Below are positions 1-64,000 of a stretch of DNA of 64,000 nt, piece after piece. Each line of letters begins with the position of its first letter. Positions within the stretch are counted from its first letter, which is position 1. This stretch comes from Candidatus Latescibacterota bacterium (GTDB taxonomy: Bacteria > Latescibacterota > UBA2968 > UBA8231), in the NCBI GenBank assembly GCA_965242865.1, contig CBDETK010000013.1, positions 3,520,001 through 3,584,000 on the forward strand. The letters run 5' to 3'. The notes under the pieces are model-generated. The model had not been told where the DNA came from. It saw only the letters and a list, made by a program, of their open reading frames with translations, and did not search any database. The translations under genes were made by a program, and so were the position numbers.

Positions 1-727
1 ACTCGTGAGCATCGGCTGGCAAAACTCAGGGGCCTGGACCCTGCTGCCCTTACCCGATCTCCCGCAGCTGCAGCGGTATTTTACGCTGGCCGAGGATTTG
101 GTCGCCGAGCACCAAGTCGGCGTCTTCGACTTGGCAAAGAGCGCGGAGATCCTCGCCGGCAAAGGCTACATGCACAACGGGGTCTTTTGGGAAAAGGACG
201 GGCAGCCTCTGCGCATGGTCATCGACATCTTCTCGCACTTTCAGGATCTGACGCCCGTGCTCATCGCCCAGCTCAAAAGGGCCGGCATCGACGCCTCCTT
301 TCGCATGACCTCGGACTTTTCTACCCGCCTGCGCCAAGGCACGGCGCGCGCGTACCTAATTGGCAACTTCAGCTCCATGCGCGACCCCTACTTTGTGCTG
401 CGCCAGTACCAAAGCCGCTTTGTCCAGCCCACCGGCGAACCGGCCGACATGCCTTGGCGCTGGCAAAACCCGGCGTACGACGCGCTGATCGACCAAATGG
501 GGCAGACGCCGGCCGACGACCCGGCGATGGACGCGCTCTACCGCCAAGCCATGGACCTCTGGCTCGCCGAACTGCCCTCCATCCCCCTCGTCCAATGGCC
601 GCACCGCATCCCGCACAACGAGACCTATTGGACCAACTGGCCCAGCGCGGCAAACCCCTATATCAACAGCGCGTACTGGAGCCGCACTTGGCTTTTGGTA
701 TTGCTAAACTTGCGGCCGCAGCGGTGA
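1..727 (+). CDS. ABC transporter substrate-binding protein, family 5 (peptide/nickel type), 5' truncated by the window edge
   Basis: C-terminal SBP_bac_5-like features: LKRAGIDA, W.NPAYDALID, LAELPSIPL, YWTNWP. The reading frame runs to the window start. Confidence 0.8.
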   Translation, partial: LVSIGWQNSGAWTLLPLPDLPQLQRYFTLAEDLVAEHQVGVFDLAKSAEILAGKGYMHNGVFWEKDGQPLRMVIDIFSHFQDLTPVLIAQLKRAGIDASFRMTSDFSTRLRQGTARAYLIGNFSSMRDPYFVLRQYQSRFVQPTGEPADMPWRWQNPAYDALIDQMGQTPADDPAMDALYRQAMDLWLAELPSIPLVQWPHRIPHNETYWTNWPSAANPYINSAYWSRTWLLVLLNLRPQR

Positions 728-1044
728 TGGACCGCCAAGCTAGGCGCACGCTCATTGCGGCGTGGTTGGTGGCTTCAGCCGGGCTGCTTTTCGCATTGGT
801 CGCGCCCTATCTCGTGCCGGAGCAAACGCTTTTTTCCGCCAGCGCGGTCTTTGCGGTGCCGCATGGCCGCGGGGAGACGTGCGCTTTGTGCGGCATGACG
901 CGGGCCTTCGCGGCCATTGCCCGGGGCGACTTTGCGGCGGCCCTTCTGTACAATCGAGGATCAGTCGCCTTTTACGGAGTTTTGCTCGCCAATTCGCTCG
1001 CGGTCGCCGCTTTCTTACTGCGGCGAATGCACAAAGGGAGGTAA
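727..1044 (+). CDS. DUF2752-like small membrane protein
   Basis: The ATG at 727 overlaps the upstream TGA. Motif C.LCGMTRAF.....GDF.AA..YN lies between hydrophobic helices. Confidence 0.75.
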   Translation: MDRQARRTLIAAWLVASAGLLFALVAPYLVPEQTLFSASAVFAVPHGRGETCALCGMTRAFAAIARGDFAAALLYNRGSVAFYGVLLANSLAVAAFLLRRMHKGR

Positions 1045-1048
1045 CATC

Positions 1049-1297
1049 ATGCAGGTGCTTAGTTTGCTGTGGGGCATTCTGGCTATTGTTGGAATGGTCG
1101 TGGGGTTTTTCCCGTGTCTCGGCTCGCTAAACTGGCTCAACATACCTTTTGCCGGCGTCGGCATCATCGTCAGCGGCATCGCGCTCGGCACGGCGGGCGA
1201 CCAATCCAAAAGCACGGCCGCGGCTGGGCTGGTATGCTGTGTTGTGGCCCTGTTTTTTGGCATCATACGCCTCGCGCTCGGCGGGGGCGTTCTCTAG
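1049..1297 (+). CDS. Small integral membrane protein (82 aa)
   Basis: GGGAGG RBS upstream of ATG 1049; three hydrophobic segments (MQVLSLLWGILAIVGMVVGFFPCLG...). Confidence 0.7.
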   Translation: MQVLSLLWGILAIVGMVVGFFPCLGSLNWLNIPFAGVGIIVSGIALGTAGDQSKSTAAAGLVCCVVALFFGIIRLALGGGVL

Positions 1298-1301
1298 CCC
1301 C

Positions 1302-2597
1302 TTACGAGAGCCGCCCCTCTTTTTGCAGAATGTCCCCGGCAATCGCGTAGGTCGTGCCGTGCATGGCAATGACGACGAGGCCGATTCCGGCCGCGAGATA
1401 GCCCCCGAGATACAAGTTGGGTACGTCAATCGATTCGTAGTTGTGAGCGTGGGTCTGCACTTGCTCAACTTGGAATCGGTAGTTGTCGCGCATGGGCGTT
1501 AGGGTCAGCGGCGCAAAGCCCTGCACGATTGAATAATCGGCCACGCCGCCGATTTCCTTGATCACGTGATCGACCTCCACCACTTGCTCGCCGGCGGGCG
1601 TTTTCAGCCCGACCCGGCCGTCCTCGGCAATTTGGGTCACCTGGGTGTGATACGAGGTTTTGAGCCGGGGCGAGCGGCTTTCGAGGATTTCGGCGATGCG
1701 CTGGTAATAAGGCAACCCGTGGCGGCTGTCGTTGATTAGCTGCCAATGGACCGCTGGCCCTTGGCGCATGGCGTAATGCACTTGCTTGCCGGCGTCGTGC
1801 AATTCGGTCGCGGCCCAATCGCCCGAGCGCCCGCCGCCCACCACGAGCACCCGCTCGCCGGGGAAGTCTTCGGGCTTGTCGTAGTGCGCGGTGACCAAAG
1901 GACAAGTCTCGCCCTCAACCCCTAGTGACCGCAGGCGACCGCGCTGGCCGGTTGCCAAGACCAAGTACTTACAGGTGTAGCGTTGCTCAACGCCCGTTTG
2001 CACGTGCCGACTGGTGAGCTGAAAGCCCCGTTCGTGCGGTTCAATCCGCTCAACTTCCTCAAAGGTGCGAATGCGCTCGGCCACCCCAAAGCGCTCGGGC
2101 ACTCGGTGGTAGTACTCGATCAGGTCGGTCTTGAGGATTAGGGCGTTGACGTCTAAGGCGCGCCCGGCTTCTGCGGCGTACTGGGCCAGCGGATAAAAGG
2201 CAAACTCCATCCACTGGCCCGGCGACAAGGTCAACAGGTTTTGCGGTGCTCGGTTCCACAATCCGCCGACCGGCTCGCGGCTGATGAGCAGGGCGTCCAA
2301 TGGCTCGCCGCGCCGAAAGTCCATGGCGACTTGGTCTAGTTCCTCAAAGAGCTGGCGCGGGTGGTGCAGCGCGCGAAATAGGTCAACCGGCTTGATGCCG
2401 CTCTGCACGAGCTGGCGCATATCCAGCCCCAACAGCGAGCGGTCGAACTGCTGCAAGTACCGGGCGAGCGGCGCGTAGCGCGTGGCAAACATGCGGCTGT
2501 TGCGGAAAAAAGGATGCCAGCCGCCCAAAACTACGGCGAGGGGTAGGCCCGCTGGCCCCCCGCCGACGATGATGACGGTGTGGTGTTCTGTGCTCAT
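1302..2597 (-). CDS. FAD/NAD(P)-dependent oxidoreductase (FMO-like, OSGIN-like N-terminus)
   Basis: GGGPAG FAD motif, GGLW, LVLATG and a second Rossmann motif VVGGGRSG. Confidence 0.8.
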   Translation of the reverse strand: MSTEHHTVIIVGGGPAGLPLAVVLGGWHPFFRNSRMFATRYAPLARYLQQFDRSLLGLDMRQLVQSGIKPVDLFRALHHPRQLFEELDQVAMDFRRGEPLDALLISREPVGGLWNRAPQNLLTLSPGQWMEFAFYPLAQYAAEAGRALDVNALILKTDLIEYYHRVPERFGVAERIRTFEEVERIEPHERGFQLTSRHVQTGVEQRYTCKYLVLATGQRGRLRSLGVEGETCPLVTAHYDKPEDFPGERVLVVGGGRSGDWAATELHDAGKQVHYAMRQGPAVHWQLINDSRHGLPYYQRIAEILESRSPRLKTSYHTQVTQIAEDGRVGLKTPAGEQVVEVDHVIKEIGGVADYSIVQGFAPLTLTPMRDNYRFQVEQVQTHAHNYESIDVPNLYLGGYLAAGIGLVVIAMHGTTYAIAGDILQKEGRLS

Positions 2598-2618
2598 CTC
2601 ATTTCAGTCGTTACAGTC

Positions 2619-2654
2619 GTTTCGATCTGCTTCCCTGCCGAAGCAAGGGGAGAC
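2619..2654 (-). repeat. Isolated degenerate CRISPR repeat beyond the trailer end of the array
   Basis: GTTTCGATCTGCTTCCCTGCCGAAGCAAGGGGAGAC differs from the consensus by 5 substitutions and 1 deletion; the last 14 nt are identical. Confidence 0.8.
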
Positions 2655-2674
2655 ATAATTGGCAGTATTGGTAA

Positions 2675-2792
2675 TATAGCAGTCCTAAGTAACTTGAAGG
2701 CATGAAATGTTGATTGGCACCGTCTTTTTTGCCTATGAGAAGTCATTCCCGCAACAGCGGGAATCCAGTTTTGAATGATATGGGATTGCTAT
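2675..2792. mobile_element. Possible MITE/REP-like element with an internal ATTCCC-N8-GGGAAT palindrome
   Basis: Imperfect terminal inverted repeats (TATAGCAGTCCTAA ... TATGGGATTGCTAT) and internal GTCATTCCCGCAACAGCGGGAATCCAG. Confidence 0.4.
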
Positions 2793-2934
2793 TATGAACC
2801 GGGGTTTCTTGTTGGTCAATTGTGCGTATTGTGCAGATGCGGCGGGCTTGCCTGCCCTGTGAGGCTCCCAATCGCTACGATTATCCCAAAAGCGACTACA
2901 CAATTTGCATAAAAATGCTCGGCGTACCCGCACT

Positions 2935-5849
2935 GTTTCAATCCGCTCCCCTCACCAAAGCAAGGGGAGACTCGTTGACTTTGGCCCGCGCCTCCGATTA
3001 TTTCACGTTTCAATCCGCTCCCCTCACCAAAGCAAGGGGAGACATCATGGAATTACTCGTGCTGGCTGCCCTGGTCATGTTTCAATCCGCTCCCCTCACC
3101 AAAGCAAGGGGAGACAGCCGCAGCTCTTTGGCCAGCTCGCCGGTCAAGCTGTTTCAATCCGCTCCCCTCACCAAAGCAAGGGGAGACCCCGAAGACGTGC
3201 GCGACGAGGCGGTCATCCGGGTGTTTCAATCCGCTCCCCTCACCAAAGCAAGGGGAGACGGGTTAGTGCAGGGGGAAGCGTCGCTGTACAGCGGCGTTTC
3301 AATCCGCTCCCCTCACCAAAGCAAGGGGAGACGGGCGCTGGACTCCCCATCATACTCGAGGTAGCACCAGTTTCAATCCGCTCCCCTCACCAAAGCAAGG
3401 GGAGACCACGGGCATGACGACGGGCATGACGACGCCCATGAGTTTCAATCCGCTCCCCTCACCAAAGCAAGGGGAGACCCAAGTCGCTCGCCCGCACCGC
3501 CCGGCTAGAACGTAGTTTCAATCCGCTCCCCTCACCAAAGCAAGGGGAGACGCGAGCCCTTCTGCGGGATGGCTTCGATATTGCTCGTTTCAATCCGCTC
3601 CCCTCACCAAAGCAAGGGGAGACTTGGGGCTGGGGCGGACGTCAACGCGAAGGACAGAGTTTCAATCCGCTCCCCTCACCAAAGCAAGGGGAGACAAGGG
3701 ACAAGCGATACCGTGGTGCTGCATCTATTGTTTCAATCCGCTCCCCTCACCAAAGCAAGGGGAGACTCGCTCAGGTAGGCTACGATTACGTCCTTGCGCT
3801 TGTTTCAATCCGCTCCCCTCACCAAAGCAAGGGGAGACCGCGCCGTAACAGCACACCCACGTAGTTGATGGAGTTTCAATCCGCTCCCCTCACCAAAGCA
3901 AGGGGAGACGCGAGTTCGGCGGTGACCGCTGGCGATACAGTTTGTTTCAATCCGCTCCCCTCACCAAAGCAAGGGGAGACAACAAGGGGAACACGCGATT
4001 TCACGTGAGCGTAAAGTTTCAATCCGCTCCCCTCACCAAAGCAAGGGGAGACCGCCTCGCTGACGGATGGGCGTTACGTCATTTACGTTTCAATCCGCTC
4101 CCCTCACCAAAGCAAGGGGAGACCCGTCACGTCTCTCGTAGCGGCCGCGAACTGCAAGGTTTCAATCCGCTCCCCTCACCAAAGCAAGGGGAGACTGGGA
4201 ACCCTGTACCTTAGGGGGGCGGCGGCTTGGTTTCAATCCGCTCCCCTCACCAAAGCAAGGGGAGACGCCAATCTGATAGGCACAATCTACCAGGATGCCC
4301 TGTTTCAATCCGCTCCCCTCACCAAAGCAAGGGGAGACGCGTCGCGTCCGCGTAGAGGATCGCCGCGTCGGTGTTTCAATCCGCTCCCCTCACCAAAGCA
4401 AGGGGAGACTGCCGCACGCTGACCGAGGGCTTCATTGTCCTATGGGTTTCAATCCGCTCCCCTCACCAAAGCAAGGGGAGACGCGCCGCGCCCGCGAACA
4501 ACGACATGGCCCAGCGAAGTTTCAATCCGCTCCCCTCACCAAAGCAAGGGGAGACTTGCCAATTTATCCTTGCTTGGGTTGGCATGATAGGTTTCAATCC
4601 GCTCCCCTCACCAAAGCAAGGGGAGACCCGCTGTGTGTGTGTGCCGCGCTTGGCCGCGGCACAGTTTCAATCCGCTCCCCTCACCAAAGCAAGGGGAGAC
4701 CCCCGGCTTGGGGTGCGGCAGGGGGCGGCGGCAAGGTTTCAATCCGCTCCCCTCACCAAAGCAAGGGGAGACACCGCGGCTTCGAGCGGCTTGTGTTCCT
4801 CGCAATCGTTTCAATCCGCTCCCCTCACCAAAGCAAGGGGAGACATATCAGGCCTCCTTTTGGTTGGGTGGGTGGACTGTTTCAATCCGCTCCCCTCACC
4901 AAAGCAAGGGGAGACGGGCCGTCAAGCCCCGCAACAAGCACATGGGCTTTGTTTCAATCCGCTCCCCTCACCAAAGCAAGGGGAGACGGGGCGCGCGGGG
5001 CGTTCCCACTTGGCTGGATCTAGTTTCAATCCGCTCCCCTCACCAAAGCAAGGGGAGACCCGATCATGCCAACCCAAGCAAGGTTATTTGGCTATGTTTC
5101 AATCCGCTCCCCTCACCAAAGCAAGGGGAGACACCGCACCTGCAAGGCTACCCGCTCATTGTCGATGTTTCAATCCGCTCCCCTCACCAAAGCAAGGGGA
5201 GACAGCCCGAGGGGTAATTGGTCTTGCCGCATTAGCTTGTTTCAATCCGCTCCCCTCACCAAAGCAAGGGGAGACCAAGCGACCGCGCCCACGTCGGCAG
5301 CCGATACCGTGTTTCAATCCGCTCCCCTCACCAAAGCAAGGGGAGACAACCCGAATGCGGTCTTGTCGGCTTGTATTTTTCTGTTTCAATCCGCTCCCCT
5401 CACCAAAGCAAGGGGAGACCGGGCGTTGAAGCTGGGAGCACGGTATAAGAAGATGTTTCAATCCGCTCCCCTCACCAAAGCAAGGGGAGACAGAGTGGAT
5501 TGAAACTTTTTCTTTTTTCTTTGCGTGTTTCAATCCGCTCCCCTCACCAAAGCAAGGGGAGACATTTGCGGCTGGGCGGTGAGTGCGAGGTGATCGAGTT
5601 TCAATCCGCTCCCCTCACCAAAGCAAGGGGAGACAAGGTGGAACGTTGGGCCGGTCTCGCCCCCGGCCCGTTTCAATCCGCTCCCCTCACCAAAGCAAGG
5701 GGAGACGATGCGTTGGTCAAAACGACCACGAGCGCGAACACGTTTCAATCCGCTCCCCTCACCAAAGCAAGGGGAGACAGGTAGAGGATTTTCCCTACTC
5801 GCTCTCGCGCTTGTTTCAATCCGCTCCCCTCACCAAAGCAAGGGGAGAC
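2935..5849 (-). CRISPR. Type I-C CRISPR array, 41 repeats of 37 bp and 40 spacers of 34-37 bp
   Basis: Repeat on + is GTTTCAATCCGCTCCCCTCACCAAAGCAAGGGGAGAC at about 72-bp period, counted by hand. On the minus strand it ends GGATTGAAAC and forms the stem CTCCCCT/AGGGGAG. Confidence 0.99.
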
Positions 5850-6029
5850 TCCGGTTGCTGTAACCAGCGGAACAACAAAAGGTTACATAAGTGGATGCGC
5901 GAACCTCCTTTCTTCCGCATCCTACGGCCGAAGCGAGAGCATACTCCTCGCTGTAAATTATTGTTAGCCATAAAGTTGCTAACTGCGCGAAAGTAAGCGC
6001 AAAACGCCGTTGCTTCGCATTCGCGCATG
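5850..6029 (-). promoter_or_regulatory. CRISPR leader
   Basis: Non-coding, relatively AT-rich segment between the cas2 stop and the first repeat; contains GCGCGAA twice. Confidence 0.8.
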
Positions 6030-6320
6030 CTATAAGACCAGTGGCTCATTCAAGTCCACGGGTTCGTTAAGTCCGTGATGCTCCGTCTTGCCTCTGGCGT
6101 CTTCGTCCAGATAATAAAACCTGAGAGAATCCTGCTTGGGATCAATTCCCTTTAGCAGGCGACTCCTAAGCACCGCCCATTCCGTTTTTCCCACCTGACA
6201 TTCAAAAAGCGATTTCTGCACTCGGACGCCGTAATCCTTACAGGCTCTTGCCACTTGGCGTAGCCGTCGTTGGCCAGCTCGGTCGGTAGTAGAAACGTCG
6301 TACGCGATCAGGATAAACAT
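6030..6320 (-). CDS. cas2: CRISPR-associated endonuclease Cas2
   Basis: MFILIAYDVST...RRLRQVARACKDYGVRVQKSLFEC...DSLRFYYL. The start at 6320 overlaps the cas1 stop. Confidence 0.97.
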   Translation of the reverse strand: MFILIAYDVSTTDRAGQRRLRQVARACKDYGVRVQKSLFECQVGKTEWAVLRSRLLKGIDPKQDSLRFYYLDEDARGKTEHHGLNEPVDLNEPLVL

Positions 6321-7375
6321 TATTTTGGAATGAAGGGGATATAGTCCGGGACATCGCCGCGGAGCTTGCGGGCCAACAATTTGGCCTGAATACTGAATAC
6401 TTGCCCCAAGCGGACATTCTGCTTGAATAGGGCGTGTTTTACTTCTGTTTGCTTGCGCCGTTGCCAAGCTTGGATGACCTCTCGCCTGCCTTGGTCGGTA
6501 AATTCTACGGCCCCGCCCTCTCGCTCGCGAAAGTGCTTGGCCTCGATCTGCCGTCGATTGATCAGGGTCAATGCCAGCCGCTCTGCCAAACAGGGTCGAA
6601 ACTCTTCCATGAGGTCTAAGGCGCAAGCCGGCCTTCCCGCTCGCGTTACATGAAGCCAGCCGACATAAGCGTCCAACCCAGCGGTCGTTAGCGCGGCTAA
6701 GCAATCGTGGCGCACCAAGGCATAAATAAAGGAAAGCAGGCAGTTTATCCGATCCCGGGGCGGACGCCGCGTCCGGGTTAAAAACCTGAAGTCTTCTCGC
6801 TGTTGTTTGAGCATACATTGGAACACCGAGAAGTAGGTCTTGGCCCCTAGCCCCTCTAAGCCCCTGATTGGGTCGAGTGCTTCCCTAAGCCCGCAGTCTG
6901 GGGCAATAGGTGGGGCAGCGCCGAGTTGGCGGATTAGCCGGGCCAGTTCATGCGCTGCATCTGCCAAGGCCGTGCGGTCGGCATCGCCATCGGCTTCCCG
7001 TCCGGCTCGCAAGAGATTGGAGCGTGCGTTTTGCAATTTTCCAGCGACGAATTGCCGGGCAATGCGCGCGGCCTCTTGCGGGCTGTCTGCTGCGGCATAC
7101 TGCGCCCGGCGCAGCAAGTAGCGGGTATCTCCGCTTCCCAAGACTTGTGCCAGCAAGTAGCCGTTCTCCGTGTGGTAATGAACCGCCACTTGATGATCCC
7201 AGCACAAGGCCATGGCCGGGGGCGTAACCACGACCCGCCCAAACGCACAAATGCTTTCCAAATGGTGAATCGGCACGGTCAGGCGATTTTGCTTTTCAAT
7301 CTCGACTCGCAACGTCAAGTGGTCCCTGTGTACCACAGTACCCGGCGTCGTCAAATAAAGAGTGTTTTGTTTCAA
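6320..7375 (-). CDS. cas1: Type I-C Cas1 integrase (probable TTG start at 7375; alternative in-frame starts at 7393 and 7411)
   Basis: NTLYLTT, RGLEG..A..YF, RTRRPPRDRINCLLSFIY, ALDLMEEFRP..AERL. Confidence 0.97.
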   Translation of the reverse strand: MKQNTLYLTTPGTVVHRDHLTLRVEIEKQNRLTVPIHHLESICAFGRVVVTPPAMALCWDHQVAVHYHTENGYLLAQVLGSGDTRYLLRRAQYAAADSPQEAARIARQFVAGKLQNARSNLLRAGREADGDADRTALADAAHELARLIRQLGAAPPIAPDCGLREALDPIRGLEGLGAKTYFSVFQCMLKQQREDFRFLTRTRRPPRDRINCLLSFIYALVRHDCLAALTTAGLDAYVGWLHVTRAGRPACALDLMEEFRPCLAERLALTLINRRQIEAKHFREREGGAVEFTDQGRREVIQAWQRRKQTEVKHALFKQNVRLGQVFSIQAKLLARKLRGDVPDYIPFIPK

Positions 7376-7460
7376 TCCGTCTCCCTGTTTCAATCCGTTT
7401 CCCTCACCCAAGCAAGAGGAGACGCTGATTGCCGTAACCAGCGGAATGACAAAATCCTTA
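7369..7460 (-). repeat. Leader-like fragment, degenerate repeat (7387-7423) and 18-nt half repeat (7369-7386) overlapping the cas1 start
   Basis: 7387-7423 matches the consensus at 33/37. 7424-7460 shares TTGCyGTAACCAGCGGAA..ACAAAA with the real leader starting at 5850. Confidence 0.9.
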
Positions 7461-7480
7461 AATAGGAGATCCAGACGGGT

Positions 7481-8137
7481 CTAGTCGGTAGTATCGAACA
7501 CTGCCCGATAGGCCCGCGCCAGCGTGGGCGGAACACTGGTGATTTCGGGAAGGCAATGGTCGAAAAGCGAGCACTCGGAACATTGGGGTTTGTGAACAGC
7601 TTGTGGAACCGCGTCCTCCTCAATTATCCGGTGCATGGCTGCGATGGCCTGCTCGGTGAGGCGGCGCAAATCCTCGGTAAATTCCACCTCGCGGCGGCGC
7701 TTGCTCTTGGCGTGGAAGATGGCCCCGCGGGGAATGTCCCGTCCAAACATCTCTTCCAAACACAGGGCTTGCGCGCAAAGCTGGGCGTCGTCGTTGTCAA
7801 ACTTGCGGCGTTTGCCCTTTTTGAACTCGACCGGAACCAACGAACCATCGGGATGGCGTTCAACAATGTCGCACTTGCCGCTGAGCCGCAGCCGATCCGA
7901 CCAGACGGGCAGGGCGCGCAACAGCGTCACGCCCTTGACGGTTTCGTAGCCGGAAACGTCGGCCTGATCATGAAGTTGGCTCCCGACCACCGTATGCACG
8001 TTGTCGCTAAAGGTTCCCTCAACGTGAATTAAGGCCGCCCGGCGAGGGCAATAGAGATATTGATTGATAGAGGAGAGCGGGATGGTCCGCCCCCCACTAT
8101 CGAATGATTGAATCGGCAGGGTGCCCGTTTCATTCAT
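7481..8137 (-). CDS. cas4: CRISPR-associated exonuclease Cas4
   Basis: QYLYCPRR, G.CDIVE, PVEFKKG, QLCAQALCLEEM, C-terminal C..CSL...C Fe-S cysteines. Confidence 0.96.
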   Translation of the reverse strand: MNETGTLPIQSFDSGGRTIPLSSINQYLYCPRRAALIHVEGTFSDNVHTVVGSQLHDQADVSGYETVKGVTLLRALPVWSDRLRLSGKCDIVERHPDGSLVPVEFKKGKRRKFDNDDAQLCAQALCLEEMFGRDIPRGAIFHAKSKRRREVEFTEDLRRLTEQAIAAMHRIIEEDAVPQAVHKPQCSECSLFDHCLPEITSVPPTLARAYRAVFDTTD

Positions 8138-8173
8138 GTTTCAATCCGCCCCCGTACTCGGAGCCAAGGCGCC
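8138..8173 (-). repeat. Degenerate CRISPR repeat filling the whole cas7-cas4 intergenic gap
   Basis: GTTTCAATCCGCCCCCG matches the repeat at 15/17 nt. On the minus strand GGATTGAAAC abuts the cas4 ATG; the 36-bp gap is about one repeat length. Confidence 0.7.
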
Positions 8174-9130
8174 TCAGGCATGACGCTTGTGCAAGCGCAC
8201 ACCGGCCGGTAGGTCCGTGCTATCCCACCCACAGCTAACCTCGTAATCGGCAAAAGATTTGGGAAATTCCACGCTATCCTTCAACGTCACCTCAATGCCC
8301 TCGAAGAGCTTGTGAGCATGGGCGCAACCGAGGCGGGCTTCTCGCCTGTTCTGCGCGGCGTTGTTCTCGTGCTGGGTGCCGACATGCTCAAAGTCGTAGA
8401 TGCCGCGCACCGCCATTTCGCCGCGGGCGGCGGAGCGGTCATGCTCGAACATCTGGTTGAGTGCGTCAAAGAGAATGTCGAGATCGGCGTTGGTGAAACC
8501 CGTGCGCTCGGCAAAGGCCGGAGATACGTAAGCCTTGGCGGCATAGAGGGCGTAGGGCACAATGTGCTTGTTGCCCATGGTGCGTTCCTTCTCGGCGTCC
8601 TCTTCTTTGGTCACGGCCATGCGAGTAATGGAAATCTCCATCGGGGTGATAGGGTGGTACGACTGGCCGAAGGTAAATTGCACCGGGCCGCGCACTTGGC
8701 CCCAAGCAGAGCCTCTCATAATATCGTTACCGACAGCAAGCACACCACCAAAGGCACGGACATCAAAGAACTCGCGACACAGCCATTTCATGGCGGCTTC
8801 CTGTTGTTCGGATTTGGACGCACCCGAAGCCAAGCCCTCACCGCTTTTCTTAATGCCGTTGCTGATCTCATTGCTGAGCACGGCACCCTGCTTGATCAGC
8901 AGATTATAGCCGTTGGCCCCATTCTCCCCAATCCGCTCCGGGGAGAACATTTCGACGAAGTTCCGCACCTTGCGCTTAAGGCACACATCGGAGACGATGC
9001 CGCGGTTGGTATTGGGGTCAAGGCGCGGCATGTTGCCAGCATCGGGATCGCCGTTGGGATTGCCATTCGTGACATCGAAGATCAGCAACACATCGTGCCG
9101 ATTGGTGAGGATGTCGTTGAGTTTGTTCAT
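8174..9130 (-). CDS. cas7: Type I-C Cas7 (Csd2)
   Basis: NGNPNGDPDAGNMPR, SDVCLKRKVR, FFDVRAFG, GQVRGPVQF, TMGNKH.VPYALY, HDRSAARG. Confidence 0.97.
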   Translation of the reverse strand: MNKLNDILTNRHDVLLIFDVTNGNPNGDPDAGNMPRLDPNTNRGIVSDVCLKRKVRNFVEMFSPERIGENGANGYNLLIKQGAVLSNEISNGIKKSGEGLASGASKSEQQEAAMKWLCREFFDVRAFGGVLAVGNDIMRGSAWGQVRGPVQFTFGQSYHPITPMEISITRMAVTKEEDAEKERTMGNKHIVPYALYAAKAYVSPAFAERTGFTNADLDILFDALNQMFEHDRSAARGEMAVRGIYDFEHVGTQHENNAAQNRREARLGCAHAHKLFEGIEVTLKDSVEFPKSFADYEVSCGWDSTDLPAGVRLHKRHA

Positions 9131-9151
9131 CGTTCAATCTCCTGTCAGGGG

Positions 9152-9568
9152 TTATTGGTTATCGGTTTCTTTGTTTTGCTTGGCCGCCTCGCGGGCGACG
9201 CGAGCTTCGGCTTTTTGCTGGTAAAAGCCGATGGCGAACCGCCCCTGCGCGTGCAGGTCCAGCGTGCGGGGAAATTGGTTGACCCGGGTCAACACATCTT
9301 GAATGGCTTCGTCGAGGAAACGCTCATGACCTTTATACTTGTCGGACTTGCCGATTTTGCTGAGGTGATGGCGGTTGAGTTTGAGAAGAACGGGAAACAC
9401 CGAGGCCGGCGAGGCCATGGCAGTGCCAAAGTACCGTTCGACAACGCCGGCACCTTCAAGCGAATAGTCATGCGCCTTGGCCTGAGTTTCGGCGAGGACA
9501 GCGAGCAATCGACCGCATTGATAGGCCGCATCGCCCGTATCGGCGGTTTGTCTTTCTGCAATCTCCAT
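9152..9568 (-). CDS. cas11c: Probable Cas11c small subunit translated from an internal start in cas8c
   Basis: In-frame ATG at 9568 preceded by AAAGGA (RNRKDDI-MEIAE...), just before AYQCGRLLAVL. Internal Cas11 translation is established for type I-C. Confidence 0.7.
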   Translation of the reverse strand: MEIAERQTADTGDAAYQCGRLLAVLAETQAKAHDYSLEGAGVVERYFGTAMASPASVFPVLLKLNRHHLSKIGKSDKYKGHERFLDEAIQDVLTRVNQFPRTLDLHAQGRFAIGFYQQKAEARVAREAAKQNKETDNQ

Positions 9569-11020
9569 AATGTCGTCCTTTCTGTTTCGGTTTAGAATGA
9601 GTTTCGCCAAGGCGAAACGGGAATGGTTCGATAATGCCTTGCTCCCATCCTTGCTCCCATCGCACGCTATATCCACGCGCAGGCGGTTTAGTATGGGATG
9701 CAACAGAGTAAGTGAAGGGGCAGTCCCTTCCAGTGCGGCGCGAAATAATTGTGCGATCACTTCCGTTTTCAAATCCTTCGCATCGCGTACCGTAGCACAG
9801 GCCAGTCGGAATAGGCCCAACGGCGGCATCTTTTCCGTGCCAGATGGCGGACGCACAGGCTCCAAATCTAGATCGCTGAACCAGCGTCGCAAGCTTTCCG
9901 TAGCGATTTCCAAAGTAGTCTGCATCCAGTGGCGCACGACGATTCGCCCGCTGTTGCCCGCGAGAGTGACGGCATAGAACTGCTCCTGCCGCAACAACTC
10001 GCGCTCTTGTCCAGACCATGGGGATTTCAGAAAATCCGCCACGGCCTTGGGGTCAGCATCGTTAAGCAAAGCCCCCCAAGCACTCGTGGCGTTCGTTTTG
10101 TTGCGAGTCCAGAAGCAACAGATGGTCGGCCCAAGTCTGACTGAATGATCTCCTCTGAAAATCATGAACTTCAAGGCCTCCGTATAAGCCTTTGAAGCTT
10201 CCACGGAGCATGGCGCATTGCTACCTTGTTTCAAACCGAAAGAAGAAAAAGAGGGAGAAGACTTTTCGAATGAAACCAATCTTGAACCACTGGGTTGCCC
10301 TCCAGGTACGCGTTTGATTTCAGGATGCGAACGCTCGATCGGAACTTCATTATCTCCAGTTATCAAGCATAATCCCGTCTCAACTTGAAGCGACTCCTGT
10401 TCTTCCCGGAATACTTCTCTCCAATAAGGCTTAATACAGTCTTCTTCTTCCAAAACCAAATTACCTTCCACGTTAAACGAGAAATTGTCGGTGCCTAATT
10501 TGACTTTTTCCCCGCTAGATGTGGTAATCCACCACGCAGGTTTCTCATTTTTTTTTGGATTTTCACTCAAGTTCCATTCCAAAAAGGAAGGTATTTCGCC
10601 CCGCTCTAGCTGAAACTGTTTTATCGCCTTCAACAAGTGGTTCTGTGTAGCATGATGTGCGTCATTTATCTTTCTCCAAAAATCATCGAACTTGTCATTG
10701 TTATTTTTGTCCCGTTTTTCCTGTTGTGTAGGAGTCCGCTTCGTTCTCGATTCGGGATCACTTTCTAGTCTGAACAATGAGGTAATTCCATCTGCCAAAA
10801 AATCCCCGATTCCCCCTGCATTCTTATTTCCGACAGTTTTGGGGCACAGATAAATCTTTCCCTTGTTTTTGTTCTCTCCAACTGTTTCGATCGGCCCTTT
10901 GCCTACAAGTTTGCCATCAGAATCGATGGGGATAATCCAACGAACGGCCTTAGGTTCAAAGGCGGGATCATCGAGGAGTTTTCGAGAGTTCGCAAAGTCA
11001 TTCAAATGTTGCAGCAACAT
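9152..11020 (-). CDS. cas8c: Type I-C Cas8c (Csd1)
   Basis: GLCLITG, HP.IK.VPG, LVSF...SFSSFG, L.GNSGRI.VR, AY.CGRLLAVL, QGRFAIGFYQQ. Confidence 0.95.
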   Translation of the reverse strand: MLLQHLNDFANSRKLLDDPAFEPKAVRWIIPIDSDGKLVGKGPIETVGENKNKGKIYLCPKTVGNKNAGGIGDFLADGITSLFRLESDPESRTKRTPTQQEKRDKNNNDKFDDFWRKINDAHHATQNHLLKAIKQFQLERGEIPSFLEWNLSENPKKNEKPAWWITTSSGEKVKLGTDNFSFNVEGNLVLEEEDCIKPYWREVFREEQESLQVETGLCLITGDNEVPIERSHPEIKRVPGGQPSGSRLVSFEKSSPSFSSFGLKQGSNAPCSVEASKAYTEALKFMIFRGDHSVRLGPTICCFWTRNKTNATSAWGALLNDADPKAVADFLKSPWSGQERELLRQEQFYAVTLAGNSGRIVVRHWMQTTLEIATESLRRWFSDLDLEPVRPPSGTEKMPPLGLFRLACATVRDAKDLKTEVIAQLFRAALEGTAPSLTLLHPILNRLRVDIACDGSKDGSKALSNHSRFALAKLILNRNRKDDIMEIAERQTADTGDAAYQCGRLLAVLAETQAKAHDYSLEGAGVVERYFGTAMASPASVFPVLLKLNRHHLSKIGKSDKYKGHERFLDEAIQDVLTRVNQFPRTLDLHAQGRFAIGFYQQKAEARVAREAAKQNKETDNQ

Positions 11021-11022
11021 GA

Positions 11023-11826
11023 TCAGGCCCCTTTAGGTTCGAGGATTTCAACTTCATCGGGATGGCAAGCCAAGGTGGAATTCTCGATCTTGGCGCGGAA
11101 GAAACAGGCCCTCGGTTTCGCCAATTCGCCGACAAAACGCGGGGTATTCTTTTTTGGTTTGGGTCCTAGTTCGTCCGGGCGTTTCCAGCGAAAGCCCTCG
11201 GCTCGGGCGTTGGGTGAAAAAACATCGTAGAGCATCCAACCCAAGTCCTCCTCGGGCTGCCGCCAACTGGTACCAAGTTCGGCTGTTCGCTCTTCCATGG
11301 CAGTTTGGGGATCATCCACCCACTCGAAGTCCGCCGCAAATTCACGCATACCCAAGGCTGGCCGATGGAAGCACTTGCCCTGTTGGGCGCGGCGCTTGAA
11401 TTCAGCGAAATACTTCATCGGCGGGTCAGTCTTGCGATCCGCCAACGGCGTGGTACGCAACTCGGCACTGATGATGTACTCCACTTCCTGCAAAGCCAAC
11501 ATGTTGCGCTGGGTACCGTCGGGTGCGCCACCGCCTGCCTCAATAGGTTTGACCTTCTCCGGCTGAGCCATCCATTGACTGACGTTACGTAGGCTGATGA
11601 CCGACTGCACTTCATTGCGCCGAATGGAGGCCCAGCGGCCTCGCCGCACCACCCGGATGGCGGCGACGCGATAGCAGACTTGGGGCTCCCAAAAGACAGC
11701 TTCCAAGATGCCTCGGGCCGCAGAAGGCGTCATAATTGGATAACTGACGCGCTCCACTTTCATTTCAGGGCGGGTGAAACAGGCCCAGTCGCCCCAGACT
11801 CTCAGATGTACGTAGTTACCTTTCAT
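11023..11826 (-). CDS. cas5: Type I-C Cas5 (Cas5d, crRNA-processing)
   Basis: WGDWACFTRPEMKVERVSYPIMTPSAARGILEA, LGMREF. Confidence 0.96.
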   Translation of the reverse strand: MKGNYVHLRVWGDWACFTRPEMKVERVSYPIMTPSAARGILEAVFWEPQVCYRVAAIRVVRRGRWASIRRNEVQSVISLRNVSQWMAQPEKVKPIEAGGGAPDGTQRNMLALQEVEYIISAELRTTPLADRKTDPPMKYFAEFKRRAQQGKCFHRPALGMREFAADFEWVDDPQTAMEERTAELGTSWRQPEEDLGWMLYDVFSPNARAEGFRWKRPDELGPKPKKNTPRFVGELAKPRACFFRAKIENSTLACHPDEVEILEPKGA

Positions 11827-14075
11827 AGCAAAAAATCCTCGGTTGGGCGTGAACCAATAACCACGCCGAGATGTTCGTGATAAGCGGCCTCATCCAAAAC
11901 TCTGAGTTCCATGCCGGGGAGCAGTGGGCGGAGTAGCCCCATTGAATCCAACGCATGGAAATCGCGCAAATGCAGATTCACCATAAAGCGTTGGAGATCG
12001 CGCAAATCCTTGCGCGTGAAACGCGGACCACCCGTTTGAGCGCGTTCTCTGATGGCGTCCACTTCTTCCAAGGCTTGCTTCATTGGCGCGATGACAGCCT
12101 GCGTGTCATCGGTGATTACCTTGGCCTTGCGGGCCACTTCGCGGAAACGCAACGCCTCTCGATCTTCTTGAATGGGGCATTCCCGTTTGCGATCGTGATC
12201 CGTGGACACGCATTCAAAAAGCTCCGCAAAATAACGCCCGAACAACGCCGGCTCGCAAGACCAATCATCCGTAGCCAAATCATCCAACAACCGTGCCGCA
12301 ATGTCCGTGGCGACGCGATAGACGCCGCCGGGCAACTTGGCTTCTATTGGCCGGAACACCACCACGCGCCCTTTGTTCGGCAGGCGTCCTTCTCGATTGC
12401 ACCGTCCTGCCGCCTGCACAATCGAATCTAGCGGTCCCAAGGCTCGATAAACCAACGGAAAGTCAATATCCACCCCGGCCTCTACGACCTGCGTAGAAAC
12501 CAACCAGCAAAATCGACCTTCCCTTAAACGCCGACGAACCTTTTTCAACACTTGAGTTCGATGTTCTGCACACATAGCAGAAGAAAGATGGAATACACTT
12601 CTCAGCCTTGCTTCCAACCTATCTTTTGATAAGCCTTGCTCTTTCAAAGAATCTCTCAACATTTCCCACCATTCGGCGGCCTGCTTGCGCGTATTTACTA
12701 CCCCCAAGGCTTGGGGTTCGCTTGTCCATTCTGTGGCTAATCCAGACCAATCGCTCTCTGTCTTTCGCACCGAGTACGCTACCCGGCCCAACTTCTTAAA
12801 CAAGTCATCGGGTTGCGATACGAGTTCCTTTACTTCGCGCTCATCAAAACCATTCGACAACGATGTGCTACGCTTAAAGGCCGGTTGGGTCGCCGTAGAA
12901 AAAACAAAACTCACTCGGTAGTGTTTTTTGAGGTCGCGCAACACATGTAGGAGCGGATTGAGCAGATGTGCAGGTAGCGTTTGCACCTCATCCAGCAACA
13001 CCACAGAATTTGCGATGTTGTGTAGTTTCCGGCACTTAGAAGTGCGATTGGCAAAGAGGGACTCGATGAACTGCACCGAAGTGGTGACGATGATCGGCGC
13101 GTCCCAGTTCTCTGCCGCCAATTCCTCTGGGGACCGGCCTTGTTCGTCATTATCATCTTTTGGTGCGACGGCCGAATGGTGCTCAATCACGATGCCTTCG
13201 TCGTTGGGGTCGAGCACTTTGCGGTATTCGGCGGCGTTTTGCTCGATGATTGACAGATACGGTATCACCACGATCACCCGCTCCATGTCATGCCGTCGCG
13301 CATGTTCCAAGGCAAAGGCCATGCCCGAAAGCGTCTTGCCCCCGCCCGTCGGCACGGTTAAAAAAAAGAAGCCTGTCGGCTCCGCGGCCTTTGCCAAGCA
13401 GTCTTCAAACACGCGGTTACGCAACGCATTGAGTTCGCCCGAAGAATCAAACTCGCCCCGGTGCGCTTGCAGTCGCTCTAGTAACAACGCAGCGTCCAGC
13501 TTCAGCGAGCGTCGTTCTTGGCCACGGCTAAATTGTTCCGTATCCAGAAAATCCGCATCCACCAAACAGGAAAACAACATTCGCACGTAGAATTCTGCGA
13601 CAGCCTTGTCCTCTGCACACTTGGCAAATTCCGGTTCGGCTAACTCGTTGGGAATTTTCCCCAATTCATCTTCAAACCGTTTTACCAGAGGTACGAGCCG
13701 GTTCACAGCATCGTATTTCTCGCCGCCAACCAATGCCTGCAAATCACTCACGTCATGCAGCCCCGCATGGTGCCCAGCAATGGCAAAAGCTGGGCCGACC
13801 CACTCTCGTTGAAACGCTAAAGCGGCACCAAACACCGCATGATGCGTTTCAGCAGATCCTGGGCGTTTGCCTGCCAAGTATTCTTGGAATGGCTCCCGAT
13901 ATTTTCCTAAGTCGTGGAGTAGCCCAGCCCATTTCGCGGCGGGGCCGAGTGGTCCACCAAACTCCCGAGCCTTTTCCGCCACATTTCGCAAATGCTCGGA
14001 TAACGGTTGCCAGTGCGATTTATTCGGATCGCGTTCCCCAGCCTCCGTTTCAGCGGTGTGAGCGTAATAATTCAT
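11823..14075 (-). CDS. cas3: Cas3 HD nuclease-helicase
   Basis: HDLGK, LVDADFLDT, PTGGGKT, DEVQ, STQVVEAGVDIDF, QAAGRCNREG. Confidence 0.98.
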   Translation of the reverse strand: MNYYAHTAETEAGERDPNKSHWQPLSEHLRNVAEKAREFGGPLGPAAKWAGLLHDLGKYREPFQEYLAGKRPGSAETHHAVFGAALAFQREWVGPAFAIAGHHAGLHDVSDLQALVGGEKYDAVNRLVPLVKRFEDELGKIPNELAEPEFAKCAEDKAVAEFYVRMLFSCLVDADFLDTEQFSRGQERRSLKLDAALLLERLQAHRGEFDSSGELNALRNRVFEDCLAKAAEPTGFFFLTVPTGGGKTLSGMAFALEHARRHDMERVIVVIPYLSIIEQNAAEYRKVLDPNDEGIVIEHHSAVAPKDDNDEQGRSPEELAAENWDAPIIVTTSVQFIESLFANRTSKCRKLHNIANSVVLLDEVQTLPAHLLNPLLHVLRDLKKHYRVSFVFSTATQPAFKRSTSLSNGFDEREVKELVSQPDDLFKKLGRVAYSVRKTESDWSGLATEWTSEPQALGVVNTRKQAAEWWEMLRDSLKEQGLSKDRLEARLRSVFHLSSAMCAEHRTQVLKKVRRRLREGRFCWLVSTQVVEAGVDIDFPLVYRALGPLDSIVQAAGRCNREGRLPNKGRVVVFRPIEAKLPGGVYRVATDIAARLLDDLATDDWSCEPALFGRYFAELFECVSTDHDRKRECPIQEDREALRFREVARKAKVITDDTQAVIAPMKQALEEVDAIRERAQTGGPRFTRKDLRDLQRFMVNLHLRDFHALDSMGLLRPLLPGMELRVLDEAAYHEHLGVVIGSRPTEDFLL

Positions 14076-14185
14076 TCAATTCTCTCCTGAAAATCTAACA
14101 TCTCCGCCCTAAAGTCGTGCTCCTCCTGCTTGGGGCTGGAGTGGTTTACTCAGCCAATGAACACTTCGTCCAGACACTTCCGCGC

Positions 14186-15982
14186 CTACCGCACCTCCTG
14201 CCGCACCGCAGTCATGGCCCCAAACGGATCCGGCCCCTGCAGCCGACGATGGGCCTCCTCGTCGCCCTTGAGATACCAGTCGAACCACGCCCGCGCATAC
14301 CAGTCGCGGATTACGTGGGGCAAATACACTTCGCCGGCATCGCCGACCGCGGCCCAGCCCAACTGAGTGTAGGGCTCCCCAGACGCACCCGGCGGCCCCA
14401 AGGCGCGCTCGCCCGTGGGCTTGCGAGTGCGCTCCGGGGTTTGGCCAAAGGGCCATTCGCCGCGCTGGAATTTCGGCCACGGGAAGAGCCGCGCAAAGTC
14501 CTCGGCCAAGGTGAAGTGGTCCGTGTCGCGCACAATCGCCAGTACGCGGTCTGAGGTGGTGCGCCGCCAAGCACTCAACGCCACGGGCTGGGGATTCTCT
14601 ATGCGTTCGGGCAGAGCGCGTTCTAAGTCCAAGGGGAATGCCTCGGCCGGATCGCCCCCGGCCCGCGCCACGGCCGCCTGAAACAGGCTGACGAACACGT
14701 TTTGCACAAAATCGTCCTCGTCGCCGATGAGCAGCAGCAGGGGCTTGTGGCTGCCCACCGGCAGGCCCTCCTCGGTTTGGCCCGCGCCGTACATTTCCTC
14801 GGGCGTCCACGCGAAGGGCGGAGCGTTGTTCAGGCCCATGGCCGCGCTAATACCGGGCAGGTGGTTGGCCGCCAACTGCGCCGTCATCGACCCGAGCGAA
14901 TGCCCGGCAAGACCGACGCGCTCGCCGTCAATGCGCCCGTTGAGCAGCCCGCACAGATCGCGAGCAGCACTGGTGGCCCCCATCGAGGCGAGCCCGGTGC
15001 GGCAGGTGGCTTCGCCCGCGCCGAGCAGGCGCACGGTATGTAGCACCAGCCCCACATCCGACACGCGCTGGCGGAACAGGTTGCGCATCATGGTGGTGGC
15101 GCGCTCCACGCCACCGGGGACCACTTTGGCCGTGGCCGGGTCGAAATGCGCTGGCGGCGCAAACCCCCGACCCTCCTGCCCGAAGAGCAAGCGGTAGAAA
15201 TAGGGAACGACCTTGTACTGGCCCAAGAGCAACTCGTAGGCCCGCTTGAGTTCCTCCGGCGACGCGCTCGCGGCAAAAGGCGAGTCCTCATCGTGAAACA
15301 CCAGCGGCAAGCCGCCGTCGGAAACAAAGGTGGGGGCCGCGACCACATACCCGTGCGAAGCGAGAAATTCGGCAAAGGAACTCCACATGCCGTGGTTGCC
15401 GGCCAGCCCGTGCGCGAGGAGAATCAGCGGGAACGGGCCGTCCGCGGCCCGAGCATCTTGCCACGCGCCCTGCGGCGCATTGAGAATCCGCTGGCCGATT
15501 TCGGCGAATGCCGCTTCCTGCGCCGCCGGATCAGCTTCGGCCAGAATGCCGCCGGGCAGGTGGATGAAATGGGGCAGGACCACCTGGGCTGCCGCGCCGA
15601 GCGTCCGCGCCATGTCGCCGGCTTGAAAGAAGAAATCGTAGTAGTTGGCCCGTCGGCCGCTCGTCGCAGCAAAGGGCGAGCGCGGCCCGGCGAGCCGCCC
15701 CGGCACTGGGTCCGGCACCGCTGGATACCACAACTGAAAGACCACCGTGCGGGTCTGTCCGGCGGCTTCTACCTCCCGCAGTAGAGCGCGGTATTCGGGA
15801 CCGGCATACGCGCTGTTCCAAGGGTCGAAACGCTGGCGATTGTCCACGGCAAAACCCGTGGCCACGCCCACGGCGTAGTCGCCGTAAACGGCACTTACCG
15901 GCAATTGGTCCATTTGCGCTCGGGCGCTCAAGGCCGACGCGAAAATCGCGACCAACGCGGCGGCTGTTGCTCTTCTGTCCAT
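14186..15982 (-). CDS. Secreted alpha/beta hydrolase (PAF-acetylhydrolase/dienelactone-hydrolase-like)
   Basis: Signal peptide; FPLILLAHGL, LASHGYVV, nucleophile elbow GHSLG. Confidence 0.75.
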   Translation of the reverse strand: MDRRATAAALVAIFASALSARAQMDQLPVSAVYGDYAVGVATGFAVDNRQRFDPWNSAYAGPEYRALLREVEAAGQTRTVVFQLWYPAVPDPVPGRLAGPRSPFAATSGRRANYYDFFFQAGDMARTLGAAAQVVLPHFIHLPGGILAEADPAAQEAAFAEIGQRILNAPQGAWQDARAADGPFPLILLAHGLAGNHGMWSSFAEFLASHGYVVAAPTFVSDGGLPLVFHDEDSPFAASASPEELKRAYELLLGQYKVVPYFYRLLFGQEGRGFAPPAHFDPATAKVVPGGVERATTMMRNLFRQRVSDVGLVLHTVRLLGAGEATCRTGLASMGATSAARDLCGLLNGRIDGERVGLAGHSLGSMTAQLAANHLPGISAAMGLNNAPPFAWTPEEMYGAGQTEEGLPVGSHKPLLLLIGDEDDFVQNVFVSLFQAAVARAGGDPAEAFPLDLERALPERIENPQPVALSAWRRTTSDRVLAIVRDTDHFTLAEDFARLFPWPKFQRGEWPFGQTPERTRKPTGERALGPPGASGEPYTQLGWAAVGDAGEVYLPHVIRDWYARAWFDWYLKGDEEAHRRLQGPDPFGAMTAVRQEVR

Positions 15983-16184
15983 GACGTGGGCTCCTTTGGT
16001 GACGCGGGTGCGCTGATAAGTAGGTCTCTTTTGCTCATGGGCGATACGCCGTCAATTACCTCGATTATGGACATAGCTCAATCCGCCTTGACCGCCCAAT
16101 AGCAATAAACCATTCTTAAAATCCGTCTCAAGTCAACATAACCTTGGAGTGCGCTACCGAGGAGCAAAAAGTTAGGATAGGCTA

Positions 16185-18875
16185 ATGAACCCCGTTTTTT
16201 CCTTTAGCGAAGTAGCCCGGCTGCCCATGCCCGGCGACAATGTGGCGATTGCCACCCAGTGCTTAGCCGCGGGCACGCGAATCGACTGCGAAGGGCGGTC
16301 GTTCGCGTTGTCCCACACGGTGATGGAAGGCCATCGCTTTGCCGTGGAGCCAATTGAACCCGGCCAATTCCTGCTGTCGTGGCACCTGCCCTTTGGCGTG
16401 GCCGAGCGCGTCCTACAGCCGGGCGACTACGCCTGCAACCAGAGCATGCTCGACGCCTTGGGCATCCGGCAGTTGGACTTTGACCTGCCCGCGCAGGCCA
16501 ATTTCGTCGATCGCATTGAGCCGTATCAACTCGACCCGGCCGCGTTCCAGCCCGGGGTTGCGCTCGACCCGCACGCGGAGCGGCGAACCTTTTTAGGCTA
16601 CGGACGCGCCGGGGGACGCGGCGTGGGGACGCGCAATCACATCGTCGTCTTGGGCACTTCCTCGCGCACGGCCAGTTATGCCCGGGTGTTGGCCGAGCGT
16701 TGGGCCGGCCGGCCAGCCGGCGACGGCGTGGTGCCGATTGCCCACACCGAGGGCGGCGGCGGGTCTGCTCCCAACAACCGCGAACTCGTCTTGCGCACCC
16801 TAGCCGGCTTTGTCGTCCATCCCAATGTCGGCGCAGTGCTGGCGGTGGACTACGGCCGCGAAGCCGTGACCAACCATATCCTGCAAGAGTACATGGCCGC
16901 GCACGGCTACGTGCTCGACCACGTCCGGTGTCGCTTTATGACCTTGGACGGTTCCTTTGCGGCGCGGTTGGAAGAGGGCGACCGGCAAGTGGCGGCTTGG
17001 GCGCACACAATGGCGGGCGAGGAGCGGAGCGAGCACGACCTACGCCATCTCAAGATCGCCTTGCAGTGCGGCGGGTCGGACGCCTTTTCGGGCATTTCGG
17101 GCAATCCGCTGGCCGCGTGGGTGGCGCGCGAGTTGATCCGCTACGGCGGTGCCGCCAACCTCGCCGAGACCGACGAGCTGATCGGCGCCGAACCATACGT
17201 GCTGCAAAACGTCAAGGATGTGGAGACGGCGCGCACCTTTTTGCAGATGGTCGAGCGCTTCAAGGAGCGGGTGTCGTGGCACGGGGCCTCGGCCGAGGGC
17301 AATCCCTCGGGCGGCAACAAATTTCGCGGTCTCTACAATATCGCGCTCAAGTCCATTGGCGCGGCGCGCAAGCGCGATCCAGACGTGCGCTTGGACTACG
17401 CCATTGAGTACGGCGAGCCGCTTAGAGGAGCGGGTTTCCATTTTATGGACAGCCCGGGCAACGACCTAGAAAGCATCGCCGGGCAGGTGGCCAGCGGTTG
17501 CAACGCCATTTTCTTTGTCACGGGCAACGGCTCCATCACCAATTTCCCCTTTGTGCCTACGATCAAAATCGTCACGACCTCGGAGCGCTACGAGTTGCTG
17601 GCCGCCGATCTCGACATCAATGCCGGGGCCTACTTGGATGGCGCGTCCATGGACGAGTTGGGAGCGGCGTTGTTTGAGCGCACCTTGCAGGTGGCCTCGG
17701 GCGAGCGGTCGCTGGGCGAGCGGGCCGGTCACGCCCAAGTGTCCATCTGGCGCGACTGGCAACAGACCGATGCCAGTCGGCTGGCGGAACTGTTGGCCGC
17801 GCCCGCGCCCGCGGGCCGTCCCGTGCCGGTGCGGGACGAGGTCGGGCCAGCCGCGTCGTTCCCCATGCTGGACGGAGGGCGCGGGGCCGCGCTCGAGCAG
17901 GTGGGGCTAATTTTGCCGACCAGCCTGTGCGCGGGCCAGATCGCCCGGATAGGTGCCGAGCGGCTCAATGCCCGGCAAGTGGGTCGCGCCCAGGGCCTGT
18001 CGCGCTTTGTCGCCTTGGTCCACACCGAAGGCTGCGGGCTGTCGTCGAGCGGCGCCACCGAGCAAATGCACTTGCGCACCATGATGGGGTACGCCGCGCA
18101 TCCGTTGGCCCGGCGCGTTTTGTTGCTGGAGCACGGCTGCGAAAAGACCCACAACGACTACATGCGCAACGGCCTTGAGGAATGGGGCTTAGACCCGGCT
18201 GATTTTGGCTGGGCTTCGGTGCAGTTGGACGGCGGCATTGTCAAGGCGCTGGACAAGGTCGAGGCCTGGTTTCGCCAAACGCTGGCCGGGCTGGAAGCAC
18301 CTGTTGCCGTGGAGCGCGGCTTTGCGGCCCTGCGCTTGGGGCTGCAGGCGACGGGGGTGCTGGGGGCGGACGCGGCGCGGTCTTTTGCCCAGTTGACGCG
18401 CTGGGTGGTCACGGCCGGCGGCACGGTGGTCGTACCGCACAATGCAACCCTGCTGCGGGAATCGGCCTATCTCGAATCCGTGCTAATCCAGCCCTCGGAC
18501 GCTGCGACATTGCCGTATGGCGAGGCCGCCGCCGAGCCGGGTTTTTACATCATGGAGACGCCCACCGACCACTGGGTGGAGACGGCCACCGGCCTGGGTG
18601 CTACGGGCGTGGACCTAATTTTGGCTCACACCGGCGAGCATCCCTTACAAGGGCATCCCCTGCTGCCGGTGGTGCAGGTCAGCGCGAACCCGGCGGTCGC
18701 GGCGCGCTACGGCGACGATATTGATTGGGCGTTGACGGGGACAACAGACGATTGGGCCGCGCAGTTGGCCGCGTTGTTGGTTCGGGTGGCGCGCCGCGAC
18801 CACCTCCCCGGGGCCTTGCAGCAGCGCAACCTCGACTTCCAATTGACGCGCGGCTTGTTGGGGGTTTCGACCTGA
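16185..18875 (+). CDS. UxaA/GarD-family sugar-acid dehydratase with a partly duplicated C-terminal domain
   Basis: SAF-like N-terminus (DNVAIA, GHRFA), VGTRN, HTEG, LQCGGSDAFSG, GNPSGGN, FVTGNG; a second HTEGCG...GCEK block follows. Confidence 0.8.
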   Translation: MNPVFSFSEVARLPMPGDNVAIATQCLAAGTRIDCEGRSFALSHTVMEGHRFAVEPIEPGQFLLSWHLPFGVAERVLQPGDYACNQSMLDALGIRQLDFDLPAQANFVDRIEPYQLDPAAFQPGVALDPHAERRTFLGYGRAGGRGVGTRNHIVVLGTSSRTASYARVLAERWAGRPAGDGVVPIAHTEGGGGSAPNNRELVLRTLAGFVVHPNVGAVLAVDYGREAVTNHILQEYMAAHGYVLDHVRCRFMTLDGSFAARLEEGDRQVAAWAHTMAGEERSEHDLRHLKIALQCGGSDAFSGISGNPLAAWVARELIRYGGAANLAETDELIGAEPYVLQNVKDVETARTFLQMVERFKERVSWHGASAEGNPSGGNKFRGLYNIALKSIGAARKRDPDVRLDYAIEYGEPLRGAGFHFMDSPGNDLESIAGQVASGCNAIFFVTGNGSITNFPFVPTIKIVTTSERYELLAADLDINAGAYLDGASMDELGAALFERTLQVASGERSLGERAGHAQVSIWRDWQQTDASRLAELLAAPAPAGRPVPVRDEVGPAASFPMLDGGRGAALEQVGLILPTSLCAGQIARIGAERLNARQVGRAQGLSRFVALVHTEGCGLSSSGATEQMHLRTMMGYAAHPLARRVLLLEHGCEKTHNDYMRNGLEEWGLDPADFGWASVQLDGGIVKALDKVEAWFRQTLAGLEAPVAVERGFAALRLGLQATGVLGADAARSFAQLTRWVVTAGGTVVVPHNATLLRESAYLESVLIQPSDAATLPYGEAAAEPGFYIMETPTDHWVETATGLGATGVDLILAHTGEHPLQGHPLLPVVQVSANPAVAARYGDDIDWALTGTTDDWAAQLAALLVRVARRDHLPGALQQRNLDFQLTRGLLGVST

Positions 18876-18926
18876 GTGCGGAGAAGCGGGCCGAGGCCGA
18901 TCAGCCGCACCCCCTCGTGCGCTGGA

Positions 18927-19268
18927 CTAGCTGGCACGGGACTTGCTCAAAGTTTCTTTGATTAGGAATCCAAGCAGAATAAACAACGCTCTATCTAGGA
19001 TAGCAAAGAACTGCTCAAAAAGGGGCGAATCTTTGAACCACATGGATCCGATGATACTTCCTACTAACAACAGGATGAGGATGCCACAGATCAATAGAAA
19101 TACTTGGTTGCGTTGAACGGACTGCTTATCCCCCAATATTTTATCAAAGAACTTGTCTTCTTGCTCACGGATGGGCGTAGGAGAAGGCAGGTCTTCAGCA
19201 TCAGCAATACGACCTAGTTTTTCTTTTATATCTGATTGTTCTAGTGGTTCACCGCCAGACTCGCTCAT
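18927..19268 (-). CDS. Hypothetical protein with two predicted TM helices (possible toxin partner)
   Basis: ATGA overlap with the upstream gene; hydrophobic C-terminal half; AT-rich. Confidence 0.6.
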   Translation of the reverse strand: MSESGGEPLEQSDIKEKLGRIADAEDLPSPTPIREQEDKFFDKILGDKQSVQRNQVFLLICGILILLLVGSIIGSMWFKDSPLFEQFFAILDRALFILLGFLIKETLSKSRAS

Positions 19269-19773
19269 TTGAGTTTACCCTTGTAGTAGTCTCTAATATC
19301 TTCGTTTTCGATATGGGCGTTCTTGATTTCCCCCCTATATGATGCCTTGCTCCAAGGACTGTCTTCTTGGTGAGTCAGAGAGGAAAGTTCTCCTGGGCTA
19401 AAGTCCTTATAAAGATTCCAAATGTGATCGATAAAGTCTTTCACGAATCCCTTAGTGGGATTATGAGCAACCCAAGACTCCCACTTCTCTTTTATAGGGT
19501 TGAAACGATATTCAAGGGCTTTTCTATCGATCGGCTGTCTGCCAAATTCTGCAAACTCGTAGTACAGTGAGGGAATACAGGTCCATATTGCCACGCCTCG
19601 ACAAACTCATCATCAACGAGAGGCTTATCAGTGACGGCCAAAAACCACCCATGCGCGATATAGACCAGTTTTTGAATCTTTAGAGGCGTAATTTCTTTGT
19701 TTTCTTTATTCGCCAGATCCAGAAAGCAATTAGCGACAGCTTGAGCTGAGTATCCCATATCTTTCTCCTTCAT
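19265..19773 (-). pseudogene. Panacea/SocA (DUF4065)-like antitoxin split by a 1-bp frameshift near 19577
   Basis: VANCFL...ITPLKIQKLVYIAHGW...EAWQYGPV in one frame continues as IPSLYYEF...LSSLTH..DSPW in another. Confidence 0.8.
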
Positions 19774-19892
19774 TCATCTATATTAGATACTGAACATCTA
19801 AACCATATTGCACTGTGTCAACTGGCTTTTTTCCACCTGAAAACGGAAAATTCTTGCTGCGGTTCCCGCACCTGAATAAACAGGAATATAGA

Positions 19893-19971
19893 ATGTATGC
19901 GCGTATGACTTCCAAAGGTCAGGTGACCATCCCGCAGGAGATCCGCAAAAAACTCAAGCTGAAGGAAAGGG
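19893..19971 (+). pseudogene. Truncated AbrB/MazE/SpoVT-family antitoxin fragment
   Basis: MYARMTSKGQVTIPQEIRKKLKL; similarity stops at the 3' end of the convergent O-methyltransferase. Confidence 0.65.
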
Positions 19972-20640
19972 TCATTGGCTTCGCTTGCGCGCCAGCGTCA
20001 ACCCATCGCCAATCGACAGCAGGGACGCGGTTACGCGCTCGTCGGCGCAGATTTTGGCGTTGAGTGCTCGGATCGCTGCGGTGCTCTCGTCCTGCACGCT
20101 GGCGTCGGCGGGCCGCCCGCCCCACAGCACATTGTCGATTAAGATCAATCCGCCCGGGCGCAAAAGCTGCAAACAGCGCTCGTAATAGGCGTCGTAATTT
20201 TCCTTGTCTGCGTCGATAAAGGCCAAGTCGAAGCAACCCGCTTCCCCGGCCGCGAGCATTCGGTCGAGCGTGCCTACCGCTGGTCCCAATCGCAATTCGA
20301 TCTTGTCGGCCACGCCGGCTTCCTGCCAATAGCGTTGGGCGACGCGGGTAAATTCGGCGCTCACGTCGCAGGCGATTAGCCGCCCGTCGGCGGGCAGAGC
20401 TAACGCCAGCGCAAGGCTGCTGTAGCCGGTAAAAGTCCCCACCTCCACGATCCGCTTGGCGTCGGTCAGCTCGACGAGCAGCCCCATGAACTGCCCCTGA
20501 TCGGGCGAGATTTGCATGCCGCCCATGGGCAGGGCTTGAGTCTCTTGGCGCAACCGCCTGAACACGGCTCGGTCGCGCAGGGAGTTGGCGAGGATATAGT
20601 CGTAAATATGCGTTTCGATAAAACCATTGCGGGCACTCAT
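19972..20640 (-). CDS. SAM-dependent O-methyltransferase (caffeoyl-CoA OMT-like)
   Basis: MQISPDQGQF, EVGTFTGYS, FDLAFIDADK, DNVLWGG, GDGLT. Confidence 0.92.
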   Translation of the reverse strand: MSARNGFIETHIYDYILANSLRDRAVFRRLRQETQALPMGGMQISPDQGQFMGLLVELTDAKRIVEVGTFTGYSSLALALALPADGRLIACDVSAEFTRVAQRYWQEAGVADKIELRLGPAVGTLDRMLAAGEAGCFDLAFIDADKENYDAYYERCLQLLRPGGLILIDNVLWGGRPADASVQDESTAAIRALNAKICADERVTASLLSIGDGLTLARKRSQ

Positions 20641-20721
20641 GGACGGACCTTTCGCAAAAGGGGATACGGGAAGTTTTGCCAAAGTAAGCGGATGCCTTGT
20701 GCGGCACAACTTGCCGGAGGT

Positions 20722-22038
20722 TCAGTCGCCGCCCACGGCCAACAACCTAAATCCCCCGGGAGCCAATTCCACGGTTGCGGCTCGGTTGTCGATCGCCAAG
20801 GCCGCGCCGGTCGCTGCATCGCGAGCCTCGTCCTTCTTCAGGGCCAACCCCACGCGCCGCCGTTCCCAAGTGCGCCGATTGACGACCAACACGTGGGTCT
20901 GCTGCTGGAGGTCGCCAAAAAATCCGAGCTCTAAGTCGGCATCGGCCGCGGCGATCAGCTCGTTTTCAGCGAGACGGTCTGTGCTCGTCGCGCCGCGAAA
21001 GTACAGGCCGGCGATCGCCGGACTCAGCGCGGCGATCAGCTCGTTGATCTTTTGCACGGCCGCATAGCTCGCCGTAGGAGCCCCAGCTCGATCTACCAAC
21101 CCCTCATACCAGCGCGTCTGGACCAGCGCACCGCGGGCATCGCGCACCTTTTCGAGGCCCGAGCTGTAGAGAAAATAGACGATGCCCGAGGCCCCCCGCG
21201 TCAGCGCGAATCCCACTTGGACGGAAATTTCCGCCGGCGAAGGCTGGCGATAGTACGGCTTCCCGCCGCGTGTCTCGCCGTGTACTTGCACGATGGCGTG
21301 CCAGCGGCCCCAGTGGGCGCGCAGGTGGGCGGCGACTTGGTCGTATCCGGCGAGCAAGGCGTTGAGCCGACGCTGTAAGCCCGCGCCCGCGTGCGGCGCG
21401 TGGCTCCTAAACACGTAGTGCTCGTGTTGAAAGATGTTGGGCGGCCCGCGCTGGCGGAAAAACGCCTCGGCAAAGGCCCGGCGGTCCTCGTAGTGGTCGA
21501 GCCGCCCCACAGTGAGGACCGGCCGCAGGGAGTCAGCGCGCCCGAGTGCAGACACGACCTCGGCGAGCGCGTCGTAGTACTCTTCCCGATAGTCTTCGTG
21601 CCCCACGAGATAGCCCTGCAACCCGGCCGCGCCCTCCCACTGCGCGACGAGAGCTCGCACTCGCAGAGAGAGCGAGTCGGCAAATCCCGCGCCCACCGGG
21701 GAGCGCGTGGCCCAGCGTTGCAACTTGTCGTCGGGCGCGTACCCGGGCGGCTCGTAAAAGACCGGCATCTGCCAGCCGCGGGCATGGCAAAAGTCCATGG
21801 CCCGCTCTTCGGCCGTTTTTCCGCCCACCTCGGCCCGCTGCAACCACTCTAGCTGATTCAGGCCCAGTTCGGCGAGCTGCTGCCGGTCGGTCGCGCTGAA
21901 CCGATAGGTGTCCAGCCCGGCCGGCAACCACGCGCCCACGACGAGCGCACCGATGGGGGTGGGCACAGAGGGACGCGGGGGCTCACACCCGGCCCCGGCC
22001 AGCAGCACCGCCCCGAGATAGAGGAGGTAGAATTTCAA
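20722..22038 (-). CDS. Hypothetical lipoprotein, possibly a glycoside-hydrolase-like barrel
   Basis: Lipobox-like LAGAGC; GYLVGHE and GASGIVYF motifs; overlaps the stop of the neighbouring gene. Confidence 0.55.
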   Translation of the reverse strand: MKFYLLYLGAVLLAGAGCEPPRPSVPTPIGALVVGAWLPAGLDTYRFSATDRQQLAELGLNQLEWLQRAEVGGKTAEERAMDFCHARGWQMPVFYEPPGYAPDDKLQRWATRSPVGAGFADSLSLRVRALVAQWEGAAGLQGYLVGHEDYREEYYDALAEVVSALGRADSLRPVLTVGRLDHYEDRRAFAEAFFRQRGPPNIFQHEHYVFRSHAPHAGAGLQRRLNALLAGYDQVAAHLRAHWGRWHAIVQVHGETRGGKPYYRQPSPAEISVQVGFALTRGASGIVYFLYSSGLEKVRDARGALVQTRWYEGLVDRAGAPTASYAAVQKINELIAALSPAIAGLYFRGATSTDRLAENELIAAADADLELGFFGDLQQQTHVLVVNRRTWERRRVGLALKKDEARDAATGAALAIDNRAATVELAPGGFRLLAVGGD

Positions 22039-22382
22039 GATTGGAGTTTGGGATTTTCCGCGTGCCGCCGCCGGTCGCGGCGGGTCTTCTTGGCCAGCGC
22101 ACGTTGGAAGGATTCTTCTAAGTCAACCCCGGTCTGATTGGCGAGGCACAGGAGGACGAAGAGCACATCGGCCATCTCCATGCCGAGATCGGCTTCTTCG
22201 CCCTCCTTAAAGCTCTGCTCCCCAAAGGTGCGAGCCATGATCCGCGCCAACTCGCCGACTTCCTCCATTAGCACGGCCGTATTGGTTAGCTCGGAGAAGT
22301 AGCGCACGCCGACCTCGGCGATCCACTCATCTACGGCCCGCTGGCAGGCGCGGAGGGTGTGCTCAGGCGCGGGCGGGTTCAT
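22035..22382 (-). CDS. MazG-like nucleotide pyrophosphohydrolase
   Basis: LMEEVGELAR...EMADVLFVLLCLANQTGVDL. Confidence 0.9.
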   Translation of the reverse strand: MNPPAPEHTLRACQRAVDEWIAEVGVRYFSELTNTAVLMEEVGELARIMARTFGEQSFKEGEEADLGMEMADVLFVLLCLANQTGVDLEESFQRALAKKTRRDRRRHAENPKLQS

Positions 22383-23490
22383 GGGGAACGGGTGCTAGAC
22401 CGTCTTGTTGGCGTTGGGCATTGACATCGTCCAACCGCCAAGGCACGGCCGATCCGTCGGCGCGAAAGCGCTTGTAGTAGCGGCCTTGGCCGAGGCGGGC
22501 GATGGGCATTAGCGGCGTGGCAGACCGCAGCTCGGCTAGGGCCGCGCCCTGGAGCACCGCGCCGCTCGCGAGATCGACGACCTTGATTTTCTCGGGGTCA
22601 ATGAGGCCCAAGCCGCGGGCGTGGGCGCATTGCAGATAGGGGGTGGCCTGCGGATCGAGGCCCATCAGGTAGGTCGCCACGGCATCTACCTGTACTTCGT
22701 TGACGCCGGCCAACGCCCAGCCGAGGGGATAATTGGCCCCTTCGTTGAACGCCGTGCCGTCGCGCCCGACTAGGCCATCTACCACCGCAAGCCGCGGAAT
22801 CTCCAAGCCGCGCAACGCGACCAATAGATCGCAGAGCTTGTGATAGAAGCGGTCTTCAAAGAGGCTGAGGCCGCTCTCGGTCAGCCGCCACAGGTCTGCG
22901 GCGCAGGGCGCGTCCACCGCTTGGATCGCGCACAGGTGCCGCTCGGGCTTGGCTACGATGCCCATTAGGTTTTTGATCGACAAGGTCGTGCAGCCCAAGT
23001 TGTGGCACTTGGCGAGAGGGACGTTCAAAAAGAAGGCACAATCGGTCACTTCCCGGTACAGGGGATAACGCTCATACACCACGCCAGCGGCGACCTCGAC
23101 GACGCGGGAATCCTCGTCGGCGTTCATTTCTTGGAGCCGCACGCCCCGGTCCGCGGCCATGGCGCGATAGCCGCATTGTTCCCAAGTATGCCCGGCCGCG
23201 GCGTTTTCCCCAGACTGGCCATCGGCAACGACCATGCGCTCGGCGGGGACGCCTTGGCTGGACAGGGCGTCGAGGAGGCCGCCGACAAACCCGGGGTGGG
23301 TGATGACGCGCTTTTCCGGTGGATAGAGCACTGTGGCGTTGGGCTTGAGCAAGATGGTGCCAGCGGCCGGCAGCGGCACCTGTAGGGCGGCGAGGGTGCG
23401 GTAGGCCAACTCCCGGTAGGTCGCAAAGGGAGCTTCGGCGCGGTCGATGGGCGAGCGCGCTACATATACTGAGTCGGGGGATGCGAGCAT
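22363..23490 (-). CDS. DUF362-domain protein
   Basis: ILLKPN, THP, NVPLAKCH...TLSIKNLMG, VDG..G, VDAVA..LMG. Confidence 0.85.
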   Translation of the reverse strand: MLASPDSVYVARSPIDRAEAPFATYRELAYRTLAALQVPLPAAGTILLKPNATVLYPPEKRVITHPGFVGGLLDALSSQGVPAERMVVADGQSGENAAAGHTWEQCGYRAMAADRGVRLQEMNADEDSRVVEVAAGVVYERYPLYREVTDCAFFLNVPLAKCHNLGCTTLSIKNLMGIVAKPERHLCAIQAVDAPCAADLWRLTESGLSLFEDRFYHKLCDLLVALRGLEIPRLAVVDGLVGRDGTAFNEGANYPLGWALAGVNEVQVDAVATYLMGLDPQATPYLQCAHARGLGLIDPEKIKVVDLASGAVLQGAALAELRSATPLMPIARLGQGRYYKRFRADGSAVPWRLDDVNAQRQQDGLAPVPHEPARA

Positions 23491-23516
23491 GGTGAATTCC
23501 CAAGTGATCGGCAAGC

Positions 23517-23553
23517 AAAAGCGGCCGAGAGCACCGAGCTCCCGACCGCTTTT
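23517..23553 (-). terminator. Intrinsic terminator after murA
   Basis: Minus-strand stem GCGGTCGGGAGC/GCTCTCGGCCGC followed by TTTT. Confidence 0.6.
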
Positions 23554-23578
23554 AGTCGCCTTGGCGGCGCAACGCGCC

Positions 23579-24850
23579 TCAGTGCCTTTCGATGTCGGCG
23601 CCCAAGGCCCGCAGGCGGTGCTCGATGTGGGCGTGCCCGCGGTCGAGCTGGTAGAGGTTGCTTATTTCGGTGTGGCCCTCGGCCGCTAGGCCGGCGAGTA
23701 CGCAGGCGGCCCCAGCACGAATGTCCATGGCCTTGACTTTGGCCCCCTTGAGCTGGGCCGGCCCATGCACCAACACGAGGCGATCCTTTTCCGGGGCGAT
23801 GCGCGCCCCAAAAGAGCGCAAGGTCTTGACGTGGCCGAGGCGGTCTTCAAACACGGTCTCGCGGATGTAGCTGTCGCCTTTGGCCCTACAGGCCAAGGCG
23901 GTCATCCCGGGCTGCAGATCGGTTGGGAAGCCGGGGTAAAACGTGGTGACTACGTTGATCGGCGACAAAATTTTCGGCCCGCGCACCCGCATCCAAGCGC
24001 CTTCTTCCGTCATCTCGACGCCCATCTGCTGGAGCTTGGCCTCAAACACGTACAGGTGATCGCGCACCACGCCCTTGAGGGCGATGTCGCCGCCGGTAAT
24101 CGCGCCGGCCATCATTAGGAGACCGGCGTCGAGGCGGTCGTACATGATCGTGTGCTCGGCGCCGACCAATTCGCGGACTCCCTTGATATGCACCCGCCGC
24201 GTACCCGCGCCTTCTACTTGGGCCCCCATCTTTTGGAGGAATGCGGCGAAATCGACGATCTCCGGGTCGGAGGCTGCGTTTTCGATCGCGGATTCGCCCT
24301 CGGCCAGACAGGACGCCATAACGAGGTTTTCCACCCCGGTGTGGCTGGGCAAATCGCAGTACATAACCGCGCCGGAGAGCCGCTTGGCTACCACGTCGAT
24401 GCCACCGCCGACCACGCTTTGGACTTCGGCGCCGAGCCGGGCAAAGCCGCGATAGTGATAATCCGTCGGCCGCGAGCCAATCGTGCAGCCGCCCACCTCT
24501 TGGATCCAAGCGCGGCCAAAGCGGGCCAACAGCGGCCCGACGAAAACCAGCGCAGCGCGAAAGCGCTTGGTCAAATCTTCGGGCAGCCGGGTCTCTTTGA
24601 CATCGCGGGTGTCTAGGACGGCTACTCTCTCGGTTGCGTCGTAATCGACGCGGGCGCCGAGCCGCCGCAGCACTGCTAGGGCGACCAATACGTCTTTGAC
24701 CGGGGGCACCCGGTGCAAAATGGTTTGCCCTTCTGTGGCCAGCAGCGAGGCGGCCAACATGGGCAGCGCGGCGTTTTTGGCCCCTTGAACCTCGACTTCA
24801 CCTTGCAAAGGGCGACCGCCGCGCACGAAAAGGACTTCTGGAGAACTCAT
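23579..24850 (-). CDS. murA: UDP-N-acetylglucosamine 1-carboxyvinyltransferase
   Basis: GAKNAALP, GGCTIGSRP, PGFPTDLQ, ETVFEDR, DIRAGA, LDRG. Confidence 0.93.
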   Translation of the reverse strand: MSSPEVLFVRGGRPLQGEVEVQGAKNAALPMLAASLLATEGQTILHRVPPVKDVLVALAVLRRLGARVDYDATERVAVLDTRDVKETRLPEDLTKRFRAALVFVGPLLARFGRAWIQEVGGCTIGSRPTDYHYRGFARLGAEVQSVVGGGIDVVAKRLSGAVMYCDLPSHTGVENLVMASCLAEGESAIENAASDPEIVDFAAFLQKMGAQVEGAGTRRVHIKGVRELVGAEHTIMYDRLDAGLLMMAGAITGGDIALKGVVRDHLYVFEAKLQQMGVEMTEEGAWMRVRGPKILSPINVVTTFYPGFPTDLQPGMTALACRAKGDSYIRETVFEDRLGHVKTLRSFGARIAPEKDRLVLVHGPAQLKGAKVKAMDIRAGAACVLAGLAAEGHTEISNLYQLDRGHAHIEHRLRALGADIERH

Positions 24851-25035
24851 TGGCAATCCTAAAGTTAAGCAGGAGAGTCAACACAATAAGGTGGGGGGAT
24901 AGCTCAAATGTAATGCCGGGTATTCGGTTCGTCAATCACAGAATGCCGTGCTTGACAGGGAGGGGCGCAACTCTATATTCACCGAAACCACCGAAGGCAA
25001 CATCGCCTCTATCACGCCAAAAAGGAGTCCCAATC

Positions 25036-25305
25036 ATGGCTGAATCCCCTCACATCGTCGCTTACCTAAAGCCGGTTTGCGGCTGGAGCCGCAGCGTGCG
25101 CGAAACCTTCGCCAAGTACGGCCTCTCATACGAGGACAAAGACATTATCAACAATCCGGCTATCTACGCTGAGATGGTGCAAAAAAGCGGCCAGCCCCTC
25201 TCGCCCTGCGTCGAGATCAATGGCCAGATGCTGGCCGATGTCGATGGCGATGAGGTCGAGGCTTGGATGCTCGAAAACGGAGTCGTCGAGCCGGTCGCGG
25301 TCTAG
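25036..25305 (+). CDS. Glutaredoxin-like protein
   Basis: AAGGAG RBS; CGWS motif; SGQ..SPCVEING. Confidence 0.85.
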   Translation: MAESPHIVAYLKPVCGWSRSVRETFAKYGLSYEDKDIINNPAIYAEMVQKSGQPLSPCVEINGQMLADVDGDEVEAWMLENGVVEPVAV

Positions 25306-25823
25306 CCGCCCAGCCGGCTCAGCACGCGCCGCATGCCCTCGCACAGGTTGGGTTGCTCGTGGTTGAGCGGCCCGCTCGCCGCTCGGCGAATCAAGGTCAA
25401 CGCGCCCCAGAGCCGGCCGTCGCTGGCCTTGAGGGGCAGCACGTAGCTAAAGCCGATAGACCCGTCTTCAGCCCCCTCTAGCAGGAAGCGCACCACTCCT
25501 GCTGGCAGGGGGCTTTCTTCGTCGGCGCGGGTCTGCCCCACTATCAACAGCGCGGACCCACCAACCCCGTCTTGAGCGGCGAAGGAATTCCCGCTGTCCT
25601 GCTCCAACACCCGCTGCAGGACCTCAGCCCCTGCGCCAGCCGTGCGGACCACCCCTGGGCCGACGCGCTCATATACGATGGTGTCGGCCGCTTCAATGCC
25701 CAGCAGCAAATTCATGCCTTGGAGCACGGCTTCATCTGGCGACATGGCTTCGAGCGATGCGACGATGTGCGGAGGAATTGCAGCGGGTTCGGGCATGTTA
25801 AACGGGATGATTGAGATGGGCAT
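25302..25823 (-). CDS. Hypothetical GAF-like protein
   Basis: C-terminal YVLPL....GRLWGALTL resembles a GAF strand pattern. Confidence 0.55.
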   Translation of the reverse strand: MPISIIPFNMPEPAAIPPHIVASLEAMSPDEAVLQGMNLLLGIEAADTIVYERVGPGVVRTAGAGAEVLQRVLEQDSGNSFAAQDGVGGSALLIVGQTRADEESPLPAGVVRFLLEGAEDGSIGFSYVLPLKASDGRLWGALTLIRRAASGPLNHEQPNLCEGMRRVLSRLGG

Positions 25824-25832
25824 GGCGCATCC

Positions 25833-25860
25833 TTGACAAGGCAAATGAGGGGGCTTTAAT
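25833..25860 (+). promoter_or_regulatory. Putative sigma70 promoter of tRNA-Phe
   Basis: TTGACA-N16-TTTAAT ending 20 bp upstream of the tRNA. Confidence 0.55.
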
Positions 25861-25880
25861 TTTTTGACGCTTTTTTTGGT

Positions 25881-25956
25881 GGCTCTTTAGCTCAGTTGGT
25901 AGAGCAGGAGACTGAAAATCTCTGTGTCCGCGGTTCGATTCCGCGAGGAGCCACCA
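25881..25956 (+). tRNA. tRNA-Phe(GAA)
   Basis: Cloverleaf GGCTCTT..AGCTCAGTTGGTAGAGC..CTGAAAA..GGTTCGATTCC..GGAGCC-ACCA, 76 nt with encoded CCA. Confidence 0.97.
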
Positions 25957-25968
25957 CTAATAAACAAT

Positions 25969-26008
25969 AAACAGCCCCTTAGCGCACCCAAGCTGAGGGG
26001 CTGTTTTT
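25969..26008 (+). terminator. Terminator hairpin after the tRNA; left boundary repeat of the island
   Basis: AAACAGCCCCTTAGC-loop-GCTGAGGGGCTGTTTTT. Confidence 0.8.
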
Positions 26009-26254
26009 GCGTTTGCCGCCTTGCCCTTTTCGCTTATGGGCCGTTAATTGTGGCCCGTGCCCCGAAGAGGAGTTTGCACAGCAAAGGAAATCCAGAAGGA
26101 TACATTCCCAGATTATGCCCAGATTATGAGTCTATCACAAGAAGCTGGATTTGAGCTCTGTGGCGTCGTGGTAGGCTTCCTACTGGATAGGAGTACTCCT
26201 TAGGATGGGCAGGCGATTACCAACCATTAGTACTCACAGGAAGGAGCCTCCCTC

Positions 26255-27619
26255 ATGCCCCCTTCTAAGCCCCATGCCATCCGAAACGTCCCAAAGCTTA
26301 CCGTCTCAAAGCGGCTGCGGAAACCGCCTCCACGACATGACCCCTTGAAGGAGTACCAATTCCGCTATCGTGCCAAGACGCACAGCACTCTGCCTCATGT
26401 CGTGAAATTCTCGGCCGGGCGTTCCAGCGGAATGCTCCTATTTACGCTCCTTAAAAACAGAATCCTCGACGCAAGTCGCGGCGACGTCATTGTATTCAAC
26501 AATACGTCAGCCGAACACCCAAGCACCTACTGCTTCGCACGGGACTGCGAGGAAGTTGCTAACCTTTACAAAATTCCGTTCTTCTGGGTTGAGTTTCAGA
26601 CCTACGAAGACGCTCGCAACGGCGAATGGACGCGGTTGGCCTCATATCGTCTTGTCAACAACCAGCCAAAGGCCCCCGACAACCCGGATGGCTTCCACTG
26701 GCGGGGGGAAGTCTTTGAGGAGCTTCTCTCTTGGTCAGGCTATGTCCCCAACCAATTCAGCCGCACCTGCACACAGAGGATGAAACTGGAGGCGACACGC
26801 CTGTTCCTCAAGGACTGGCTAGCTTCTAAAAAGACCATCCCACGCCTCGGACATTACGGAAACGAATCGCGCATTGACCCCGATATCCTGTACCAACGTC
26901 ACCGCCGCAACCAAGGTGAAGTACCCGAGGACATATTCCGCCGCAAGCGGGCATACAACTTGGCACGGCCCCATGTGCGCCCAGAGCAGTGCTACGCCGA
27001 CTTCTCTCAAGCTTGGCAGCCTTTTGACAATTCTGCCCTGAAGGGTAAAGCGTACGGGGAGAAAGCTTGGTTCGGCAAAGGTGGGATGGAATACGTCGCC
27101 TTCGTCGGACTCCGGGGCGATGAACCGACTCGGGTCAAGCGGGTCGAGGATCGCAACGCAGGTCCTGGCGCATCCGGTTACAAGGGAGAGCATGTCTATA
27201 TGCCGCTGGCCGACATGTCCGTGACCCGGGACGACGTCAATGCCTTCTGGGACCGGCAGACTTGGGACCTCTCGCTACCTAAGGAGGGGAGCCTATCCAA
27301 CTGTGTTTACTGCTTCCTAAAAGGATCGGCTAACCTACATAGCATTCACAGCCAGATGGAGAAAGAGAAGCAAGCTGAGATTCCCGGATTCGGCTCGCTT
27401 CTCAACACACCGTGCGACATCGCTTGGTGGAGTCGTATCGAGAACGACTATCACCGGGATCTTATAGCCGAAGGCCGGGAAATCCGAGGCGATTCCAATA
27501 TTACCCGTATCGGCTTTTTTGGAAACAATGAGTTTTCTTACGATCTCCTAGCTAAAAACAAAGAGGCGGATCTCGAAAGGTTTTCTGAGACGCTACTGCC
27601 ATGCGACTGCACAGAGTGA
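26255..27619 (+). CDS. PAPS-reductase/PP-loop (adenine nucleotide alpha-hydrolase)-like protein
   Basis: PP-loop variant VKFSAGRSS, FNNTSAEHP, RTCTQRMK, VGLRGDE..R, YMPLAD, NCVYCFLKG, C-terminal PCDCTE. Confidence 0.75.
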   Translation: MPPSKPHAIRNVPKLTVSKRLRKPPPRHDPLKEYQFRYRAKTHSTLPHVVKFSAGRSSGMLLFTLLKNRILDASRGDVIVFNNTSAEHPSTYCFARDCEEVANLYKIPFFWVEFQTYEDARNGEWTRLASYRLVNNQPKAPDNPDGFHWRGEVFEELLSWSGYVPNQFSRTCTQRMKLEATRLFLKDWLASKKTIPRLGHYGNESRIDPDILYQRHRRNQGEVPEDIFRRKRAYNLARPHVRPEQCYADFSQAWQPFDNSALKGKAYGEKAWFGKGGMEYVAFVGLRGDEPTRVKRVEDRNAGPGASGYKGEHVYMPLADMSVTRDDVNAFWDRQTWDLSLPKEGSLSNCVYCFLKGSANLHSIHSQMEKEKQAEIPGFGSLLNTPCDIAWWSRIENDYHRDLIAEGREIRGDSNITRIGFFGNNEFSYDLLAKNKEADLERFSETLLPCDCTE

Positions 27620-27626
27620 TCTACAC

Positions 27627-28775
27627 GTGTATCTAAAACCGGTTTATCTCGATTACCAAGCGACCACTCCTATAGATCCGAGAGTGCGTGAAGCAATGCT
27701 CCCGTTCCTGAACGACCAGTTCGGGAACCCGCACTCCAACGGCCACGCGTACGGATGGAAGGCGTCGGATGCCGTCAAGGAATCGCGAGTCCAAGTGGCC
27801 CAGCTAATCAACGCCGACGACAACGAGGTCGTATTTACGTCCGGTGCGACAGAATCCTGCAACCTCGCTTTACGCGGGGTCGCAAGGGCTTCCGACGAAA
27901 AGCGCAATAAGCTCATCACCGTCGCCACCGAGCATCCGGCGGTTCTCGAAACGGTCGAAGATTTGGGACACTCAGGCTATGAAGCCGTGATCCTGCCGGT
28001 CGAACCCGACGGTCTCCTGAAACTCGCCAACCTCGAGCGGGAATTGGACGAACGGACGCTACTCGTCTCCGTCATGGCGGTGAACAACGAAATCGGTGTG
28101 CTTCAGCCACTCACTGAAATCGCCGAACGTTGCCGAGCCGTAGGTGCACTCTTCCACACCGACGCAACCCAAGCCGCTGGGCGCACAGGCATTGACGTCG
28201 ACGCTTGGAAGGTTGACCTCCTCAGTCTCTCCGCTCACAAAGTGTACGGTCCAAAGGGTATCGGTGCCTTGTTCGTGCGATCCGGCGTCCATATCAAGCC
28301 GATTGCAACGGGAGGAGGCCAGGAGCTCGGGCTGCGGCCCGGAACCATACCCCCGGCTTTAGCAGTTGGTTTCGGGGAAGCATGCGAACTCGCATGGGTT
28401 GAGGGAAGCCACGACACACGGCATATAATCACACTCACGAGACGCCTTCACGACTACTTGCTACAAGACTGTCCGAATCTGTATCTTTTCGGACATCCAG
28501 AAAAACGGGTTGCAGGAAACCTCAATATCGGTTTTCCGGGGACTAGTGCTGACGTCGTCGTCCATAACGTCGCAGACCAGATAGCAATCTCAACAGGTTC
28601 CGCCTGTGCTTCGGCTACATCGGAACCGTCTAGGGTGCTGCTCGCGCTCGGCTTCAACCGGGAAGTCGCCTCGATGGGCGTTCGCATCAGCTTGGGACGC
28701 TTCACCACAAGCCAAGATATCGAAACTGCGGCGGCGGCCTTCTCCGAAATTGCCGCTGTCGCCAGCAGGAATTGA
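27627..28775 (+). CDS. Cysteine desulfurase (IscS/DndA/SspA-like)
   Basis: YLDYQATTP, FGNPHS, FTSGATES, HTDATQ, SAHK.YGPKG, STGSAC. Confidence 0.95.
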   Translation: MYLKPVYLDYQATTPIDPRVREAMLPFLNDQFGNPHSNGHAYGWKASDAVKESRVQVAQLINADDNEVVFTSGATESCNLALRGVARASDEKRNKLITVATEHPAVLETVEDLGHSGYEAVILPVEPDGLLKLANLERELDERTLLVSVMAVNNEIGVLQPLTEIAERCRAVGALFHTDATQAAGRTGIDVDAWKVDLLSLSAHKVYGPKGIGALFVRSGVHIKPIATGGGQELGLRPGTIPPALAVGFGEACELAWVEGSHDTRHIITLTRRLHDYLLQDCPNLYLFGHPEKRVAGNLNIGFPGTSADVVVHNVADQIAISTGSACASATSEPSRVLLALGFNREVASMGVRISLGRFTTSQDIETAAAAFSEIAAVASRN

Positions 28776-28779
28776 CATC

Positions 28780-30762
28780 ATGCCCAACCAATCACTTGAT
28801 CTCAGGTTCGGGCCAGGAACCAGCACTGGCTTTACTCCCGCTGGAATCGCGGCCTTCACCGATCTCCGGCCCGCAGCCGTCGTTCGTGAGCTTATCCAGA
28901 ACGCCCTCGACGCGGCCCAAGAAGCGGACGAACAGAAAGCTGTCATACGTTTTCGGCTTACACAAAAGAAGAGATCCCAGATTCCTGGGATCCGGAGCTA
29001 CAACAGGGCTTTCCGCAATGCGATAAAAACCCATGAAAAAATGGGAGGCGGTAAACTGCCGAGCCAAGCCGAACTAGTCGTCAAAACGATCCGAGCCGCA
29101 CTAGACCAAAGTGTATTGGACGTTCTTTCGGTCCTCGACAACGGTATCGGCCTCAACAAGCGACGCATGACTGCCCTTCTCAGTGATGGCATTAGTGCCA
29201 AAGGCGGCAATGCAACAGGTACTTACGGTAACGGTCACTCGGTAGCGATCCCGGCATCCGACTTGCGCTATGTCCTGTACGGTGGAGTGATGGACAATGG
29301 ACACAGAATCGGTGCAGGTCACGCTGTGCTCGCGTCCCACAACGGAAAAGACAATAACAAAGAACATCCTTGCGCCGGAGATGGCTTCCTCGTTCTCGGA
29401 TTCCGAAACGACACAAATGGGAACCTGTACGACTACGCCAAAAGCTCTGACATTCCAAAGATAATAACGGACGACCTCAAAAACATACGCGGCACCTCTC
29501 GCCACGGTACCGCTGTTGTGATACCTGCTTTCAACCACTTCCGAGAAGAAAAAAAATCGCTCTGGGAAATGGTCGCACAAGCTGCTGCGTGCAATTTCTT
29601 TGAAGCGATTGAAAAGAGAAAGCTCGAGGTACAGGTCGAAGACCTGCGGCCGGAAAGCGATCACAGTCTCAATGTTCTAGACCACTCCACGCTTGCTAAG
29701 ACGCTGGAAGAATATCGAGAGAGGAGGAGAACAGGAGCATTCCTCAGCGGTCATAGGGCATTTGAAGCATATGAAGTATTGCGGATCGGAAAACACCACA
29801 GCATTCAGACCTCATATGGCAAAATTCGAGTCCACCTGTTCACTCAACGTTCAGGCAATACTCGTGTCGATCTGTGCCGCAATGGAATGTGGATCGCAGA
29901 CGATAAGGAGATTCCCGGCTTCTATTACAAATTCAGGGATCGTGTCCCCTTCCGCGCCGTGTTGCTCCTCAATTCGGATAGTGGAGGCGAACTACACAGG
30001 CTTGTCCGGGACGCTGAAGGTCCGCTGCACGATAGTATTCGTACCAAAGATCTCTCTAAGGAAGACAGGAAGAAACTTTATCAAGGCTTTGGCGAAATCC
30101 GCGATTGGCTCTTGAGAAATACCCAAGAGATCAGCGACGAATCTTATAGTCCCGACGACTTCCTTACTCTCGATTTTGGAGACGAGGGAGAAGGGCTAGG
30201 GGGGGCGAGCCGAAACTCTTTTTGGGGAACACCGATCGCTGTTGGACAGAGGGATCCAGATCGGGCGAAGCTCTCCATAAACACTGGCGAAGGAAACCCT
30301 CAGCCCGAATCGAACAATGGATCCGGCCAAGGTAACGCCACTCGTCCAAGAAAACGCCCGGTGCTCCGGTCCTTCTTACGGGCTGTCTCCGTTCCTGTAG
30401 GCGACAACCGCCGGCGCATCCAAATCGAGTGCGAGGAAGGCTGCGAGAACGCCGAATTGCGTCTCCGGGTCGACGAAAACATGGATGCCACTTGCGACAG
30501 CTTGCGACAGGATGAAATCGCCCCGGTCGTCCTAAACGAAGTCACGGTTGATGGACAGCGGCCCAATGAGGTCAGCCTCGTCAAAGAAAACGGACACATT
30601 GTGGGTGTACGCCTTGGAAATCTCTCTACCGGCTCTTCCATCCAAGTCGAGACAGACTACCGGCTTACCAAAGACTTTGAGTTATTGCCGGGAGCCGAAC
30701 CTTCGCTCCGGGTCGACATATTCGAGGCAATATCCGACACCTGCCCAGGAGCGGGAACATGA
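28780..30762 (+). CDS. GHKL (HATPase_c-fold) ATPase-domain protein, 660 aa
   Basis: N-box RELIQNALDA, G1 DNGIGL, G2 GTYGNG, G3 HGTAVVI. ATG 28780 lies 4 bp after the desulfurase stop. Confidence 0.75.
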   Translation: MPNQSLDLRFGPGTSTGFTPAGIAAFTDLRPAAVVRELIQNALDAAQEADEQKAVIRFRLTQKKRSQIPGIRSYNRAFRNAIKTHEKMGGGKLPSQAELVVKTIRAALDQSVLDVLSVLDNGIGLNKRRMTALLSDGISAKGGNATGTYGNGHSVAIPASDLRYVLYGGVMDNGHRIGAGHAVLASHNGKDNNKEHPCAGDGFLVLGFRNDTNGNLYDYAKSSDIPKIITDDLKNIRGTSRHGTAVVIPAFNHFREEKKSLWEMVAQAAACNFFEAIEKRKLEVQVEDLRPESDHSLNVLDHSTLAKTLEEYRERRRTGAFLSGHRAFEAYEVLRIGKHHSIQTSYGKIRVHLFTQRSGNTRVDLCRNGMWIADDKEIPGFYYKFRDRVPFRAVLLLNSDSGGELHRLVRDAEGPLHDSIRTKDLSKEDRKKLYQGFGEIRDWLLRNTQEISDESYSPDDFLTLDFGDEGEGLGGASRNSFWGTPIAVGQRDPDRAKLSINTGEGNPQPESNNGSGQGNATRPRKRPVLRSFLRAVSVPVGDNRRRIQIECEEGCENAELRLRVDENMDATCDSLRQDEIAPVVLNEVTVDGQRPNEVSLVKENGHIVGVRLGNLSTGSSIQVETDYRLTKDFELLPGAEPSLRVDIFEAISDTCPGAGT

Positions 30763-31613
30763 CCCAGATCACCACCGTCTCACAGGCACCCTCAAATGCG
30801 GTCCGATCCCACAGCCATCCAGTGCTGGAAGCCGGTAACCTATCGTTTCCCAACGGGCAGTATGTCGTGGATTTCAAGCCGGGCGAGGACCGTTCGTCGT
30901 TTACCCTTGAGCACCAGATCGAAGGTGCCGCACTGATTTCACGTTTACTGGCGGATAAACAGGCGCAATATGTCTGTATCGTCTCGTCGCCGATCTCGTC
31001 GTACCGTAGGACCCATATTTCCGATTTAGCTATGCACAAGGTGCGATGGGATACAGAGAACTTGGGAGAGTCCCCACTTTTCACGCCGATGATTTTATGC
31101 ACCGCCTCTTGCGAATTGACCATTAGCCAAAAGCGGGATGGCGTTCACAGCATTTGGGATGGCGCACACATCAATTTTAAGAAAGGCTCGCGACTCGCTC
31201 TAGGACCTGTAGTTCGATTACAATCATCCATAATCCAACTGCTCTCATTTCGTAAGGACGAGAATCTTAAGAACGGAACATTCTTCGTCGACGCCGAGAC
31301 GCAACCATTCCGATTTCTTGTAAATGTTAGTCCCGATCTTCACAGGTTCCTACACTTTGAAGGAGAACATCAAACCCGAAAAAATATCATGACGCACGTA
31401 GTAACGGCTTGCTTCGCCCTACTTCAAAGAGACTTTGCCGAAGACAATGAGGAAGAAGGATGGCGGACACACCGCAACCTTCTCGCTCTTGCCGATTTTC
31501 TCGAAAGTAAAGGCCTTCAGTGCTGGGATGCTCCAGAGTTCCGCCCGGAGGAGGTCGCCACGACACTCTACTCACATATCCTGCCCGTTGAAAACGAGGA
31601 GGATGAAGCATGA
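30759..31613 (+). CDS. Hypothetical protein
   Basis: 284-aa ORF with ATGA overlaps at both ends; N-terminal SHPVL. Confidence 0.75.
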   Translation: MTQITTVSQAPSNAVRSHSHPVLEAGNLSFPNGQYVVDFKPGEDRSSFTLEHQIEGAALISRLLADKQAQYVCIVSSPISSYRRTHISDLAMHKVRWDTENLGESPLFTPMILCTASCELTISQKRDGVHSIWDGAHINFKKGSRLALGPVVRLQSSIIQLLSFRKDENLKNGTFFVDAETQPFRFLVNVSPDLHRFLHFEGEHQTRKNIMTHVVTACFALLQRDFAEDNEEEGWRTHRNLLALADFLESKGLQCWDAPEFRPEEVATTLYSHILPVENEEDEA

Positions 31614-32479
31614 ACTCCATCTCTCACAAGGAACTTAACGACGCCGAATACACACGGATGCGGAAAAGCTTACTTCGAACCAAGGGGGGGCAAATTCAGG
31701 TAGAGTTCCTCGCGGCTGTTCGCAATAATAACGATTTCCTTGAGTACATATCGGAAATACCCATAAAGGGTTCGGACGAAGTACCCCTCTCGCCGGATCC
31801 CATGACGGAAGACGAGTTCAAGGCCCCGCCTTCGGACACTGAAATCAGGTTGTACAGGGCGTGGTCCGCCCTCACACCCCGGATCGCATGCCGCTCAACC
31901 TTCTGGGCAAACCTTACCTGCCGACATATCGAGGCTCAGAAGATCGATTCCGTTTATCTTGCTGCCAATGGAAGCAACTTAGGCGGTGCGGAGCGAATAG
32001 ACCGCGCCTTGCAGGAAAACGGAGATAAACGACTCAAGATGATAGATGACTGTGTACGCACTGTTCTACGACGCTTGGGAGGCTTACCAGAGGCTAGGGG
32101 TAACCGAACTGTGTATGTTGATTGTCCGTTCGGACGTGCTTGGTGGCGGGAACACTTAGTGAAACAGATCGCACAGGGAGAGACGGAACGCGAAACACAG
32201 GTTCGCAGCGTTATCCGGATCCATCAGACCTACTGGGAGAAAATTATCCAGCTCATCGTTTCCAGAAACTCGACGTTTGGCTCACTTGAAGTCCGCAATG
32301 CGTTCGTTCTAGCTCTAGCCCAATTCATCGCAGCCAATCCCAAAACTGAACTACGAGAAACGAAAGGACTTCAGCGCGCTTGTCGACGGGTCGCCGCGCA
32401 CCAAGGCACTCGGGAACTCAGCATCCTTGATGATGCCGAACTCGGAGAAGTTATGGATGGAGTCCTCCGTTCTGTATAG
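31610..32479 (+). CDS. Hypothetical protein (tentatively DUF6339-like)
   Basis: 289-aa ORF; RLY.A...LTP..A....FW..LT and RAWW resemble DUF6339 from memory. Confidence 0.6.
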   Translation: MNSISHKELNDAEYTRMRKSLLRTKGGQIQVEFLAAVRNNNDFLEYISEIPIKGSDEVPLSPDPMTEDEFKAPPSDTEIRLYRAWSALTPRIACRSTFWANLTCRHIEAQKIDSVYLAANGSNLGGAERIDRALQENGDKRLKMIDDCVRTVLRRLGGLPEARGNRTVYVDCPFGRAWWREHLVKQIAQGETERETQVRSVIRIHQTYWEKIIQLIVSRNSTFGSLEVRNAFVLALAQFIAANPKTELRETKGLQRACRRVAAHQGTRELSILDDAELGEVMDGVLRSV

Positions 32480-32565
32480 AATGTGCCCTGATGTCGCAAT
32501 TAAAAAATAGTGTCTCCGACGCATCTTGAGCAGTCACATAAACCCGAAAACCGAGGAACTCTCTC

Positions 32566-34383
32566 ATGCCCATTTCTAGGCCTGCACGATACGAACGCCG
32601 GAAAATCAGAGACTGGCTCATAATGGCCGAAAACGGCGAAATCGCCCTCCCTACGTTCCAGAGAAGCTATGTCTGGGGAAATCAGCGAATCGCCGATTAC
32701 CTAAAAGCTTTATTCGAGAATAGGCCAACTGGCATCTTTCTTATTCTCGAAACCAACGGTTCTCCCCAATTCGAGTCACGGACTCTGAAGGACCTTGATG
32801 GTAGCGGAGCAAGTGTCCAAGAACTCGTCCTAGATGGCCAACAACGCCTCACATCTCTTCGGAAGGCACTCCATGGGACACCTAGCAGTCGATTCTATAT
32901 AGAGGTTGAAGATCTCATCAGACTCAACATGAAAATCAAGAGGATTACTTGGTACTCGGATAAGTCTGGGGAAGGTCGATCATTGCTTAATCCAAGAACG
33001 GCTTATGAAAAAAATCACATGCCGTTAGATATTCTATGGGACGACCCCGATAAAGAAGAAAATGCTTACAAACCTGGAAAGATATGGCAATGGTGTCATG
33101 ATGCCTGTGGCGGTAACGGTGCCAGTACCGCAAGATGTCTTGAAATTGCAATTGAAAAGAGTCTCTACAACCTGTTATTCCTAGAGCGAGAACTCTACTA
33201 CTGCGCTCTTCCGCACGAGACCGAACGTAACGTAGCAATTGAAGTCTTCGTCGAGACAAATAAGTCATCTGCTACGATCAAGCGGTTTGACATCGTTGTT
33301 GCCCTTGCACAAGGAGGCTATGGAGAGGATCTCCGAAATCGTATTGCCGACTTTCGCACACAGTACCCTGTAACCACACATTACTTTAGTAAAGATGAAG
33401 AAGAGGCGATTCCCGAAATCGGAGAGTGGATCCTAAAGGTGGCCTGCCTGAAAATCAGCAGTAAAAAATTTCCCAATGGAGCACCACCAAGGGAGAGTAA
33501 CTATGAAGCTGCTCTCGAGAGTCTATTTCAAGAGGGAGAGAAAAGTGGGCAAGAACGACTAGATACGTTGCAGGGCGACTTGGTGGCTGCTCTGGAAACC
33601 GTGGCACGGCATGGAGGAGCAACGCGCGAAGTGTTAGCAAGCTGGCCTCCAGTCCACGTCATCGCCGCGCTCCAAGATGACATTCGAATGATCAAAGATC
33701 CAAGAAGAGAAAGTACTACCAACGCACTAATTTCTGTTTACCTGTGGCGTACGATCCTGACAGACAGGTATGAGGCACAAGCGAACGACCGGCTGTTCGA
33801 GGATTTTAAGGCTCTACGAGACTGTTTGATAAAGCTTAGGAAAACGGGGAATTTTGGCAATCCACCGTTGATTTTCGATAATGAGGCGTATCCGGTTCAT
33901 ACATGCAAAGAACTTATAAAAATGCTGCCATGGATAGGGAGAAAGTCACGTCTCGGACGTGGCATTGCTGGAATCGTTATGAAACAGACGCCTCAAGATT
34001 GGGTGACCGGAAATCCGCTTGACGTAAATACCGTTCGTGACCTAGAAGGGAGAGGAGAACTGAATCGTCACCATGTTTTTCCAAAAGCATTTCTGAAAGA
34101 ATCGGTGCCAAAAGAAAAAGTTGATCACGGGCTAAACGGCGTTCTGCTGAGCGGAGGCTCAAACCGTGTTCTTTCAAGTATGGATCCGAAGGAGTACCTT
34201 CAGAAACTTCTCAAGGACACTCAGAGCCTAGATGAAAAGGAGCTTCGCAAAAGGGTAGAGTCGCACCTCGTCCCGTACGATGCCCTGATAGCCGAAGGCA
34301 CCCCGGAAAGCCGGTACGAGAGCTTCCTTGAGCAAAGGGCCAAACTCATCGTAAAAGAAATCAAAAATCTTACGAATTTATGA
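32566..34383 (+). CDS. DUF262 + HNH protein (GmrSD/SspE-like nuclease)
   Basis: LP.FQRSYVW, VLDGQQRLTSL, F..TN; C-terminal HHVFPK...N.......N. Confidence 0.85.
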   Translation: MPISRPARYERRKIRDWLIMAENGEIALPTFQRSYVWGNQRIADYLKALFENRPTGIFLILETNGSPQFESRTLKDLDGSGASVQELVLDGQQRLTSLRKALHGTPSSRFYIEVEDLIRLNMKIKRITWYSDKSGEGRSLLNPRTAYEKNHMPLDILWDDPDKEENAYKPGKIWQWCHDACGGNGASTARCLEIAIEKSLYNLLFLERELYYCALPHETERNVAIEVFVETNKSSATIKRFDIVVALAQGGYGEDLRNRIADFRTQYPVTTHYFSKDEEEAIPEIGEWILKVACLKISSKKFPNGAPPRESNYEAALESLFQEGEKSGQERLDTLQGDLVAALETVARHGGATREVLASWPPVHVIAALQDDIRMIKDPRRESTTNALISVYLWRTILTDRYEAQANDRLFEDFKALRDCLIKLRKTGNFGNPPLIFDNEAYPVHTCKELIKMLPWIGRKSRLGRGIAGIVMKQTPQDWVTGNPLDVNTVRDLEGRGELNRHHVFPKAFLKESVPKEKVDHGLNGVLLSGGSNRVLSSMDPKEYLQKLLKDTQSLDEKELRKRVESHLVPYDALIAEGTPESRYESFLEQRAKLIVKEIKNLTNL

Positions 34384-34416
34384 TCAGCACTGTGGCCCAC
34401 GAATATCCGGTGGTGT

Positions 34417-34457
34417 AACAGCCCCTTAGCTTACGTACACAAGCTGAGGGGCTGTTT
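34417..34457. terminator. Hairpin; right boundary repeat of the island
   Basis: AACAGCCCCTTAGC-loop-CAAGCTGAGGGGCTGTTT; arms identical to those at 25970-26006. Confidence 0.8.
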
Positions 34458-34476
34458 GCATTATCCCGGTCCGGGT

Positions 34477-35394
34477 TCATCGCATCTCGCCTTCCTCGGC
34501 CATGCGCTTGATTTGTCCCCAGCTTGCGGCCTCCACTGCCGTGGCGGGGAGTTCGCGCACAGCACAGCGAAACCCGACGATGACGTAGGTCGCCGAAGGC
34601 GGCAGCCCACTGCGGTCGGTAGTGTGCAGGCGATACGGGTTGCTGCTCATTGACCCACCCCTAAGCACCCGGCTGCTCCCGGCGTCCGGCCTCTGCGGGT
34701 CGCGCTCGGGGCTCTGTGCATAGTAATCCGCGCCGTACCAATCCACTACCCACTCCCAGACATTGCCCCCCATATCGTAAGCCCCATAGGGAGAGACCCC
34801 GCACGGGTAAGAGCCAACCGGGGCTGAACCGAAAAAGCCGTCGCGGTCGTCGCCGTGGCCGCCGCTTTCGCGGCCGTAGTTGGCCCGGCTGCGGTCAATG
34901 GAATTGCCCCAGGGATAGAGGCGGCCGTCAGTGCCGCGGGCCGCCTTCTCCCACATGGCCTCGGTCGGCAACTGCAGGCCAGCCCAAGTGCAATACGCAC
35001 GGGCACCGTACCACGAGACCTCGGCGACAGGCCGCTGTTCAGAGCCGGGAATCGGCGCGTATCGCTCTCGGCCGTAGCGGATTGGTGCGTCGGGGTCGCG
35101 CAGATCGAACAGTAGATGCCCTTCCCCATCCGCATTGCGGCCCCTGTCGTTTAAAAAAGCAGCGTACTGGTCGTTGTTTACTTCAAAACGGTCAATGTAG
35201 AAGTCGTCGAGATAGACTGAGTGGACCGGCTGCTCGTCCGCCCGTCCCTCGGCCGAGCCCATCGTAAAATAACCGGCCGCGACGCGGGCCAACTCGTGCA
35301 TGGTGCCGGCGGGCGTCTGCACTTGGACTGTCTCTTGGGCTAGGACATTTGGCACCCATACCAAAAAGCACCAGAACGCACTGCTGCACACCAT
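34477..35394 (-). CDS. Secreted FGE-sulfatase (SUMF1) domain protein, probably non-catalytic
   Basis: FTMGS, EV.N..Y, LPTEA.WEKAARG, DMGGNVWEW, RVLRGGS, GFRC. The FGE catalytic Cys pair is absent. Confidence 0.88.
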   Translation of the reverse strand: MVCSSAFWCFLVWVPNVLAQETVQVQTPAGTMHELARVAAGYFTMGSAEGRADEQPVHSVYLDDFYIDRFEVNNDQYAAFLNDRGRNADGEGHLLFDLRDPDAPIRYGRERYAPIPGSEQRPVAEVSWYGARAYCTWAGLQLPTEAMWEKAARGTDGRLYPWGNSIDRSRANYGRESGGHGDDRDGFFGSAPVGSYPCGVSPYGAYDMGGNVWEWVVDWYGADYYAQSPERDPQRPDAGSSRVLRGGSMSSNPYRLHTTDRSGLPPSATYVIVGFRCAVRELPATAVEAASWGQIKRMAEEGEMR

Positions 35395-35484
35395 GCTGCC
35401 TCCGCTACGTGGTCTTTTTCGTCGCGATCCGTTGATTTACTTTCCTAATACATAACTGCCAGCCCTCATTCCAGCAAAAAGAAA

Positions 35485-36750
35485 TTGGTCTCCACGCACC
35501 GCGAGGCCCTGTCGCTTTTTAACCGCGACGTGCGCCTAGTGCTTTTCAGCCAAGCCCTGCTCGGGTTTACGATTTTCGGCGGCGTCTATACGGTCCTGCT
35601 CAATCTCTATCTCCTGCGCCTAGGCTACGGCCCCCAACTGATCGGCCAAGTCAATGCGGTTGGCGCGCTGTCGTTTGCCCTCTTGAGCATGCCCGCAGGC
35701 GTGTTGGCCAACCGCTGGGGAGCGCGGCCGAGCATGATCGTCGGCATGGTGATCGCGGCTTTCGGGTTTGGTGCGTTGCCCCTCGGGGAGTTCGTTCCGG
35801 CCTCCGCCCAGCTAGCGTGGATCATGGGCGCGTATGCCCTCGGCGTCCTCGGCAATACGCTCTTCCTCGTCTGCTCCATTCCCTTCCTGACCCTGATCTG
35901 TCCGCCGCGCCTGCGCAACCACGTGTTCTCAACCCAAGTGGCCCTGTGGCCGCTAGCGGGTTTTGCCGGCAGCCTGTGCGGTGGCCTGCTGCCCGGCCTC
36001 TTCGCCGCGCTCCTCGGCCTGCCCGCAGACCACCCGGCCCCCTACCGCTATCCGCTGCTGCTGGCCGCCGGCGTGCTATTCATCAGCGCCGGAGCTATCG
36101 CCGCAACTCGCTCCCCGGCGCACAAACCGCCGGCGCGGGAACGCAGCCAAGCAACGCCCGTCCCGTGGGCCATCATCCTCGCCTTGAGCTTGGTCACCTT
36201 CTTGCAGATGGCCGCGGAAAACAGCCTCCGCGTCTTCTTCAATGTGTACATGGATGACGGCCTCGGGGCCTCCACCGCGCTGATCGGCAGTCTGACGGCC
36301 GGGGGACAGCTCCTAGCCGCTTGTACTGCGTTGGCCGCCCCGGCACTCAGCCGGCGGTTTGGCCGGGTGCCGGTGATTACCGCGGGGGCCGGGACGATGG
36401 TGCTGTGCCTCGTCCCCTTGGCGCTGGTCGCCCATTGGGCGGTGGCCGGCGCCGCCGGTATGGCGCTGGTCGCGCTCAGCTCGATCCGCCGGTCGGTCTA
36501 TATCGTCTTTCAGCAGGAATTGGTCCCCGAGCGCTGGCGAGTTACCATGAGCTCGGCGCTGACGATGGCTTACGGCATCAGCATTGCCGGCATTTCGCTC
36601 GGCGGCGGCCGGCTGATCGACGCGCTGGGGTATCGGGCGTTGTTTTTGAGCTGCGCCCTAATTACGACGGTGGGCGTGCTGTGCTTTCAGGGGTACTTCC
36701 GCATCCCGCGGGGCGAGTACGCCAACCGCCCGACCGAGGAGCGGGTGTAG
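35485..36750 (+). CDS. MFS transporter
   Basis: About 12 hydrophobic segments; motif-A-like G.LANRWGAR and LSRRFGR. Confidence 0.85.
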   Translation: MVSTHREALSLFNRDVRLVLFSQALLGFTIFGGVYTVLLNLYLLRLGYGPQLIGQVNAVGALSFALLSMPAGVLANRWGARPSMIVGMVIAAFGFGALPLGEFVPASAQLAWIMGAYALGVLGNTLFLVCSIPFLTLICPPRLRNHVFSTQVALWPLAGFAGSLCGGLLPGLFAALLGLPADHPAPYRYPLLLAAGVLFISAGAIAATRSPAHKPPARERSQATPVPWAIILALSLVTFLQMAAENSLRVFFNVYMDDGLGASTALIGSLTAGGQLLAACTALAAPALSRRFGRVPVITAGAGTMVLCLVPLALVAHWAVAGAAGMALVALSSIRRSVYIVFQQELVPERWRVTMSSALTMAYGISIAGISLGGGRLIDALGYRALFLSCALITTVGVLCFQGYFRIPRGEYANRPTEERV

Positions 36751-36766
36751 CGCGACCAGAACTAAA

Positions 36767-36805
36767 GGCGTCCCACTTGCATGCGGCGGATGCGAGTGGG
36801 ACGCC
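36767..36805. repeat. REP-like palindrome or bidirectional terminator
   Basis: GGCGTCCCACTTGCAT-N7-ATGCGAGTGGGACGCC (15/16 complementary) between convergent genes. Confidence 0.6.
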
Positions 36806-36831
36806 CGCGATGGCAGCGGGGGGATGAACGC

Positions 36832-38496
36832 CTACTCGGTGCGCATCACCAACACCTCGTAGGTGACCGGCTCGGCTACGCGCTCCATCTTCACCCCGAA
36901 CTGCGCACGCAAGTAATCGAGGGCCACGTCCCAGCCCTCGGAGAAATCGACGTCGATATCTACTGGGCGTTCAAAGGGATTGTCGGCCGCGCCATCCCAT
37001 TGCAGCTCAATTTCGTCGAGGTCGAAGTCGTAGCCTTCGACTAGGTCGTTGCGCGCGGCGTTTGTGAGCATACTCTCGATCGCCGGCCCGAGCCGCCGCC
37101 CGGTAGCGTAGTAGTTGTATCCATTGGTCCCAGAGCCTCCCCGGTGCGGGTTCGTCGGAAATTCGGAGCCATCTTGGGTAAAAATCCAGCGACGCTTCGT
37201 GCCCTGCCGCTCTTCCACCGCAGCGACAAAACCAAAGCGGCGGCCTAAACGCTGGACGCGCTCAACCGGGGTTAGACGATGGCTGTAGGCCACCCGCACG
37301 GAGTAGGGCTGGTCGGCGACCTTCTCCACGCGAGGTTCCACCGGCATTTCCCCAAGAGACCGCACAATTTCGGCCAGCGGAGTGCGGTGAAATTCGCAGC
37401 GCGTGATCCCGCCGCCGGTGGAAGAGGCCCGGCTTTGGCTGCCCTTGCTCCGGTCATCCGAGGGCGGGTGGACGATGATATCCATCCCGTCTAGGGGCAT
37501 GTAAAACGCCCTGTTCCACGGCACAAACGGCTCTAGCATCATACCGAACGGATTGGCCTCAGCCGCCGAAAGGGGCAACGGCTGGACCGCATCCTCGGCA
37601 ACCGCAAACAGCTCGTCCGCCAGCGGCGCGTCGTACTCCAGATAGCTCAATTCGCTGACCAGCTCCCAATCTTCTTGGCCCACATCGAGATACACGCGGG
37701 AGTGGTTGGGCAACCGCGCCTGAGCATCCACTTCGACTTCGTACCGAATATCGGCCGGGGTCTTGCGCCCCAGCGAGGAGCGTTGCCAGATCGAAAAAAG
37801 CACGGTCGCCCCTCGATCCTCGTGCTCAATCTGGTAGTTCCCACGTTCTAGTTCCTCGTTTTCGGGCAGCGCTAGTTGCTCGGCGAGTGCGCCTATCGAC
37901 CACGCCTTTTCCGCGTCGAGGTCTTTTCCATACCAGACGCCGTCCGCGTACGTCTGCATTTTGGCGTCGTTCACCACGACCGCCCACCGCGCCGCGCCCG
38001 TGCCGACTTCAGAGCGGAAAGAGTGCGGGGCCTTGAGCCACTGCTTCACGGGCACCTGTTCGCCCTGTTCGCCGCGAATCCAGCCCTCCACGCGCACGGA
38101 GTTGAGCTTGCGCACTTCGGCCACCACTTCGGCCCACGCAGAAGTAGTCCCCTGCCAGAGCACGCCCAACACCACCCCGGCTAGCCCGGCCGCGAGCCCG
38201 GCCAGGTACACCGGCCGCGGCAGCCGCTGCCAAAATCCGGTGCGCTGGGTTTTGGCCGCGCGCTCCTCCGCGTGAATCGCTTGCCGCGCGTTGGCGCGAG
38301 CCGCTGCAAAGAGCGCGGCCGGCGGCTCGGCCGCGCCAATGTCGGCGCTCAGCTCCAGCACGGTGCGCACCGCCTCTACGTCGTCGACCGCTTCCGGGTG
38401 GTCGGCCAAGTAGGCTTCGATCTGGAGCGCTTCTGCGGTCGATAGCTCGCCCCGCACGTAGTCGCTCAGCTTGCGTTCAAATTCTTCTCTCAACAT
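36832..38496 (-). CDS. Anti-sigma factor-like membrane protein with a large extracytoplasmic domain
   Basis: N-terminal LSDYVRGELS..E...IE.YL, one TM helix, then AWAEV; directly downstream of the ECF sigma gene. Confidence 0.7.
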   Translation of the reverse strand: MLREEFERKLSDYVRGELSTAEALQIEAYLADHPEAVDDVEAVRTVLELSADIGAAEPPAALFAAARANARQAIHAEERAAKTQRTGFWQRLPRPVYLAGLAAGLAGVVLGVLWQGTTSAWAEVVAEVRKLNSVRVEGWIRGEQGEQVPVKQWLKAPHSFRSEVGTGAARWAVVVNDAKMQTYADGVWYGKDLDAEKAWSIGALAEQLALPENEELERGNYQIEHEDRGATVLFSIWQRSSLGRKTPADIRYEVEVDAQARLPNHSRVYLDVGQEDWELVSELSYLEYDAPLADELFAVAEDAVQPLPLSAAEANPFGMMLEPFVPWNRAFYMPLDGMDIIVHPPSDDRSKGSQSRASSTGGGITRCEFHRTPLAEIVRSLGEMPVEPRVEKVADQPYSVRVAYSHRLTPVERVQRLGRRFGFVAAVEERQGTKRRWIFTQDGSEFPTNPHRGGSGTNGYNYYATGRRLGPAIESMLTNAARNDLVEGYDFDLDEIELQWDGAADNPFERPVDIDVDFSEGWDVALDYLRAQFGVKMERVAEPVTYEVLVMRTE

Positions 38497-38501
38497 GGCG
38501 T

Positions 38502-39050
38502 TTAGTCCTTGCAGTCGGCACCCATCTGGGCGCGGATTTTCTTGAGTGCTTTGTACTCGCTGGCTCTGGCCGATTCCTCGCTGCATCCGAGTCGGGCGGC
38601 GATCTCGGCAAAGGGCCAGCCCTCGAAGTTGCGCAGGGCAAAGACCATGCGCTGGCGGTCGGGCAATTCAGCGGCCAAGTCGCGCACCCGCTCCATGAGC
38701 AAGCGGCGCTCGGCATCTTGGTCGGCGACGGCTTCCACCGCGCGGTCCTCTGCTTCGCAGAATAGCACCCGACGTTGATACCGCCGGATTTTGAAGGCCG
38801 CGTTGGTCGCCACTTGGCAAAGCCACGCTTTGGGGTGGGCGATGCGCTCGCCCCGCGCACAGGCCGTGTAGAAGCGCAGGAAGGTCTCTTGGAAAACCTC
38901 CTGCGCTTCCTCGGCATTGGCGACGATCTTGTAGGCTACCTTGAGCACCAAGCGTCCGTAGTGCTCTACCGCTGCGGTGCTTTCGTCGGCTGGTCGGCGC
39001 AAAACTTCCTCCCGGTATGAATGTCTGAGCGTCGTCGCGATAACAGTCAT
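38502..39050 (-). CDS. ECF RNA polymerase sigma factor
   Basis: AQEVFQETFL, AWL..VATN, LPDRQRMVF.LR..EG..FAEIA..LG. Confidence 0.9.
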   Translation of the reverse strand: MTVIATTLRHSYREEVLRRPADESTAAVEHYGRLVLKVAYKIVANAEEAQEVFQETFLRFYTACARGERIAHPKAWLCQVATNAAFKIRRYQRRVLFCEAEDRAVEAVADQDAERRLLMERVRDLAAELPDRQRMVFALRNFEGWPFAEIAARLGCSEESARASEYKALKKIRAQMGADCKD

Positions 39051-39063
39051 GTCTAAGGTCCGA

Positions 39064-39849
39064 TTATAGGGCCGAGAAGAGAAAGGGATTCGGCCGCTTG
39101 GAGGCGTAAAAGACTTCGACAAAGCGCCACATCGCCCGCTCTGAATCCCAGACCAACCGACAGAAGAAGGGGGTGCAAACCGGCCCTTCCGACCCGGCGA
39201 ACTCGGCCGGCTCTGCGGCGACAAACGCGATGTCCGTAAAGACCCGCTTCTCGCCGGCGCGCAGTGCCGCGGCCACCTCTTGCTGCAACTTGAACCTAGC
39301 CTTGACGACATTCCGCGGATGCGACCGATAGCGCTCGTAGCGGCCCTGCATCTCAAACACCTTGAAGGTGCTGTGGCGGAAGAAGGCGTGGCCAAAGCGG
39401 TATTCGCAGCCTTGGCTGTCGAGGACGGCGCGGTGCATGGCGCGGAACAGGTCAAAGGGCGTGTCGCCCTGGGAAATGCCCCAATGCGCTAGGGTCTCTT
39501 TTAGGTGCTTCAAGGCCGTGGGGTTGTTGACGCCCTCGCGGAGGTAAAACTGGGCGGCGAGGCTGTCGTTGCCAGAGACGGAAAAGGCGATCAGAAAGTC
39601 GTAGAGCCAGTCGCGCAAGTCGGCTTCCTGCTCGGCGGTGATGGGGACGCCCGGGGCGATGGGGATGGCCGCGATGGCCTGCCACAACGCGGGACCGGCT
39701 TTGACCTCGATCTTCTCTGCGGTGTGGATGTAGCCCAGCAAGCTCTGGAGTTTGTCGAGGCGGGGAGGCTTGGTCTCGACGGCCGCTGCGCTGGAAACGC
39801 CGCCATAGACGGCGATCAGGGCGATGCACAGGATGCGAATGCGTTGCAT
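39064..39849 (-). CDS. Hypothetical secreted protein
   Basis: Signal peptide; AAGGAG RBS. Confidence 0.65.
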   Translation of the reverse strand: MQRIRILCIALIAVYGGVSSAAAVETKPPRLDKLQSLLGYIHTAEKIEVKAGPALWQAIAAIPIAPGVPITAEQEADLRDWLYDFLIAFSVSGNDSLAAQFYLREGVNNPTALKHLKETLAHWGISQGDTPFDLFRAMHRAVLDSQGCEYRFGHAFFRHSTFKVFEMQGRYERYRSHPRNVVKARFKLQQEVAAALRAGEKRVFTDIAFVAAEPAEFAGSEGPVCTPFFCRLVWDSERAMWRFVEVFYASKRPNPFLFSAL

Positions 39850-39980
39850 GATGCCCTCCTTTGCGGAAGAGTGCGGGTTCGGGTTGTCGTGCCGGCCGGC
39901 AGCGCATTTGCCCTATATGACCCACAAAGCGCGATCATGTGAACCGCTAAAATAAAAAAACCGCCCCAACCCCCCCCTTC

Positions 39981-42893
39981 TCACAGCACCTTGACCGGCG
40001 TCAGCCAATCGCCGCGTGCGGCCGAAGCCGCTGCAATTGCGTCGGCCGACCCCAACACCGCGACCCGGCCCGCTGCGCCGACTTGGTCCAGCACGGAGGC
40101 AAAATCCGCAAAGTGCTCGGCCTTGGTGGCCAAGACTTGGTCGCGCATTTGCTGGCGATAGGCGTCGTCAATGCCGGTCAGGTAGCGCACCAATGAGGCG
40201 TAGCCCTTGGCGTCGGGGAGCTGGTAGGCGTCGAGGTCGCCGATGGTGCCGATGATCGCCTTGGTCAGCTCGTCGCTGCTAATCGGAAAGTCGCGCAAGA
40301 AGGCCCCGCTCTGGTCGTACACGTGCAGGGTCTCCAGCAAATTGGGGTCGCGGTACGACGCGTACGAGAACACCCCGGTAAACGGGTCGAGGGAGCAAAA
40401 GGCCCCGTAGGCCCCCCCTTGGACCCGCACCCGGTCCCACAGCCAAGTCGTGGCCAAGTAGCGAGTGATCACGGCCGACGACCCGTCCCATTGGTAGCCG
40501 AGCGCGAACAGGTTGGCCGCCTTGCCCACGTAGTTGACTTGGGCCGGGACGGTTAGGCCCTCGTCGGCCGCCGTCAGGTGCGGCGTCCAAGTCGCGGGCG
40601 CGTGGGCCTTTTGCGGCAATGCGCGCAACAGCGCGGTCAAGCTCTGGTCGCACGCTGCGCGGTCGGCGCCGGCCACGGTCGCATTGCACAGCATGCCCGG
40701 CCGGTTGACCAACAGGGCGCGGATCTGCTCCAGCCGGGCCTGCACGGCCGGCCAGTCGCGGCGGATGTCCTCGATGAGCTGCCGCAAGAAGAACAAGTAG
40801 CTCAAGCCGCGCATCTGCTCTGCGAGCCAGCCGGTCTCGTCGAATTGCGCGCGCAGCCGGGTGGATACCACGCGGTGGCCGCCCGGCACCAGCCCGGCCT
40901 CGGCACTGGCTCGCTCTTCTAAGGCCATCTGCAAAAAACGCTCGCGGTCGTCGAGGCGGCCCTCTAGCAGCACCTCGCGCACAATCGCCGTCAGCTCGGC
41001 GACCCGCTCAACCATGGCCTTGCCGCGCAAAAACAGGTACGCCGCGGCCGGCCGGCTGTCGCGGCGCGTCCCCACCAGCGACTGGGCGTTCAAGCCGCCG
41101 GTCTGGCTGCCGATTCGCTGTTGCAACTCGACAAAGCTCAGGCGCTTGGTTCCCATCTCCAGCAGGGCGCGGCCAAAAAGCGGGATGTAGGGCAAAAGCT
41201 CTTGCGGCAACACCCGCAGATCGCAGCCCACATCGAGATAGGCGATGCCGTTGGTGAAGAGGTCGTGGTGGAGCACTGGCACGCCGGCGATTTGGTCCTC
41301 TTGCCGGGGCACGGTCTTGACCTCGGCGTCGAGGTCGCTCAGTTGCAGGCGGGGCAGCTTGGCCAAGTCTTCGGGCGCGTCGGGTTGCTCTTGCTGGCGC
41401 TTGAGCGTTTGCGTCTGGGCGACTAGGGCCTCTAAATCCGCCCGGCTCATGCTCGCCCGGGCCGCTGTCAGCCGCGCGGTCTCTTCCTCCTCCAGCCGCG
41501 TCCCCAGCTCGGCATCGGGCTGGAGGACCACGGTCGTGCGGTGGGCGTTGTCGAGGAGGTGGCGTTGGATCAACCCCTCTAGATAGCGGTCGTCGGCTGC
41601 TAGCTTGGCCTTGAGCGCGGCAAATGAGTCGGCAAAGCGCAAGGGCGTGAAGGGGTCGCGATCGTAGAGCCAGTCGGTCAACAGCCGCAGCATCAGCCCC
41701 AAGCCACGCGGATAGGACCCGGTGTTGTTTTCTCGGAACAGGAACTCCGCGGTGTGCAGGGCGGCCGCGACCATCCCGCGGTCGACCCCGTCGCGCGCCA
41801 AGTCGCCGAGGTGCTGCACGATCAGGGCTTCAACCGCATCCACCTCGCCCGGTTGCACGCCCTTGAGGCCCACGCTGAAAAACATCTGCGCCAACTCGGT
41901 CTCCAGCCCGCTGCCGGTCAAATCTTCGCCGAGCCCGGAGTCGATCAGGGCCTTGCGCAGCGGCGATCCCGGGGTGCCGAGCAGCGCGTGTTCGAGCACC
42001 TGTAGGGCGCGGCGCTCGTCCGCGTCTAGCTCGTCTTGCAACAGCCAAGTGAGCGCGACAAAGCACTTGGGTTTTTCGGCCGCATCGGGATCGACCGAGT
42101 AGGGAAATTGCTGCCGCTTGGGCGCGGCAAAGCGCGGCTGGGTCCCAATGGTGGAATCCACGGGCCGCGCCTCGTAATCGCTCAGGTAGGAGTGTAAGAG
42201 CGCGAGGCGTTGCTGGGGGTCGTCGTCGCCGTAGAAGTAGATACGAGCGTTGGACGGGTGATAAAACTCCTCGTGGAAGCGCTTGAACTGGGCAAAGCTG
42301 AGGCCCGGGATGTGGCGCGGGTCGCCACCGGAATCCACGCCGTAGGTCGTGTCCGGGAAAATGGATTGCTGGGTGCGCTCGGCGAGGATCCGCTCCGGGT
42401 CTGAGTACGCGCCCTTCATTTCGTTAAAGACTACGCCTTTGTAGCGCAGGGGGTCGCCGGCGTCTTCTAGCTCGTAGTGCCAGCCTTCTTGTTGCAACAC
42501 CTCCGGCGTGAGTCGCGGATAAAACACCGCGTCGAGGTACACGTCGATCAGGTTGTAGAAATCCTGCAAGTTGGTGCTGGCGACCGGGTAGCAGGTTTTG
42601 TCTGGATAGGTGAAGGCGTTGAGGAAGGTGTTGAGCGAGCCTTTGATCAGCTCGACAAACGGCTCCTTGACCGGGTACTTGCGCGAGCCGCACAGGACGG
42701 AGTGTTCGAGGATGTGGGCAATGCCGGTCGAGTCGGCCGGCGGCGTGCGGAAGTTGATGCCAAAGACCTTGTTTTCGTCGTCGTTTATCAGCGAGACAAT
42801 CTCGCAGCCGGTGCGGTGTCGGTAGAGTAAGGCTCGCGTGTTGAGTTCGGGAATCTCTTCGTCGCGCAGCAGGGCAAAATCGCGTCGCTCCAT
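39981..42893 (-). CDS. M16C (presequence protease/insulinase-like) zinc metallopeptidase
   Basis: HILEH inverted zinc motif, LNAFTYPDKTCYP, GVVFNEMKG, RVQGGAYG, SYRDPN. Confidence 0.95.
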   Translation of the reverse strand: MERRDFALLRDEEIPELNTRALLYRHRTGCEIVSLINDDENKVFGINFRTPPADSTGIAHILEHSVLCGSRKYPVKEPFVELIKGSLNTFLNAFTYPDKTCYPVASTNLQDFYNLIDVYLDAVFYPRLTPEVLQQEGWHYELEDAGDPLRYKGVVFNEMKGAYSDPERILAERTQQSIFPDTTYGVDSGGDPRHIPGLSFAQFKRFHEEFYHPSNARIYFYGDDDPQQRLALLHSYLSDYEARPVDSTIGTQPRFAAPKRQQFPYSVDPDAAEKPKCFVALTWLLQDELDADERRALQVLEHALLGTPGSPLRKALIDSGLGEDLTGSGLETELAQMFFSVGLKGVQPGEVDAVEALIVQHLGDLARDGVDRGMVAAALHTAEFLFRENNTGSYPRGLGLMLRLLTDWLYDRDPFTPLRFADSFAALKAKLAADDRYLEGLIQRHLLDNAHRTTVVLQPDAELGTRLEEEETARLTAARASMSRADLEALVAQTQTLKRQQEQPDAPEDLAKLPRLQLSDLDAEVKTVPRQEDQIAGVPVLHHDLFTNGIAYLDVGCDLRVLPQELLPYIPLFGRALLEMGTKRLSFVELQQRIGSQTGGLNAQSLVGTRRDSRPAAAYLFLRGKAMVERVAELTAIVREVLLEGRLDDRERFLQMALEERASAEAGLVPGGHRVVSTRLRAQFDETGWLAEQMRGLSYLFFLRQLIEDIRRDWPAVQARLEQIRALLVNRPGMLCNATVAGADRAACDQSLTALLRALPQKAHAPATWTPHLTAADEGLTVPAQVNYVGKAANLFALGYQWDGSSAVITRYLATTWLWDRVRVQGGAYGAFCSLDPFTGVFSYASYRDPNLLETLHVYDQSGAFLRDFPISSDELTKAIIGTIGDLDAYQLPDAKGYASLVRYLTGIDDAYRQQMRDQVLATKAEHFADFASVLDQVGAAGRVAVLGSADAIAAASAARGDWLTPVKVL

Positions 42894-42976
42894 GGCATCT
42901 CCTTTGTGGTTTGGGTCGAAAAACTAGCGGGCAAACATAAGTGGCGCGGGGGATTCTCAGCAAGGAAAACCGCCCC

Positions 42977-44128
42977 TCACGGCAGGGCAATTTTGCCGAG
43001 GACGACCGGGCGTTGGGCGCGGGTGGCGGCTGGGATATTGCCCGTGCGGCCCAGCAGGGTTTCGTTGGCCAAGACCGCAAAGGCGAGGGCCTCGCGCGCG
43101 TCTGGATCGACGCCCAGCTCGGCCAGCGACCGCACCGCTAGGCGCGGCAGCGCGCGGCGCAACCCCGCCATAATGCGCGGATTGTGGACGCCGCCGCCCC
43201 CGACCCACAGCGCGGCAAACGCCCCCGGACAAAAGCGGTCAATGCCCTCGGCAATGGATTGCACGGTAAAGGCGGTCAGCGTGGCGATCAGGTCGTCGGC
43301 ACTGCCCGGGCCGCGCCGCAGCACCTCCGCGAGGAACCGCTCGCCAAACTCCTCGCGCCCGGTGGATTTGGGCGGCTCGCGCTGCAAGAAGGGGGTGCGC
43401 ATCAGCTCGGCCAACAGGCCCTCGTCAATGCGGCCGCGCGCCGCCCGCTGGCCTCCGCGGTCGAAGCGCTCGCGCCCGCCGGTGTAGTGGGCCACGGCCG
43501 CGTCGATGAGCATGTTGCCCGGCCCGAGGTCAAAGGCCCGGATCGCGCTGGCCGCGGCGTTGGCTGGCAACGCCGTGACGTTGGCGATCCCGCCGATATT
43601 GAGCAGCAGACGCCCCTCGTGCGGCTGGGCAAAGAGCAGGCGATCGGCGAGCGGGACCAGCGGCGCGCCTTCGCCGCCGACCGCCAGGTCGGCCGCGCGA
43701 AAGTCCGCAATCGTCACCGCGCCGGTGCGGGCGGCAATGACGGCTGGCTCGCCGATCTGCAAGGTAGATCCGCTGGCCGGCAGGTGGCGCACGGTCTGCC
43801 CGTGCGAGCCGATTAGGTCGAGGGCGTCCGGGCCGAGCGCGGCCTGCTCTAGCGCGGCTAGGGCCGCTGTGGCAAACGCCTCGCCGAGGGCAAAATTGAC
43901 TCGGCACAGCGCGTCGAGCGAAGCATCCTCGGCAAACAGGGCGAACACCTCGCGCCGCAACGCGCTGGGCAGCGGCGTGGTGGCAAAGGACAACACTTCG
44001 TAGCGGGTGGATTCGCCGCAGCCCCACAGCTCGACCAGCACGGCGTCAATCCCGTCGGCCGAGGTGCCGGACATCAAGCCCACGACCCGCCGCGGCTGCT
44101 TGGCGGCCAGTGCTGCCAGCCGATGCAT
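42977..44128 (-). CDS. anmK: Anhydro-N-acetylmuramic acid kinase
   Basis: GLMSGTS.DG.D, GSHGQT..H, TLQIGE, GG.GAPLVP, NIGGIAN, PPKSTGRE. Confidence 0.95.
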   Translation of the reverse strand: MHRLAALAAKQPRRVVGLMSGTSADGIDAVLVELWGCGESTRYEVLSFATTPLPSALRREVFALFAEDASLDALCRVNFALGEAFATAALAALEQAALGPDALDLIGSHGQTVRHLPASGSTLQIGEPAVIAARTGAVTIADFRAADLAVGGEGAPLVPLADRLLFAQPHEGRLLLNIGGIANVTALPANAAASAIRAFDLGPGNMLIDAAVAHYTGGRERFDRGGQRAARGRIDEGLLAELMRTPFLQREPPKSTGREEFGERFLAEVLRRGPGSADDLIATLTAFTVQSIAEGIDRFCPGAFAALWVGGGGVHNPRIMAGLRRALPRLAVRSLAELGVDPDAREALAFAVLANETLLGRTGNIPAATRAQRPVVLGKIALP

Positions 44129-44130
44129 GC

Positions 44131-45234
44131 TTAGGAGCGGTCGCGGGCCGAGTGCCGGTAGTACCCGACGACCTGCCCGTGCTCGTCGATGACGTGGGCG
44201 CCTGGGTAGCGAATCGTCGTCGGACACACGTGCCCGGGCACGGCGAGGAGATAGGTGCCGACTGCGGGTTGAGGTTCGGGCCAAGCGAAGACGCCGTGTT
44301 CCTCGTTTTGCCTGAGCAACTCGGCTTGGGGGTTCTGCAAGAGCTCGGCCCGGCGCGGCAGGGGGCCATCGTCGCTAATGGCCTTGGTGCCCAAGTCCGT
44401 GGTGACCGTCTGCTGCTCGGCATAGCGATCGATCACTTGCGTTAGGACGAGGGCCGCCCATTTGAAGGGCAGGTCGGCCATGGCGCGGCCGTACCCGGCA
44501 TCCCAGTACACGCAGGTGCCCGGAGAGCCGTGCATGCCCTCGGCGCGGGCGTAGTACAAAAAGGAAAAGGAGCCACCGCCGACGACCCGGGGCACGGCCA
44601 AGCCCTCGCCTTCGAGGGCTGCTTTTAGGCGCTGGACATCGCGGATGTGCCGCTCGGCCGCGGCTTGACGCGCCTTAGGCTCGGAGATGTGCTCGTGCCC
44701 GTCGTACAAGTGCAGCCCGCCCGGCAACAGGTGCGGGTGGTGGGCGATTTGGCGGTAGAGGTCCGCGGCCGCGGCCAAGGGAACGCCGGTGCGGAACATG
44801 CCTACGTTGAGGTCGATCATCACCCGCAGGGTTTGCTGCCGCTCTTGGGCCACCGCGCCCAAGACCTGTACGTGCGCCGGGGCGCTGGCAATCGCGCGGA
44901 CCGTGGCCGCTCGTTGGGCCAGCGCGGCCAAGCGCAGCACCTTGCTTTTTTGCACCAGCGGATAGGATAAAATGGCTTCTTGGGCGCCGGCGTCGAGGAC
45001 CATTTCCAGTTCCTTGAGCGTGGCGCATTTGAACCCGGCGACGCCGGATGCGAGCTGCTTGCGCGCCACGTCAATGGACTTGTGGGTCTTGACGTGGACG
45101 AACAAATGCTCGCTGCCGCCGACTAGTTCGCCGACTCGCTGGATGTTGTGGTCGAGTGGGTCGGCAAATACCAGCATGGCCGGCGTCTCAATGCCGTCCG
45201 GCTCCGCGACTTTGTACTCTCCTATTTCGATCAC
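44131..45234 (-). CDS. D-threonine aldolase/D-serine dehydratase-like PLP enzyme (alanine racemase fold)
   Basis: TPA, HVKTHK, ATLKE, RTG, YDGH, EEH, P.HVCPT; probable GTG start at 45234. Confidence 0.85.
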   Translation of the reverse strand: MIEIGEYKVAEPDGIETPAMLVFADPLDHNIQRVGELVGGSEHLFVHVKTHKSIDVARKQLASGVAGFKCATLKELEMVLDAGAQEAILSYPLVQKSKVLRLAALAQRAATVRAIASAPAHVQVLGAVAQERQQTLRVMIDLNVGMFRTGVPLAAAADLYRQIAHHPHLLPGGLHLYDGHEHISEPKARQAAAERHIRDVQRLKAALEGEGLAVPRVVGGGSFSFLYYARAEGMHGSPGTCVYWDAGYGRAMADLPFKWAALVLTQVIDRYAEQQTVTTDLGTKAISDDGPLPRRAELLQNPQAELLRQNEEHGVFAWPEPQPAVGTYLLAVPGHVCPTTIRYPGAHVIDEHGQVVGYYRHSARDRS

Positions 45235-45423
45235 AGCGTTGCTTCCCGATTGAGGTGGGCGCGGAAGATAGCACAAGCCCCGATTGTGGACAAATTGGCC
45301 GCCGCGGTTTGGTGCGTTAAATTGCGAGTAAACAGAGTACGCACCCCTACGAGGATACCGTTGTCCAAGCGCGATAGATCGCGGCACCGTACCGATAAGC
45401 GCGAGCAGGCACGGCCTTGGTCC

Positions 45424-47061
45424 GTGCGCCTGCGTTTGGTGCCCCACCACCTGCTGCATTTACAAACACCCGCCGAGCGGTCGTGGAAATTCTTGTGGCC
45501 GCTGCTCGCTCTGGCCTTTGTCGCACGGGCGGCTGTGGCCCTGTCCGGCGACTTTGTTTTGCACCCCGACGAAATCATGCAGTACCTAGAGCCGGCCCAT
45601 CGTCTAGTTTTCGGCAACGGCATAGCGTACTACGAGTACTTCTACGGTGCTCGGTTATGGTTGGTGCCCGGCTTGGTCGCGGGCGTCTTAACGCTGTTCC
45701 ACCTCGTCGGCCTGGGTCAGCCTGAGTGGTACGTCGGGGGCGTCAAGCTCTTGTTTTGTGCGATTTCCCTGCTCATCCCGGCGGGCATGTACTTTTTTGC
45801 CCGCTGGCACTTTGGCGAGACGGCGGCGCGGGTCGCGTTGCTGCTCGGTGCTTTCTGGTACGAGTTGGTTGGTTTTGCCCACAAGCCGATGACCGAGTTC
45901 GTCGCCACGGCCCTGCTGATGTCCTTGCTCGCGCTCTGCGTGCGGCCGGCACCGGACCGACGTAGGGTGGTTTTGACGGTGGCCGCGTTGGCGGTACTGG
46001 CCGCGGCGATCCGGGTGCAGTACGCCCCGTTGGCCTTGCTGCTCCTCGGCCTGTTCTTTTGGCGCACCGGCAAGAAGAGGCACCTTGTGCTGGCCGCGGC
46101 CACGGCGTTTGTCGCGGTCGGTGTGTTCGACGCGATCACTTGGGATGGCGGCTTGTTTCACTCGTACCTCGTCGCCATCCGCGTCAACCTCGCCTTGGGC
46201 GACTTGCGCCTCGGTGAAAGCCCGGCATGGCAATTCCTCTATTGGCTCTTGATCGCCAGTATGGGACTGATCGCCCTGTGCGCCTTAGCGGTCTTGCAAG
46301 ACCTCCGGCGCTACGGTCTCCTGCTGGCACTCATCGCCTTGACGCTCCTGCTTCACTCTGCCCAGTCGCACAAGGAGTATCGCTACATCTTCGTCGTCCT
46401 GCCGCTCTGGCTGCTGATGGGCGCAGACTTTGTGGTGTGGTTCGCGTCCCGCGCCAGCCAGCACAGGGCGCGCCCAGCACTGGGGCCGACCGCCCTCGCG
46501 CTGACGGCATCCTTTGCCGCGATTTCCCTCGCCGGCATCCTGAACGCGCTGCCGCACCAAGCTAGAGTGTACCAAGCCTATTCAAACGAGACCGGCTTCG
46601 TGGGCTTTCTGCGCCAGCAGGACCCGATTTTCGCCGCGTACCGCTACCTTGCCAGCACCCCCGGAGTCGCCGGCGTGTGGCAGGTGGACCGTCCCTATTT
46701 CAATCTCCCCGGTTATTACTACCTACACCAAGCAATACCGTTCTACGACGCCAATACAGGGCGTCTCATCTTCGCGAATCCCAAAGAGATGCAGGTGGAG
46801 GAAATTGCAGCCGCGGTCAGCCACATCGTGTCGGCGGACTCGGCTACTTACGTTCCCGGCTACTCAGTAGAAAAAACATTCGGCCCCATCCGAATCCTGC
46901 GTCGAGATGCCGCCGAGCCGGCTATCCGCTCGTGGCGGGAGTACGCTCCAACGATTGCCGGCGGCCCTTTCACCGAGTCCGTGCGCCAATTCTATCCCGG
47001 GGCACCCGCGCCGCCGCCCAATTCGGGTATCCGCTTTGCCGACAGCAAGCGCAGTGAGTAA
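45424..47061 (+). CDS. GT-C membrane glycosyltransferase (GT22, Alg9/PIG-B-like mannosyltransferase); start uncertain
   Basis: HPDE..QYLEPAH..VFG.G, HKEYRYI, many TM helices. Confidence 0.8.
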   Translation: MRLRLVPHHLLHLQTPAERSWKFLWPLLALAFVARAAVALSGDFVLHPDEIMQYLEPAHRLVFGNGIAYYEYFYGARLWLVPGLVAGVLTLFHLVGLGQPEWYVGGVKLLFCAISLLIPAGMYFFARWHFGETAARVALLLGAFWYELVGFAHKPMTEFVATALLMSLLALCVRPAPDRRRVVLTVAALAVLAAAIRVQYAPLALLLLGLFFWRTGKKRHLVLAAATAFVAVGVFDAITWDGGLFHSYLVAIRVNLALGDLRLGESPAWQFLYWLLIASMGLIALCALAVLQDLRRYGLLLALIALTLLLHSAQSHKEYRYIFVVLPLWLLMGADFVVWFASRASQHRARPALGPTALALTASFAAISLAGILNALPHQARVYQAYSNETGFVGFLRQQDPIFAAYRYLASTPGVAGVWQVDRPYFNLPGYYYLHQAIPFYDANTGRLIFANPKEMQVEEIAAAVSHIVSADSATYVPGYSVEKTFGPIRILRRDAAEPAIRSWREYAPTIAGGPFTESVRQFYPGAPAPPPNSGIRFADSKRSE

Positions 47062-49310
47062 TGGGCAAAAGAAGACCGACGAAAAAGACTCCGCGCTCAG
47101 CTCGCTCCAAGCCCTCGCGGTCGGACGCACTGGCCCTCCTCGCGCTCGGCTTGCTGGTGGGGGTCAGCTACCTGCCGGCCATGCTGTGGGGAGGCTTTGT
47201 CTGGGACGACCACTCGTGCGTCACAGTCGATCCGGTGCGAGAGGTCTCCGGTCTGTGGCAAATCTGGTTCTCGCCCAGCGATCTCAAAGGAGAGGGGCAC
47301 TACTGGCCGCTGGTCTATACGACCTTCTGGCTGGAGCACAAGCTGTGGGGCTTTGCCCCGGCCGGCTACCACATCGTCAATGTGCTGCTGCACGCGGCGA
47401 ATACGGTGCTGGTGTGGCACCTTTTGCGGCGGTGGGCAGTGCCCGGCGCGTGGGGGGTGGCCGCGGTGTTTGCCGTGCATCCGCTGCACGTGGAGTCCGT
47501 GGCTTGGGTCATTGAGCGCAAGGACGTGCTTTCGGGCTTGTTCTACCTCGCCGCGGCGCTGGCGTGGACGCGCTTTGTCGAGCAGCCGCGGCCACAGCGG
47601 TACGCGGGCGCACTCGCGCTGTATGCGGCGGGCCTGCTCAGCAAGTCCATCGCGATTACCCTGCCCGCGGCCCTTTTGCTCGGGCATTGGTGGAAACAGG
47701 GCCGCGTGACCTCGACCGACTGGTTGCGACTGGTGCCGTTTTGCGCGATCGGGCTGGCCATCGCGGTCGGCGACTTGTCGTTTTATCGGGCGGTTGATGC
47801 TAAGGCCCTCGGCGCGCTCGACTACTCATTAACCGAACGGACGCTCATCGCGGCCCGCGCCCTGTGGTTTTACGCGGGAAAGCTCCTGTGGCCGTCCGAC
47901 TTGGCCATCATCTACCCGCTTTGGACTATCCGCGTCGCCGATCCGCTCGCTTGGGGGTATCTCATCGCCGCGGTCGCGCTGGCGGCGGCCCTTTGGCACT
48001 TCCGGCGGCCGCTCGGGCGCGGCCCGCTGGCCGGGGCGTTATTTTTTGCGGTCACCCTGTCGCCGGTGCTCGGCTTCGTCAATTACGGCTATATGCAGTA
48101 CGCTTTCGTCGCCGACCGCTTTCAGTACCTCGCCGGCATCGGGGTCATGGCGGTCGTCATCGGCGCGGCCACCGCTGGGGTGCGTCGCCTGCCAAGCGGG
48201 TGGCAAAAGGGGGCGCTGGGCGGTGCGGCCGTGATCCTCGCTGTGCTGGGGCTGCTGACTTGGCGGCAGGCGAGCATCTATCGGGACGACGAAACCTTCT
48301 ATCGCCACATCATCGCGCTCAATCCGCAGGCGCGACCCGCCCACCTCAACTTAGGCAGCACCTTGTACAAGCAGGCACGCTACGAGGAGGCCCTCGACAT
48401 CGCCCGCATCGCCGTCGAACAAGACCCGGAACTCGCGAAGGCTCATGCCAACCTCGGCGCGATCCTCAATGGGCTGGGACGCGCCGCGGAAGCAGAGATA
48501 CACTTGCGCCGCGCTGTCGCCCTCGGCCCGAATTACGCGAAGGCCCATGCCAACCTCGGCGTGGTGCTCAGTGCGCTGGGACGCACTGAAGAAGCAGAAA
48601 CGCGCCTGCGCCGCGCTGTCGCCCTTGACCCGGATTACGCGAAAGCCCATGCCAACCTCGGCGTGGTGCTCAATGGGCTGGGACGCGCCGCGGAAGCAGA
48701 AACGCACCTGCGCCGCGCCATCGCCCTTGACCCGAATTACGCGAAGGCCCATGCCAACCTCAGCATAGTTCTCAATGCGCTAGGACGCACCGAAGAAGCA
48801 GAAACGCACCTGCGACAGGCCATCGCCCTCGCCCCGCAAGATGTCGATCTTTTCGCGCAGATCCTCATGCGGCAGGGACGCTACCAAGAAGCGATTGACG
48901 CCCTCGCGCAGGCCGCAGCATTGGCCCCGGCCTCGCCGCAAGCCGCCGAACTGCATTTTCTCATGGGTCATGCCGCGCAGCAAAACGGGGAACTCGAAGC
49001 CGCGGCCGAATGCTACATGCAGGTCCTCGAGATGGACCCGCGCCATGCGAAGGCTCTCCGTTGGCTCGGTCGGCTGCGGAACGAGCAGCAGCGCTACGAC
49101 GAGGCCCTGCAACTCTTTCAGCGCCTCATCGCCGTCGATCCCAGCGACGCCGTGGCCTTGGGCAACATGGGCATCGCCCTCTTCTACTTGAACCGAGGCG
49201 ACGAGGCCCTGCAACGCTTCGACCAAGCACTCTCCCTCGACCCGACCCTCAAAAGCGTGCGGGCCAACCGCGAGGCCGTGCTCAAGGCGATGGAAGGAGC
49301 GGGCCAATAG
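47061..49310 (+). CDS. TMTC-like GT-C membrane protein with C-terminal TPRs
   Basis: FVWDD, Y.PL, H..NVLLH, FAVHPLHVESVAW..ERKD, ADRF.YL, then TPR repeats. Confidence 0.85.
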   Translation: MGKRRPTKKTPRSARSKPSRSDALALLALGLLVGVSYLPAMLWGGFVWDDHSCVTVDPVREVSGLWQIWFSPSDLKGEGHYWPLVYTTFWLEHKLWGFAPAGYHIVNVLLHAANTVLVWHLLRRWAVPGAWGVAAVFAVHPLHVESVAWVIERKDVLSGLFYLAAALAWTRFVEQPRPQRYAGALALYAAGLLSKSIAITLPAALLLGHWWKQGRVTSTDWLRLVPFCAIGLAIAVGDLSFYRAVDAKALGALDYSLTERTLIAARALWFYAGKLLWPSDLAIIYPLWTIRVADPLAWGYLIAAVALAAALWHFRRPLGRGPLAGALFFAVTLSPVLGFVNYGYMQYAFVADRFQYLAGIGVMAVVIGAATAGVRRLPSGWQKGALGGAAVILAVLGLLTWRQASIYRDDETFYRHIIALNPQARPAHLNLGSTLYKQARYEEALDIARIAVEQDPELAKAHANLGAILNGLGRAAEAEIHLRRAVALGPNYAKAHANLGVVLSALGRTEEAETRLRRAVALDPDYAKAHANLGVVLNGLGRAAEAETHLRRAIALDPNYAKAHANLSIVLNALGRTEEAETHLRQAIALAPQDVDLFAQILMRQGRYQEAIDALAQAAALAPASPQAAELHFLMGHAAQQNGELEAAAECYMQVLEMDPRHAKALRWLGRLRNEQQRYDEALQLFQRLIAVDPSDAVALGNMGIALFYLNRGDEALQRFDQALSLDPTLKSVRANREAVLKAMEGAGQ
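48435..48836 (+). repeat. Four tandem 102-bp TPR-coding repeats (ABAB pattern)
   Basis: Units start at 48435, 48537, 48639 and 48741 with GCGAArGCyCATGCCAACCTC. Confidence 0.9.
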
Positions 49311-49391
49311 AATTCTTGGTCGCCGCGCCTTAGTTCGTTATTTTGTTCACGCAATGCGCCCAACATCACCCCAATCTAAAGGGAGCCTCTA

Positions 49392-50231
49392 ATGCTCAAG
49401 CTCGGCTGCATGTCCCTCAGCTACAAAGACGAATTTGCCGCGAACAAGCTCGACTTGGAGCAGTTCATTGAACGCGCCTATCAGCTCGGCCTCGACGGCA
49501 TCGACATTCACACCCGCGCCTTTGCCTCGCTCGACTCGGCGTATCTGCGCGGCATTCGCATGCGGGCCTTCCGGCGCGGGCTCGCGCTCTCGTACATCGG
49601 CGTCAGCTCCAACTACGGCAAGCCCCAAGCCGAGCTCGCCGCCGAAGTTGCCACCACCAAGGAGTGGATCGACGTGGCCGAGTTCATGGGCATTCCGCTG
49701 GTGCGGGTCTTTGCCGCGTGGATTCCCGAAGGCGAGCGCGAAGAGGACGTGTGGGCGCGGATGATGCCCTGCCTCGAGGAAGTGGCGGCCTACGGCGAGG
49801 AAAAGGGCGTGGTCGTCGGCTTGCACAACCACAATCACGGCTGCGTCACGCGCACGGGCCAAGATGTGCGCCGAATTATCGAGGGCGTCAACAACCCCTA
49901 TTTCTCGCACATCCTCGACACCGGTCAATACGTCGGCTCGCCCGGGGCCTCGGGCCAGCGCGGGCACGAGGATCCCGCCCTCAACTTTTACGGCAGCATT
50001 GAGGAAACCGCTCCGTTGGCCGTCCACGTCCGCTGCAAGATCTATCGCATCCAAAGCGGCGTTGAAGAGTGGCTCAACTATCCGCGCATCTTCGAGATTT
50101 TGCGGGGAGTCAACTACAATGGTTGGCTGTCGGTGGTGTACGAAGGGCAGGACGCGGAAGCAGAGGCAACCGCCGTGCCCAAGGCCGTGCGCTACTTGCG
50201 CGGCTTAATGGCCGAATACGACGCAGCGTAA
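49392..50231 (+). CDS. Sugar phosphate isomerase/epimerase (xylose isomerase-like TIM barrel)
   Basis: VRVF, HNH, LDTG, Y.GWLS..YEG. Confidence 0.85.
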   Translation: MLKLGCMSLSYKDEFAANKLDLEQFIERAYQLGLDGIDIHTRAFASLDSAYLRGIRMRAFRRGLALSYIGVSSNYGKPQAELAAEVATTKEWIDVAEFMGIPLVRVFAAWIPEGEREEDVWARMMPCLEEVAAYGEEKGVVVGLHNHNHGCVTRTGQDVRRIIEGVNNPYFSHILDTGQYVGSPGASGQRGHEDPALNFYGSIEETAPLAVHVRCKIYRIQSGVEEWLNYPRIFEILRGVNYNGWLSVVYEGQDAEAEATAVPKAVRYLRGLMAEYDAA

Positions 50232-50250
50232 GCAACGAGGGCCGAGCGGA

Positions 50251-50661
50251 ATGATCGCTGCACTAGGCAGGCACCCCCGCACCTTGGCGAAGTTCTCGCT
50301 GACCGGCCTCAGCGGGGTGGCCGTCAATTTAGGCTCGTTCCATCTCCTGCTCGAACTCGGCGTCCATAAATATCTGGCCTCACCCGTTGCCATTGAAATC
50401 TCGGTCCTTTCAAACTTTTTCCTCAACAGCTATTGGACCTTTGCCGACCGCGCCTTGAGTGGCCGCAAGCGGCTCCGGGGGTTGCGGTTTCACCTCGCGG
50501 CCCTGCTAGCCCTTGGGGTGAGCTATTCGACGTTTCTTGTCCTGTCGGTGCTGTTGCCGCACATCGCCCCGGTGTGGCTGCAAGGATGCGCCATCGGGCC
50601 GGGCACGTTGGTCAACTACGTCCTCAATTTCTACTGGACGTTTCGGGCGGAAGCGCCTTGA
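50251..50661 (+). CDS. GtrA-family membrane protein
   Basis: KF..TG.SG..VN, NF.LN..WTF, NY.LN..WTF. Confidence 0.88.
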   Translation: MIAALGRHPRTLAKFSLTGLSGVAVNLGSFHLLLELGVHKYLASPVAIEISVLSNFFLNSYWTFADRALSGRKRLRGLRFHLAALLALGVSYSTFLVLSVLLPHIAPVWLQGCAIGPGTLVNYVLNFYWTFRAEAP

Positions 50662-50676
50662 GCGGCCGGCACTGGC

Positions 50677-51561
50677 TCAGGGAATGCCCAGCTCCCGCCG
50701 GTACACCTCGTCGGCATTGGCCTGCAACTGCCAGTAGGGAACCCGGATCGTCCGCAGCAAGTCGCCGCGCCCCCCAGCTCCGTCCTCCCAGCGCAGAATC
50801 CGATGCGGATAGGCTTTTTCCGTCCACAACGTCGGCTGCCGCGGGCCGATGTGCAGCTCCCACCGCACGCTGGCCAGCGGCCCGGCGGCTGTCTGAATCT
50901 GCTCCTCAGCGGCCTTGTGGAGCCGCCCGCTGGCCAGCGCGTGCGGCCGATGCGCCTGCCTGAGTTGCCAAAAGCTCGGCAGCACCGTTAGCTCCCGCAC
51001 CTCGCCCAAGGCCATGACCGGCCCTTGCAGCTCGCGGACGCGGATCAGCAGGTGATCCTCGCTCGCAAAGCGCTCGGGCTGCGCTAGCTGATACGCCCCC
51101 CGGCCTTCGCTGGCAAAATAGCTGCTGATGCGCCCGTTGATCTGCCCATCGCTAAACAGGGCCTCGTCAAACACTTGCCCGCACCACTCCTGCGCGCTGA
51201 ACGAAATGCGCCGCAGCTCAAAGGGATGCCGCTCGCCTTCCACTTGGCTGAACACCGACGTCATTACCGAGTAGTCGTACATCCCGGTCGTAAACTTGAG
51301 GAGGTGGTTGAGCTTGAGCGCGTAGAAGCGGTCGGCCTCCCGAACCGGTGACTCGACCTTGAGCAAGGTCTGCCGGTGGAGGTCCTCGGTGACAAAGATC
51401 ATCACCCCGTACCCCGAGCGCAGCTCGCCGTAGCGGGGCTGGGCCACCTCGTAGCTAGAGACCTCGGCCTTCCCGTCGGCCCAGTGCGCGTAAAAATCCG
51501 ACGCGCCCACCTGCACGGCCCCCGCCAAGAGGGTTATCGCCATTTGCAAGAATAGGGCCAT
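50677..51561 (-). CDS. Hypothetical exported protein
   Basis: Signal-like N-terminus; W.DGKAE...Y....RYGE, QEWCG. Confidence 0.65.
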   Translation of the reverse strand: MALFLQMAITLLAGAVQVGASDFYAHWADGKAEVSSYEVAQPRYGELRSGYGVMIFVTEDLHRQTLLKVESPVREADRFYALKLNHLLKFTTGMYDYSVMTSVFSQVEGERHPFELRRISFSAQEWCGQVFDEALFSDGQINGRISSYFASEGRGAYQLAQPERFASEDHLLIRVRELQGPVMALGEVRELTVLPSFWQLRQAHRPHALASGRLHKAAEEQIQTAAGPLASVRWELHIGPRQPTLWTEKAYPHRILRWEDGAGGRGDLLRTIRVPYWQLQANADEVYRRELGIP

Positions 51562-51572
51562 GGTCGCGGTGC

Positions 51573-53204
51573 TCAGCGCGATTCGCTGCGGAGCCCCATC
51601 CAGATGCAGGCGCACATCCCGAGGACCGCAAAGGAAAAAGGCAGGCCGGTTGCGAGGGTGGCAGCCTGCAATGACTTCAGCCCGCCGCCGAGGAGGAGGG
51701 CAATCGCGACTAGCCCCTCAACCGTACACCAGAAGACCCGTTGCGGCACGGGCGCGTCCGTCTTGCCGCCGGCGGCGATGGTGTCGATGATCAGCGAGCC
51801 CGAGTCCGACGAGGTGACAAAAAAGACAATGGTCAGGAGCATACCGATGCAGGACAGCAGACTCGCCAGCGGGAGTTGGTCGAACATTTTGAACAGCACG
51901 AGGGCCGGCTTATAGGCCTCCACCGTTTCGGTTACGCCGGTGTAGCCCGCGTCGAGGAATTGGTGGATGGCCGTGCCGCCAAACGCCCCGAACCACACCA
52001 TGCACAACAGCGTCGGCATGAGGAGTACGCAAGCCATGAACTCGCGCACCGTGCGCCCTTTGGAAATGCGGGCGATGAAGGTGCCGACAAACGGCGCCCA
52101 AGCAATCCACCACGCCCAGTAGAACGTCGTCCAGCCGTGCAAAAAGCCCGTATCCTCCCGCCCGATCCAGTTGCTGAGCGGCACAATTTTCGCGACGTAT
52201 TCGCCCAGCCCAGCGAACATGCTGCGAAAGATGTAGGACGTTGGGCCGAGTACGATAACGGTCAGCAGCAGCAACAACGCGAGCATGATGTTGAACTCGC
52301 TGAGCCGCCTGATGCCGACGTCAATACCGGTCAGCACAGAAACCAGCGCGATAGACGTAATCACCACAATGAGCAGCACCATGGTCGCGTTGGTCGCGGG
52401 AATGTCGAACAAATAGTTGAGGCCGGCCGACACTTGCTGGACGCCGAGGCCGAGCGAGGTCGCAAGCCCAAACAGCCCGGCGAAGATGGCAAACGTGTCG
52501 ATGACGTGCCCGGGCCAACCCCAGACGCGCTCGCCAAACAGCGGATAGAACGCCGAGCGGATGGCGAGGGGAAACCCCCTGTTGTAAGCGAAGAACGCGA
52601 GGGTCAGCCCGACGATGCCATAGACCGCCCAACCGTGCAGCCCCCAGTGAAAAGTCGTCACCGCGACCCCTAAGGCACCCGCCACTTGGGTGTTGGCGTC
52701 GTCCATGTCGGGCGTATTCTCGGCGTTGTACGCGATCTCTGTATCATAGACTTGGTCTAGGTTTGACAAGCCGAGGGGGGGACTCTGAAAGTAGGTCACA
52801 GGCTCTAGTACGCCAAAGAACAGGAGACCTATTCCCACGCCGGCCGCAAAGAGCATTGCAACCCAAGTTAAGTAGGAGTATTCAGGCTGTGCGTCTTTCC
52901 CGCCGAGGCGCACCTTGCCGAGGGGGGAGAGGGCCAGAAACAGGCAAAAGAGAACGACGAAATTGGTGGTGATCATGAACAACCAATCGAGGTTCGTCGT
53001 GAGCCACGTGCGGGTATTGCCGAAAACTAGGGTCGCGCCTTCGCGAAAGACGAGGGCGCCGACGATAAAGACTACAATGGCAATACTCGAAGTCACGAAC
53101 ACGGGCGTGAGGTAAATCTCTAAGCCGAATAGCTTTCTGTACTCTTCAGCGCCCGGATCGCCCGGCAGTTGGTGGTGGGGTCGTTTTTGCATTTCCTCTA
53201 TCAA
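51573..53204 (-). CDS. BCCT-family (betaine/carnitine/choline) transporter
   Basis: W.AMLFAAG.GIGL, FHWG.H.W, WT.FYWAWWIAW.PFVG.FIARIS.GRT.RE. Confidence 0.95.
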   Translation of the reverse strand: MIEEMQKRPHHQLPGDPGAEEYRKLFGLEIYLTPVFVTSSIAIVVFIVGALVFREGATLVFGNTRTWLTTNLDWLFMITTNFVVLFCLFLALSPLGKVRLGGKDAQPEYSYLTWVAMLFAAGVGIGLLFFGVLEPVTYFQSPPLGLSNLDQVYDTEIAYNAENTPDMDDANTQVAGALGVAVTTFHWGLHGWAVYGIVGLTLAFFAYNRGFPLAIRSAFYPLFGERVWGWPGHVIDTFAIFAGLFGLATSLGLGVQQVSAGLNYLFDIPATNATMVLLIVVITSIALVSVLTGIDVGIRRLSEFNIMLALLLLLTVIVLGPTSYIFRSMFAGLGEYVAKIVPLSNWIGREDTGFLHGWTTFYWAWWIAWAPFVGTFIARISKGRTVREFMACVLLMPTLLCMVWFGAFGGTAIHQFLDAGYTGVTETVEAYKPALVLFKMFDQLPLASLLSCIGMLLTIVFFVTSSDSGSLIIDTIAAGGKTDAPVPQRVFWCTVEGLVAIALLLGGGLKSLQAATLATGLPFSFAVLGMCACIWMGLRSESR

Positions 53205-54982
53205 TTCCCCACCACGCGGATCTCAAGGGTTTGCAAGCCTTTGAGGGCTAGGTCAACGGCTTGCTGCGTAGAAACCGCGGGCTCGGGGGCCAACGCAGGA
53301 AACCCACCGGCCCCAGCCTCGGAAGTGGGAACGGCTCCGTCCTCCAAGGGCCGCACAAACGTCAACTGCGCCTTTAAGATCACGTGTTCGTCCGGTCCAT
53401 TCACGCGGGCAAAAAATTCTTCGAGCGTTTCATCCGACTCAGCACCCGAGGGCGCGGATGGTGGGCCGGGCGGGGCGGGCGGAGCTTCATCGCCAAAACC
53501 ACCCAATGCACCAAACGGCTCGTCTCCCGCCAAGGCGGCGGCCGAACCCACTTCGAGCCGATAGACGCCAACGGGCAGGTCGTCCGGGATGCTGAGTGCC
53601 AACTCAATCGCTTGGTCCCGGCGGCGGCCGACGCGCAACGATGTCGCAACAGGCAGGGTGCTCCCGGCACTGACGACGGTGTCGGCCGCAACCGCCACGA
53701 CTTTTGCAAAGCGAGATTCCGCGAGCAGTTCGATGTGAATCTCTGCCGCGCGCAGTTGCAACTCGTAATCGTCCCTAGTCAGGAGTTGCCGGATTATGCC
53801 GTTCAAGTCTTCAGTTGCACTCCCGATCTGAGAATAGAGGAACGATTCTGCACTGGCGTAGAGCCGGGAGTGGGCGAGTATTGAATCCGTGCCGACAAAA
53901 GAAATGTTCGTCTGAACCCGCATACTGCGGTTTAGCTCGTTTGGAACCTCGTTGTTCAACGGAGTAAAAAAAGCGAGCATGAGCAATCGGCTCGTTTTTT
54001 CCATTCTGTGCCTATATTCGATCTCCCGCCCCGAAGGCAACACGTACACGCTCCGAATAGGCACCAATTCTGGCCCTTCTCCTAGCTGGCCGCGCACCCC
54101 GGGCAAAAAGTCTTCGGTCACGGTGCCGCGCACCGTTGGATTGAGTGCTGCATACTTATACGGCGCCTGCACACTCGATATTTCGGCGAGCACCTGGGCC
54201 TCTATGATGGGCATTTCGACCAAACCAGCGTTGACCATTTGGTGCCCGAAACCATATACCCGGTCGCCCTCGACATAGGATATAGTCCCCAACGAGGCTT
54301 GCGTAAACTCCCCTAAAAGGGACCCCACTGCAAGCGGCCTGCCAGGCGCAAAACTTGTCTGATGCTGAGAGGTCTTCCCGGCTGGCGTCACCTCGCCGCG
54401 GACCGACAGCCCCTGTTGGTTGGGATGAAAGCCAGTCCTCAACACCGGAATCTCCAAGGGGGCGATGCGGTTGCCGGCCCAAGTCGCCGCGGGCTTGGCC
54501 AAGGGCATGGGACCCTCGCGGCCAATCACCCACTCTATGGGCGTGGCAAAGAAGTAGTACGGCGGGCTAGTTTGACCATTAGGCCCATAAGAAATGGCCC
54601 CCCAAGTGCCTTGCTCGGTGAAAATGGGCGAACCGCTCATCCCTTTGGCAATGCCCTTCAACTGGATCAAAATCGGATCCGATGCTTCAACCATGTAAAT
54701 CGGCATGGGCGGCAAAAAATCATCGACCACCTGTATGAACGTCATTTCGAGATCGGTGAGCTGGCCATTGGCAAATTCGGTGCGCAAGAACACGGGCGTA
54801 CCCGCAGGCATGGCGCGCACCGAGTCAACCGGGACAATAGGCGACAGATCCCAAGGTTTTAATTCCCCGGTCGGGCGCAGCACCGGATGCTGCGGCGCGA
54901 TGGGCGAAGGGGCCTCATCGTCGTCGTTGCTACAACTCCCTAGGCCGACGACGAGCGCGAGCAGGGCTAAATGGATCCACAT
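53201..54982 (-). CDS. SpoIVB (S55) peptidase-domain lipoprotein
   Basis: Lipobox-like LGSC; GIAKGMSGSPI, GT..Y......FGH. Confidence 0.75.
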   Translation of the reverse strand: MWIHLALLALVVGLGSCSNDDDEAPSPIAPQHPVLRPTGELKPWDLSPIVPVDSVRAMPAGTPVFLRTEFANGQLTDLEMTFIQVVDDFLPPMPIYMVEASDPILIQLKGIAKGMSGSPIFTEQGTWGAISYGPNGQTSPPYYFFATPIEWVIGREGPMPLAKPAATWAGNRIAPLEIPVLRTGFHPNQQGLSVRGEVTPAGKTSQHQTSFAPGRPLAVGSLLGEFTQASLGTISYVEGDRVYGFGHQMVNAGLVEMPIIEAQVLAEISSVQAPYKYAALNPTVRGTVTEDFLPGVRGQLGEGPELVPIRSVYVLPSGREIEYRHRMEKTSRLLMLAFFTPLNNEVPNELNRSMRVQTNISFVGTDSILAHSRLYASAESFLYSQIGSATEDLNGIIRQLLTRDDYELQLRAAEIHIELLAESRFAKVVAVAADTVVSAGSTLPVATSLRVGRRRDQAIELALSIPDDLPVGVYRLEVGSAAALAGDEPFGALGGFGDEAPPAPPGPPSAPSGAESDETLEEFFARVNGPDEHVILKAQLTFVRPLEDGAVPTSEAGAGGFPALAPEPAVSTQQAVDLALKGLQTLEIRVVGN

Positions 54983-55126
54983 GATGTATCCTCCTCGTTG
55001 TAGAAAATTCCCAAGTACGCGATACCCGCATACTCTATGGTACGTTATACGCTAAAACGGCCTCTGTGTCAAAGTCCGCCTACAATGTCGCGCCGGTCCG
55101 CACCGTCCGTTGCCCTTAATTGTACA

Positions 55127-55197
55127 TTGACTTAGGGCTTTGATTGGCTATATATTACAAGTATTTGGCATGTCAAACATATTTTTAGCAACCTAAA
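55127..55197 (+). promoter_or_regulatory. feoAB promoter with two palindromic operator-like sites
   Basis: TTGACT-N18-TATATT, then TTTGGCATGTCAAA (55164-55177) and TTTAGCAACCTAAA (55184-55197). Confidence 0.55.
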
Positions 55198-55218
55198 CAA
55201 TTCCCACCGGAATATCGC

Positions 55219-55470
55219 GTGAAACGCCGCAAAACACCCCGCCCACCCGGCGCCCCGCTCGACTTGTCGCAACTGCCTCGGCACGTCGAGGCCGTCATCG
55301 CCGAGATCGCCGGGCCAGCGCACTTGGCCGCCCGCCTGCGCGAATTGGGCTTTTTGCCCGGCGAGCACTTGTGCGTGTTGCGCTCGGGTGCCGCGCTCAT
55401 CGTCCAGATAGGCCAGACCCGCTTGGCACTGCGGCGTCGAGATGCGGCCGCCATCCGCCTCGTCCCCTAG
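55219..55470 (+). CDS. feoA: Ferrous iron transport protein A
   Basis: RLRELGFLPG...RLALRR..A..I, immediately upstream of feoB. Confidence 0.85.
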   Translation: MKRRKTPRPPGAPLDLSQLPRHVEAVIAEIAGPAHLAARLRELGFLPGEHLCVLRSGAALIVQIGQTRLALRRRDAAAIRLVP

Positions 55471-57625
55471 TGTTCAGTTGAGCAGCCCCGCTTTGCGGAC
55501 CCTCGCACTTATCGGCAATCCCAACACCGGCAAGACCACGCTCTTTAACGCCCTGACCGGATTGTCCCAGCACGCCGGGAACTATCCGGGCGTCACGGTC
55601 GAGCACAAAGTGGGCACGGTGGCACTCGCTGGCGGGGAACCGCTCAAGCTGATCGACCTGCCCGGCACGTACAGCCTCGCGGCGCACTCGCCCGACGAGA
55701 TGCTGGCCATTGACGTGCTCTTGGGCCAACAGCAAGACGCGCCGCCCATCGATGGCATTTTGGCGGTCGTCGATGCCAGCAACCTGCGGCGCAATTTTTA
55801 CTTGGTTTCCCAACTCGCGGAAATAGGGTTGCCCTTGGTCGTGGCCCTCAATATGGAGGACATCGCCATTCGGCGCGGCATTCGCATCGACGCCCAGGCC
55901 TTGTCTGAAGCACTCGGCGCGCCCGTGGTGCCCATCTGCGCCCACCGCCGGCAGGGGCTCGCCGAGCTGGGGCGCGCCTTGGCGGCCTTGAGCGCAGACC
56001 CAGTGCCTGTGCGGGCGCGGCAGGTCGCTCTGCCCGACCCGCTCCAGCGCGCCACGGCCGAGCTGCAAGCCGCAGTCTCCGGGCCGCTCTCGCCCGTAGA
56101 GGCCCTGCGCGCGCTCGTGGACGAAGGCGGCTACGCCGAGCACCGCTTGTTGGCGTCCGCGGGCGCTGGGGCCGCCGACCGCTTGCACAGCCTGCGCGCG
56201 GCCGGCGCGACTTCCCTGTCCGCATTGGAAAGCAACGCCCGCTATGCTTGGATCGATGACCTGCTCGCACGGGCGATTTCCCAGCCCACGCGCCTACAGG
56301 GCCGCCGCTCGGACCGGGCCGACCGCATTCTCGCGCACCGCCTTTTCGGCACGGCGATTTTTGTGCTGATCAACGTCTTGGTCTTTGAAGCCATTTATAC
56401 GTGGTCGGGGCCGCTGATGGACGCCATTGACGCGCTCTTTGCCGCGGCTGGCGACCGCGTCGCCGCGCTCATCGCCCCTGGTGCCCTGCAAAGCCTCGTC
56501 GTCGATGGTCTGATTGCCGGCGTGGGCGGCGTCCTCATCTTCCTGCCTCAGATCGCCATCTTGTTCTTTTTTCTGGCCCTGCTAGAAGACAGCGGCTACA
56601 TGGCCCGCGCCGCGCTGTTGATGGACCGGCTGCTCACCCGCGTGGGGCTTTCTGGCACGGCCTTCATTCCCCTGCTGTCCAGCTTTGCCTGCGCCGTCCC
56701 GGGCATCATGGCCACCCGCACGATTGAAGACCGGCGCGACCGCTTCGCCACCATCTTGGTCGCGCCGCTGATGAGCTGCTCGGCGCGGCTGCCGGTGTAC
56801 GTGCTCTTCATCGGGACCTTTGTCCCCGAGCGCGCGCTGGGGGGTGGCATCATCGGCTTGCAGGCTCTGACCTTGTTCGCCTTCTACTGCCTCGGGGCAC
56901 TCGTCGCCATCCCGGTGGCTTGGTTGCTCAAGCGGACCTTGCTCCGCGGCGATCCCCCGCCCTTGCTGCTGGAGCTGCCTTCGTACAAGATGCCCGACCC
57001 GCGCACGGTCCTGCTTCGCGTGCATCACAGCAGTCGCGCCTTTGTCGTCCGCGCGGGCAGCCTCATCTTGGCGACGACGATTGTGATGTGGGCGCTGGCG
57101 TACTTCCCGCGCCCGGCCGAGGTGGTCGAGCGTCACCAAGTGGAGCGCCAAGCGGTCGCGCCCCAAGCCCTCGACGCCTTGGAAAAGCACCAAGCGGCCG
57201 AGTTGGTAGCAAACAGCTATCTCGGCCAAGCCGGGCACTGGGTCGCGCCGGCCGTGCGCCCCTTGGGCTGGGACTGGCGCATTGGCATGGCGGTCATCGC
57301 CTCTTTCCCGGCCCGCGAAGTCATCATCTCGGCCTTGGGCACCATCTACAGCCTCGGCGCCGGCGAGGACGAAGGCACTGAGAGCCTGCGGGCGACCTTG
57401 GCCGCGGCGACGTGGCCGGATGGCCGCCCGATTTACACCTTGGCGGTGGCGCTGTCGATCATGGTCTTCTTCGCCCTTTGCGCCCAGTGCCTATCGACCT
57501 TGGTGGTCATAAAAAAGGAGACCGGCTCCTATCGCTGGTCCCTGTTTAGCTTTGGCTATATGACGGCTCTCGCTTATGTCGGCGCGCTGGCGACCTACCA
57601 AGTCGGCACGGCATTGGGTTTTTGA
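55442..57625 (+). CDS. feoB: Ferrous iron transport protein B
   Basis: GNPNTGKTT, NYPGVTVE, DLPGTYSL, CAVPGIMATR, SCSARLPVY, ELP.Y. Confidence 0.96.
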   Translation: MRPPSASSPSVQLSSPALRTLALIGNPNTGKTTLFNALTGLSQHAGNYPGVTVEHKVGTVALAGGEPLKLIDLPGTYSLAAHSPDEMLAIDVLLGQQQDAPPIDGILAVVDASNLRRNFYLVSQLAEIGLPLVVALNMEDIAIRRGIRIDAQALSEALGAPVVPICAHRRQGLAELGRALAALSADPVPVRARQVALPDPLQRATAELQAAVSGPLSPVEALRALVDEGGYAEHRLLASAGAGAADRLHSLRAAGATSLSALESNARYAWIDDLLARAISQPTRLQGRRSDRADRILAHRLFGTAIFVLINVLVFEAIYTWSGPLMDAIDALFAAAGDRVAALIAPGALQSLVVDGLIAGVGGVLIFLPQIAILFFFLALLEDSGYMARAALLMDRLLTRVGLSGTAFIPLLSSFACAVPGIMATRTIEDRRDRFATILVAPLMSCSARLPVYVLFIGTFVPERALGGGIIGLQALTLFAFYCLGALVAIPVAWLLKRTLLRGDPPPLLLELPSYKMPDPRTVLLRVHHSSRAFVVRAGSLILATTIVMWALAYFPRPAEVVERHQVERQAVAPQALDALEKHQAAELVANSYLGQAGHWVAPAVRPLGWDWRIGMAVIASFPAREVIISALGTIYSLGAGEDEGTESLRATLAAATWPDGRPIYTLAVALSIMVFFALCAQCLSTLVVIKKETGSYRWSLFSFGYMTALAYVGALATYQVGTALGF

Positions 57626-57719
57626 ATCAGCGCGCTGGGCGCGGGCCATGGCGGCTTGCTCGGCGAGGGGCGGGCTGGGGATCCTCAAGGAACCGAACTT
57701 TTCCACTCCGGAATAAAAA

Positions 57720-58568
57720 ATGAACGCCGAAGTTTGGGGCCTCGTATTGACGGCCGCCATCGGCCACGCCCTGTGGAATTTCGCCGCCCGCAAGGCCGCG
57801 GGCGATGCGGCCGTAATCTGGCTCTCGGTCGTCGTGGGTGCGCTCGTCGCCGTCCTGCTTTGCGCCTACACGTGGTGGCAGGGCGCGCCGCCGCTCCTGT
57901 CGTGGCCAGGGGGCCTGTGCCTCCTGGCTACGGGCCTTACTCACGGGCTGTACTTTGCGCTGCTGGCCGAGGCGTACGAGCACGGCGAAATTTCCTTGGT
58001 CTATCCGGTCGCCCGCGGGTCGGGCGTGGGGCTGACGGCCCTCGTCGCGTGGCTGGCCTTGGGCGAAGACATTTCCCTGTTGGGCGCCAGCGGCATCGCC
58101 TTGGTCTTGGCGGGGATTTTCTGCTTGGGTGCCTCGGCCCTCAAGCACCAGACGCGCGGCTTGCGGCTGGCCTTGGGCGTGGGGCTGACGATTGTCTGCT
58201 ACTCGCTGGTCGATAAAATAGGCGTCGGGTACGTGCAGCCGCTCTACTACATCGCCGGCATGTGGCTGATCGGCACCCTCGTGCGCGCCCCTTGGGTCGT
58301 GCGCCGGTACGGGGCGGGGTTGCTGACGACGGCTCGCGTCCATTGGCAGGCCATCGCCCTGATCGGCGGGGCCTCGCTGGGCACGTATCTCCTGATTCTC
58401 CACGCCTATACCCAAGGGCCGGTCGGGTACATCGTCGCCGCACGCGAGTCGTCGGTCGTAATCGGCGCGCTGCTGGGCTGGATATTCCTCGAGGAGCGGC
58501 TCACCCCGCTCAAGGCAACCGGCCTCCTCGCCATCGTCGGGGGTTTGATGCTTATTAAGGCCAGCTAA
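57720..58568 (+). CDS. EamA/DMT-family transporter
   Basis: HA.WN, AY..G..SLVYP.ARG, Y..VDK, ARE.SV; about 10 TM helices. Confidence 0.88.
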   Translation: MNAEVWGLVLTAAIGHALWNFAARKAAGDAAVIWLSVVVGALVAVLLCAYTWWQGAPPLLSWPGGLCLLATGLTHGLYFALLAEAYEHGEISLVYPVARGSGVGLTALVAWLALGEDISLLGASGIALVLAGIFCLGASALKHQTRGLRLALGVGLTIVCYSLVDKIGVGYVQPLYYIAGMWLIGTLVRAPWVVRRYGAGLLTTARVHWQAIALIGGASLGTYLLILHAYTQGPVGYIVAARESSVVIGALLGWIFLEERLTPLKATGLLAIVGGLMLIKAS

Positions 58569-58569
58569 C

Positions 58570-59157
58570 ATGGACCCGCGCATCTTCCCCATCCACCCAC
58601 CGTCCGCGGCCCTGTTCGGCAAAGTGCTGGCCGCGTCTTTTGCCGCGACCACCGCCTTTTTTGCCGTGCTGACCTTCGCGCTCTACGCGGTCATTGACCC
58701 GGCTGGCCCGGTAGCCCAACTCGCCGCGCCCGTGGCCTTGGGCACGTCGTACGCGCTGATGCTGATCATATTCTTTTCGGTCCTCACTTGGTTTTACTTG
58801 AGCGCCCGCCGCACGGATTTCGCCTTGCTGGCCGAGCACCTCCTCATCCGCAACAGCGCCCACGGCAAGCACTTTGCCTATCACGAGCTAACGGTGGAGG
58901 AGGCCCGCGTCGTCGATTTGCCGGCCGCGCCCCAATATCGGCCCGGGCGCAAAATTTTTGCCATCAGCGCGTTCTTTTTTTACGGAGGGTCGTTTCATCT
59001 GCGCAGCAAGGAGAAGGCCCACGTTTTCTACACCGGGGCGTCGCACGCCGTGTATATTCCAACGCACGGCCCTTACGCTCTCTTGCTCGGCCCGGCCGAT
59101 CCTGCCGCGTTTTTGCACGCCTTGCGAGAAGCGGCGCACTGCCCATCGCACACCTAA
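58570..59157 (+). CDS. Membrane protein with a bacterial PH-like domain
   Basis: Two TM helices, then G.F.L....KA..F...V......Y..LL.P.DP..F. Confidence 0.6.
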   Translation: MDPRIFPIHPPSAALFGKVLAASFAATTAFFAVLTFALYAVIDPAGPVAQLAAPVALGTSYALMLIIFFSVLTWFYLSARRTDFALLAEHLLIRNSAHGKHFAYHELTVEEARVVDLPAAPQYRPGRKIFAISAFFFYGGSFHLRSKEKAHVFYTGASHAVYIPTHGPYALLLGPADPAAFLHALREAAHCPSHT

Positions 59158-59178
59158 CCTTTTTCCGCGGAGCTCGTC

Positions 59179-60192
59179 ATGGCCTATCACGTCTATGTTT
59201 CAAACTCGGGCAACAACTTTTTCTCTCATTTCCTCATGGACGAAGACAGCGGCGCGTTAGAGCCGCAGCCCAATATCGAGCTGGAGGACGCCCCCGGAGC
59301 GGTGGCCATGCACCCAGACGGGGGCGTGATGTTTGTGGCCCTGCGCGCCGCCAAACTACTGGTCAACTATGTGGTAGATCGGGAGAAGGGGACGCTCGTC
59401 AGGCTCTCGGAGACGGCCCTAGCCGAAGGCCCGCCTTATTTGTTTTTGGACAACACCTGCGCCTTTTTGTTGTCGTCGTACTACGGGTCGGGCCACGTCG
59501 GCGTTCACCGCGTGAGCGGCGGCGGCGTGCTCTCGGCCCAGCCGCTGCAAATGCTCCCCACCGCCGGGCATGCCCACAGCATCCAAACCGACCGCTCAAA
59601 CCGCTTTGCCTTTGTGCCGCACACCAACCCGGCCAACGCCATCTTTCAGTTTCGCTTTGACGAGCAAACCGGGCGGCTGACGCCCAACGACCCGCCCAAG
59701 GTACAACCGGCCACGCCCGAAGGCCCGCGCCACTTCGCCTTCCACCCGACCCGCGATCTCCTCTATTCGATCAACGAAAACGGCAGCACGATTTCGGCCC
59801 ACCGCTTTGACCCGGCGGCTGGGACCTTGTCGTCGTTTCAGGTCATTTCGACCTTGCCGGAGGGAGTTGCGGGCGAGGACAACACGACGGCCGAAATAAA
59901 GATCACACCCGACGGCCGGTTTCTCTACGGGTCCAATCGCGGCCACGATTCCTTGGCCCTGTTTGCCATTGGCAACGATGGGCGGCTGACGGCCAAAGGC
60001 CACTATCCCACCGAGGCCACGCCGCGCTTTTTTGAGTTGGATCCGAGCGGCCGCTTCGCCTACGCGGTCGGCCAAGGATCCGGGCGGCTCGCTTCGTATC
60101 GCCTTGACGCGGCTACCGGGGTGCTGACGCCCTTGGAGCAATGGGACGTAGGCGAAAGCCCGCTGTGGATCACCTTCGTCAAGCAGGCCTAG
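59179..60192 (+). CDS. 6-phosphogluconolactonase-family beta-propeller lactonase
   Basis: HAHS, GPRH..FHP, Q.ISTLP, Y.SNRGHDS, PR.F. Confidence 0.9.
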   Translation: MAYHVYVSNSGNNFFSHFLMDEDSGALEPQPNIELEDAPGAVAMHPDGGVMFVALRAAKLLVNYVVDREKGTLVRLSETALAEGPPYLFLDNTCAFLLSSYYGSGHVGVHRVSGGGVLSAQPLQMLPTAGHAHSIQTDRSNRFAFVPHTNPANAIFQFRFDEQTGRLTPNDPPKVQPATPEGPRHFAFHPTRDLLYSINENGSTISAHRFDPAAGTLSSFQVISTLPEGVAGEDNTTAEIKITPDGRFLYGSNRGHDSLALFAIGNDGRLTAKGHYPTEATPRFFELDPSGRFAYAVGQGSGRLASYRLDAATGVLTPLEQWDVGESPLWITFVKQA

Positions 60193-60289
60193 GGCGTTCA
60201 AGTACTAGCCAATTCTAGCGCACTGCGACACTTCTGACGCACTTGTTCTAGTCTAAGGTTAATGGCGGCAAGGGAAGGAGTGCAGCCCC

Positions 60290-61423
60290 CTACCAATTTG
60301 TATAGGAGCCATCATCGCGCCGATAGCCGGTGGGGGGGCCGTAGTCTTGGGTTGACGCGCTGGTGAGCGCGGCTTCGTTGAATTCAATGCCAAGGCCGGG
60401 GGCCTGAGGCGGCAAGAGGTAGCCCGCTTCAAACGGCACTTGCACCGGAAACTCATCCACTAGGGAAGACATGGGCGCCTGTGGAAGTTCCTGCACGCCG
60501 ACGAGGGAGGACGCCAAACACAGGTGCAGACAGGCGGCGGTGGAAACGGGACCGAGCGGGTTGTGGGGGGCCAGATGGATGTAATGGGTTTCGCACCACC
60601 CGGCAATTTTGCGGGCCTCAGTCAACCCACCGGCAATGCACAGATCAACGCGACAGTAGTCCATCAGGTCCTCCTCAATGACTTCGCGGAAGGTCCACTT
60701 GCTGTCAAATTGTTCGCCAACGGCCAGCGGGACGGAGGTCTGTTGGCGGAGCCGCCGGAGACTCGCCGGGTTTTCGCTCCGCAGCGGATCTTCAATGAAA
60801 AACGGATTGTAGGCGGCGACCCGGTTGCAGAAATCGAGGCTGTCCGCCGGATCGAGCCGGGTGTGTACATCCACTAGTATTTCGACGCGGTCGCCCAAGG
60901 CGTCGCGCACGGCCCGCACCTGCTCAACGCCGTGCTGAAGGGCGCGTCTGGGTTCAAACGTCCCGGTGTCGGCGTCATCGGCCAAGCCCCAGCGGACGAA
61001 TTTCCAACCGGCTGCCTGGGTTTTTCTACAGCTCTCGACGAGCGCGTCAATCCCGCCCCCGCCGTTGTGCGGATAGCAGACGACTTTGTCGCGCGTCCGT
61101 CCGCCCAACAGTTCGTACACCGGGACGTCGAGTGCTTTTCCCTTGATGTCCCAAAGTGCAATATCAACGGCACTCACGGCCGCGGCTTGGACGACGCCCC
61201 CGGGAAAGAAGGCCCCGCGGAACATCACTTGCCACAGGTGTTCCGTTTGGAACGGGTCTGCGCCGATGAGAAACGGCTCAAAAGAACGCACCACTTCGGC
61301 TAGGGCGAGGCCGCGCCGCCGCAAGCCCCCTTCGCCGAGGCCGTAGAGCCCAGCATCGGTTTCCACCTTGACAAAAAAATGGCCGCTCGCTGAGACAAAG
61401 GATTTGATCTGGGTGATTTTCAT
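60290..61423 (-). CDS. Mandelate racemase/galactonate dehydratase-like enolase-superfamily enzyme
   Basis: SAVDIALWDIKGK, DVH, FIEDP, GEQ, APHNP.GP. Confidence 0.9.
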   Translation of the reverse strand: MKITQIKSFVSASGHFFVKVETDAGLYGLGEGGLRRRGLALAEVVRSFEPFLIGADPFQTEHLWQVMFRGAFFPGGVVQAAAVSAVDIALWDIKGKALDVPVYELLGGRTRDKVVCYPHNGGGGIDALVESCRKTQAAGWKFVRWGLADDADTGTFEPRRALQHGVEQVRAVRDALGDRVEILVDVHTRLDPADSLDFCNRVAAYNPFFIEDPLRSENPASLRRLRQQTSVPLAVGEQFDSKWTFREVIEEDLMDYCRVDLCIAGGLTEARKIAGWCETHYIHLAPHNPLGPVSTAACLHLCLASSLVGVQELPQAPMSSLVDEFPVQVPFEAGYLLPPQAPGLGIEFNEAALTSASTQDYGPPTGYRRDDGSYTNW

Positions 61424-61457
61424 AAGTCCTCCATTCGCGTTTTGGGGTTGCAACGGC

Positions 61458-62351
61458 TCACTCTACCGGCCCGTAGTGCGACCCCCATTGGCGGGCCAGC
61501 GCTCGTCCTTCGGCTAGCAGTGCCTGCTGTTGGCCAGCATCCAACGGCGCGTAACGCCGCACCCATTCGATGTTCTGCACCAGCTCCTCCTCGTTATAGA
61601 CGCCAATGACCGCTATCTGTACTCCCGGCAAGCCCAAGGCGTAGCGCAGTGCGCGCTCGTGATCGTCAAAGCCGCTGTCGGCCAGCTGGGAGGCGCACGG
61701 CGTTTTGTACTGCATGTCAATGGCCCCGCCGTACACCTTCATCGCAGCGACGCCGGCATGCTGGGCTTGGGCCAAGGGCAAGACCAGCTCCTCAAAGTTG
61801 TAAATGTGGCAGTCGGCGAAACTGAGGGCGAACATGCAGGCGTCGATCTCGACCTCGCGCAGGACCTTGGCGGATTTCCACGGTGCGTGATGGGCGGTAA
61901 TGCCGACATAGCGGGTCCAACCGCGACGCTGCGCCTCGCGCAAGCCGGCGAGCGCGCCGTCTTTGGCCAGCACTTGTTCTACGTCCAAGTGGCCCAGCGA
62001 GTGGACGTACATCAGGTCCAAGTGGTCGGTGCCCAAGGCGTCCAAGTTCTTGGCGACGATGTCGAGGGCCTCCTCGTAGTGAGCCGTGTGAGCCTTGCTG
62101 ACCAAGAACAACTCGCGTCGGCAATGGGGGACGATCTGGGCGAGTTGGTGCTGGGCGCGCTCGTAGCCCGGGGCCGTGTCGATGTACGTGACACCCAACT
62201 CAATGGCCCGTTCAAAAAGCGCGATGGCGTCCGCGTCGGCTAGGCCCATGCCGCCGGGGGCCGTGCCCAAGCCGAGCAAGGGAACGCGCTCGCCGGTCTT
62301 GCCAAAAGTGGCTTGCGGCAGGGGGGCGATGTCGATAGATGTGGTCGTCAT
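61458..62351 (-). CDS. Aldo/keto reductase
   Basis: LGLGT, YIDTA..Y, LF..SK, LDL.YVH, AMK. Confidence 0.9.
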   Translation of the reverse strand: MTTTSIDIAPLPQATFGKTGERVPLLGLGTAPGGMGLADADAIALFERAIELGVTYIDTAPGYERAQHQLAQIVPHCRRELFLVSKAHTAHYEEALDIVAKNLDALGTDHLDLMYVHSLGHLDVEQVLAKDGALAGLREAQRRGWTRYVGITAHHAPWKSAKVLREVEIDACMFALSFADCHIYNFEELVLPLAQAQHAGVAAMKVYGGAIDMQYKTPCASQLADSGFDDHERALRYALGLPGVQIAVIGVYNEEELVQNIEWVRRYAPLDAGQQQALLAEGRALARQWGSHYGPVE

Positions 62352-62503
62352 GATGGCTACTCCCTCGCTTGGGTAGATGAGTACTTAAAAGCGAATCTAA
62401 CCAAACGACGCCCGAGGAACAGGGCGCGCTTTGCCCGCCAGCCGCCGTTTGGTAGGTTAGACCGACGAATTGCACCAATAAAATCAAACGCGAGGAGGAC
62501 GTT

Positions 62504-62866
62504 TTGGTCATTCGCAACTGGCGCGATGTAACGCCCGTCGTCGGGCACCACTCCAAACTGATCTGGTCCATTTTTCGCGCTCAGAGTGCCGAAGGGCTCG
62601 ACGAGCGCGAGGCCGTACTCGAGGGATTTTCCGGCCTGACGCTCCATCGTCTGCAAGGGGGGCTGGAGGGCGATTACCACGAGCACGAGGCCACTGAGCA
62701 GGTGTACTACTTCCTCAGCGGCCAAGGGCGGATGAGAATCGACGGGGAGCTGTACGAGGTGCGCGAAGGCGACGCGGTACACATTCCGCCGAAGGTCAAG
62801 CACCAGCTTTGCAACACAGGGGACGATTGGATCGAGCACTTGATCATCAGTGCCGAGGTCGCTTAG
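62504..62866 (+). CDS. Cupin-domain protein
   Basis: HEH...EQVYY.L.G.G...GDAVHIPP...H. Confidence 0.85.
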   Translation: MVIRNWRDVTPVVGHHSKLIWSIFRAQSAEGLDEREAVLEGFSGLTLHRLQGGLEGDYHEHEATEQVYYFLSGQGRMRIDGELYEVREGDAVHIPPKVKHQLCNTGDDWIEHLIISAEVA

Positions 62867-62888
62867 CCGTTGACGCGGAGGTTAGGCA

Positions 62889-63824
62889 TTGCTGGCAACT
62901 CCCCTGATTTTAGACGTCGATACGGGCGTTGACGACGCCCTCGCCCTGCTTTTGGCCCTGTCCTCGCCCGAGGTCGAGTTGGTCGGCGTCTCTACGGTCG
63001 CCGGCAATGTGCCGCTACAGCAGACGACCGACAACACCCTGCGCCTGTTGCAGTGGGCCGGGCGGGACGACGTGCGCGTGTACCCCGGGTCCGAGCACCC
63101 CTTAGAGCGGAGCGCGGTCACCGCGACTCACGTCCACGGCGTCACCGGGCTGGGCGCGGCCCAGCTCCCCGAGGCGCGTACCTCGCCAGCGGGCGACGGC
63201 GTGGAATTTCTGCTGAACACCTTGCAAGCACACCCCGGGGAAGTGTCCCTCGTCGCGACCGGGCCGTTGACCAACTTGGCGCGGGCCGAGGCGCGGGTGC
63301 CGGGCGCGCTACGGCAGGCACGTCAAGTGGTGATCATGGGCGGGGCCGGGCGCGGCCCGGGCAATGCCACGCCCACGGCCGAGTTCAATTTCTACGCCGA
63401 CCCGCATGCCGCACGCCAAGTCCTCGCGTCCGGGGCCGAGCTGGTGTTGGTGGGGCTGGACGTCACCGGGCAGGTCGAGCTCGCGCTGGCCGATTTGCAA
63501 GCTCGCCCCGGGGAGTGGGCGGCGTTTTGCCGGGCAGCGTGTGAGCCGGTGATGACCTTTGAGGCCGAGCGCTGCGGGTTTGCTGGCATGCGCTTGCACG
63601 ATCCCGTGGCCTTGGGCGCGGCCCTGTGGCCACAGCTTTTTCGCACGCAGCCATTGTGGGTAGATGTGGAGACCAGCGGAGAACTAACCGCCGGGCAGTT
63701 GGTGGTTGACCAGCGCACCTTGGCGAGCGACCAACAGCGGCAGGGGCGGCCCGTAGCGTGTGCAATGGATGTGGATCGAGCGCGCTTTCTCGAGCTATTC
63801 ACCGCACGGGTATTGACGCCCTAG
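62889..63824 (+). CDS. Inosine/uridine-preferring nucleoside hydrolase
   Basis: DVDTGVDDA, HG..GLG, GPLTNLA, AEFNFY.DP.AA, LHDP. Confidence 0.93.
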   Translation: MLATPLILDVDTGVDDALALLLALSSPEVELVGVSTVAGNVPLQQTTDNTLRLLQWAGRDDVRVYPGSEHPLERSAVTATHVHGVTGLGAAQLPEARTSPAGDGVEFLLNTLQAHPGEVSLVATGPLTNLARAEARVPGALRQARQVVIMGGAGRGPGNATPTAEFNFYADPHAARQVLASGAELVLVGLDVTGQVELALADLQARPGEWAAFCRAACEPVMTFEAERCGFAGMRLHDPVALGAALWPQLFRTQPLWVDVETSGELTAGQLVVDQRTLASDQQRQGRPVACAMDVDRARFLELFTARVLTP

Positions 63825-63943
63825 GTTGGGACGAACTAGGCGATTTAGACTGCAAGCAAAAAGTAGATTTTTCATTGACGCGGCTCTATCTCGTCCTGTA
63901 TGTTCACAGTACCTTCCGACCCCAAACGAAAGGAGAACGACGT

Positions 63944-64000
63944 ATGGCTACCATACCTCTAACTATTGAAGAGCGTCTAGCAAGGCTCGAAGGCGTGTAC
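63944..64000 (+). CDS. Start of a gene truncated by the window edge (MATIPLTIEERLARLEGVY...)
   Basis: Strong AAAGGAG RBS; upstream TTGACG-N18-TATGTT. Confidence 0.55.
   Translation, partial: MATIPLTIEERLARLEGVY

Follow-up and report, generated by a model that had tools for sequence, protein, structure and literature searches.

The type I-C locus

The window (the whole 64,000-nt stretch of DNA that was analysed) carries on its minus strand a complete type I-C operon in which an NCBIfam profile search finds all seven cas genes. The presence of cas3, cas5c, cas8c, cas7c, cas4, cas1 and cas2, the absence of cas6 and the adjoining CRISPR array place the locus in type I-C. The operon is chromosomal, being on the 5.6-Mb contig C13, and its parts are as follows.

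11823-14075, minus strand: cas3, which matches cas3 core and HD domain models
11023-11826, minus strand: cas5c (NCBIfam Cas5c, 116.5 bits, cut-off 85)
9152-11020, minus strand: cas8c (NCBIfam Cas8c, 331 bits, cut-off 219)
8174-9130, minus strand: cas7 (NCBIfam Cas7/Csd2, 293.6 bits, cut-off 182)
7481-8137, minus strand: cas4 (TIGR00372, 130.1 bits)
6320-7375, minus strand: cas1, read from its probable start, the TTG at 7375-7373 (351 aa, within an open reading frame of 363 aa at 7411-6320; TIGR03640, 418.6 bits, cut-off 385)
6030-6320, minus strand: cas2 (TIGR01573, 56.5 bits)
5850-6029, minus strand: leader of 180 nt, its last 31 nt (5880-5850) being the sequence that the leader-like segment before cas1 resembles
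2935-5849, minus strand: CRISPR array with 41 copies of a 37-nt repeat, the first of them (R1) at 5849-5813

The array repeat comprises a 10-bp stem, a 4-nt loop and an 11-nt 3′ handle, CGGATTGAAAC, and folds at -17.6 kcal/mol (z -3.9). The start of cas2 overlaps the stop of cas1 as TAATG, and Shine-Dalgarno sequences of the GGAG type, spaced by 6-7 nt, are present at other genes of the operon, including cas3 and cas7. A scan of 5700-8400 for promoters and terminators gave a terminator-like hairpin after cas2 as its sole signal, with no promoter-like site on the minus strand at either the cas7-cas4 or the cas4-cas1 junction.

A leader-repeat copy between cas4 and cas1

From the stop codon of cas4 to the proposed TTG of cas1 there are 105 nt, made up of four parts.

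7455-7480, minus strand: what remains of the cas4-cas1 spacer, 26 nt, in which the first 16 nt past the cas4 stop (7480-7465) match the spacer of the same-genus genome G019 at 12/16, by eye
7424-7454, minus strand: leader-like segment, 31 nt, 25/31 identical to the true leader end (5880-5850)
7387-7423, minus strand: repeat copy before cas1 (psiR-B), 33/37 identical to the array repeat, local score 54
7369-7386, minus strand: 18-nt tandem duplicate (17/18) of the 3′ end of psiR-B, comprising AGGGAG (7386-7381) and a second intact handle (7379-7369), which contains the TTG

A first-pass annotation of the same DNA, made from its letters, had described such an arrangement, and alignment to the array repeat bears out both its 33/37 repeat copy (7423-7387) and its in-frame 18-nt duplicate of the 3′ half of the repeat (7386-7369, 17/18). 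With a score of 54, where the null of the scan is 0.03 hits per 4.5 kb at a score of 26 or more, the resemblance of this copy, which stands outside the array, to the repeat of its own locus is significant. The homology that the annotation saw between the leader-like segment and the true leader end also holds (local score 37, which none of 1000 shuffles reached, their maximum being 25), though its length is 31 nt and not the 37 bp given there. The segment, 7454-7424, has a 13-nt exact core and directly abuts the repeat copy.

The handle of psiR-B (7397-7387) is intact. Two of the changes that set the copy apart from the array repeat are in the 3′ arm and adjoin the cut site, the arm ending in AAA where that of the array ends in GAG; the 5′ arm and the loop have one further change each. 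The hairpin is weak, at about -10 to -13 kcal/mol, as the annotation had cautioned in pointing to substitutions in the stem. Outside the array, the exact handle 11-mer occurs at 7369, 7387 and 8138 only, each time at the start of a gene (1.29 chance matches are expected at up to one mismatch). Contigs of strains that are ~98% identical keep both the repeat copy and the 18-nt duplicate, and have 23 extra nt at 7454/7455 by which, to the eye, the leader likeness is extended.

One way to account for a leader end next to a repeat is a cryptic integration site or nascent array, at which Cas1-Cas2 would insert spacers before cas1, as the annotation had suggested. The abutment of a leader-end homologue, with its 13-nt core, on a repeat copy speaks for such a site. 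However, a spacer-sized insert is absent, the sole duplicate being of 18 nt; the same-genus relatives are without the leader-like part; and contigs from four runs in four studies, which drop rare variants, have no insertion in 7369-7423 and, over 6900-8400 as a whole, neither a spacer insertion nor a loss of the duplicate. Of the explanations weighed here this is the least probable, and we regard it as highly unlikely. The annotation's further alternative, a collapsed ancestral array, fares better in one part: origin from a leader-repeat junction stands, but an array does not, since the copy is followed directly by the 18-nt partial duplicate and then by cas1, with no spacer, and relatives have an older copy in the same place.

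Related loci and the start of cas1

A Cas1 match was found in 22 of 101 related genomes. A species-level genome scan gave 30 loci, 16 of which have a Cas1 identity of 84-94%, and from a metagenome scan came two more close loci and an outgroup (L066, 58% identity). From these, 21 distinct loci of the clade were used: that of the window, five re-fetched with full operons, L009-L022 and L064. Left out were two degraded fragments (L037 and L060), L065, which equals L064 where examined, and L040-L050, which duplicate other loci; L023 is truncated and served for the cas4-cas1 junction alone. The records are labelled as metagenome-assembled genomes of several phyla. A single repeat family, with covarying stems, is present throughout the clade, and each locus was scanned with its own repeat.

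At the 5′ end of cas1 in the window there are three in-frame TTGs, at 7411, 7393 and 7375. The last of these (7375-7373) is preceded at a distance of 5 nt by AGGGAG (7386-7381), which is unpaired and was placed there by the 18-nt duplicate, and it gives a protein beginning MKQNTLYLTT. Positions 3-339 of the Cas1c profile TIGR03640 align to residues 15-361 of the 363-aa open reading frame, so that profile position 1 falls on TTG 7375. In G019 a handle duplicate of 9 nt comes after the repeat copy and holds a TTG, which is the only ATG, GTG or TTG between an in-frame TAA and the QNTLY codons. In G007, also of the same genus, an in-frame TTG within the repeat copy itself leads to MQQNTLY.

An ATG lies 6-12 nt before the conserved QNT in 17 of the 21 loci and in L023, with GTG in L009, L021 and L064; in most relatives the distance is 12 nt and Cas1 starts with MAIVQNTLY or one of its variants. 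No nucleotide separates the repeat copy from the ATG that follows it in L012, L013, L015, L016, L017, L023, L083 and L084 (one base shorter in L084). The 13 nt that hold this ATG are missing from the window, G019 and G007.

The profile start, the TTGs of the two same-genus relatives and the position of the ATG in the others make TTG 7375, within the duplicated handle, the best-supported and most likely start of cas1. It is the start that the first-pass annotation had proposed, and AGGGAG, which it had taken as the Shine-Dalgarno sequence, is supported in that role by the unpaired placement that the duplicate gives it, 5 nt before the TTG. From the comparison we infer, and take as established on that footing, that the repeat-derived unit constitutes the 5′ UTR of cas1 together with its Shine-Dalgarno sequence and start codon.

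Copies before all three adaptation genes

The repeat copies of the clade loci are on the gene strand only and at gene junctions only, and at all three of the junctions concerned they end at or within the start codon of an adaptation gene. Before cas1 a copy can be recognised in 14 of the 21 loci, and also in L023, so that its position is conserved. A survey of I-C loci for repeats at cas1 starts had been suggested as a check, and in the loci compared here the arrangement recurs outside the window: the observation is confirmed and is no peculiarity of one genome.

The first-pass annotation missed a second copy, which in the window makes up the whole of the 36-nt cas7-cas4 spacer.

8138-8173, minus strand: degenerate repeat copy before cas4 (psiR-A), the handle of which (8148-8138) is intact and abuts the cas4 ATG

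It is more degenerate than psiR-B, and its orthologues are better preserved in L015, L016, L019 and L085. Copies before cas4 are present in 6 of the 12 loci with the window's type of effector (the window, L015, L016, L019, L085 and, weakly, L020) and in none of the 9 others. Their handle is directly before the ATG in four loci; it is 2 nt away in L085, and decayed and ~18 nt away in L020.

Before cas2, where the two genes overlap as TAATG in 10 of the 21 loci, a copy is found in seven (L010, L011, L014, L016, L019, L084 and, weakly, L085). In L010, L014 and L011 the TTG of the handle is in frame with cas2 and would give MKLIAYD, an arrangement like that at the start of the window's cas1; in L010 another TTG in the same frame lies five codons further upstream.

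Searching the 121,844 nt of non-array sequence of the 21 loci for the handle, with up to one mismatch, gave 20 matches on the gene strand and one on the other, though the loci are related and such counts reflect few independent events. Of the 20, sixteen are where cas4, cas1 or cas2 starts and four are inside cas8, three of the latter at one conserved site (L010, L016 and L021) and the fourth at another site in the cas8 of the window. The handle has been duplicated independently at least four times: by 18 nt in the window, 9 nt in G019 and 13 nt in L085, and before cas2 in L016.

Beyond the clade, no repeat copy was found in the outgroup L066. A scan of 124,521 nt from 31 more distant I-C loci, all with clean arrays, gave copies at the junctions concerned in three: a mini-array of two copies lies at the cas7-cas4 junction of L053 and L062, and the cas1-cas2 junction of L055 holds a nearly perfect repeat. 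These three loci are from the host family of the window and belong to a second, canonical I-C lineage.

Exchange of the adaptation module

The adaptation genes of the clade loci are 70-94% identical to those of the window. Among the effector genes at least three groups can be told apart: one with cas7 at 71-92% identity, one with cas7 at ~43%, and one with a divergent cas5-cas8-cas7-cas3 order and cas3 at 28-29%. Sister adaptation modules have differing effector modules in three cases (L015 and L017; L010 and L014; the window and G019 with G007), which points to exchange of the adaptation module and array as a unit. A DNA tree of cas1 and cas2 unites the window, G019 and G007 as a clade with 97/97 support. 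It resolves few other clades, and the Cas1 protein tree is star-like, so that neither tree gives an order in which the cas2 and cas4 copies were gained and lost.

Origin of the element before cas1

The best explanation is that 7369-7454 is an intercistronic element derived from a CRISPR repeat and carried before cas1 by this lineage of adaptation modules (cas4-cas1-cas2 plus array). The element would be an inherited relic of recombination, partly overwritten from a leader-repeat junction, that has come to be the translation start region of cas1. To the two statements jointly we give a probability of about 0.55 on the sequence comparisons.

The course of events may have been this. An older repeat copy would once have stood directly before an ATG start, as it does in most relatives. 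The genus of the window would then have lost the 13 nt with the ATG, after which translation must have begun at the TTG in the 3′ handle of the repeat. Short tandem duplications of the handle presumably followed, of 0, 9 or 18 nt in the three genomes, and in the lineage of the window the 5′ part of the element would have been overwritten by recombination with a leader-repeat junction.

Overwriting of that kind explains both the 31 leader-like nucleotides and the array-like 5′ half of the copy, the 3′ half of which has changes typical of old copies. The leader-like segment is absent at this place in G019, G007 and G040; in its stead, relatives from the same genus and family have 20 nt of another sequence. 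The segment is no nearer to the window's own leader (25/31) than to other leaders of the clade (up to 27/31). That 7480-7465 still matches G019 at 12/16, by eye, would put one recombination breakpoint near 7465. In L019 and L085 the copies carry the unusual loop of their own array. We infer recombination or gene conversion between an old copy and a leader-first-repeat junction, and likewise the order and mechanism of the events; candidate paths are unequal crossing-over followed by deletion, and insertion into an existing array of an adaptation cassette flanked by repeats.

The rate at which the cas1 copies decay fits such a relic, being about that of synonymous sites. Mean identity at four-fold sites of cas1 is 0.52 (210 pairs), and at the 11 handle positions before cas1 it is 0.45 over all 21 loci. 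For the 14 recognisable copies, a subset chosen by the feature itself, the handle has 0.69 as against 0.59 at four-fold sites in the same pairs. There is thus no clear excess of handle identity, and purifying selection is not claimed. The copies before cas1 are unrecognisable in 7 of the 21 loci, and their hairpins are mostly weak, with z from -2.1 to +1.7 where the true repeat has -3.9. Nearly all of them share, by eye, a G-to-A change at the last position of the stem, adjoining the Cas5c cut site.

Possible regulation by the crRNA-processing machinery

Some of the evidence sits less easily with passive decay. Handle matches before cas1 are bimodal, at 9 or more of the 11 positions in 11 of the 21 loci and at 5 or fewer in 8, which does not look like smooth neutral decay (the 4/11 of L084 is due to a 1-nt shift and becomes ~9/11 when realigned by eye). 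The copies before cas4 retain the canonical context of the cut site, and in L019 and L085 their hairpins are very stable (-23 and -25.5 kcal/mol, z about -5). The independent duplications of the handle point the same way.

We therefore weighed the possibility that the copies act in the mRNA as mimics of the crRNA repeat, through which Cas5c would control the adaptation genes. Cutting would split the mRNA of the adaptation genes from that of the effectors, or remove the Shine-Dalgarno sequence; alternatively, binding of Cas5c with Cas7 to the handle would block the ribosome. By either route expression of the adaptation genes would depend on the pool of free effector subunits. Cas5c recognises the cut site and the handle downstream of it, and not the loop (PMC8524198), and single repeat units within I-C cas operons yield, on processing, RNAs whose 5′ handle is 11 nt long (bioRxiv 10.1101/2024.12.27.630466). 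Control of this kind gains from the three intact handles outside the array, always at the start of a gene, from the recurrence of copies at three junctions, all before adaptation genes and on the gene strand, with 16 of the 20 gene-strand handle matches at cas4, cas1 and cas2 starts, and from the cut-site context and, in L019 and L085, the strong hairpins of the cas4 copies. The second I-C lineage of the same host family, with its copies at cas7-cas4 and cas1-cas2, counts on the same side. On the other side, the cas1 copies have weak stems and a common change at the stem base, and such changes inhibit cutting by the Cas5c of B. halodurans (PMC8524198); these copies decay at about the rate of synonymous sites and are past recognition in a third of the loci (7/21); the phylogenetic relatedness of the loci leaves few independent events behind the counts; and in the Cas5c of the clade Tyr takes the place of the His in the Lys-His pair of solved Cas5c/d proteins. 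We hold this control to be a tentative proposal, possible rather than probable.

Phage-like contigs in the same bin have repeat mimics of the same architecture, with covarying hairpin-plus-handle units 0-2 nt before an ATG, and this too favours operator function. On C2, C4 and C11 the units adjoin the gene for a major head protein and would fit RNA anti-CRISPRs (Racrs) in kind. Racrs are virus- or plasmid-encoded, and the element before cas1 is in the chromosomal cas operon on C13. The regulatory idea gains strength from the phage-like units together with the copies that precede cas4 and cas2, and loses some through the way in which the copies before cas1 decay. In its widest form it would take the mimics of the adaptation genes and those before late genes of the phage-like element alike as operators, at which Cas5c, with or without Cas7, would cut or occupy the ribosome binding site and so tune spacer acquisition after transcription, with the phage exploiting or evading the same recognition. 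This wider proposal is doubtful, and more so than the control of adaptation genes taken by itself.

A copy could also serve as part of a guide of the CreR, CreA or crlRNA type, in which the copy and the RNA downstream of it would direct Cascade to a PAM-flanked site and repress transcription. Such elements are known in type I, including I-C (bioRxiv 10.1101/2023.03.10.532045 and 10.1101/2024.12.27.630466), and there is the two-copy mini-array at cas7-cas4 in the second I-C lineage of this host family. However, with the 35 nt after 8138, 7387 and 7369 as queries, the 64-kb window has no seed match of 9/10 or better flanked by a PAM (TTC, TTT, CTC, TCC or CTT). The same search across the genome, with 108-188 hits of any PAM, gave 9/10 hits at chance level only; 0, 1 and 3 of these are TTC-flanked, and none is in a cas locus. 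The copy and its duplicate have no spacer between them, the minus strand of 5700-8400 lacks a promoter-like site by the scan above, and the pseudo-spacer of the mini-array in the second lineage has no target within 12 kb. A guide is accordingly very unlikely here.

Relation to known systems

Standalone repeat-like sequences in cas loci have already been catalogued. The main text of the catalogue highlights types I-E, I-D, I-F1 (near cas3), I-B (near cas6) and V-A, and does not mention I-C or cas4. As in the present case, the catalogued sequences are degenerate copies of the cognate repeat that lie between cas genes and are conserved in related loci. They lie in long spacers, and often form mini-arrays with promoter targets, whereas the copies here fill short spacers, abut or contain the start codons of adaptation genes, and gave no target in our searches.

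Solitary repeat units of type I-C give crlRNAs that repress the promoters of cargo genes (bioRxiv 10.1101/2024.12.27.630466). They too are single repeat-like units in an I-C cas operon, from which an 11-nt 5′ handle is generated in the presence of Cascade. They are situated between the cargo genes and cas5c, with the promoter of the cargo as their target; in the present locus the 'guide' would be the 5′ coding sequence of cas4 or cas1, for which no target was found. CreR elements are stated, in a supplementary figure, to exist for I-C (bioRxiv 10.1101/2023.03.10.532045), and CreR and CreA likewise have degenerate repeats within cas loci, with the degeneration tolerated (bioRxiv 10.1101/2023.03.10.532045; PMC9458426). 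They need a spacer-like segment and a partial target flanked by a PAM, usually in an effector promoter, and neither was found here. Racrs are solitary mimics of the cognate repeat that act as decoys and include a validated I-C case (PMC10651486); the present element differs in being in the host's own cas operon and part of the translation start of a gene.

In the literature compared, the supplements of which may list such cases, we found no account of a cas1 whose Shine-Dalgarno sequence and start codon come from a repeat copy, nor of repeat copies before each of the adaptation genes. Operons of ribosomal proteins are autoregulated by mimicry of the rRNA binding site. Should the copies be operators, the likeness would be an analogy of mechanism only, with binding here hypothetical. 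To our knowledge, the low and controlled levels of adaptation genes relative to effectors in type I-C are poorly understood. A regulatory role would link the crRNA-processing machinery to the translation of the adaptation genes and is directly testable. On the conservative reading, that of an inherited relic, the loci document recombination between the first repeat of the array and repeat copies within the operon, the combination of one adaptation module with at least three effector modules, and gene starts rebuilt from repeat sequence, all of which bear on the shuffling of CRISPR-Cas modules.

Other repeat-like sequences

Three further candidates were set aside. A half-repeat inside the 5′ coding region of cas4 (in the window, L015 and L016) scores 15-23, below the threshold of 26, and a pair of handle-like sequences 72 nt apart upstream of cas3 in L083 is an unrelated direct repeat. 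What might have been a repeat remnant before cas7, GGAG...ATTGAA, is in a spacer that varies freely in relatives, and its GGAG is therefore taken as an ordinary Shine-Dalgarno sequence. The motif GGAG...ATTGAA is present at the start of cas3 as well, where L085 has a 9-nt match to the handle.

Repeat-like units on phage-like contigs

Solitary counterparts of the host CRISPR repeat are carried by the phage-like contigs co-binned with the window's own genome (G000).

C2 (11.9 kb), C4 (28.4 kb) and C11 (23.4 kb) of G000, loci L097, L098 and L099: at least 13 solitary repeat units

The hairpin sequence of these units is variable, while the handle, the 11-nt tail 3′ of the hairpin, is nearly invariant (TGGATTGAAAC or ...AAAT), and alignment with the host repeat reveals compensatory changes in 5 of the 7 stem pairs. 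The units look like mimics of the Racr type (RNA anti-CRISPRs, solitary mimics of the cognate repeat) on a phage-like element. One gene neighboring them has a match to the major head protein of phages; PHROG gave no match for eight further proteins tested. Several units have an ATG 2 nts downstream, or a Shine Dalgarno sequence plus ATG directly after the unit, and one unit has the 9-nt handle duplicate seen at the cas1 start in the same-genus relative G019.

One of these contigs additionally carries a small array.

G000:C4:12320-12560 (L088 about 1920-2160): mini-array with a TATATT that resembles a promoter element and a terminator-like hairpin

It comprises one degenerate unit, two host-type repeats, with T as the first handle base, and two spacers (35 and 34 nts). 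Spacer 2 matches a site in the 5′ region of cas4 (window 8108, minus strand) at positions 1-5 and 7-11, but with TCA as PAM; the match to the orthologous cas4 site in the related cas locus L085 is 9/10, with TCC as PAM. The mini-array could be read as a phage guide against adaptation genes, a reading which is only a lead since there are six such seed matches genome-wide.

Repeat copies and possible remnants at other cas junctions

Repeat copies with handle precede cas4, cas1 and cas2, and the cas3 start may be a fourth junction carrying a repeat remnant, to judge from the motifs near it. In L085, a stretch of 9 nts located 8-20 nts before the cas3 ATG is identical to handle-region sequence, and a weaker match, GGAG...ATTGAA, is before cas3 in the window (14075-14087). 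In the related locus L083, cas3 and cas5 are separated by 530 nts, and this gap holds a solitary unit (about 3485-3520) that is repeat-like, has an exact handle and runs antisense to the cas genes.

The window's host family also contains another I-C lineage, a canonical one with Cas1 about 43% identical, which has repeat copies of its own.

L053, L062, L054 and L056, positions about 740-850: two-copy mini-array, cas7 stop to cas4
L055 and L087: near-perfect repeat at the cas1-cas2 junction, in one member

No PAM-flanked target for the mini-array of this lineage was found within 12 kb.

Module combinations and other features

Among 21 related loci, the cas4-cas1-cas2-array module (70-94% identical) occurs together with three or more effector modules, among them one with the gene order cas5-cas8-cas7-cas3, and different effectors are beside sister adaptation modules. 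Solved Cas5c/d proteins have a Lys-His pair that aligns with Lys-Tyr in the window's Cas5c (11023-11826) and likewise in Cas5c of relatives from two effector groups (L081, L085, L083).

A small gene with aspartyl-protease domain matches (PF13975, PF13650) differs in location among several cas loci, a varied placement in which it is like a cargo gene.

L081 5354-5788, minus strand: aspartyl-protease-domain gene (PF13975, PF13650)
L013 and L018: the gene between cas7 and cas4
L083: the gene upstream of cas3

An unrelated second CRISPR array is elsewhere on the chromosome.

G000:C13:4796533-4800839: about 57 repeats ending ...GGGATTGAAAC

The first 34 nts of cas4 (window 8137-8104, minus strand) are nearly palindromic, 22/35 against their own reverse complement, and a hairpin could form over the cas4 start codon.

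Follow-up and report, generated by a model that had tools for sequence, protein, structure and literature searches.

A degenerate solitary CRISPR repeat fills the cas7-cas4 gap of a type I-C operon and ends at the cas4 start codon

To our knowledge, the repeat-derived regulators described so far all act as guides on promoters, and little is known about how cells hold Cas1, Cas2 and Cas4 at lower levels than the effector. The closest described elements are the solitary repeat units (SRUs) of type I-C CRISIS systems and their crlRNAs. Such a unit is a single sense-strand copy that lies between cas3 (or cargo genes) and cas5c and consists of a hairpin with a conserved handle of 11 nt on its 3' side (10.1101/2024.12.27.630466). 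Located inside the cas operon, it is cut by Cas5c just 5' of the handle, as seen in cells expressing Cascade, and the published crlRNA units act in trans; a noncoding, spacer-like stretch follows them and pairs them with a promoter target that has a TTC or TTA PAM (10.1101/2024.12.27.630466). For substrate recognition, Cas5c itself relies on the cut site and the 3' overhang; the loop and the 5' overhang are not what it reads (PMC8524198). Likewise, CreR/CreA mini-CRISPRs and the elements in the survey of Shmakov et al. are repeat-derived, sit in cas intergenic regions and recur in related loci; those described so far work as guides and take the form of mini-arrays, or of SRUs placed in long gaps close to cas3, cas8 or cas6 (PMC10120712; 10.1101/2023.03.10.532045). 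In work on CreR, de-repression is reported to raise self-spacer uptake from ~0.08% to ~1.69% (10.1101/2023.03.10.532045). The survey found repeat-like sequence in 34% of 1206 I-C loci, with positions not given (PMC10120712, Table 1). Its main text leaves cas4 unmentioned and has I-C only in the table, and two of its supplementary files contain no match to CAS-I-C or cas4 (PMC10120712). An SRU can be recognised by its similarity to the cognate repeat, by a location outside the array in a cas intergenic region and by conservation at the same place in related loci.

We analysed a stretch of 64,000 nucleotides from a Candidatus Latescibacterota contig (CBDETK010000013.1), referred to as the window. 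Its minus strand carries a complete type I-C operon, cas3-cas5-cas8c-cas7-cas4-cas1-cas2, followed by a leader and then the array (Table 1). Cas5c, Cas8c, Cas7/Csd2, Cas4 and Cas1c all scored above the curated NCBIfam cut-offs, as expected of a type I-C locus. When folded, the array repeat has a stem of 10 bp closed by a tetraloop, and its remaining 11-nt 3' tail, CGGATTGAAAC, corresponds to the handle. No cas6 is present at the locus, whose flanking ORFs encode a hydrolase, an oxidoreductase and a dehydratase. When we scanned positions 5800-9300, the coding strand from cas7 to cas1 contained no promoter-like or terminator-like sites, and the total counts were not above those of shuffled sequences.

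Table 1. Positions of the operon, the array and the repeat copies in the window
Feature	Position	Strand	Evidence or description
cas3	14075-11823	minus	
cas5 (Cas5c family)	11023..11826	minus	NCBIfam TIGR01876, 116.5 bits (cut-off 85)
cas8c	11020-9152	minus	NCBIfam Cas8c, above curated cut-off
cas7/csd2	8174..9130	minus	TIGR02589, 293.6 bits (cut-off 182.25); stop TGA 8176-8174
SRU filling the entire cas7-cas4 gap, degenerate	8138..8173	minus	12-nt identity to the repeat end; R1 E 0.0087
11-nt handle CGGATTGAAAC, equal to the 3' tail of the array repeat	8138..8148	minus	abuts the cas4 ATG
cas4 (218 aa)	7481..8137	minus	TIGR00372, 130.1 bits (cut-off 65); ATG 8137-8135
Leader-end copy, 31 nt	7424..7454	minus	25/31 match to leader 5880-5850 (hand count)
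Near-full solitary repeat in the cas4-cas1 gap	7387..7423	minus	4 mismatches to the array repeat; R1 E 4.5e-7
Partial repeat AGGGAGACGGATTGAAAC, 18 nt	7369..7386	minus	directly after the near-full repeat
cas1 (type I-C), counted from the probable TTG start in the second handle	6320..7375	minus	TIGR03640, 418.6 bits (cut-off 385)
cas2	6030..6320	minus	overlaps the cas1 stop (TAATG)
CRISPR leader, 180 nt	6029-5850	minus	
CRISPR array	2935..5849	minus	41 identical copies of the 37-nt repeat GTCTCCCCTTGCTTTGGTGAGGGGAGCGGATTGAAAC

The gap between the cas7 TGA and the cas4 ATG is exactly 36 nt long, and the whole of it can be aligned with the array repeat. With the two sequences right-justified and ungapped, 23 of 36 positions match by hand count; 16 of the last 17 nucleotides match, and the last 12 are identical to the repeat end. 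This 12-mer, GCGGATTGAAAC, has 46 matches in the window with at most one mismatch, against 0.56 expected. Outside the array repeats it matches at 8138 (exactly), at 7387 and 7369 (one mismatch each), at 2038, and at 5495, where the match is on the plus strand within an array spacer. We also built a covariance model, R1, from 15 related 37-nt repeats and ran it unfiltered over both strands of the 58,121 non-array bases. The best match was the near-full copy upstream of cas1 (7387-7423, minus strand, E 4.5e-7), the second was 8138-8184 on the minus strand (E 0.0087), and the next had an E-value of 0.048; these values are rough, and the score at 8138 comes almost wholly from the handle rather than from the stem. 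The initial annotation had described the gap as one degenerate repeat that ends at the cas4 ATG, and both the identical 12-nt end and the R1 match bear this description out. The element, its homology to the repeat and its placement can be read directly, and its identity as a degenerate solitary copy of the locus's own 37-nt type I-C repeat is confirmed: it resembles the cognate repeat, and it lies outside the array in a cas intergenic region. It also carries, as CGGATTGAAAC, the 11-nt 3' tail with conserved bases past the cut site that is a feature of Cas5c substrates. A different hairpin (CTCCG/CGGGG) had been proposed for the element as well. It can form, with a 5-bp stem and an MFE of -9.7 kcal/mol, but it does not exceed chance because shuffled sequence folds equally well (z = +0.15; 102 of 200 shuffles were equally or more stable).

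A more complete copy precedes cas1. Here a near-full repeat is preceded by a copy of the leader end and followed at once by an 18-nt partial repeat, which supplies a Shine-Dalgarno-like GGGAG 5 nt upstream of a TTG. We placed the cas1 start at this TTG (7375-7373), which lies within the second handle and is the probable start codon, because the match to the Cas1c profile begins at ORF residue 15, equal to profile position 3, and because homologues start with M-x-x-Q-N-T-L-Y. Both cas4 and cas1 thus begin at a repeat handle, as had been suggested, with the handle abutting the ATG in one case and containing the TTG in the other. The accompanying picture of cas4 as a giant spacer bracketed by repeats is looser. 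Repeats do lie on both sides of the gene; however, the downstream repeat begins 57 nt past the cas4 stop and carries the leader copy, and related loci carry SRUs at single junctions where they bracket no gene. The leader copy indicates that DNA exchange with the leader-repeat junction of the array has occurred; it was not present in the other SRU loci that we compared. The two pseudo-repeats around a spacer-sized insert that mark a neo-CRISPR scar were found at neither site, since cas4 is preceded by a single unit and, at cas1, the repeat passes into the partial copy with no spacer between. The fold at the cas1 site is not significant (z -1.20), and the cas1-cas2 junction of the window has no SRU.

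We compared the locus with related loci drawn from a Cas4 search of 61 related genomes, a one-genome-per-species scan and a metagenome scan. Close relatives were taken to be those with a Cas4 70-85% identical to that of the window, which gave 15 distinct loci including the window (L134 and L135 are the same sequence and were counted once), and the 75 nt before each gene start were inspected. An SRU stands at the cas4 start in five of the eight loci that have an I-C cas7 upstream (the window, L039, L040, L042 and L133); the other three have either a cas7/cas4 overlap (L054) or gaps of ~460-530 nt (L044 and L053). The element is thus conserved at the same place in five of eight loci with cas7 next to cas4, as expected of an SRU. 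At the cas1 start, nine of 15 loci carry one (the window, L039, L040, L041, L042, L043, L044, L052 and L132) and six do not (L045, L053, L054, L063, L133 and L134). At the cas2 start the count is 7 of 14 (L039, L040, L043, L045, L054, L063 and L133), and the remaining seven starts comprise six TAATG overlaps and one plain gap. One locus, L054, has an SRU at the cas5 start, a junction at which loci without one were not tallied. Wherever the array of a close relative is in view, its repeat is of the type CTCCCC...GGGGAGCGGATTGAAAC, except in L045. We searched 42,780 nt from 10 loci with R1, unfiltered, and obtained 11 matches at E<0.05. One is an array repeat; each of the remaining 10 is a sense-strand SRU at the start of cas4, cas1 or cas2. 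The initial annotation had named absence of the motif from homologous loci among the findings that would speak against its reading; we checked this, and homologous loci keep the motif. The adaptation genes at SRU-free junctions mostly overlap (ATGA or TAATG), with some plain gaps, and the SRU is dispensable in the sense that many close loci without it have such overlapping genes or gaps.

Beyond the close relatives, no start-abutting SRU was seen in metagenome loci with a Cas4 of at most 67% identity. In L067, a Clostridia MAG that is more distant, two partial repeats end at the cas1 ATG. Canonical I-C loci of the window's own genus, which have 32-nt repeats, also hold repeat copies. A model of the 32-nt repeats, R2, run on five of these canonical relatives, gave a strong cas1-cas2 match in L048/L020 (E 5.3e-8) and a marginal cas7-cas4 match in L051/L018 (E 0.054); weaker degenerate cas7-cas4 units in L047, L049 and L050 were recognised by eye and missed by R2. 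In the canonical loci the SRU is followed by a separate Shine-Dalgarno sequence, and SRUs that abut a start codon are frequent in just one lineage, the one with GGGGAG in its repeat. Canonical I-C relatives also have SRUs between cas3 and cas5, which is the published position, on the sense strand in L047, L048, L049, L085 and L114 and on the antisense strand in L056, L073, L084, L106 and L116.

Within the cas regions of 94 loci (635,643 nt), the motif GGATTGAAAC, allowing at most one mismatch, has 55 sense and 24 antisense matches, compared with 2 and 8 matches for reversed-motif controls, and 13 of the 55 sense matches end exactly at, or contain, a start codon. Two geometries occur: an ATG directly after ...GAAAC, or initiation at the TTG that the handle itself contains. 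The latter applies to cas1 in the window and in L044, and in L041 with a variant handle; it applies to cas2 in L045, L054 and L063, and in L133 with a variant handle. Three loci have a second, shorter handle copy at the cas1 start (18, 13 and 9 nt), and in L044 this second copy restores the TTG that the first has lost.

Within the SRUs, the handle is the best-kept part. Comparison of 22 SRUs with their cognate or nearest repeat gave a mismatch fraction of 0.10 for the handle against 0.39 for the first two bases, 0.33 for the 5' stem, 0.30 for the loop and 0.30 for the 3' stem, although the handle value is inflated by the fact that many of these SRUs were found through the handle motif. Five SRUs that were found by the stem-loop part alone have handles identical at 9-11 of 11 positions, allowing a 1-nt indel, and bodies at 73-88%. 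The stem-loop scan yielded only these five real SRUs, and its 15-of-21 matches in GC-rich loci were discarded as noise. The four other SRUs at cas4 starts retain 11-12 of the last 12 nucleotides of the window's element, while, for the same pairs of loci, identity at the four-fold degenerate cas1 sites is only 0.46-0.59. This conservation pattern fits the published specificity of Cas5c. The handle could equally have been conserved through its use in start codons and translation initiation, or through gene conversion from the array.

Stems are retained in part of the set. The SRUs of L039 and L040 form stems of 14 pairs (-25.4 and -23.0 kcal/mol), and a C-G pair of L039 is replaced by U-A in L040. 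Likewise, CUCCCC/GGGGAG of the L042 array has become CUCCUC/GAGGAG in its SRU. In an SRU alignment fitted to the model, 90.6% of cells pair, compared with 82.9% after shuffling, and six pairs change on both sides, but such an alignment leans toward structure, and weak matches make up 5 of the 16 rows. The SRU of L044 resembles the repeat of relatives that share its adaptation module and not that of its own adjacent array, which indicates that it was inherited with the adaptation genes and not refreshed from the array.

The protein that would be expected to bind the handle is Cas5. By alignment, the Cas5 of the window has Phe-Trp-Glu and Ala-Glu in place of the His/Tyr-Trp-Lys and Ala-His of solved or canonical Cas5c proteins, the triad columns being mapped by inference from Y46/W47 (PMC3973291) and from the Tyr50/Lys52/His121 numbering (PMC8524198). 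All 12 aligned Cas5 sequences of the 37-nt-repeat clade, the window's and 11 others, share F-W-E and A-E, whereas H/Y-W-K and A-H are each present in 12 of the 14 canonical loci aligned. In these 12 proteins, Phe and Glu occupy the positions aligned with the catalytic Tyr/His and His, and Lys52, which contacts the handle in SmuCas5c, is replaced by Glu; a divergent second effector variant (L041) is also without the canonical catalytic residues. As the canonical triad is missing, cleavage by this Cas5 is doubtful and the known mechanism is unlikely; it is nevertheless plausible that Cas5 of this lineage binds the handle. The initial annotation had supposed that Cas5d could cleave the operon mRNA at the element. 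This mechanism is only partly supported: the published I-C SRUs in cas operons, which are cut by Cas5c, offer a precedent, and the missing triad weakens it.

The 37-nt-repeat lineage lacks the canonical Cas5 active site and has no cas6 in the locus, and a Cas6 encoded elsewhere in the genome may process its crRNAs. In the window's genome, the Cas6 models TIGR01877 and PF01881 gave no match and PF10040 gave one. The gene for this single Cas6 lies beside another array, which is type III-like and has repeats with the same GGATTGAAAC at their end. A Cas6 was found in four of five relatives with this adaptation module, and with two models tried none was found in G032, a 93% complete genome with the same system.

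The handle is fused to the start codon, so that a handle-binding protein would sit on the translation-initiation region. Our preferred, though tentative, reading is that the SRU mimics crRNA in cis, within the operon mRNA, and thereby sets the translation or processing of the adaptation genes, a possibility that we place somewhat short of an even chance. For this reading we infer the transcription of the element within the operon, the binding of protein, any cleavage and the direction of the effect. The SRU would be transcribed within a cas3-cas5-cas8c-cas7-cas4-cas1-cas2 mRNA, in which the purine-rich 3' half of the repeat stem would occupy the Shine-Dalgarno position. Cas5, alone or with Cas7/Cas8c, would recognise the handle together with the hairpin base, just as it does on pre-crRNA, and its binding, possibly with cleavage, would occlude or detach the ribosome-binding region. 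Expression of Cas4, Cas1 and Cas2 would in this way be uncoupled from that of the effector genes and tied to Cas5 or Cascade that is not occupied by crRNA. It is a more doubtful step to assume that the adaptation genes are under autogenous post-transcriptional control by crRNA mimicry, with free Cas5/Cascade setting the level of the acquisition machinery. If true, there would be feedback between guide supply and acquisition capacity without any guide-target pairing, and the repeat would have found a different use, since a copy joined to a start codon would serve as a protein-binding operator in mRNA.

Ribosomal-protein operons are under autogenous translational control by rRNA mimicry. They resemble the arrangement proposed here in that a mimic of the target of an RNA-binding protein stands at translation starts of the protein's own operon and couples expression to the free protein; the molecules are unrelated, and for the present locus the logic is one that we infer. 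Another parallel is found in the type I-C dev operon of Myxococcus xanthus, where DevTRS (Cas8c/Cas7/Cas5) exerts negative autoregulation (PMC8616872). There, a Cascade-like I-C subcomplex lowers its own operon transcript without a matching spacer, through a mechanism that is unknown, and the available text of that review reports no repeat copy (PMC8616872). Compared with the published I-C SRUs between cas3 and cas5c, the handle at the present locus runs straight into the start codon of an adaptation gene, so that it is followed by a coding region instead of a noncoding stretch that matches a promoter (10.1101/2024.12.27.630466). SRUs as a class are known, but their placement here and their likely cis mode of action on mRNA have probably not been described before: in the available parts of the SRU, CreR and Cas5c literature we found no description of repeat copies fused to adaptation-gene starts.

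The same geometry might arise with no Cas protein involved if the 3' half of the repeat (GAGGGGAG plus CGGATTGAAAC) had been co-opted solely as a donor of a ribosome-binding site and start codon. The purine-rich stretch would mimic a Shine-Dalgarno sequence, followed by an A/U-rich spacer and a usable TTG, and the duplicated repeat ends would have been kept for initiation. Several observations speak for this: the start codon comes directly after the handle or is its TTG, three loci have the second short copy at cas1, among them L044 with its restored TTG, and the 5' half of the SRUs decays freely. The restriction of common start-abutting SRUs to repeats with GGGGAG, the separate Shine-Dalgarno of the canonical 32-nt-repeat loci and the absent catalytic residues of Cas5 point the same way. 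However, the Shine-Dalgarno-like 3' stem is less conserved than the handle (0.30 against 0.10 mismatches), and the SRUs would be poor ribosome-binding sites because 11-12 nt separate the G-run from the ATG, whereas cas3, cas8c and cas7 use AGGAG-like sites at 7-8 nt. Moreover, full stems with compensatory changes have been kept in L039, L040 and L042, and SRU-free junctions do well with overlapping stop and start codons. We regard a role in initiation alone as rather unlikely. Still less likely, in our estimate, is a non-functional scar that was left by array-operon recombination, a collapsed internal array or mis-integration by Cas1-Cas2, and that persists by chance or through occasional gene conversion from the array. 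The 31-nt leader-end copy at the cas1-proximal unit of the window, the patchy distribution among close relatives and the shuffling of the adaptation module between two different effector modules are all compatible with a scar, and many SRUs are considered spurious duplications in the published survey (PMC10120712). But a scar would hardly account for units that are all on the sense strand, at an offset of 0 or -7 to start codons, at several junctions and in several lineages including L067, nor for a handle that is kept while four-fold sites are 0.46-0.59 identical. The compensatory stem changes, the lack of a repeat-spacer-repeat architecture at 8138-8173 and the inheritance of the L044 SRU with its genes, without refreshment from the array, also stand against it.

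Two further explanations appear highly improbable. According to one, the SRU and the first ~35 nt of cas4 would yield a crRNA-like RNA, with which Cascade would repress a partly complementary promoter in trans, like a crlRNA or CreR. This is the demonstrated role of the I-C SRUs between cas3 and cas5c (10.1101/2024.12.27.630466) and of CreR elements (10.1101/2023.03.10.532045), and SRUs at cas3-cas5 do occur in the canonical I-C relatives. At the present element, however, the "spacer" would be protein-coding sequence that differs between loci, a second repeat or a 3' hairpin is absent, cas4 is already coding from the very next base past the handle, and no promoter-like site belongs to the element itself. 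The other, to which we give just as little credence, is autoregulation at the DNA level, in which Cas1-Cas2, perhaps with Cas4, would bind repeat or leader-repeat copies before their own genes and block transcription. The genes that the SRUs precede are indeed those for adaptation and not those of the effector, and in the window cas1 is preceded by a leader-repeat copy. Yet conservation is strongest at the 3' end of the repeat, which is leader-distal, and the leader copy is absent from other loci; the strict sense orientation and the abutment to start codons point to the RNA level instead.

Solitary repeat mimics that engage Cas proteins, as the cis-acting crRNA mimic proposed here would do, are also known from Racr phage RNA anti-CRISPRs and viral mini-arrays (PMC10651486, PMC6858448). 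These published elements are decoys against the host that are carried by mobile elements, while the element described here belongs to the host's own chromosomal cas operon. As a separate observation, phage contigs of the same assembly carry SRUs and a mini-array with the host repeat.

Outside the cas4 start, repeats or repeat-like bases were also found at other cas junctions. In canonical type I-C loci, the relatives with 32-nt repeats, solitary repeats lie 100-600 nt 5' of cas5, in the gap between cas3 and cas5, and on either strand, a position that corresponds to that of the published I-C crlRNAs. In the window itself, the cas8c-cas7 gap at 9131-9151 (-) carries …ACAGGAGATTGAACG in front of the ATG, and in the related locus L039 …AGCGGATTGAGATT precedes the ATG of cas3; both weakly resemble a shortened 3' end of the repeat. 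The window's cas8c-cas7 gap was not reported as a match by the covariance model built from 15 related 37-nt repeats. Long cas4-cas1 gaps of 500-1100 nt occur in L059, L061, L062, L076, L077, L088, L089, L119, L122, L125, L140, L142, L148 and L152, several of which end directly before cas1 in low-complexity 'tcaaatc/tgaaat' runs.

The Cas5 proteins of the I-C clade with 37-nt repeats share Phe-Trp-Glu and Ala-Glu in all 12 of the 12 aligned sequences, whereas canonical Cas5c has His/Tyr-Trp-Lys and Ala-His at these positions. An extra GGGAPDGTQRN-like loop is also common to the aligned proteins of this clade. This Cas5 observation is listed for the window (11023-11826 (-)) and for L039-L044, L053, L054, L057, L062, L064, L068 and L076. 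The adaptation genes have a different partner in seven related loci (L041, L043, L045, L052, L063, L132 and L134), where a cas4-cas1-cas2 module and repeat of the window's type are joined to a second I-C-like effector with the gene order cas5-cas8-cas7-cas3. This effector is very divergent, with proteins ~25-52% identical to those of the window and NCBIfam scores below the cut-offs. The association of one adaptation module and repeat type with a second, divergent effector indicates module shuffling between adaptation genes and effectors.

Solitary repeat units (SRUs) are also numerous on three small contigs of the same assembly, C2, C4 and C11 (L194-L197), which are phage-like in appearance; the PHROG matches on C4 include tape measure, major head protein, tail completion, endolysin, HNH endonuclease and methyltransferase. 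No I-C cas homologues were found on these three contigs. Their SRUs are copies of a variant repeat ending ...CGGGAGTGGATTGAAAC, located directly 5' of ORFs and on the same strand as them, and resemble the phage RNA anti-CRISPRs (Racr). In addition, C4 bears a mini-array, in which a 35-nt spacer separates one variant repeat from a copy of the host I-C repeat, and a 34-nt spacer separates this copy from a truncated host repeat; a terminator-like hairpin comes next. The first position of the handle, the 11-nt 3' tail of the repeat, is T in the mini-array copies of the host repeat instead of the C found in the host array.

Solitary repeats in cas3-cas5 gaps and on phage-like contigs, and the phage-borne mini-array
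Feature	Location	Strand or orientation	Locus
Solitary repeats, cas3-cas5 gap		sense	L047, L048, L049, L085, L091, L099, L114
Solitary repeats, cas3-cas5 gap		antisense	L056, L073, L084, L106, L116
Example SRUs, contig C4	4320(+), 26295(-), 27026(-), 27102(-)		
Example SRUs, contig C2	308, 2383, 2905(+)		
Example SRUs, contig C11	5326, 15467, 16189(-)		
Phage-borne mini-array	C4:12355-12545	+	L194

The host array (2935-5849 (-)) contains matches to other contigs of its own genome. Spacers 36-38, numbered from the leader end, match C9, C12 and C6 over 26-31 nt, and these three contigs are likely further mobile elements of the same assembly. Within one array spacer, on the strand opposite to the array, GTGGATTGAAAC at 5495-5506 (+) is preceded by AGA and is the T-type form of the handle that the phage SRUs carry; this spacer may originate from an SRU-bearing phage region. 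Past the array, 270-900 nt from its distal end, the partial repeat-like stretches at 2638-2663 and 2025-2051 (+) may be what is left of old repeats that have decayed.

A second array of the genome, at C13:4796534-4800840, looks type III-like: its 37-nt repeat, which ends in GGGGATTGAAAC, is unstructured, and its spacers measure ~40 nt. Solitary copies of this repeat occur twice, at C13:4770824 and C13:4772270, ~24 kb from the array and near the only Cas6 found in the genome (C13:4774868).
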